Below, in pieces: positions 1 to 64,000 of a DNA stretch of 64,000 bases. A program made the position numbers and the translations under genes. Position 1 is the stretch's first letter. Every line of letters begins with the position of its first letter. This DNA is from Pavona decussata (Eukaryota): the NCBI GenBank assembly GCA_977016875.1, contig CDRNST010000064.1, positions 2,356,001-2,420,000 on the forward strand, in the 5' to 3' direction. The notes under the pieces are model-generated. The model did no database searches. It worked only from the letters and a program-made list of their open reading frames with translations, and was not told the origin of the DNA.

Positions 1-119
1 ATCGATGGCAGAACCAGTGGGAGGAATATTGAAAAGGGCGCCTATTCCCAGTCCCCGTCGGCATCGGCTCCCTGTCTCGCTCCAGTCCCCTCGAGCCTGA
101 TCACTGACATCCACGACTA

Positions 120-279
120 CAGTCAACTCCTTTTATTGCGGCAACTCTCGGGACAGCGAGTTAGTGTCCTTGATAGCGGGAATATATTTCAGTCAAACGT
201 CTGTAATTTATTTTTGCCGGGCATTTAGTTGCTGTCCGTATTATCGGTGTGTCAGTAATAGCGAGACGGGAATTGACTG
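120..279. mobile_element. Short MITE, Tc1/mariner-pogo type
   Basis: Termini TA|CAGTCAACTCC ... GGAATTGACTG|CA; same terminal motif as the 7270-7841 element. Confidence 0.6.
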
Positions 280-1290
280 CATCGACCTGAAGTATCCCGA
301 CAAAAAATGATCGATAGTTCGTCAAACACATCTTGCACAAAGGCGAGATCATGGTCCTATTCCTTACTGAATCATTTTTATTATTAAACTTTCAATTGTG
401 TACAAAATTTGAAAGCCGTTTTGACCTAGTCGTATTCAGTAAAAATTTCCATACACAAGTGCTTATTACAAGTCTTACGAAACCCCGACCCTTTGTTATT
501 CAAAACCGAAAACGGTACCTGGTTAACCTCACGTTTGGTGTGTTGTACTGTACAGAAATGAAAGACCCAGATCACAAACAAGAAAACTCGTCAGAGGTGG
601 GGTCGGGAAAACTTCCCTATATACCTTTCCACCTTAAAGGTGTGCTCTGAAAACAAAGCTAGCGTTTCAAGCTCTCGAGCTTTTTTCCTGGTAGAATTCC
701 AAACACACCCTTTTCCAGGTACCTTCTTTTCTCATTGGTGTTACACCGAACCCTAAAACTGTTTTCCCAGCGGTAACAAGTAAGGATTTCTTTTTAACGT
801 CTTAGGTCGGCGCTGGTATAACCTGGGCTCCCTGTGGATAGCACTTAATCACTTCTTAACATTATGTTTTATCGTGTTCACAACTAGCGCGGCCTAATCT
901 CGTACCCAGATCACACAATCCCACATTTTGACATTCCCGAACAGACTGAGATCTGGGTACGAGGTTAAGCACGGCTGACAAAACAACGAAAAGACCTTAT
1001 TCGTTGTATTCCCATTGAAGTTATTCAGGAAAACCCATTTTCTTAAATTCCGAATTTCAATGCAATAACAACATTTATCATCAAACGCTAAGAAAAATTT
1101 AATGTCTTGTTTGAGGGGTGATCATGTGATTTATAATGCGACAATATTGAAGCCAACGCTACGTTAATCGATAAGTGAACCCTTATTTACGATTAATAAA
1201 TAAATGATTTTTCGCAATTAATTCCAAATCCAATACCGATTTTATTACTCATATTTTTCTAAATAGAATTATTCAAACCGCTTAATTTAA

Positions 1291-1668
1291 AGGGGAAGTA
1301 TCACGCGAATTTGATGTCATTTCAAAATCCAAAAATGTTTGTTTGTCAACAGAAACAAAACAATAATTGTCTAGTTTTGTAAGCAATAACCACCCAGTGC
1401 AATAAAACTGTCGATTAGTGCCTCTGGCCAGAGACAGTAGGTCGGAATGGATTGAGACTTGAAAAATGTCAGGCTAACGTTTTTCAAGTTTTTGCATTTT
1501 TGTTTCCAAAATGCGCTAGAACAGGTCACGAGTTGTTCCTTTCAAGAATTGAATTGATTTCTTTTGTCTCATTGTTCTAGAATTATTTTGTAGCTATGTG
1601 AAGGTCTTACTTCACCATTTTTAACAAAAGAGATAAAAAAAAAAAAAAAAAACAGTGACACTTTCTCT
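1291..1668. mobile_element. Non-autonomous TTAA-target DNA transposon (Kolobok-like MITE)
   Basis: TTAA|AGGGGAAGTATCAC ... GTGACACTTTCTCT|TTAA: imperfect TIRs with a TTAA TSD. Confidence 0.7.
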
Positions 1669-2958
1669 TTAACTCATGAAATATCCAAAACTCGGAATAG
1701 GGACTATCAAAACAAAGAACGGACCGTTTCAAGCAAGTAATTTTTTCTGTCCTCTAATTGTCTTTCTTTCTTTCTCTCTCTTTTCTTTCCCTCCTTCCCT
1801 CCTTCCCTCCTTCCTTCCTCTCATTCTTTTTTGATCCATCTTTTAACTTAGAATTGCTTAGTCCGGCGTATTTTCGGGTGGACTTCATTTGTCGTTCATA
1901 GCGTTATTGAAACATTAATTCTACTAATCTCGTATCCAGATCTTCTCAAACTTTGAGAACGGTAACATCAGAGTCCGAGATTACAACTCTGCATCTTCAA
2001 CAATAATGTCATGACAACAGCTATGGGCAATGACTTCAGAGTATCGTTATCGTATTGATATCGCGATCAAATCCCAATATCGTACTTGTCTCGTCACCGA
2101 TTTTGAAAAAGATAGGGAACCCATCTTCATTTAAAACAGAAATAATAATTAAGAAATAATGATAATAATTTAATAATCACGGCTACAATACCAGCGGTTT
2201 GGTCGCCAAGCGACCATTTACTGACCGCTGACAAAATTTACCCTTAAATATACTTAGTTCCGTTTAGTGAAGCTGTAGCTCTGTGTAAACAGAACTCTCA
2301 CTTAGTATTGTACTATAAGCACTATTATGATTATATTAATATGAAAATACTTTCGCAGGCCATATGAATTCCTTTATTATCCTGATATGAGCCATGCTCG
2401 TCGCCGGGATCCTCGCAAATTTCAAATTGGGAGCAGCAAGACCCTGGCACTCGCTGAAAAATGACGCACTTGATTTTTGTTTTCGCCATGCGTTTGATAA
2501 AGTTCCATATCTGATCCAAAAAAACTCTAGCGAAGCCAGACAAAAATCAAGTATGTCACGTATGCGCCACAAAATGCTCTACGATTGTCACGTGTCTTCG
2601 CCGCCCGCCACTTTGAATTTCACTCTATTCCACAAAATTGCTGCAATTACTGATGATTAATAAACCTTACGCAAAAATGGCTAACATTTTACTATTCTTT
2701 TGTCTGCATTCAAATTAGCCCTACTATCGAAGGCCCGCATATCACTGGAGAGGCAGTGGGAGCGTGCAAATTGCAAAGACTGCACCATTAAGCGACACAT
2801 TTCATGTGTTGTTTCATGGCGCAACAGCTTATTGTTGGTAATGGTGATTTTTGAACCCCTTCCCGTAACGGTTTCATACGTGAAAATAAAGCATCTTCGA
2901 GCCTCCAGTTCACTACACTAGGTAGAAAACGGATAATGATTGCATCATCACCATCTTG

Positions 2959-5900
2959 CTAAGTGATTGAGATCTTCGGGGAGGCCGCCTCCTGAAGGAT
3001 GAAAACGAAAACGCTTCATTTATAAGCTACATTACAAGTTTTGGTGTACATGGACTCAACAGTTATATCCACCTTGTAAATTTAATAAGCAGATACTCTA
3101 AAAAGTTTTCTACTATTAAAGCAGCTTTTATTCGAATGGTCACACATCAAGGATCCTAACGTGGTATAAATTCCACGGATTAAGAAGTTAGATTCATCTT
3201 GAACGGCGAAATGAACAGTAGCATCTTGTATAGCATAATAAACAGGGGGGAGGGGGGGTTGAATAACATGTATTACAACTGCAATGCCACAAATAAATTA
3301 AACCCAAGTGATAAGATCGTCACTAGGGGGCCGGGGGGGGGGGGGGGGAGGTAGTCAACGAAGTTTTATGCTGGGAGGCTCCGCCCCGAGGTCCAAACCC
3401 TTACCTCTTCATACACCATTTTTGACAAGAAAGGTAACCCTTTCATATATCTTATAATTACATAGAAAATGGTTCCCATTTCTCATAATTACATTTGACA
3501 CTCTGACCTCTTTTCGGTGGTTCTATTCAAGATATCTTGGGATACCCTTAAATACACAAACAACAGGCTTCCCTACCCTTTTCTTCATTTCACCAATTCG
3601 TGAAATCTCCGGCCTAAAAAGGGTGGCCCTTTCGGGTGGACACCCCCCTCCGGTATAGTCCATAATATCCCCTTCCCACTATCCTGTTCTTGAATTTCGC
3701 TGCAGGCGACTGCCTGATATTCGACAAATTAATTAGTATTCCCCTAATCTTACCGCATACGAAGATCTGTCTGTCTTGGAGCCACCGTTGATCTGAATGT
3801 GAACAAAGAGGGTGGCGTATCCCAGTGGTTCACCTTTGTTACCTAACAAATGGATGTGCCTATAGCCTGAAAAGAGAACGAGAATGCAATTAATTGTACG
3901 AACGTGCAATTATTCTTACTGAATGTAATTCTTAAATGCTAGTCAAAGGCGTGTTCAATTGTAGATGGCGATCGCAAGCACTCGGTGTAATCGGTTACTT
4001 GGGAAAGGAACATTAAAAAATGACAGAAAATATCTCCATTTTCAGAGGCATAAAGCAAAAAATACTACCTGGCCTTAAACTGGTGAAAGGAATTGAGGAC
4101 TGTCCTATGAAATCATCCACGAGACCGACATCTTCATCAAAAACTGCAAATCTAATCATGACAAGCTCTGGCATGAGGAGAACTTTTTCAAAATTCTCTT
4201 CCCACACTGGGTTAAAACCTGCAAAAGAAAACGAAATTAGAGTCGGTAAAGTAGCGAAATATCAACATTTAATAGGTTGGTAATAACACTTTGTGCTTAA
4301 TTTGATGGGTCATTTCCGAGCCGTTTGCTTTGAACCTCGTTATGAAAGCGAGGCTTCCTGCATAGTTTTTATTATGAAAATTCATTCGCAAACAAAGCTA
4401 ATTTTATGAAAGGTGTTCGTCATCGTGGTTTGAAATGAGAGCTGAGTTTTATCGTTTGTCTCACGAGTGAGTCACATAGATGTGGACCGCTATACTGCTG
4501 GTCTTCATCAGGCGATGGTGTCGACTGATTGCGTGACAGTATAAGTAGCACCTTAGTTTGTGTTGATTGCTGGTGCGTTTCGATCCTCTCTTAGGCTGTT
4601 GTTGGAGGATTTCAATCCTTGTCGTTCAGACTAGAAATTGTTCCCTCGGCTATTCGCCTTGGTACCGATCGGCTGCTGTGTTGTTTGATCGTCGGCATCT
4701 ATGTGACTCAATCGTGAGACAAACGATAAGACTCAGCCATGAAAACTAATTTTCACATGAAAAACTTTGCACTTAGCCTCGCTTTCGTAATGACGTTCAA
4801 AGAAACTTGGAAATGGCTTATTGTCTTTCGTACACCCTTAAAAATGCCCTATTCTCCAAGGCTATTTTGAGATATGCAAACAAGTGTTGGACCAACCTCG
4901 GTTCGCCAGGTTTCTTACCATTGTCTTTCACAACTTTTGTTTTAAAAGAAGCGGTGTCTGCCGGGATACCATGAAAATCAACTTTAACATAAGGATCAAT
5001 AACCTGACAAGAAAACATACAAACAAGTCAATAATTCCTCCGAGATACCTTAGCCTAATTTTGAATTTTTACAAAGTTGGCGGAACCGTATTTTGAGAGG
5101 CGCTATTTTCGCGATTTTAGACTGAAAATATGGAGTAGAAAATTTCACATTTTCCAGTCGACCATCTGACTGTTTTCTTGTCTTTTCTGCATTGCGAAAC
5201 TCACGAGAATAACTAAGGTTGTACTGTAAATTGGTTGGACAAGCAACTCAACTTATTTGAAGTAAGCGTATGTTGGTACTCATGCCATTTATTGGGATTT
5301 GCATTTGAGCGTTGTTACACTAAAACCAAAGTAATTACTCTGACCAATCGAAACAGACGAAAACGACGTGAAGAACCAATCAGAATTCGCAGCAAATATA
5401 TATGCCACTGGCGCCAAACGTGGGAAAAACGCGTGCGAGCAAGTTACAGTTGGTTAAGGTTTATTTCTCATTGGCTGAAAAAGGGCTGAAATTATGGTAA
5501 ACAGGGCGCGGTAAGGCAAGACCAAAACAAACGCGAAATTACTTTCGTCACACTCAACTGAAAACAGCTATCTTGTCTAAGGGCACAACAAAGCACCATA
5601 CAGAGACCAGCCTTGACCAAGCGAGGTTTTCGGTCTCCCTACTAAGTGTGAAAGCTAACGCGCTGATCACTCCACAACCACGCTTCCACGTGGTCATAAA
5701 GAACACAACATTTGCATTTTGTTGTTCTTACGTACCTCGCCCTTTGTCCGAGCCTCGCCTTTGGTGTCTGCAGGTTTTGGAAGCTGCTGAGCAGAAAATA
5801 CCTGAAAAAACCACAAAGGAAACAGTTTAAGTTCACCTTCAGCGCCGACAAACCTCTCACTTCAGCAAGAGCAGATATTTTGCTCCTGCCTTTAGCTAAT

Positions 5901-7012
5901 TAATTAGATCAACAAAATGAAACAGGCAGGTATTGGACCTCGTCACCTTATTTATGAAGGCTAGAGATTATTTCTCTTGGTGGGTTTAAGAGTGCACGAT
6001 TTATATTGGGGAAAGGGAGGGCGGGGACAAAAGAGAGATCACAAAAAAATAGCCTCTTGTTCCTCCAGGTTGGAGATTTGGGGAGGGAAGGCTGGGTTGA
6101 GTATCTGTCACCTAAGTTATCGAAGTTATTTCAAGGTTGCTGGTCAAGAGGAACGCGGACTCTCAGTGTGACAACTCACCGATTTTAGCCTCAATGTCGT
6201 GACCTGCGAGTTGGCCGCGCGTGAATGTCGCGAATGGCAGAAGAAAATAAAAAAGTTGTTACCTTTATGGATACCGTCACTTTCTCCACTCCAGAAATTT
6301 CTGTCTTTGTGTTAGGGTTAAACTTTGCGTCAGCTACAAACAAGAACAGTAAATTGAGTTTCGCATGGCACACAGTAGCACTATTAGAGTAAAACTAAGA
6401 ATTTCAAAAGGTTTAGAAAAGTGCTCTCCAATACCGCCTTTTATCAATCATATGTATCCGTCATCCTCGCCCCGCTATTTAACACTAGTGAAGTAGCGTT
6501 TCTTTCCTAATGCATTTCGGTTTTGGATTTACTAGAAGGCGACATTGCCAGCCTGGTTTCTAGGCGCTGTTTCTTGTCTTGTAGTCTGCGCGAATTCTCG
6601 AACGAGCGCCTTGTTGACCGAGTGAAGGCTGGGACAAGAGCAGGCGAGTGACGTCACCAAGCGAAGGTAGAATTCAGACCCAAACGAGCGTGAAACGCTC
6701 ACAGACAAGTCTGCCTCATTATTTCACTGCATTCCGGCAGCGTTCGCTCAAAATTAATATAGCATATTCCACTCAGTTCTATCGGGTTTCCATCCCTAAA
6801 AAGTTCTATTTATCGAATCCCTATCCATTTTAACCCGCCACATCCCGTATCCCGGAAATTCTATTTTTATGCCATTGCTCCATAACGTAACACGCTGAAC
6901 TTACCATCTCTGAGAATTTTGGGCTTCAAGATGTACCCTGCTCGTCCATTCGTCCTGAACTTTCCTTGGTTCAGATGCATGGGCTCTGAATCCGTTTGGT
7001 AGTTAAGAGCAA
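2959..7012 (-). CDS. PLCD: Phosphoinositide phospholipase C, delta-like; 3' part only (end of Y domain, C2 domain, stop)
   Basis: Seven GT-AG exons with consistent phases: 6905-7012 ([30 protein letters not shown]), 6263-6333, 5736-5801 ([10 protein letters not shown]), 4919-5003 ([25 protein letters not shown]), 4069-4218 ([27 protein letters not shown]), 3754-3866 ([15 protein letters not shown]), 2959-2991 ([10 protein letters not shown]). A very short tail after C2 fits the delta class; the subtype is inferred. Confidence 0.9.
4441..4738. mobile_element. MITE with ~42-bp TIRs, nested in another palindromic element (~4310-4818) in a PLC intron
   Basis: GCTGAGTTTTATCGTTTGTCTCACGAGTGAGTCACATAGATG and its near reverse complement at 4696-4738. 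The outer arms (CGTTATGAAAGCGAGGCT / AGCCTCGCTTTCGTAATG) are also inverted. Confidence 0.65.
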
Positions 7013-7269
7013 CTGTTAGGAATATCAAAAGAAAAAAAAAAAAAAAAAACGGAGCAGCTTTCCTCTGTAGTATCTAGAAGACACTAAAACCAGATCTGGA
7101 CAGATCTTACTGAATGCAAATAATATACGGCGGATTAAAAGACTCCTCTTCGATTTACTGATAGGTAAGTGTTTCCTGTTCATCTTCGCATTCCCGTCAC
7201 AAAATTACGCATATCGCAGAATATCTGTTGACTACGGACGATGAATATTCAGTGCACCATAACCAAATA

Positions 7270-7841
7270 CAGTCAGCTCTCGCCTTGCAGACACCCCGCT
7301 ATTACGGACAAAATTCAGATCCCCGGCGAAAGCTATAGGGGTTTGACTGAAACTGACTCCCGCTATTACGGAATTACGGACACTTTTGTGGTACAAACAT
7401 AACAAATTTTATTGTTTTAACTCTCGATAAAGCGGACACGGTGAACTTCGCATGTAACATAAATTGCAGTCTGATGTTCGTCATTTGTCAAAACACACTT
7501 CGAAAGATTTCTGGAATGTTTATTTTCGCACCAATCTCTTTAGTGGCTGTACAACAGACTCTGCGTTTCCACTTCAGCTTATGCCTTTTCCTTCCAGACT
7601 CTTTAGGAGAGACCAAGCCCTCATCCTCCATTCCCAATGACTGCTTAGAAGATTCGCTGCTGTTGATAAGCTTGTCAAGCCTTATAAGATAATTTAGGTC
7701 GCCACGTAACTGATAACTAACTGGAATCTCAAGCCCTAGGCCGGCACCTCTGTTGATCCCCACACCCTGCTATTATGGACTGTCGCTATTTAGGACACTA
7801 AACGACGTCCCGAGGGTGTCCGCTACAACGAGAGTTGACTG
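7270..7841. mobile_element. Tc1/mariner-pogo type MITE
   Basis: TA|CAGTCAGCTCTCG..GACACCC ... GGGTGTC..CGAGAGTTGACTG|TA. Absent from the paralogous site at ~44298. Confidence 0.8.
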
Positions 7842-9249
7842 TACAGGAAAGCAGTAATGCTCCGAGTTTCTTCATGGTACAAAAACTGAATTAAGTCAGC
7901 TCCAGGCGTTTTAGCAGAATAAATGCGAAAATGTCAAAAAATCGTTTTTCTTCAGTTTTCAAAAAAGAATGAGACACAAACAAAACCGACATAACTTGAG
8001 TTTGACCAGAAAGCTTCAATGATGAATTTTTTGCACAGTTGAATCTCAATAACTTGAACCGTGGAAATAACCACACCACTTAAAAGCGACATGAAAAAAT
8101 TCGAATAATCTGTGGTTGAAATCGTTAAAAAGCGCAAAGCAGGAAAATTCCATACAGTTCGAGTTATTGAGGATTCGGGTTACCAATTTTGTACTATAGG
8201 AAGTTTCCGTGAGCGAAAGTTGAATTCTGCGAGAGAGCGAAGCGAATCTCCATTTGTAGCAAAAATGTTTTTTGAAGGTAGTAAGAGAAAACCTTTTTCT
8301 TCTGTTCACTATTTCGCAATTTTGTTAATTTACAGACCGAGGCGCAAGAAAAGTTAATGCAGTCAGCAAATTGTGCGCAGACTAGCGCCCGTACCCTGAA
8401 ATGGCGGACAAGTATTAACATTACTGGTGCTAAGGCAGGGGCACCAAGATCAAACGGCCTACGAGTATCAACATTAGAGTTAAGGCCCGTGCCCGGCCCA
8501 GTGATCCACGTTCTTTGCCGTCTCAGTGCTCCGCTTTTTGCCATTGCAGCAATAAAAAGGTCTGTTAATACAAGGGCTCATGTCCCAGCACCATTTCAGG
8601 GCACAGGTACTTCCAATTTATATTTTCTCCCTGCTATGAAATGTGTTGGTATTGTAAGTAATATATCAAACACAAGGAAGAGTGTTTCATACGATTTTCA
8701 AACGAGAAATGCGCCTCGCTTTTTCAGCCAACTATTCGAGGTGTTTAGAAATCGCATCAAACACTCTTTCTTGTGTTTGATGTAACTTCTCAATCCATTA
8801 ATAGTTTATGAAGAAATTCAAAGCAACCGTTCACTAAATTTTAGGATAATTACGATCTCATTTCCAAATCTCCTTCACTGTAGTAATTTCATTTGTTTTG
8901 TCTACATGAATTGTTAATGAGTTGGAAAAGGAGAAATTCTATGTTGATCTCTGTAAATCAAACAGCAGATATAAACAAATTCCTTCAATTGACGAGTTTC
9001 TTTGCTCCCTTCGCTTATGTTCTGATGGACCAATTGGTATTTTAGGAACATTTCACGTTGATCTAAGTAAATCAAATACAGATATCATACTCAAGCATTT
9101 AAACTTCAAATGGTTTAATTAAAATTCTAATATTACATTTTATTCCGATTTCGTTTCTCGGATTCAAGTTTATATTCGTCTCTTGTAATTCACTTGGTAA
9201 AAGTCACTTGGCACAAAACATTCAACCCTGCAATTGCGTTACAAGAGAA

Positions 9250-10230
9250 ATTTAACAGCATAACGATTATAGAGAGAAACAAAATTTTCTGAATTTCTGT
9301 CTTCTGATTATAAAATGTTAAATCAGCTTTAACTTTCAAGTTCATTAATGTCTATGTACAATTGAGGTACCAGATGTACCCCACGTTTGAAATAAGTAAG
9401 GCTGTAATATTTGTTATCTACCTAACTACAAAACTTATACCATGTCTTTGGTTTGTACAGCACGACATAGCATGAAATAATGTCCTCATTAGTTAAACTT
9501 TAGTTGATGAAAACAATAACATTCGGCACGAAAAAATTTCATGCCGTACCTTAATTACAGAAGATTTAACAGAACAAGGATTATAGAAAAAAGACAAAAC
9601 CTTCTCGATTTGTGACTTCTGGTTCTAAAATGTTAAATCAGCTTTAACTTTCAAGTTCATTAACGTCTATGTGCAATTGAGGTACCAAATGTACCCTATT
9701 AGAAATATGTGCGGCTGTACAATTGCTGTCTACCTAACTACAAAACTTACACCATGTCTCTGATATAATGTACTCATTTGTTACACTTAATTAAACCAAT
9801 AAGATTTGGCACGAAAAAATTTCATATCGTACCTTAATTACAGGAGATTTAACATAACAAGGATAAAAGAAAAAAGACAAAACCTTCTCGATTTGTGTCT
9901 TCTGATTTTAAAATGTTAAATCTGCCTTAACGTCTATGTACAATTGACGTACCAAATGCACCCTGTTAGAAATATGTACGGCTGTACAATTGCTATCTAC
10001 CTAACTACAAAACTTATACCATGTCCTTTGGTTTGTACAGCACGACAAAGCATAAAATAATGTTCACGTTGGTTACACTTTACTTAATGAAAGCAATAAC
10101 ATTTGGCAAGAAACAATTTTCCCTGTACTTGAATTACAGGAGATTTGTCAGTATAAGGATCATAGAAAGAAGACAAAACCTTCTCGATTTGTGTCTTCTG
10201 ATTCTAAAATGTTCAAATACAATTCAGCTG
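9250..10230. repeat. Tandem repeat, ~285-310 bp unit, ~3.3 copies
   Basis: Recurring GATTTAACA..CAAGGATTATAGAAAAAAGACAAAACC and CTACCTAACTACAAAACTTATACCATGTC; units start near 9250, 9563, 9846 and 10142. Confidence 0.85.
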
Positions 10231-10824
10231 CTTTGACTTTCACGGTCTTCAACAGCTATTTACATTACTTACACTTAAAAGGTAATTTCTTCAAAAATAC
10301 GATCCATTTGGGAATCATGAGACGAAAGAAACCTCACAGTCACCCCAACAGCAATTCACATTATTACCATGACAACGGACTTTCATTCTCAATTAATACT
10401 TCGGTAGTCTGCAGGTAACAGTGAGCCGATACCAGCTTCACATGCGATACGATATTCATGAGATATTTCCCGATACTTGGCACTTTTTTTATATCGATAC
10501 TGTGACGTCTTTGCTCCAGACTTGTACTATGACTTCATTACCGTCGGTAGAATCCAGGCTTAAACGAGTAGAGAACGCTCAAGTTGCTGTGCTGCCAAGA
10601 GAACAGTAAAATTCTTCCGCAAAAAAAGGTTATGCTTCAGAGTAGTAAGAATTAAAATTCCTTCAATGTCATGTGGACCATAACACCATAACCATGCATT
10701 TGCATTACATGCCACATGTTGGGATCGACAGGAAGAGAAGCTTCTCTGCGGGGAACTTTGATAGATTCTAAATATACAATGACACTTTTCAAGAAAACCG
10801 TAAACTCTTCTACTCCCACAGCAA

Positions 10825-11340
10825 TGCTGTACAATGTGGTTCTACTTTTTGAGTTTGTGGATAAAATCCTCAAGTGTGACCATTCAAATGAAAGCTACTG
10901 AGCAGTACTTTCCTGTGGTGCTGTTTATTATGCTGTACAAGGTGGTTTTAACGTTCGAGTCTGTGGATGAGATCCTCAAGTGTGACCATTCAAATGAAAG
11001 CTACCGAGCAGTACTTTCCTGTGGTGCTGTTTATTATGCTGCACAAGATGGTTTTATTTTTTGAGTCTGTGGATGAGATCCTCAAGTGTGACCATACAAA
11101 TAAAAGCAACTGAGCAGTATTTTCCAGTGGTGCCGTTTATTATTCTGTACAAGGTGGTTCTAACTTTTGAGTCTGTGGATGAGATCCTCAAGTGTGACCA
11201 TTCAAGTGAAACCTACTGAGCAGTACTTTCCTGTGGTGCTGTAGCTGCTCGAGGTGGTTCTATCTTTTGAGTCTGTGGATGAAATTCCTCACATGTGACC
11301 AATCAATCAAAGCTACTAAACACCACTTTCCCGTGGTGGT
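10825..11340. repeat. 106-bp minisatellite, ~5 copies
   Basis: The motif GTGTGACCATTCAAATGAAAGCTACTGAGCAGTACTTTCCTGTGGTGCTG, with small variations, starts at 10874, 10980, 11086 and 11192. Confidence 0.9.
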
Positions 11341-12011
11341 CTTCCTTGTCTTCTGTTTAACAAATTGAATTTGAGGATTTTCGTAAATTTTGAGTTTTAG
11401 ATGCTCTTAGGAGTGAAACTCAGATTCATGCCGAGTTTAATTTTCTGAATATCCACACGATTGTGTCCAACACGTTGATCTCCTTTGCACTTGCCTCACA
11501 TCTAATAGCAAATGTTTAATCAGATTTTATCTCGGACTGCATTTTATACCCAGCCTCCAAATTTTCTAAACTAACTGTTTTCGTCACGGTACACAGAATT
11601 TTCCCCAAATGCTCGAACCTCTTACGTCACTTACTACCCCAAAAATGAAGAATTTGGCTTGGTGTCTGGTTGAAAGGATCATTGAGAACTCTTAATCTGT
11701 CAAGATTTCATTCCACTCCTGGGTCATAAATCAAGCAAGCGATGCCACCAGTGGTAAATACAAAATAACGTATTTTGAGCTAAGAAATGGAGCTGCCTTG
11801 AAACGAAGGCTTATGCAGGGATTCCCTTCAATCAATCTACATCATCGTATCGTATCGTAGCTTTGTTTAACGATAATTCCCTGCATAAGCTCAATTACAA
11901 GCTAGTTCCAGTTTAACAAGTCCAAAATTAAACTACTCAACAAAAGGAGCGCCATTACCTTTGACTAACACAATTAACACAGAGGCAAATTTGAAGACAG
12001 GAGACAGTTAA

Positions 12012-12698
12012 CCCTTTAAGCCCCTATGGAGATCAGTAGCTTTGTCCTCCTTGAAATACCATAAACTGCCGCTTATAAGCCCTGGGCTAATACAACTTCG
12101 TAAGGGGTTTAAGATGGGTTTATAAACGGAGAGGCTTATATCCGAGGGGGCTTATAACCGGATTTAAAACACCGTTTCCAAACGAGCTATAGCAGTGTTG
12201 ATCGAAATACGTGTTTCACTACTGGTTTTTAATTAAGCTTTAAAATGTCAATAATTAGAACAAAATTAAAACGAACAACACGAACGAAACTAGACGGCGG
12301 CTTGTATCCGAGGGGGGGGGGGGGAGGGGGGGACGGCTTATAATCGGATGTAGTTTTTGGTTTACAGGTAGATGGGCCTATGACCGGAAGGGCTTATAAG
12401 CGGAGGAAGGGGGTGCTCATTAGCGGAGAGGGGGAAGTAGGGGCTTCTAAGCGGGGGGAGGGGTGGCTTATAAGCGGAGGGAGGGAGTGAGGGGGGCTTA
12501 TAAGCGGAGGGAGGGAGGGGGGGCTTATAAGCGGCAGTTTATGGTATCGGTAAAACATCAAACACACAGATCACGAGAATATAGCAAATGATCACTGAAA
12601 GATAAACTGATTTTAAGCAATTTCTCCCAACTAATACCACAACAAATATGAAGACGCCAATGAGGAGAATTTGTGGCTTGATATTAGGGCTTAAAAGG
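12012..12698. mobile_element. piggyBac-like MITE containing a nested TA-flanked MITE (12059-12544) with GGGCTTATAAGCGG repeats
   Basis: Outer: TTAA|CCCTTTAAGCCC ... GGGCTTAAAAGG|TTAA. Inner: TA|CCATAAACTGCCGCTTATAAGCCC ... GGGCTTATAAGCGGCAGTTTATGG|TA. Confidence 0.8.
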
Positions 12699-14089
12699 TT
12701 AATGACACTGCTAAGCAAGGTTGATACTCTTCACCACTCAACTTCACTTTAACAAGTGTTTCGTCAAACATTGTCAAAAACTCACATTAGGAATTTAGAA
12801 TTGGTTCGCGTTCAGCAGGCGTGCGGGAAGTTTGGAAAGTAGGAGATAACTTTAAAGGCCTGTTTACACATGCAATTTTTGTTGCACGCAAGTTTCAGTT
12901 TTAAATCGCACGCATAAACTAGCGGCCATTTCAGCGCTCATTTGTCACTGGGATATCGCAGGAGGTTCGAACATGTTTCAAACATGACACAATTTTGTAG
13001 GATTTCTTGAAAAGTACAGCTTTGAAAACACACCAAAAAAAACTTTGGTTTAAATACGATTTGAAGTCGTAGCCTTCCGCAAGAAAAATTCTAGTGAGGT
13101 GCGACAAAAATCGCGAGTGCAGAAGTGCCTTTAAAGTTCGCCAAGAGCAACTCTGATTTCTCGAGTGCACTTAAAACTTTCAGAGTGTATCCATAACTCG
13201 ATAGACGCACAGCTAAAAGAATGAAACAGACGCGGTTTGGCACGGAGGCAAGTGGTGGAACGGAAAAAACGTAGTGTGGTTACTCACACCAATCCGTTTA
13301 TAACAAAACTAACAGAAAACGGTATAAAAACAAACAAGAGTGAGCGAAGAAAATCGAAAACCGTCGCAGCTTCCCTAAGTTTATTAGTTACCAGCGTTCT
13401 GAACTTCCTTTTCTAAATAATATTTTTTCTTTCATGCAAGAAACCGTATTTTTGCGCCGTTTTGAAAATCACTTCAACTGATTTTAGAGTTAAGTTCAAA
13501 AGCAAAGTTCAACGCATTGAATCGCTACCGTCCAAGGAACTTTTGTGTCTATAATTAACATACTAATGAAAGAAAAAAAAAGCCGGCTTTTGGAAATGGT
13601 ATAAAAGAAAAAGGTTTTCATTGTCCAATAATACGAAAAGTTACCTAGCCGTTACCTAGCTTCTATTATTTTTATATCAAAGTTACAAACTTGTTTACCT
13701 TAGAGAATCCGATAGATCTGCAGTTTGTTTAGTTCTTGCTGAGCTCCTTACTAGCATAGCCTCACAGTGGGCTTTGAATTATTCCCGTCGCTATTGTTGT
13801 TTCGTTTTCTTATAAAGAGCGACTTGATTTCACTCCAATCCAAAGATTTAACTTCTGTGTCGACTAAATTTACGTCCTCTGGACTCGCTTTCCATCTTTC
13901 CGGTTCCTCAAGAAAGTTTTCTTCTTCATTAGCGACCGAGAACAAATTTTCTTAGCTGAATGTAACTTGCACGTGTTATCATGATTGTATGGATGCAGCG
14001 CATGCGTCAATCGAGTTATGGATACACGCCTTCGTTAATGAATTTAATTGGGTGAATTTACTTTCACTTTGCTCACGGAGTGGTAGGTT

Positions 14090-27300: not shown

Positions 27301-28732
27301 AGTTGTGAGAATGTACGTGACATCTGAGTTGCAAAAATCTGGCATTCAAGTACAATCCACCAAAGCCCTCACACATGTAAGTCTCATATGTTAAGCCAAC
27401 AGTAAACTTTTTTCAATAAACAATACTTGGGAGGCACCTTCACTTAGAAGGGCTTTGTAAAAATCTGGCCGCTGTATACCACAGGGCACATCAGCCATTA
27501 TTAATACAACAAAGGAATTTTACCTGAAGTGATGTTCATCATTCTTTGCACAAGTGACCTGCACTGCTCCTCCCAGCTGTAAACCTTGGCATACTCTTCA
27601 CAGATAGACTTCATTTCCACAAGTCGTACATTTCTTCTTTTCTGACGGACACTCCTGATTGCCTCAGCCCACCTGTTAGGATCGTCTGAATCCACTACAC
27701 AGATTGAAGCATGAGGCACATTCTTAAGAGCTTCTCCAAGACCAGAGTTGCCACTTACAAGCACAGGAAGACCAGCAGATAGAGCTTCAAGAGCAGGCAG
27801 CCCAAACCCCTCAGATCTTGATGGCATTATAGCAAGATCTACCTCACAAAACTGCTCAGCCAACTGCTCTCTTTCTTTGAAACCACGTACAACTAGTTGA
27901 TCACGGGAAATGCCTTGCTTAAGCAACATTTCTGCTACTTGCTGCTCTCTTCCACTTTGTACTCCAACAACCTTCAGTTTGTAGGGCTGTGACATGTCTT
28001 TCAACTTTGCAATTGCCTGAGCAGCAATGTCATAACCTTTCAGCTGCAAGTCTTCACTGCCACCACTCCCTAGCAACAGAACAGAAAATGTTCTTCTTTC
28101 TTCAGAAGCTTCCTTCACATCAGCAAACTCAGAGAAGATGCCTGGGGTGAGGTTGAGAACATTTTGATCTTTCTGGAAGGGACGCAGATATCCTGAGAAA
28201 GCTTCCTCCAGCTTGGGTCCAACTGCTACAACTTGATCAGACAATTCACAGAGTTTGACTTCTAATCTGTGCTTTTCCTCTCCTTTAGAAACAGCATCTG
28301 CATTGGTTTTGAACATTCCAAGCTCTTCAGGGTCAGTGTGGACAACCTGAATCCATTTACAATCATATTGGCGTTTTATCAGTTGCGCTTGTTTCCCGAG
28401 TTGGACTCCATGTCCAATCACACAGTCCACAGCATGATGAGCTGGTAGAGAGGACAACCAAAGATCTGGATTTATACCATGCAGTTTTTCTGCTTTAATG
28501 AGATGGACATTGTGACCAGCAGCAACTCTTTCATCCTCTTCACTGCATTCAGGGAGATAGACACTGGCTTTCACATCAGGGAACTTTGCCAACTGAATGG
28601 CGAGCTCTCTATTGATGGTTGACACACCTCCTTTTGTTGACCTCCATTCACTGGTTAGAAGAGTTACGTTCAATGTTCTTCTTGAGGACAAACTTGGGGC
28701 TTCCTCTCCATTACCTTCCTGTGATGTAGAGG
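14090..28732 (-). CDS. NLR-A: GT4 glycosyltransferase - linkers - OTU - linkers - NACHT - LRR (~2,100 aa; first exon not located; 1-bp frameshift at ~14349)
   Basis: In-frame exon chain: 27524-28732 (GT), 26879-26971, 26557-26658, 24523-24615 (linkers), 24051-24310 plus 22460-22721 (OTU), 21272-21364, 20927-21019 (linkers), 14090/14326-18380 (NACHT-LRR). All junctions are GT-AG and phase-compatible. Inclusion of each linker exon is predicted, not proven. Confidence 0.8.
14455..15290 (-). repeat. Coding tandem array of ~9 x 93-bp (31-aa) LRR units in NLR-A
   Basis: Consensus LASNKSLHTLTLTINxYSGxxxxWIxxLxxG; nucleotide period of 93. Confidence 0.93.
18639..20560. mobile_element. Non-autonomous DNA transposon (~1.9 kb) in an NLR-A intron
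   Basis: Perfect 16-bp TIR CAAGGCTGTGCTCTAA / TTAGAGCACAGCCTTG; internal ~270-bp direct repeat (~18700-18955 / 18970-19225); TSD unclear. Confidence 0.7.
20927..21019 (-). CDS. 93-nt phase 1-1 linker exon (R6) of NLR-A
   Basis: GFFGGSQSSVAVNSQLPFPAASQTHLTSGIQ; acceptor TTTTCCCCTCTGAAG, donor GTTGGT. Confidence 0.65.
21272..21364 (-). CDS. 93-nt phase 1-1 linker exon (R5) of NLR-A
   Basis: GFSGGSQSSVAGYSQSPFPAASQTHLRCGTE; same acceptor and donor context as R6. Confidence 0.65.
22460..24310 (-). CDS. OTU deubiquitinase-like domain of NLR-A (exons 24051-24310 and 22460-22721)
   Basis: Cys-loop GSGNCMFYALSEQL, LRQxIVQYLxxN, YLxxMxxDGTWGD, His-loop HHYVSL; phases 1-0 and 0-1. Confidence 0.88.
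23140..23305 (-). repeat. Degenerate tRNA-derived repeat in the OTU intron (paralogous copy ~59850-60010)
   Basis: Reverse-complement similarity to the 55474-55900 unit (ATACTGCTAGGATTTGAATGT, CACTCAGCTACAGGA). Confidence 0.55.
23462..24017. mobile_element. Foldback MITE with ~190-bp TIRs and a 7-bp TSD (P-element-like termini)
   Basis: GTTAGAC|CACAGGCGTCCCAAGCTCACG ... CGTGAGCTTGGGACGCCTGTG|GTTAGAC. Empty site with a single GTTAGAC in paralogue B at ~60163. Confidence 0.9.
24523..24615 (-). CDS. 93-nt phase 1-1 linker exon (R4) of NLR-A
   Basis: GFSVGSQSSVAVNSQLPFPTASQTHLTSETE; donor GTAGGT. Confidence 0.72.
26030..26065 (-). pseudogene. Truncated remnant of a linker exon (R3)
   Basis: Only ACTGAAGACTGACTTCCACCAGAAAAACCTTCA remains; the 3' half, the donor and the pyrimidine tract are lost. 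Confidence 0.6.
26276..26486. mobile_element. Small palindromic MITE
   Basis: TIR CCCAAATGACTTTTCAGATCGCTTTTT and its reverse complement. Confidence 0.65.
26557..26658 (-). CDS. 102-nt phase 1-1 linker exon variant (R2) of NLR-A
   Basis: GYSVGFSPSSVAGYNQLPVTFPVTSQTYLRSGTE; indels preserve the frame. Confidence 0.62.
26879..26971 (-). CDS. 93-nt phase 1-1 linker exon (R1) of NLR-A
   Basis: GLPERRHSSVAGYSQLPFPAASQSHLASGTE; donor GTAGGC. Confidence 0.72.
27524..28732 (-). CDS. GT4 (Glycos_transf_1, MshA-like GT-B fold) glycosyltransferase exon, N-terminal domain of NLR-A
   Basis: 1209-nt phase 1-1 exon. Contains KGGVSTINRELA, VVHT, KGYD and the intact E-x7-E motif PSRSEGFGLPALEALSAGLPVLVS; ends YSWEEQC. 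Confidence 0.92.
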
Positions 28733-29098
28733 CTATGTTAAGAAAGGAGGACTCCTAAAAGACAATATAATTATTTACTGATAAGCTGCAAGCAGTGTTC
28801 CTTCTCAACTAAATTAGTTAAGGCAAAGGGTTGTTATACTAACCAAAGAATATTGGGCAAATTATTATAAATTGAGATATCGATTTCCTGCTTTGAGAAA
28901 ACACTGTTTTGCTTGAAGTGAGAAGGTAAAACTTGACTTGCAGTTGCAAAAACATTCTGGGATTTTAGAATGTCTACTGGAATGCAAAAACAAACAAATC
29001 CACTAATCCCCTTGAAATTGAGGCACCCCACCTTCATCTTCAAAATGAACACATTCTCTTTATGACCGTCTGTGCAAGATTGGCTAATCAGCCAGGAG

Positions 29099-31220
29099 CG
29101 GCAGGTCTATTCCGGGTGAGGGGTGGGGGGTGGGGGTGGGGGGTGAGGGGTGGGGGGTGAGGGGTGAGGGGTGAGGGGTGGGGGGTGAGGGGTGAGGGGT
29201 GGGGGGTGAGGGGTGAGGGGTGGGGGTGAGGGGTGAGGGGTGGAGGTGGGGGGTGAGTTTAACAGACGTGGATCTAGACTCTCATATACTCTCATAGACT
29301 CTCATATATGTTGACATTTGCAACCATGTTACTCTCCAAAGTCTCACGACGTTACGGCCGTACCACGTAACTCAATTTACATACATCGTGTATGTCAATA
29401 CTTTGACATTTGCAACCATGTTACTCTGCCAAAGTCCCACGAAGTTACGGCTAAATCTTCAGATGATAGGCCACCCTCTTATTTTTTCAAGTAAATAACT
29501 AGAGACCCATGCCTTAATTTTCTTGAGGGGGATACAAGTCAAGATGTAATCCATGCAGGTTTTTTTCACGGTATCATATTGGTGCAAGCGAAAACTGAAA
29601 AAAAAGCTACATAAAAATAGAAATGTCATCGTAGTTGCATGCAGCAAAGGACGGAAATTTCCCCCTGTGCATCCTTGTTCAGTAAAGTTCCGCTTGTAAG
29701 CACCAACATGACTACAGTGAATACCACCACTAACATGAGATTCGCTGGCTTGTGTACATTATTAAATGAATTTTTCGCGACACGTGAATTTCGAGATTTT
29801 GAAGTGTACATCGCAGCACTTGATTTTGGCCAATTTTCTAAAGGCTTGCACGGCAAGTCACTTAATTTAATTTTCGTGACTGAATTTTCCCGTTGTCACG
29901 AAATATGCAAAATTAGAAAGTGTCACAAAAAATTTATGTGCTAAGTTTGTTTTTCGAATTGAATTGATAATTTTATCGTCAGCTGTAATTGTTTGTGCCA
30001 CTGAAGTCCCAGTACACGTTACTTCAGCATTATTTACGCACGTCCGTTAAAAATTTTAAGGACCAATCTTATCAGCGGCCAACCTCAAGCTTTACTCTGT
30101 TGGACGATTCGACCATTGAAATGCCTTAATCGGCAACGGCAAATACACTAGAGCTTATTGTCGTGAGAGTTATCTCTCGAATATAAGTGATACCAGCATA
30201 TTTTAGTTACTAAAAACATGTTTGTTGTTTATTTTTATGTTCCGTTTTCTATTAATGGAACTCTGATTACAAGGAAGGGAAAACGGAAATCTGAAATTGA
30301 AAGAAATTATAAACTGAAGGCATTGAACTTTTTTCTTTCTTTTTTCTCTGATCCTAGAGAGGATTAGAAATGAAGATTCGAAATGTAACATGCTCAAATC
30401 CCAAATACAAACGAGAAAAGGGAAAAACATTTTTTCTCTGCCCACCAAAAAAAAAAAGGGGGGGGGGGGGAGGTGAAGGAAGGAAACTGCTCGCTAGTTA
30501 AAGTAACGATTCAACAAAACCAGTCTAGATTCCGGTTTTTCACATGCCACTTTGGCAAATTCGTAAAAGTTAATCCAGATTATTTACAGTTACAGTTGTG
30601 TTGCAGTTTCAAGATTCTGAATTAATATGAGAGTAGAGGGTTCATATCTCAAGAGCAGAACGTTTGTTTGTGTAATGACAATAACGACATTTGTAATTGT
30701 ATCGTGACAATAGCGACATTTAGTAGTATTGACGCTTGCTCCACTTAGTATCATTGACAAACCAGCCTATCAACTGGTTTTTCGAAGGCCATATGGTACA
30801 TGATTAACCAGGGAAAGTTAATCTAGTTTATTTGTATATATAAAGTTACAGTTTTGTTACACTTTGAAGAATCAAAACCAATATGACGTCAGTTGTATCA
30901 TTTAGTCGATCCAAGATCCAAGATCTTACGAGTCTCAAACAAAAAAGCAATACAATAAACGATAGCCACAGTTTGGATTACTTTTATGTGTTTGTCGAAC
31001 TCAATAATGTTAAGGTGGATCGCAGATCCCCACAGCTCGCGCCATGAACAAATTAAACGTACCCTCACCCCCGACCTGGTGATTTCGTGTGAGATTGCAG
31101 GATGTTCGTTTATCACGTATATGAGAGTCTAGATCCACGTCTGTTAAACTCACCCCCCACCCCCATTCCTCACCCCTCACCCCCCACCCCCCACCCCTCA
31201 CCCCCGGAATAGACCTGCCG
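29099..31220. mobile_element. Non-autonomous DNA transposon with an 8-bp TSD and G-rich (GGGGTGA)n TIRs
   Basis: GCCAGGAG|CGGCAGGTCTATTCCGG..(GGGGTGA)n..GAGTTTAACAGACGTGGATCTAGACTCTCATATAC, with the inverted copy ending CCTGCCG|GCCAGGAG. Confidence 0.88.
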
Positions 31221-33790
31221 GCCAGGAGTCATATTAAACATGAAATTGAGAATTTACTGAAAGTTTGTGGTTTTATAGGGAAAATTGGCATACAGCATTT
31301 GAATGTCAGCATACTGTGTGTGTTCAGTGCAATGTGCTAGTATGTCTGTACATGTTACTGAGGCTGCACAGATTATTGTATCTTGTTTCACATCAAAACT
31401 TACTATGTGTAACTTAATGAAACAAACTAAAGGATTTTCAACTTTTCTAAATACTACATTGCACAGATCAGTTATATAAACTTGTTGCAGACTGAATCCC
31501 TGGAATCTTATGCCAACCGTTACCTGTCACTTTACTTCTAATTCTGTAAAAAGTTATTACAAATATCTTTAAGTGTACTATTCAAAATCCATTTTTATAA
31601 AATCTCCTTCACAGTACAAAGCAAGCCAAGTTGTTTAATATATCAAATACAAGTTAGTTTCTATGACAAGCTGAATTCAACCTTAATTTCTCAATTGACA
31701 AAAGCTATGTCACATTGTCACACCCAGAAGTATTTAACCTTACAGCTGATCATAATAGGCAACCAAGTTTCCCCCTTAAAACCAAAGATAATACCTTTGA
31801 TAGCCCTGACATCACAGGAAGCCTTTAATCTTGTTGATTACTGAAACTGAAAAAAAAAACTCAAACATTTAGTAGGAACTGTGGTTTTAATTTAGATTAG
31901 ATTCATGATTAAAGCTGTATGCATGGTACTAATAATAAATAAAAAAAAAATAAAATTGATTGACAGAAGCAAACAAAAGAGGGAGATGGGGAGAACTCTT
32001 ATTAGGTGAATAACTAAACTGTTTATTTTTTTGCCTATAAGAGGCACTAAAACAGAGATGATGGCAACAAATACAGTTAGCACATGATTTAAAACAAACT
32101 ACACTGTATCCTTTAGTTTCTTCTTTACTGCCTTATAGCAGATGCACTGTCCAAAATGCTTTGACTGTAATTCAGACTTCTCTATCAGCCATACTATAGT
32201 ATAATATTATTGTTGCACCCCATAGCAAGAACTGAGATAAGAAAATACTTTGTGCGCCAGACATTATGAACATGTTGTTCGTTTTTGGGTTGCCTGCATG
32301 TGCTTACAAGCCTGTGATTCCAGTCAGCGGTATAATTATATAATATTTAACCCAACTGAGACTTCTTGTACATTGCTATGAGATTAGCTGATTAAAGCCT
32401 TGAGCAGGCAATTGTCTCTCTTGCGTCACACATACAACAATAGTAGTGAATACTAATAAATATTAAACATAAAGAGTTGGAAATTGCTGGTATCAATGTT
32501 GTAACTTACCAAATCATACTCCAAGAACATTTGCACATCTCGAGCCAACTCTTTAACACTTGAACTGACAGATAAACTGAAATCAAGAGTAGATAATAAT
32601 ACCTGATACCTCTTAACTCTCAGTTGGTAAGAGTAACACCTCTTACTAACTGGGTTAAAGGTCCATACTGTAAGTTGCACCAGTCTTAGTCCATACTGTA
32701 TGGACTGAGAAAATGAGATTACTAAGATATTTATTATATCTCTGTGGTTACTCAGATGCGAGAAAAAGGAAACTTACAAATTTAGTGGCTGTACAGTGAA
32801 ATACAGCCTGCAAAATTGACCCATCAAATTGCTCGTACTAACTGAGAGATACAATAAAAACTAATATAGCATGAATTTTGACATGCAATTGGAAAACACT
32901 GATGTGTATATGATTGCACAATAACAACAATAAATTATTGATCTGAGACAATATTGTACGATTTTGAGGGACCACAGACAACTGCAGAAGGTAGAGCAAC
33001 ATGGTTTTAGCATCAACGTTAACAGTCATTTGGATCATCTTTGATCAACATTGCAGAATTGAAGACAGTAACTAGCAAGATTTACGCACAGCCCCATACT
33101 TTAATTATGCAGACATTTTATAGCCTGCGTCGCAGACAGTTTATAAATCCCCGATATATACAGTCTGCGCAACGGCTCCAAAAAGCTTGTTCTGGTATCC
33201 CGCCAGTTTGCAGGGATATCTGTAACCGTTTCGGATTGGTTTAATTTCTAACGCGCTCTCTGATTGGTCGTTCCTTCTTGAGCAATCACGCAATACTCTG
33301 CTCTCCAGCCGTGATGCTAAAAATGCGATTTGTACTTGCTAGTACTTTCCCGGGTTTTCCCTTGGATTAATCGATGAATAGTTTTGACATATTTTAGCGT
33401 TGTGAATCAAAAGAAAATGACGGTCATTTCTGAAGAAAGTTGGGAACCAGCGTTTGGAGCCGTGAAAGAGCAATTTGAAATATCTAATCTTCTGCCCGAG
33501 CAAGAAAATTTGCTTCGGGAATTGCTGTTAGGTAAAAATATTTTTGTCGAATTGTTTCCATCCCTAAACGAGCAAAACTCTTTCGTGACTCTTTTCTATA
33601 TCACGACAGCATAAATTACAAAAAACTGACGAATCAGGCATAACCACTTTGACCTTTTGATATACAAATAAATTGTTTTGTACTGCAGCTTGTACAAATT
33701 TTATTTTTAGCTTTGTACAGTATTGCGTGATATTGCTCAATAGGGAAATATCCAATCACACAACGCGTTAGAAATTGAGCCAATCAAAAA

Positions 33791-36340
33791 GGGAGTAGGG
33801 TACTGTCGAGTTTGGATTCGAGTTCGAGTTCGAGTTGGACTTCGAGTTAGACTTCGAGTTGGACTTCGAGTTAGACTTCGAGTTGGACTTCGAGTTAGAC
33901 TTCGAGTTGCGAGTTAATAATTCAAACGCAAGTATATAATTGATAATAATGTATAATTATTATTTATTATTAATGTTAATAAGCAGAAATATGTATAAGC
34001 TGGGATATTGGGATATTGGGATTTTTCATTTTTTACATGGTTTAAGTAATAAAATTGCTGGCAAATACCAAAAATATAGAGCAGGGATATGGTACCATTT
34101 GTCACTGGAATGAATAATAACAAATGGTCCATTTTTGGGCGAAATCTGGAAAAGTTTTTGACAAGGTCCTTTCACATGAAAATTGGAAAGGAAGTAACTG
34201 TCTTCTTTTTTTCTCCAGCTTCTCAGCATTTCTAAATCCTAAATCTTTGATTAGCTAATCACGCGCGCTCCTGCGGTCCGGATTTTCCCATCTGGACCCG
34301 GAGTACGGACCGTTCCGAAATTTCCAACTTTGATAACGTTTCAAGCTTTTTGTTGCACCGTAAGACAACGTAAAATGTAAACATTTAACACAGAGTCAAA
34401 CAAGTACGGATTCCGATAGCTCAATTTGGGGCCAAAATGTCAAACGCACGCGTACGCCACATCTATCAAAATATTTTTCCCTCCCCCCCTCTACATAAAT
34501 AATGAGCGGTCCCTAAACCTCTACTTGTGATCTTAAAGGCGTTAGAAATAGAAGCCAGACTCATTCCCGGTCATGGTTTGTCTGTTTACTGCTACAAGAG
34601 TTTTGCCGGGGCCACATTTTTTTTAATTTCAAAATTTAAGGGACCAATAGCCTCCTCATCACCTCCCAAAAACCAATACGTACACTACATGTATTTAAAA
34701 GGTCAAAAAACTAGTCGTGCGTCAGAGATAAACGAATGTGAATAATTTATCAAACGACCAGTCACATATTAAGTTTCGAATTGAATTGATCTGAATTCAA
34801 TTGCTTTGAATTGAATTGAATCGGATTGATCGGAGCTATTGAAAGAGTAAAATGAGAAAACAAACTCATAGCTACTAAAATAAAATTATACATTACTTGC
34901 TTAAGATAATTAACCGGAAGACAGCAAACCGGCAGTCCAAATCTTTGGGGTAATTTAAAATTATTTATTTATTTATTCACCACGACATACAATCATAGAA
35001 AGTTACAGTGAATAATAGACTAGGATCTTATCAATCTTATCTGATCAAGTTTAATACTGTGCCACTTGGGGCCTCTTCATATGAGCCCGGTTGACCGGGC
35101 TGGCTCGGTTTCCGAGATCTCGTCTCGCCACTCTTTTCTTAACAAAAATTTCGATGTGTTCATATGAGAAGGCGGACTGGCCCGGTTACCGAGATCTCGG
35201 TAACCGAGCTGGAAATTTTTCCCAAATGAACACTCCGTCCTGGATACCGGGACTGACCGGGACGAGACAATTTTAACTGAGCATGGCTTGTAAGGTCGCT
35301 GACAAGTCAGGGAAATTGTTTTTATACAGAGTTAACCTCCCGATTTCCCTATTCAGGATGTTTTTGTATTTGTGTTAAAGCCTCCTGAATAAATGTTATG
35401 TTAAGTCGGAACGCGGGCCCACGAGTATTTTGGGCCTTAAGGACATTTTTCATCTCGGTAACCGTGATTAAATTTCCCATATGAACAGAAGACAAAATTC
35501 GTCCCGCCTACCGGGCCAGCCCGGTTACCGGGCTCATATATGAAAAAGCCCTTGGATGGCCGTACAAGCAAATAAAGCTACCTACAGGAAAATACAATCT
35601 TAAAACGTCATTTCTTTATTCACTCTCTTCTGAAATGCCGTTTTCATCAATGATGAAAATATAACACTTACATTGTATCGCCACGTGCATTATCGCCATC
35701 CTTCTCTGGTGATGAAGATATCTCAATGATTGTTTCATCCCTGAAAACACAGGCATGTTTCAGCGCTAATTCAAGCAAATCTTTAAACTGCAAGTCTTCA
35801 TAAAGTAAATCAAACCTACCTTTCCATTGTTAATACAGGATGACCAGCAACAGTGCCTATGATCATACCATCGTTCATCCAGGAAATGTGAGATTTGGCA
35901 CAAGATAACTGGACGTGGACAACGCTAGTGTCACGCGTCACGCGTCACGCCACTTGCTCTTTCTTAACGGAGATGGATACTGTTTTGCACTTTCTTAATA
36001 GAGGTGAACACTCTTTTGATTTACATCCTTTTTCTTCATGAGAGATCGTTGGTTAGCATCATGGAGCATGGTTAGCATTTACATTTTGCGGAAAAATAAT
36101 CTTTATCATACTATCGTTGGTTTGTGCCCTCCCATCCCCCGTTGACGGGTATGCTAGTCATAAGCGGTCCTTGTAAGTATCTGTAAGTATCTCGGCTGGT
36201 TCTGGTTTTGCGGCCTCTAATTTCTTTTTTTTTTTTTTGGTATTTTTATTGTAATCTTAACTCGAAGTCCAACTCGAAGTCCAACTCGAAGTCTAACTCG
36301 AACTCGAACTCGAATCCAAACTCGATGATTCGGGATTCCC
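33791..36340. mobile_element. Nested DNA transposon with an 8-bp TSD and (GAGTTRGACTTC)n subterminal arrays
   Basis: ATCAAAAA|GGGA ... TCCC|ATCAAAAA; 12-bp repeats at ~33806-33910 are inverted at ~36260-36325. Confidence 0.8.
35069..35551. mobile_element. PIF/Harbinger-like MITE
   Basis: TTG|GGGCCTCTTCATATGAGCCCGG ... CCGGGCTCATATATGAAAAAGCCC|TTG; 3-bp TSD. Confidence 0.75.
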
Positions 36341-37699
36341 ATCAAAAATAGTTACAGAAATCCCTGCAAACCGGCGGGATACCAGAACAAGCTTTTTGGA
36401 GCTATTTCGCAGACGGACTATATCGAGTTCTCTACAGGTATTGAGTGACAACTCCGGCTGCAACCCAGGCTAACATTTTACGACTTAAACACCATTCATG
36501 CTCGTTTTTTGTGTAACAGGTATGACAGCGTCACATGTATAATTTTATTGGGGCTGTGTGGAAATCTTTTCCAATAAATTGCACCTGAATTTTTGGAGAC
36601 AAACTTTGCAGTATTGTTTAGAATCATTTCAAGGCTTTGCGATGTATCTCTTAGTCTAGGATCAACAAATTATGGACGCTATTATTATTCGCTGTACAAA
36701 CAACGCGCCTTTAATAAGGAGCCTAGCCATGCGTGACTAGCTTAACTGCGTCATAAAAAATTACCAACCAAGAAGAAATGCTTGATCTTTTGATCAGCTT
36801 GCACCAAAACATTTGATAGAAACGTAGACTTGAACTTACTGTTAGCATTCTGCGATAAATGTGACTCAACAAGACATTGTCGGAGACATTTCAGTTAGCT
36901 TGAAATTAAGCTTAATTTGCATGTTTCTACCGACATAGCGTGCCTCACACTTTTCAACGCGAGCCTCTTTTAATCAGAGTCACGCAGAGATCTCCATCAA
37001 GTTAAACTTAATCCAAAGAAGCAGTTAAAAGCAATGTAAAACGTGTTCGTTATTAAGTCAATAGTAAGATTATCAATTTCAAGCAACAATCTCTGCAACA
37101 TGTAAGCTTGATTCCAACGCGAAGCCTCCTTGAACAATTTGATTAATCTCGAGCTTTTACAAAACACTAAGACCCATCTTCATTGAGAGATTAAGGTGCA
37201 TTTGAATCAAGGGTTCTTTGAAAGTGAAAAACCAAGCTTAACAGAGCAAACTATACACGCTATATCCACTTTGGCATACGCTTACCTCCGAAAAATTCGC
37301 CAAACAATCAGCTTCACGATCCACGGAGAAAGTTTGCCCACAGCTAAGCTCCATGAAGTTGATTCGACTCGCTACATGTTAACAATCTCGGTAAAAAAGG
37401 TTTTCTCACCCCATGATTGCAATATTAAAAGCGAAAGTACGAGTAAATTATGTTTCAACACGAGAAGGCAGAAGAAAACCTTCTTCGCTTCCTCCTTCTC
37501 GGAATGCACGCTTTGATGAAGAAGGGTTTTTTTCCCGGGTTGGGTTTCGTTTTCCAGAAGTGATCTGATTTACAGGATTGGAAAGTCGGGACAATGGACT
37601 TACAAAAAAAAGGAAAGTGAAATTCTCGAGCCTTTCGTAAATAAATAAGATAAGTAAATGAATAAAATACAGATTTATTAAAATATAAAATAATGATGA

Positions 37700-39800
37700 A
37701 ACAATGGCCTCAGGGAGGCAGTTCCAGTCGGCTATAGGTCTTGGAAAAAAAAAACGAAAATTTAAAAATGTCCTTACTTCCATATGACACGGGAAATTTA
37801 AATTGACGGCTTCCCCTCGTGCGACTCTCGGGGTGATGAATTAAATATTTTCGGCTATCTATATCAATAAGATCGTGAGTCATTTTATACATAAGTGTTA
37901 GTCTAAACTGCCTTCTTCTTGTTTCCAATGTGGCCCACCCTAAGTTTTTAATCATGTCCGTAACATTCCCATAACTGTTGTAATTTTCTGAGCAGAACCT
38001 TGCCGCCCAAGAGACTATGAGGTCTTTTGTGCCGCCTTACGCTGAACCCTTTATAGAGCACTGATATCTTTCTTTAAGAAGGGGTCCCAAGCCGCGCTTT
38101 CGTTTTCCAGCTTCGGTTGTATATAGGGATGTATATGCAATTTCTTTTACATTCTTTGGACAATTCCAAAGGTTTCGTTCTATTGTACCCAGCGATTTGT
38201 TTGCTTTAGCTGCTGTTATAGAAACATAAGCTGACCAATTGAGCTTGTTACTGATAGTAACCCCAAGGTATGGGAAGCTATCAACCTGCTCTAACTCTAC
38301 ACCACAGAAGATATATTTTCTCAGGGGCGGATTGATCTTATGTGAGATGGTAACAATTTTGCAATTAGAAGAATTGAACTCCATTTGCCAAAGGTGCTGC
38401 CAGGATTCTAGCCTGTGTAAGTCAGATTGAAGAAGATCGCAGTACGCGTCGCTTGCGACAATGCCGTAAAGTAAAGCATCGTCCGCAAAAAGCCTAACTG
38501 ATGATTGCCCGTTATCTGGTAAGTCGTTTATGTATCATAAAAAGAGCAACGGCCCGAGGACTGTACCTTGGGGAACACCGGAAGACACTGGACATTGACT
38601 TGATGTTTGGCCTTCACAAACAACTGATTGAAAACGTTGGGTAAGAAACGACTCTAACCAATTTAGGAGCGGGCCTTGGATTCCATAGTGCTGCAGCTTT
38701 CTCAGGAGTCGCCTATGAGGGACCTTGTCAAAGGCTTTGGCAAAGTCCAAGACGACCTCGTGGATAGATGAGCTCTGAATAGTCTTTGCCATATCGTGTA
38801 AGGTGAGAATTAGCTGCTTCTCTGTGGATCTCTTTGCCCTGAAACCATGCTGACAATCCGTTAAGATGTTATGGTCGTTTAGATGTTTCATAATGAAGCT
38901 GTGGACAATATGCTCGAGGATCTTTGATGCAACACAGGTGAGAGATATAGGTCTATAATTGGCTGGGTCAGATTTCTTTCCCTTTTCAAAAACTGCACAC
39001 ACATTTGCCTCCTTCCACCTATAGGGAACAGTGACACTGTCTGTCGAGTCCTGAAAGATGACTTTTAATATTGGAGCGATTTCTGCAGCAAAATGTTTGA
39101 GAAACCAAGGTGGGATTTGGTCTGGGCCACAGACCTTGTTAGGGTTTAATGAAGACAGTTGCTTTAAAACTCCTTACAGTTCTGAAACAATTAAAGGCCA
39201 GGTTTGAGATTTGAGCCCATATCTGGAATGTTTTCAAGGTCCTCCTTGGTAAATACACTTGAAAACTGGCTGTATAAGATTTCTGATTTAAGAGCACTAT
39301 CACTTATGACTTTACCATCCACTTCAAAGTCTGCATCCTTGGATTTTGTTGATTAAGCCGTTTTACGTAGGACCAAAAGCGTTTAGGGTTGTCTTTGATT
39401 GACTCACTAAGGTGGCCACTGATATACTCTTCCCTTGCAGACTTAAAGATTATTTTGTATGCGTTTCCTGGCGGCAAAAAACTTGTTCCAGTGGTGTACA
39501 GATCCCGTTTTCTTTGCCTTGTTGTTTAGTCTTTGTTTCACTTTAGACTGTCGCCGAAACGAGCGATTCAACCAAGGTAAGTTGTATCTTGAACTTGTCA
39601 TCTTATGCGGGATGCAAGAGACCATTATGTTGCGAACACTATTTTCAAAATCATTCCACTTCGCTTCCACCGAGTTGTTATCATATTGAGTGTTGAGCTT
39701 TGCAGCAAGTGCTTGTAATTTCAATTTAATATGCTCATCGTCCGATCCCTTTCTGATATAAACTTTACGCTTAACATGCCGTTTTTTCTGGCAAAATTCG
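37700..39800 (-). mobile_element. Decayed, 5'-truncated non-LTR retrotransposon (CR1-group LINE) reverse transcriptase
   Basis: Frameshifted fragments with NYRPISLT, QHGFR, LDFAKAFDKV, GVPQGTVLGPLLFL, LFADD, YLGVTI, LGWxTLExRR. Confidence 0.9.
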
Positions 39801-53700: not shown

Positions 53701-54932
53701 TTCTTGGAATGTTTTATGGAAGAAGTGGTATTCGTGTTGTGGGTTGATCTTTTTCAAACTGGCTTCCTTGAAAACGAAACCTGATATCCGAGCTGCCAGA
53801 TCTTTATACATCTCTTCAAATTTTGCAAGTTCTCCTTCACGAAAAGAAAGACGATCTTCTAACAGGCAGTTCCAAGCTAACTCCCCTAGTGCAAGTAAAC
53901 TCTGCTCAAATTTCTTCTCAAGAGCCTCGTCATCCTGGGGAGCTTTCAACTTATTTTTTGCACAGAATCTTCGTAAAATGCAACGAACAATAATCTGATA
54001 GAGCTCAGTACGGCGAGATGGAAGTTCTCCCTCGTAGTCCTCAAAAACGACACAAAGAAGAAGTAAATTCAGTGGATTGTTTGGTAAAGCATGAAGGAAA
54101 GAGTTTTCCCGGATTGCTTTGATAAGCCTCTCTCCTTTTGACAAATGTTCGGGCCCCAAAAGTCTGAAGTGCTTTCTGATATACTCAAAAGCATCTTTGT
54201 CAGAAAATCCTTCTATTTGCAAAAGGACATCAAAGTTAATGTTCTGTCTCAATTCTATTCCTCTCTCTTGACGCGATGTCCCCAGAAGAAAGCAGAATGG
54301 AAACATTCGTCTGTGAAGCAATCTATCCACGTGATGTTCAGCACCTACAGGTAGCTCGTCAAGGCCATCCAAAATTATAAGAACTTGTTCTTGGTTATGG
54401 ATATCCTGGATGTAATCCCTCAACTCTTTCTTGACGTCGTCATCTTCAGGCAGAAGTTGTTCATTGATGGCTTTTATTATGCTTCCATCAATGTCCCGGC
54501 ATTTCAGAAGTAACACAATATTAAATTCAGGAAATGAACACCCTTTCGGAATTTTTCCATTTGCCCAATCATAGGCTATTTTAAGACAGAAAGTTGTCTT
54601 GCCAATCCCTGGGCTTCCCTCTACCAGCACTGTGGAATCTTCCCCTTTATTTAAAGTGTTAAAGATGTCATACACCTCCACTTCACTATTTTTAAGCTGA
54701 ACACCTCCTGGGAATATCGTATGACGCCGCATTCCAAAGCTGTTGAAGATATCATACATAGCCACTTCGTTATTTTCTAGCCGAAAGTCTGTTTTTCGTC
54801 TTGATAGCATTTTCAATCTTGTATAGACATCTTCAAGAGGTAACTTCAAGGTGTTCTCCCAAAGAAGGGGTCTCAAAAGAGACCGCCTGTTATACTATGC
54901 CTTTAGAAGTCTGACAACAGGGTTATCTTGCC
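50701..54932 (-). CDS. NACHT-LRR terminal exon of NLR-B (intact)
   Basis: GSPGIGKTT, LIILDGLDE, LGTSR, NPLNLLLLC, FFHKTFQEHLAA, then LRRs to SLFGEEEMY*. Phase-1 acceptor at 54932. Confidence 0.95.
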
Positions 54933-57900
54933 CTACAACAAAACAGCAATCACAGTCAAAGATATTCTCTGCGTAGAACAGTTTACTGAAAGCATAACTT
55001 TTAACAGACTGCTCGTGTATGAACTTTCACTTTGATTTGCGCAAGCTTGGTGTCAAAATACATGAATTTGTTCTGAGTGCAAAATAAAAACCTAATAACC
55101 TCCCAACTTCGAATTTAAGTGGTAAATTGCCAGACGTCGCATCTACTTAAACATGGAAACATGGTGGTTGTTTAACTGGCATTTCAATAACACGTGAAAT
55201 CTGAAGACTCAGCCACTGTTATGCGGCTTTCAGTTCTCTGCCACCGTTAATCACAGAACACGTCTTAGAAAACAAAGAAATTCAGCTTAAGACCGACGAT
55301 GTTGAGATTGGCAGATTTCGATCCATTCTGTTAGTTTAAGTGTTAATGGTGTCCCGTTGTTGTCTCCTTAATCATGATTGACAGAAGGTGGGATTTTAAG
55401 ATCAGAGTCTGCATGTTATTCAGTGAAAGGCGCTGTAAAATTTAAAACTTAAATACCTTAAGTACCAACTAAAGTAACTCAGTGGTAGAGCATCCGAACT
55501 AGTAATCAGAAGGTCTTAGGTTCGACTCCTGATAGGAGCACTTGGATTTCTTTTTTCCGAGTATGCCTGCGTCACTTTCTAGAATAATCATCATTCTCAT
55601 TCATTCATCAGGCTGGAAGTATACCATCACATTTCTTTCACATACCACACGTTCGACATTCAAATCCTAGCAGTATGCAGGATGTTTGTCCCATGAACCT
55701 AGTTTAATGGCCTTAGCTCCTGCACGAGTCTCCTGTAGCTCAGTGGTAGAGCATCCGAACTAGTAATCGGAAGGTCTTAGGTTCGACTCCTGATAAGAGC
55801 ACTCGGATTTCTTTTTTCTGAGTATGCCTGCCTCACTTTCTAGAATAATCATCATTCTCATTCATTCACCAGGCTGGAAATATACCATCACATTTCTTTC
55901 AAATCCCATTACTTTTTCTTAGCACTGCCCTTCAGTAAGTCTGGGGGTAGCAGTAAGATACATGTATCAAGATTTCGCTTTGTGTTTATGCAGCAACATA
56001 GCTGCTTTCAAGAAATAGAGGACACAGCTTCAACCTTATCCCAGAATCTTTGTGACACTTGTCATTTTTAACTCGTGAAAATGCGCATACGCATTGTATT
56101 TGGTTGGCCCAGGACTCGAAATATAAGTCGTATTTGACACTGTCTTATTCAGTTATTCCGTATTCTACGCCGCTTAGATTTTAGCCTTTCCGCTCAGCGA
56201 GATTGAACTTCTTGAATAGTTTTATAATTTTTAAGAAAGTTTTAATTTGGAAAATAGTTTGGAGCCTTAAAGTGGTTGGCTTTCAAAGGCGAGTAAAAGG
56301 GAAAAAATATCTCCATTACCTCAGGAGGTTTGAACTCGGGAGCCTTCACTTCAATCGCGGTCTTGAGGAAATTTCAACGGCGGAATGCGGTGCTTTACTC
56401 ACCAAAATAAAAACGTACAAAGACTATATACATCTATCGAGTGTTCTTTAGGCTATTTCTTTCTTAAAAATTGGAAAAAGAAAAAGAAAAAATTATATAT
56501 CTATTATCTCAGGAGGTTTGAACCCGGACACCCTTCGCTTCAATTTCGGCCTTACGGGGCTTACAACGGCAGAATGCGGGGTTTCTCTCTCCAAAAAAAG
56601 AAAAAAACGTACGAAGACTAAATACATCGGTCGAGTTTTCTTTAGGCTATTTCTTTTAATTTCAAACTCCAAAAAAATGTGAAATGTTATAATTGAAGGA
56701 GGAGAGAAACTTAAGCGAGCCGTGAAACCATATTTGAAAGTTTACAGCCCATTGAGTGATCAGTGGAACGAGCGAGTGACATTTCCCCCACATTATGATA
56801 ACTCGTTCATTGTGCATGCACACATTCACGAGTTAAAAATAAGCCTTGCACTTCTACAGTAATTATTATCAATTTCTCTAAGAGTACCACATGGCAAAAC
56901 AGATAATACAACATCTTCTTGACTATATATTCTGCCAACATAGCACATTTTTCAGCTGCTATAAATACATATAAATTAAGGACTTCTACATTTATAGGTA
57001 GTTACCTCTAGAAACAAGAGTAAACGGTCTCGGTCTCTTGGAAGTCTGAGTAGCACTAGGACATGACCTTTTCTTGTTTAATGATGTCTCTTCCCTAGAA
57101 GAATCTGGAATGAAAAATAACAAACAAGAAGATAGAACGACTGGGTTCAAGGTTTTAGGCGGCTGACTGTTTCAGGCAACATATGAGCACTCACTTCTTG
57201 GGAAAAAAAAGGATGAAGAAGTAAAATTGCACTAAATCCTTTAGAAATATTACCAGACACATGCTTCTAGGATGCTTGTATGAGAAAACAGATGCCTTTT
57301 GTTTTCCGGCTAAGGTGTCTGCTCTCGCTGACTACTAGTATTGGTTGCCTAGTTAATTCCTGGCTAGAGGCCTGACTAGGGTCACTCTAGGTTAGTCTGT
57401 CACCTCTAACAGTCCTCCCAAGACAACAAGTGTATATCGAATACAAGTATTAATACTTATTATGTGCATTGCCCTTTTGGTCATCCATAACATCTATAAT
57501 GTTATCGATCACTTTCGAAGGGAAGATGTACATTCAGAGCTGTCAACCTCACACGTCTTTAAATATGGAGAATATGACTTCCCCGGCCATCAATAACAAA
57601 GCGCCTTCCGTTCAGTTGGGTGGGGGACGTACATTAAACAGTACCAGAAACAACGCTAAACATTGCATAATATGCAGAAAATGTTATTTTCTTGCAGAAA
57701 AGTCGACTCTACGATAAAAAGCTAATTTCGTTAATTATCCGGGAGATTAGAGACATAAATCTGGAGACCAGAAGATACGGCTCAAAATCTGGAGATTACA
57801 GACATACATCTGGAGACCGGGAGATAAAGTTCAAAATCTGGAGACTCCCGGATTATCCAGGAGAGTTGACAGCCCTGTTTAACATTGTTCTCATTACTCA

Positions 57901-60900
57901 TTTTAAAAATTCATCGAATGTCTCACGCGTGAAAGTTATAATGAATTCTAGTGCCTGTTTTCTTAGCTCCTTCCTTACAAGACGGAAAAAAATCCTCAAT
58001 GGCATTAATGTCAGGCTTCAGGCGGGTATACGTACATGTAAACTACTATTGAAAGGCCTAGTGCAAAATAAGTGCAAGTAGCAATGTGGCCTTAACAATC
58101 CAAATTTCTCTAAATTTGCACTTATTTAGCATGCACACTTTTCATTCCATATTTGAAAACAAAACTTTCTAATAAAATAACAGAACTGTAGGCCAAAGAA
58201 GGCCGTTCTTTGGATAAATTTGAATTCTACGGGTAAAACCCTTAAAAAATAATTTAAAATAATTAATAAAATAATTAAAAACAATTAAAATAATTCAAAA
58301 TAATTAACAAAATAATTAATATTGTTAATTAGTTACAACACTTTTACTTTTTTTAAGAAGGCCTTGAAAAGGAATAAAAAACGCAAGTTACTACATGTAT
58401 ATTATGGCACAAATATGTGCCCGTTTTCAAAACTGGTATCTGCCCACCTTTAAACAGGTGTATAAACTTCAATAAATATTGAAGTGATAGTTAAGTAGAC
58501 AAATCTGGTTAGCTGGCATTGTTTTACATAATAAGTTCCTCTACCTGGCTTAGATCGAAGGCTGACATAGTGATGTTCATGCAGGTGTCCCAACACAAGC
58601 TGGCTGCTGCTGCTAACATCATGTTCTGGGTGGATAGTTAAGTCATGTGACAGACTGCTGATCACGTGAATGCATGTTTTAAAGCAGTTTGCTGCAGCAT
58701 GGAGAATGACGTGGTCACCCCATGTCCCATCTGCTGCCATGTTTCTTAGGTAATCAGGCCAAGACTGATGTCCATGTACAAAGTTAAACAGTTCCGTGCC
58801 ATCTTGCTGCAAGAGAACAACAAAACAATTAACAAAAAATGTCAAAGTACATTGTGCAACTTCATCCAATGATCAACTGGAGGGTAAAGCTTTTCACTAA
58901 ATTTGGCGAGTGCAGCGATCTGCAACAAACCAAATTATATTGACATTTTAGCATAAAATAAAGGTTAATGTTGGCAAGCAACAACTATTGAGCCTGCATT
59001 ATTACTGCGGTCCACCCTTAACATGTGACTTCCCTATACGGCAGCCTGCTTTGCATCTTATTCTGTGCCAGTCTTTTCAATCGCCACTTTCTTGGAAGGC
59101 TGCAAGTTGAGCAGCCATAACATTAACTGAAACATGTTAACTGTTTCATAATTGAACAACTGAAACATTGGATACAATGCACTTTCAGAGCTTTACTTCG
59201 CTTTAACCCTTTAACCCCTAAGGCAAAACGACATTTTCTCCAGATCCAAGACTACAAGCTCAAGGTCTATGTATGATAAACCATTTTAAAGCTACTCATG
59301 AGTGTATTTCATAACTGATATAATTATGAACGAGAAAAGTTATGGCTTTGAGATAAATGGCCTTAAAACATAAAAATTTAAAACTTCAAAAACGTCCCAA
59401 TCCTTGTGTATATTAGGTATACCCCTAAACTATAGCTTATTTTGCAGGTCTCAACATCTTCATTAATGTGAGAGATGTCTTAAGACCCACAACTTATAGG
59501 GGAAAAAAGTTGAAAAGTTATGGGGGTGGTCAACCATACCACATATGGGAGGGGGTTAAGTTTTTATCCTTTTAATGAGTAGATTTTCACAAGAGCATCT
59601 TGGTGTCAAAAATTCATAGAAATCTGTCAAATATTGACAGAGTTGTGGCATTATGTGCCAAATGGCACTCTTAGGGATTAAAGGGTTAAGTATCCACATG
59701 ATATCAGCCTTTGAGTAATGTACCAACTGTCCAAGAAAATTAGCAACCATAATCTTTAGAATTTGACTTCTGCCTTCTCTTGCAAAATGACAATTAAGTT
59801 TTATCTTGATAGAGGAATTTTCAGTCAGTGACACAGGCATAATGTACTCAGAAAAAGAAACTCTGAATTCTTCCCCCTAACAGAGTTGAACCTTTGACCT
59901 TCCATTTGGATGTTATAGCACTCAGCTACAGGAGACTTGTGGGAGCTAAGACCATTAAACTACATTCATGCAGTGATAAACATCTTTATACTGCTAGGAT
60001 TTGAATGTGATAATATTATTATTGTGTTTATCGTGATGAATCCACAGTAGAGGTATATTTTTCAGTCAGTCACTTTGGCATACTTAAAAAAGAAACTCCT
60101 AATTCTTAAATTGAATTGCTTTTCTAGATTTGTATAACCATAAAATGAAACCAAACTCACTTGTTAGACATTGCCAATACTAACATACCAGTGTAGGGTT
60201 CCCCTTGAGATATTGGACTATGTGTTGCCTCAATGCTTCATGAGAGATTTGGATTCCTTTCACCAGGTCCAGTTGTTCTGACAATGCGTAAAACATGCAA
60301 TTCCCTGAACCTTTGTTGCCCGAAATTTGGAAGCCTTTCTCTGAAGCAATTTTCTTTAACCCCTCTAGAAGTTGTGTCTCGCCGATGATCTTGCCTGCAT
60401 CATATCGCATTTGCTCAAGACCACGGAAAATTTGTTCAGCTCTCATACCTAAACCACCAAAAGGAATGACAAGTGTTTTTCCAAAAACCCTATTACTATA
60501 ATTATATAGAGTATACAAGTATCAAAAATCCAAATAGTATTCAACAAGACATACATGTAGTAATTACATAGCTAACAGTTTTTGCAAATGTTACATGTAC
60601 ATGTTGGCAAATTGTTGTGAAAAGTAATTCTGCCTACCTTCTGTTCCACTTGTCAGATGACTTTGAGAGGCTGCAGGGAAAGGAAGCTGACTGTAACCTG
60701 CTACTGAAGACTGACTTTCACCAGAAAAACCTTCAGAGGGGAAAATTGTAATATGCAAACTTGTATGTTATTATACTCATAATGAAAGACACTGGATGTT
60801 CTTCATTTTGATTGTTTCTGTGTCATGTACCCTAAACTATAATTTACAGAAATAATATACGAATTAGATGATGGTTTCACTGACACACACTGAGTTCTCC

Positions 60901-63900
60901 TCTGCAGAGGTTACATTTGGCTGGTAAACCAGCCAGTAAAATTGAACTAGAAAAAACTAATAAAATATACGTCTACTGATATGATATCACTGTTTATGTA
61001 ATGTTTATTTTTTTTTAATTCACTGTAAGATTGGAATAATACTTATTGATATAGAAATGAACTACGTAGTTTTAAAAAGGATATCTTGTGTTTCTGTGAC
61101 CTCGGCAGGTTCTTGGAGCTCTGTTCTCTGGCAAGGTTGAATGACAACTGATGTCAGTGGCCAGGCAATGGTCCTTTTTTACCAGAACTTCTGGTTTAAG
61201 ATTTTCTATCCTTTTACTGTTCACGTACATGAACAAGTTTTCCTTGACAAGTTTTGTTTTTATTATTTTGACTTGTTTGACTTAATTTACACAACGCAAC
61301 ATATATAAAACTTGCCAAGTTCAGACTTGTTGAGGAAATCATTATTTTATCATGTACATGTACAACCTTGAGGCTCCTTAAAAGGCCATAGAATTATCTA
61401 CAAAGTCAGAAACATCCAAAGTGCTATAATTTGTTCTAGTTATTTGACCTCTCGTGAAAGTATAGGACTAAGTATTACCTGCATAATGTACAATTGAGCG
61501 TTTGCTTGGATCTGTTATACTCGAAACAGATGATACATGTATCGTCCTTTCTGGAGCTAACACATCTTGGGGACAGAAATGATAATCATTAAAGTAAGCC
61601 AATTTGTGGCTGCAATGTGTTAATGATGATGTTGAGGGTAATTAAATAGAAATGTCCTCTGAGACCAGATTCAAATCAAGATCAATATGTAAAACATGTG
61701 CAGTGTGAAACAATCCTGGAGAAAATTATTATTAATTGCATAATAAGAACCTACATCCCAAGCAACAGTACAGAGGTATTTTACAGAATGCCGAACACAG
61801 AATATCTCATTTCCTTCAAACTCTATTTCAACGTAAAGGTTAAAAGGCGACTTTAAATATCGCTCAGTAAAAATTTCAACCGATTGTGTTGCGAGAATAT
61901 AAAGTCTCAAATTGCAAACAGTCATTACAGTACCACACAAACAGAGGGTGGTCTGCCTGTGATTTTACGCTACCTCCATGTACATACCTGTAACACAGTT
62001 TAGGGTTTAACAACAAACTATATTATTTTGGTCTATTTAGCACTCTTCTGTACAATTTAGGGTTTTAAAAAGCACTGCTTATACAGACAGTCGGCTTTAA
62101 GTTTTTGTGATGGCAGACATTTGACATTACAGGACGTCTATGGATTCAGTGTTCAGAGTTCTGCAAAATATGTCCCCTGCTCGTGCAAGCAACATGAATT
62201 CAATGTAACAGCTTACCTCCAAAGTGCTGCCAATCTTTGAAAACCAGTGTATCACTTAGAATGTGAGCAGTAAGGGAAGCAGCCATTATGCTAGCAAAAG
62301 GTCTCCATGAATCTGTTTTATGCTTCTTGCCATCAGCAAAGTCTGAGACACCTTTGATGACAACCCATTCAACATCCAGGTCATGTGCTGCGGTATACAG
62401 ACCTAAAAAGATGTACATAACATGTGTCCCTCTGTGAGATTAAGCAAACAGGAAAAAATAGAAAGCAAGTGATTAAGACAGCCAGTATATTCAAATATTA
62501 ATATTCTACAAGAAGAGATTTAGGTCTGAGCACATGTTGGTCTATAGCTTCAAAATGGTTTCCCTTGACATGCCTGTTCTCCATCAGACACAGTGGCCGG
62601 TCACTAATAAGTTGTTCAATGAGAGCTGTCACTGTTAGACAAACCAGATTGCAGGAAACCATCAAAGGCGACCGGATCTCTTATATTCACCAAGAAAAGG
62701 CAGAGCAAGATTGCCTGAGGTTGGCTACAAGTTATTATGCCCCCAGAGAGATGACTACTACATGTATTTACCATCAGTAAAAAAAATGATCACAGGAACA
62801 GATCATTATTTCAGCAGGTGGTGGTGGATTGATTACATCTCATCAAGAACATTATCAAAATGAACAATTAGCACTTGAATACCACTAGCTTGGTGCTATC
62901 AAGCAATACAAAAGGCACAGGGAGAGGGTAAAAGATAGCTGCCAAAGAATACTCGTAATTATTGTCAAGAAGTCTGACTGAGCAAATGCACTTGGGTAAA
63001 AATATTCACAAATTCTGCAACATGTTTTAGATTGTAATGTATATCTCACTGTAACTCTCCCTTGAACTTAACTTTTGAAACTCCGACGTATGAAATATAT
63101 AATAATCAGTCTAAACATACCAGCTCTATGTGAAACTGCCATCCTAATTATAGAATATCCATTATTTGCGACACAATACTAAATCAGTCTGCAAGTTAAA
63201 GTTACAAAAATGTACAAGCCATAAAACCACAACCTAACTCAAATAAATTATTTATCTCACCACCATGTAGCCTAGGTGTTGTTTGCCGATTCAATGTTTA
63301 TGGTGCAATAGTTGACACCATCGCCTGATAAAGGTCAGCACTTTATTGACCAGCACCTACATTGTATGCTACACAATAGTGTGACAAACAATTCATTTGA
63401 GCTATCAATTTGAACAACAATGACAAACACCTTTCATGAAATGTCTTCTCTTTTGAAACTTTACATTTGATATCCCTACTGCTATGTTGTAATTGTTAAA
63501 CCAGACACACCCTTACCTTCGCCTTCCAATTCAATTGCAACTGCTTGAGGAAATCGTTTGATGAGCTGATTACATCTTTCCTTGTTATCAACTTCCTCTG
63601 GGCCGCTCAGGAACACACCATCTCGGTGCACCTCTACCTCTAGTTTTCCTGGGTCTTTCAAAGGTGCCTCCCAGCCTTCATTTGCATTCTGTACTAGTTT
63701 TGCAAGACGCTTTTTCAAAGGAACACTAATGCCACATTCTTCGATTCCATCCTGAGTAACCTTGCTAGGGGCATAGGTTATCAACTTTTTTGAGACAACA
63801 ATGTCTCCCAGCTTCACTCTTTTGTCATCTAAGCCACTACAGAAACCCACATTGAATAGAGCTTTGGGCCTTAAGATCTTCACAGCATTTAGTACTACAA

Positions 63901-64000
63901 CTGCAGGTCCTTGAATGCTGGAGGAACCCTTATCGCATTTAATTACTGCAATTTTCTGCCTCATCTCATCGCCACCAATATCTCCAAAGTACACAAGACT
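50701..64000 (-). CDS. NLR-B: PNP_UDP (MTA/SAH nucleosidase-like) - linker - OTU - NACHT - LRR; 5' end outside the window
   Basis: In-frame exons: 63517 to beyond 64000 and 62217-62402 (PNP), 60638-60730 (linker), 60189-60448 plus 58545-58806 (OTU), 50701-54932 (NACHT-LRR, stop). All junctions are GT-AG and phase-compatible. Confidence 0.83.
50975..51810 (-). repeat. Coding tandem array of ~9 x 93-bp (31-aa) LRR units in NLR-B
   Basis: Same consensus as in A; includes a near-perfect 186-bp two-unit duplication. Confidence 0.93.
55474..55900 (+). repeat. Tandem tRNA-derived (SINE-like) repeat, ~261-bp unit, ~1.7 copies
   Basis: A box TAGCTCAGTGG and B box GGTTCGACTCC occur twice (~55474, ~55736). 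The anticodon loop is 8 nt (ACTAGTAA) and the acceptor stem is poor, so this is not a functional tRNA. Confidence 0.75.
56315..56655. repeat. Two-copy ~180-bp tandem duplication
   Basis: CTCAGGAGGTTTGAA ... TCTTTAGGCTATTTCTTT occurs twice. Confidence 0.7.
58545..60448 (-). CDS. OTU deubiquitinase-like domain of NLR-B (exons 60189-60448 and 58545-58806)
   Basis: GSGNCMFYALSEQL, DGTWGDH, HHYVSL; exon sizes (260 and 262 nt) are identical to NLR-A. Confidence 0.88.
59207..59685. mobile_element. piggyBac-like MITE specific to the NLR-B OTU intron
   Basis: TTAA|CCCTTTAACCCCTAAG ... CTTAGGGATTAAAGGG|TTAA. Empty TTAA site in A at ~22962. Confidence 0.85.
60638..60730 (-). CDS. 93-nt phase 1-1 linker exon (R7) of NLR-B
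   Basis: GFSGESQSSVAGYSQLPFPAASQSHLTSGTE; donor GTAGGC. Confidence 0.75.
62217..64000 (-). CDS. PNP_UDP_1 / MTA-SAH nucleosidase-like domain of NLR-B (exons 63517-64000+ and 62217-62402)
   Basis: RPKALFNVGFCSGL..KLGDIVVS, GVFLSG, AVAIELEGEG|LYTAA, WVVIKGVSDFADG, WRPFASIMAA follow the motif order of the nucleoside phosphorylase-I fold. Confidence 0.88.

What the first reader, a model, noticed from the sequence alone, without database searches (positions are those of the whole stretch)
60520..60790. Effector-swap breakpoint maps to a linker exon with mosaic flanks
Seen: on the OTU side, B's intron (60450-60637) aligns with the intron beside A's R4 (24311-24522). On the effector side, B reads GCAAACTTGTATGTTATTATACTCATAATGAAAG. 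This matches the flank of A's R5 (GCAAACTTGTATGTCATTCTACTCATAAAGAGAG, ~21395-21428), not the flank of R4 (GCAAAATTAGCCAACAAAGC). Beyond this point A and B are unrelated (GT vs PNP). Inference: a crossover between non-allelic linker copies joined a different effector to the OTU-NACHT core.
Basis: partly seen in the sequence, partly recalled or inferred. Interest (0 to 1): 0.75.

Follow-up and report, generated by a model that had tools for sequence, protein, structure and literature searches.

The report
Recombined linker exon joins coral NLR modules
In a large tandem array of stony-coral immune-receptor (NLR) genes, a 93-base "linker" exon repeated at least about 100 times is the point where different enzyme heads (sugar-transferase or nucleosidase) join a shared OTU-NACHT body. 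The copy in this finding is a true recombinant, but the event is old and shared by eleven genes, not a recent swap between the two genes in the window.

Summary
The linker exon of gene B (60638-60730, minus strand) is followed by the same intron and OTU exon as linker R4 of gene A. The 42 bases at -70..-29 before it belong to the flank class of A's R5. Trees of the two flanks disagree significantly (p-AU 0.0005 and 0.0015), so recombination between about -29 and +99 of the exon is the best explanation.

The interpretation needs three corrections:
- The junction is not private to B. All 11 PNP-OTU-NACHT paralogues of a tandem array of at least 40 genes (contigs C64, C162, C142) carry it, so it arose once before that subfamily expanded, not between A and B.
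- A's R5 is only one of at least 50 copies of that flank class. In glycosyltransferase-headed genes the class lies only after the OTU module, never before it (0 of 40).
- Crossover and gene conversion cannot be told apart, and no parental or reciprocal form was found.

All modules are phase 1-1. The exon is 89% identical among copies, against 34-45% in its flanks. Effector shuffling and tandem duplication in coral NLRs are already published. The linker-exon junction itself was not found described.

The scan noted the repeated linker on this window before; a word search of its notes on other DNA found no linker effector-swap note.

The parts
60638..60730 (-). Linker exon R7 of gene B: 93 nt, phase 1-1, encoding a Ser/Gly/Gln-rich 31-residue spacer.
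   Evidence: Sequence and translation. Family-wide splice sites, length and open frame. Near-identical in all linker classes, 0.91-0.95.
60731..60758 (-). Acceptor region (-1..-28: polypyrimidine tract plus AG), shared by all linker classes. Together with the exon it forms the ~121-nt tract in which the recombination junction must lie.
   Evidence: Identity 0.89-0.96 to PNP-type, GT4-type R4 and post-OTU linkers alike. Alignment.
60759..60800 (-). U5-class upstream flank (-29..-70). This is the class of A's R5 and of post-OTU linkers generally.
   Evidence: Identity 0.78 mean to 23 post-OTU U5 linkers, 0.55 to GT4-type R4, null 0.48. The 27-mer gives 60 hits, all in the cluster. Positional table. 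Upstream-flank tree.
60801..62216 (-). PNP-specific part of the intron between PNP exon 2 and the linker. It is shared only with the other PNP-type paralogues.
   Evidence: At -110..-71, identity is 0.94 to PNP-type siblings but 0.23 and 0.17 to the other classes. Sibling homology runs on to window ~61043-61812.
62217..62402 (-). PNP exon 2 (186 nt, phase 1-1), the C-terminal part of the nucleosidase domain. It is the coding exon immediately upstream of the linker.
   Evidence: ORF; boundaries. 134 genomic matches were found; all 11 cluster PNP genes have one at 88-100% identity, downstream of PNP exon 1. On its own it is too short for Pfam.
63516..64000 (-). PNP exon 1 (PNP_UDP_1), running off the window end. 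Its donor is in phase 1.
   Evidence: Pfam E 3.7e-6 and 8e-6. Donor mapped.
60449..60637 (-). D4 intron between the linker and OTU exon 1. It is homologous to the intron beside A's R4 (24311-24522).
   Evidence: Identity 0.82-0.84 to GT4-type R4 against 0.44-0.65 to post-OTU linkers. Downstream-flank tree.
60189..60448 (-). OTU exon 1 of B, carrying the catalytic Cys motif. With OTU exon 2 (58545-58806) it forms a phase 1-1 module.
   Evidence: Translation, Pfam OTU, boundaries (the 3' end of exon 1 was read by eye).
24523..24615 (-). A's R4, the pre-OTU linker of the GT4-type gene. It has a U4 flank and the D4 intron.
   Evidence: A U4 31-mer lies between GT4 and OTU in 35 of its 38 genomic hits.
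21272..21364 (-). A's R5, a post-OTU linker with a U5 flank.
26879..26971 (-). A's R1, the first linker after the GT4 exon (which ends at 27524). R4 and R1 share the exon, ~220 nt upstream and ~65 nt downstream.
   Evidence: Self-BLAST 24518-24838 vs 26874-27183 (78%) and 26811-27006 vs 60573-60765. GT4 donor.

Best explanation
**Setting.** The window lies in a tandem, same-strand array of at least 40 NLR-like genes of a stony coral. Each gene reads: enzyme head (GT4 glycosyltransferase or PNP nucleosidase), linker exon(s), OTU, usually further linker exon(s), NACHT, repeats. Every module is bounded by phase-1 introns. The 93-nt linker exon plus 28 nt of its acceptor region is the only stretch that is near-identical at all positions of all genes.

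**B's linker cassette is a three-part mosaic:**
- PNP-specific intron up to -71.
- A -70..-29 flank of the class that otherwise sits only after the OTU module.
- The common core, followed by the pre-OTU intron and OTU exon found in GT4-headed genes.

**Proposed mechanism.** Non-allelic homologous recombination within the ~121-nt common core, by unequal crossover or by a conversion tract. It would have joined a PNP head carrying a NACHT-proximal-type linker to the R4-OTU part of a GT4-type gene. This happened once, in the ancestor of the 11 present PNP-OTU-NACHT genes. The junction was then copied by tandem duplication, and later exchanges reshuffled the cores.

**Shown:** the mosaic, the incongruence of the two flanks, the sharing by 11 genes, and the positional specificity of the flank classes.

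**Inferred:** the recombination mechanism, its polarity (the PNP type is the recombinant), and that it was a single event.
For: - **Flank incongruence.** AU tests reject the concordant groupings on both sides.
- **Segment profile** of B's cassette: -110..-71 matches only PNP-type genes; -70..-29 matches post-OTU U5 linkers (0.78) but not GT4-type R4 (0.55; null 0.48); -28..+93 matches all classes; +94..+240 matches GT4-type R4 (0.82-0.84) but not U5 linkers (0.44-0.65).
- **Positional specificity**. U5 flank: 0 of 40 hits in GT4-headed genes lie before OTU (24 lie after it, 16 are in genes with no detected OTU). In PNP genes 10 lie before OTU, plus an 11th seen only at sequence level. U4 flank: 35 of 38 hits lie between GT4 and OTU, none before OTU in a PNP gene.
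- **Single origin.** All 11 PNP-type genes share the junction and more than 110 nt of upstream intron. Their monophyly over the 620 nt downstream of the linker is not rejected (p-AU 0.39).
- **Polarity.** A 16-nt downstream motif occurs in 12 of 16 GT4-proximal linkers, in 0 of 21 other U5-flanked linkers, and in 6 of 11 PNP-type cassettes. R4 resembles R1 on both sides. The GT4-type cassette is therefore class-consistent and the PNP-type cassette is the hybrid.
- **Homology substrate.** Exon mean pairwise identity is 0.89, against 0.34-0.45 in the flanks.
- **Other chimeric cassettes exist.** U3|D4 at C64:2140736, U5|D1-like at C64:2040649, U3|Dx at C162:410347.
- **Frame compatibility.** All modules are phase 1-1.
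Against: - No gene with PNP-linker-NACHT and no OTU (the predicted parent) was seen, and no clear reciprocal product. The only candidate is a U4 flank after OTU at C64:2911551, which could not be fetched.
- The exon is too homogeneous to place the junction inside it, so 'in the exon' really means 'within -28..+99'.
- The flank groups were defined after the sequences had been seen, and the upstream partition has only 75 columns.
- Only 5 GT4-type pre-OTU cassettes were available as sequence. The other GT4 genes were classified from coordinates of motif hits. Those searches score only the best candidates, so counts are lower bounds.
- No RNA evidence for this genome could be obtained.
Confidence: 0.68

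Rival explanations
1. No recombination in the linker. A cassette with a U5 flank and the D4 intron is the ancestral pre-OTU arrangement. The PNP head was grafted onto it by a break in the intron at about -71. The GT4-type genes later acquired their U4 flank, for example by conversion from R1 or as part of the GT4 module's own trailing intron.
For: There is a real second boundary at -71, upstream of which B matches only PNP-type genes. R4's upstream flank is a copy of the GT4-proximal R1 flank over ~220 nt, so the GT4 side also carries head-specific intron right up to the acceptor region.
Against: No GT4-headed gene has a U5 flank before OTU (0 of 40 U5 hits). The D4 intron carries the motif typical of GT4-proximal cassettes, which is absent from all 21 other U5-flanked cassettes. 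This scenario still needs an exchange at the linker on the GT4 side, so it changes the polarity rather than the mechanism.
Confidence: 0.2
2. Divergence only. U4 and U5 are orthologous flanks that drifted apart, and B's resemblance to R5 is retained ancestral sequence without any exchange.
For: All cassettes share -28..+93, and the flank classes may be distantly related. GT4-type R4 reaches 0.55 against a null of 0.48 at -70..-29.
Against: The two flanks give significantly conflicting trees. All four combinations of flank classes exist (U5|D4, U4|D4, U5|Dx, U4|Dx), which needs at least one exchange. The strict positional distribution of U5 and U4 is not expected from drift.
Confidence: 0.07
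3. Chance similarity or an assembly artefact.
Against: The flank 27-mer has 60 hits against 0 in the control. Eleven independent loci on three contigs share the junction at 87-91% identity, not 100%.
Confidence: 0.02

Closest known systems
Coral NLR expansions with glycosyltransferase (GT1/GT4) heads. Described by Hamada et al. 2013 (MBE), read here only as summarised in PMC4083563; also PMC8195603 (Kaur et al. 2021) and PMC12314368 (Acropora T2T assemblies, 2025).
   Same: Same gene type: GT4/glycos_transf_1, then NACHT, then repeats. Same tandem clustering. Published inference that N-terminal effector domains were shuffled after the NACHT-repeat types diversified, with NAHR proposed as the motor of array expansion. 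The closest named proteins are from Stylophora, Oculina, Desmophyllum and Orbicella.
   Different: The passages retrieved from those papers by term searches do not describe a junction at nucleotide level, a repeated symmetric linker exon, the PNP/GT4 alternation on one OTU-NACHT core, or flank-class mosaics. The OTU module between head and NACHT was not found described in the papers searched (an earlier scan note, s1-480710, says the same).
Zebrafish NLR-B30.2 family: N-terminal ~30-residue peptide repeats (PMC4852459, Howe et al. 2016).
   Same: A large, clustered NLR family. It has short repeats of about 30 residues N-terminal to the NACHT domain, variable in number and of several types. The types associate with different NACHT groups, which the authors read as exon shuffling. 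Gene conversion acts differently on different parts of the gene.
   Different: A vertebrate family with different domains (Fisna, B30.2). The repeats are not reported as spacers between alternative enzymatic heads, and no breakpoint was mapped to a repeat.
Exon shuffling through symmetric (phase 1-1) exons that encode disordered segments (PMC3632108, Schad et al. 2013; the classical Patthy model, from general knowledge).
   Same: The linker, PNP exon 2 and the two-exon OTU module are all phase 1-1. The linker peptide is low-complexity (Ser/Gly/Gln/Pro). Modules occur in different orders and numbers without breaking the frame.
   Different: Classical exon shuffling recombines within introns. 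Here the conserved exon itself, not the intron, supplies the homology, and the same exon is reused at least about 100 times (258 candidate matches) within one family.

Membership tests
Symmetric-exon (phase 1-1) exon shuffling | The module is bounded by introns of the same phase, so insertion, deletion or exchange keeps the reading frame. | tested here: met
   Linker 93 nt, phase 1-1. PNP exon 2 is 186 nt, phase 1-1. OTU exons 1 and 2 together are phase 1-1. The GT4 and PNP exon 1 donors are in phase 1.
Symmetric-exon (phase 1-1) exon shuffling | The same module is found next to different neighbours in paralogous genes. | tested here: met
   Linkers follow GT4, PNP exon 2, OTU exon 2 or another linker. 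The R2/R3-type block is pre-OTU in gene A but post-OTU in the gene at C64:2.04 Mb.
Non-allelic homologous recombination in a tandem gene array | Direct-orientation paralogues in tandem. | tested here: met
   At least 40 genes, all on the minus strand: C64 1.42-3.18 Mb, C162 0.33-0.73 Mb, and C142.
Non-allelic homologous recombination in a tandem gene array | The sequences on the two sides of the junction have conflicting genealogies. | tested here: met
   AU tests: upstream, PNP-type with GT4-type R4 is rejected (p 0.0005); downstream, PNP-type with U5 linkers is rejected (p 0.0015).
Non-allelic homologous recombination in a tandem gene array | A tract of high identity at the junction. | tested here: met
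   -28..+93 is 0.89-0.96 identical across classes. Exon mean pairwise identity is 0.89, against 0.34-0.45 in the flanks. The tract is short (~121 nt).
Non-allelic homologous recombination in a tandem gene array | An identifiable parental arrangement and a reciprocal product (or, for gene conversion, a donor). | tested here: inconclusive
   No PNP-linker-NACHT gene without OTU appears in the coordinate map. GT4 genes with no detected OTU exist, and there is one U4 flank after OTU at C64:2911551.
Animal NLR with an enzymatic N-terminal effector (coral GT4-NACHT type) | A NACHT NTPase domain. | tested here: met
   PF05729, E 1.6e-23 for gene A and 8.3e-25 for gene B.
Animal NLR with an enzymatic N-terminal effector (coral GT4-NACHT type) | An N-terminal enzyme domain encoded in the same gene and spliced to the NACHT part. 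| not testable with these tools
   The domains are present: GT4-conflict E 6.4e-84, PNP_UDP_1 E 3.7e-6, OTU. Splice sites and phases fit. No RNA data could be obtained. Oculina patagonica RefSeq models join GT4, linker-like repeats and NACHT in one protein.

The most novel reading that the evidence does not exclude
The linker exon family may be more than a passive spacer. It may be kept near-identical at the DNA level as a recombination adaptor that lets this coral NLR array exchange enzyme heads and the OTU module in frame. In its favour: 89% identity, no extra variation at third codon positions, 53 different peptides among 56 copies, yet never a stop codon. Such exchange might still be polymorphic between haplotypes.
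Probability: 0.2. Interest if true: 0.75.

Novelty: new member of a known kind. Interest (0 to 1): 0.5.

Why it matters
Corals rely on very large, fast-changing families of NLR-type receptors. How new combinations of sensor and effector arise is usually inferred only from domain lists. Here a junction can be read at base level. A short, symmetric, highly homogenised exon sits at every module boundary, and two heads with different predicted chemistry (glycosyltransferase and nucleosidase) are attached through it to one OTU-NACHT core.

This gives a concrete, testable model for effector diversification in an animal immune gene array. It also gives markers for tracing such events across haplotypes and species: the flank classes U4 and U5 and the D4 intron.

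It does not change the general picture, since shuffling and NAHR in coral NLR arrays are already published.

Tried and rejected
- **More genomic sequence.** I tried to fetch the N-terminal regions of 20 GT4-type genes, 10 PNP-type genes and 8 outgroup PNP genes, plus the stretch beyond the window end. From then on only coordinates from the genome search were used.
- **Junction inside the exon.** The exons of all classes are too alike for diagnostic sites.
- **A U5-type linker next to PNP exons of other families** (C114, C233, C486 and others). None was found within ±1.5 kb, and the flank 27-mer occurs nowhere outside the cluster. A donor from outside the cluster is therefore unsupported.
- **Pfam on PNP exon 2 alone.** No hit, because the exon is too short. 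A genome-wide protein search confirmed it instead.
- **Regular-expression classing of flanks** was crude. It was replaced by segment identities, pattern searches and trees.
- **Hamada et al. 2013** is not held in the library. It is cited only through PMC4083563.
Full report
**What is in the window.** Two paralogous genes lie on the minus strand.
- Gene A reads: GT4-conflict glycosyltransferase exon (28691-27524), linkers R1-R4, OTU exons, linkers R5 and R6, then the NACHT exon (18324-14326).
- Gene B reads: PNP_UDP_1 exon 1 (beyond 64000 down to 63516), PNP exon 2 (62402-62217), one linker R7 (60730-60638), OTU exon 1 (60448-~60189), OTU exon 2 (58806-58545), then the NACHT exon (54876-50701).
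- Sources: Pfam; ORFs; boundaries.
- A and B are 83-90% identical from the repeats up to the linker, and unrelated upstream of it.
- Best named protein matches are stony corals (Stylophora, Oculina, Desmophyllum, Orbicella) at 65-68%, so this is a scleractinian genome.

- BLAST, nhmmer and MAFFT find seven linker copies in the window.
- B's intron after R7 aligns with the intron after A's R4 (part of an 83%, 635-nt match).
- The 34-mer before R7 matches the flank of A's R5 at 29 of 34 positions, and does not match R4's flank.
- At -70..-29, R7 matches R5 at 0.79, and R4 and R1 at 0.48. Shuffled controls average 0.48, with a maximum of 0.76 in 350 trials.

**The linker is a coding exon by every sequence criterion** (70 copies sampled).
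- 62 copies are exactly 93 nt. The six variant lengths (66, 87, 96, 99, 102) are multiples of three; one further copy is cut by the end of its locus.
- AG acceptor in 68/70 and GT donor in 64/64.
- The phase-1 frame is open in 63/63. The other frames carry stops in 38/63 and 63/63.
- The peptide is a low-complexity spacer.
- An HMM of these peptides hits the repeats of about 32 residues between GT4 and NACHT in Oculina patagonica RefSeq proteins. The listed isoforms of those proteins differ in length, one pair by 64 residues, about two repeat units. This fits real, skippable exons.
- No RNA data for this genome could be obtained.

**The family context changes the reading.**
- The genome holds 258 candidate matches to the linker query (49 scored matches). 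At least 137 PNP exons and 213 candidate GT4 exons (105 scored) were found genome-wide.
- Coordinates of the GT4, PNP, OTU and NACHT exons define a tandem array, all on one strand, on C64 (1.42-3.18 Mb), C162 and C142. It holds about 30 GT4-OTU-NACHT genes with 11 PNP-OTU-NACHT genes interspersed.
- Ten other loci match B across the whole junction at 87-92%. Their homology continues into B's upstream intron, as far as window 61043-61812. Each is paired with a PNP exon 1 of at least 79% identity and a PNP exon 2 of at least 88%.
- The junction is therefore the common junction of a subfamily, not a private feature of B.

**Anatomy of the cassette**.

| Segment | vs PNP-type siblings | vs GT4-type R4 | vs 23 post-OTU U5 linkers |
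|---|---|---|---|
| -110..-71 | 0.94 | 0.23 | 0.17 |
| -70..-29 | 0.93 | 0.55 | 0.78 |
| -28..+93 | 0.95-0.96 | 0.91-0.95 | 0.89-0.91 |
| +94..+240 | 0.83-0.88 | 0.82-0.84 | 0.44-0.65 |

There are thus two boundaries. The other lies somewhere inside the ~121-nt common core.

**Formal incongruence**.
- In a tree of -75..-1, the PNP-type cassettes fall with the U5 linkers (support 100/99.8). Holding them with GT4-type R4 costs 32.9 lnL (p-AU 0.0005).
- In a tree of +99..+260, they fall with GT4-type R4 (98/98). Holding them with U5 linkers costs 86.4 lnL (p-AU 0.0015).
- Caveats: the groups were named after inspection, and the upstream partition is short.

**Positional specificity of the flank classes**.
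- A 27-mer of the U5 flank (up to 3 mismatches) has 60 hits, all in the array, and none in the control.
- In GT4-headed genes none of the 40 hits lies between GT4 and OTU: 24 lie between OTU and NACHT, and 16 are in genes with no detected OTU.
- In PNP genes 10 hits lie between PNP and OTU, and an 11th carries a small insertion and was seen only at sequence level.
- A 31-mer of the U4 flank has 38 hits. Of these, 35 lie between GT4 and OTU, and none lies before OTU in a PNP gene.
- B's linker therefore carries an upstream flank that otherwise belongs to NACHT-proximal linkers.

**Polarity** (inferred).
- R4 resembles the GT4-proximal R1 on both sides: about 220 nt upstream and about 65 nt downstream.
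- A 16-nt motif downstream of the exon is present in 12 of 16 GT4-proximal cassettes, in 0 of 21 other U5-flanked cassettes, and in 6 of 11 PNP-type cassettes. The other five PNP-type cassettes have lost that segment.
- The GT4-type cassette is class-consistent and the PNP-type cassette is the hybrid.

**The same thing happened elsewhere.**
- C64:2140736 combines an R3-type upstream flank with the D4 intron.
- C64:2040649 combines a U5 flank with an R1-like downstream flank.
- C162:410347 combines an R3-type upstream flank with a post-OTU-type downstream flank.
- A 1-kb block holding R3, R2 and R1 of gene A (pre-OTU there) lies after OTU in the gene at C64:2.04 Mb.
- The number of linkers per gene varies from 1 to at least 14.
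- Core and head do not co-vary. Over its first 400 residues, B's NACHT exon is 99% identical to that of a gene at C64:3163660 with a divergent GT4 head, but only 74-94% identical to those of other PNP genes.
- Close to the junction the PNP genes still look like one group (monophyly not rejected, p-AU 0.39).

**Why the exon is the junction.**
- Mean pairwise identity is 0.89 for the exon, 0.69 for -28..-1, and 0.34-0.45 for the outer flanks. It is the only shared homology between non-equivalent positions.
- Variation is not concentrated at third codon positions (entropy 0.26, 0.35, 0.29), and 53 of 56 peptides differ.
- This points to DNA-level homogenisation plus a simple need to stay open-reading, rather than selection on a precise peptide.

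**Verdict.** The mosaic is real and significant. Recombination in or beside the linker exon is the best explanation (about 0.7). It is an old, single founding event of an 11-gene subfamily within a family that shuffles modules at linkers generally. Whether it was a crossover or a conversion is open, and no parent or reciprocal product was found.

**Relation to the literature.** Shuffling of N-terminal effectors, tandem duplication and NAHR in coral NLR/GT arrays are published (PMC4083563 summarising Hamada 2013; PMC12314368; PMC8195603). Shuffling of ~30-residue N-terminal repeats is known in zebrafish NLRs (PMC4852459). Symmetric exons that encode disordered segments are known to promote modular evolution (PMC3632108). 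I found no description of this linker exon family or of the PNP/GT4 junction.

**Limits.**
- Genome sequence beyond the first 60 loci was not available. Most GT4 genes were therefore classified from motif coordinates only.
- The searches score only the best candidates, so all counts are lower bounds.

Noticed in passing
window 50701-54876 (B's NACHT exon) compared with G000:C64:3163660-3164859: Over its first 400 residues, B's NACHT exon is 99% identical to that of a gene with a divergent (75%) GT4 head at C64:3.16-3.18 Mb. It is only 74-94% identical to the NACHT exons of the other PNP-type genes. B therefore has a second, recent mosaic boundary between OTU and NACHT.
   Followed up: partly
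window 55087-58311: Between OTU exon 2 and the NACHT exon, B has no linker exon, unlike A and most siblings. The interval is unique or repetitive: a 174-nt tandem duplication (55474-55647 / 55735-55908, 94%) and an inverted fragment of the OTU intron (55656-55837 vs 60008-59827).
   Followed up: partly
L003, L004, L005, L006, L007 (linkers at C162:378003 and C64:2647723, 2922882, 1666923, 1825163): Five PNP-type paralogues share a 5-nt insertion near the 3' end of the linker exon. It creates a new GT donor 6 nt further upstream, giving an 87-nt in-frame exon if that donor is used. Using the old donor would shift the frame.
   Followed up: no
G000:C204 (e.g. 1865374-1875485), C87:53391-64147: Another NLR subfamily (NACHT ~40% identical to B's) has the heads in the opposite order, OTU-PNP-NACHT. 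Its OTU exon is 72% identical to B's. This is seen from coordinates only and matches the earlier scan note s1-480710.
   Followed up: partly
G000:C64:3040043-3065479: One GT4 gene with no detected OTU has at least 14 U5-flanked linkers between the head and NACHT. Some are spaced exactly 2114 nt apart (3044422, 3046536, 3048650), suggesting recent tandem duplication of a multi-linker block.
   Followed up: no
window 38535-39002 (-): A reverse-transcriptase ORF (RVT_1, E 1.4e-25) lies in the spacer between genes A and B: a retroelement inside the array.
   Followed up: no
window 23460-23674 vs 24019-23800: A 220-nt inverted repeat pair at 94% identity lies in A's OTU region (between OTU exon 1 and exon 2). 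It may be a small foldback element or an inversion-duplication.
   Followed up: no
P0093, P0095, P0096, P0097 (Oculina patagonica RefSeq isoforms): Isoforms of GT4-NACHT genes in another coral differ in length (for example 64 residues between two isoforms of one gene, about two repeats). The ~32-residue repeats between head and NACHT match the linker HMM. This suggests that linker exons are alternatively included.
   Followed up: partly
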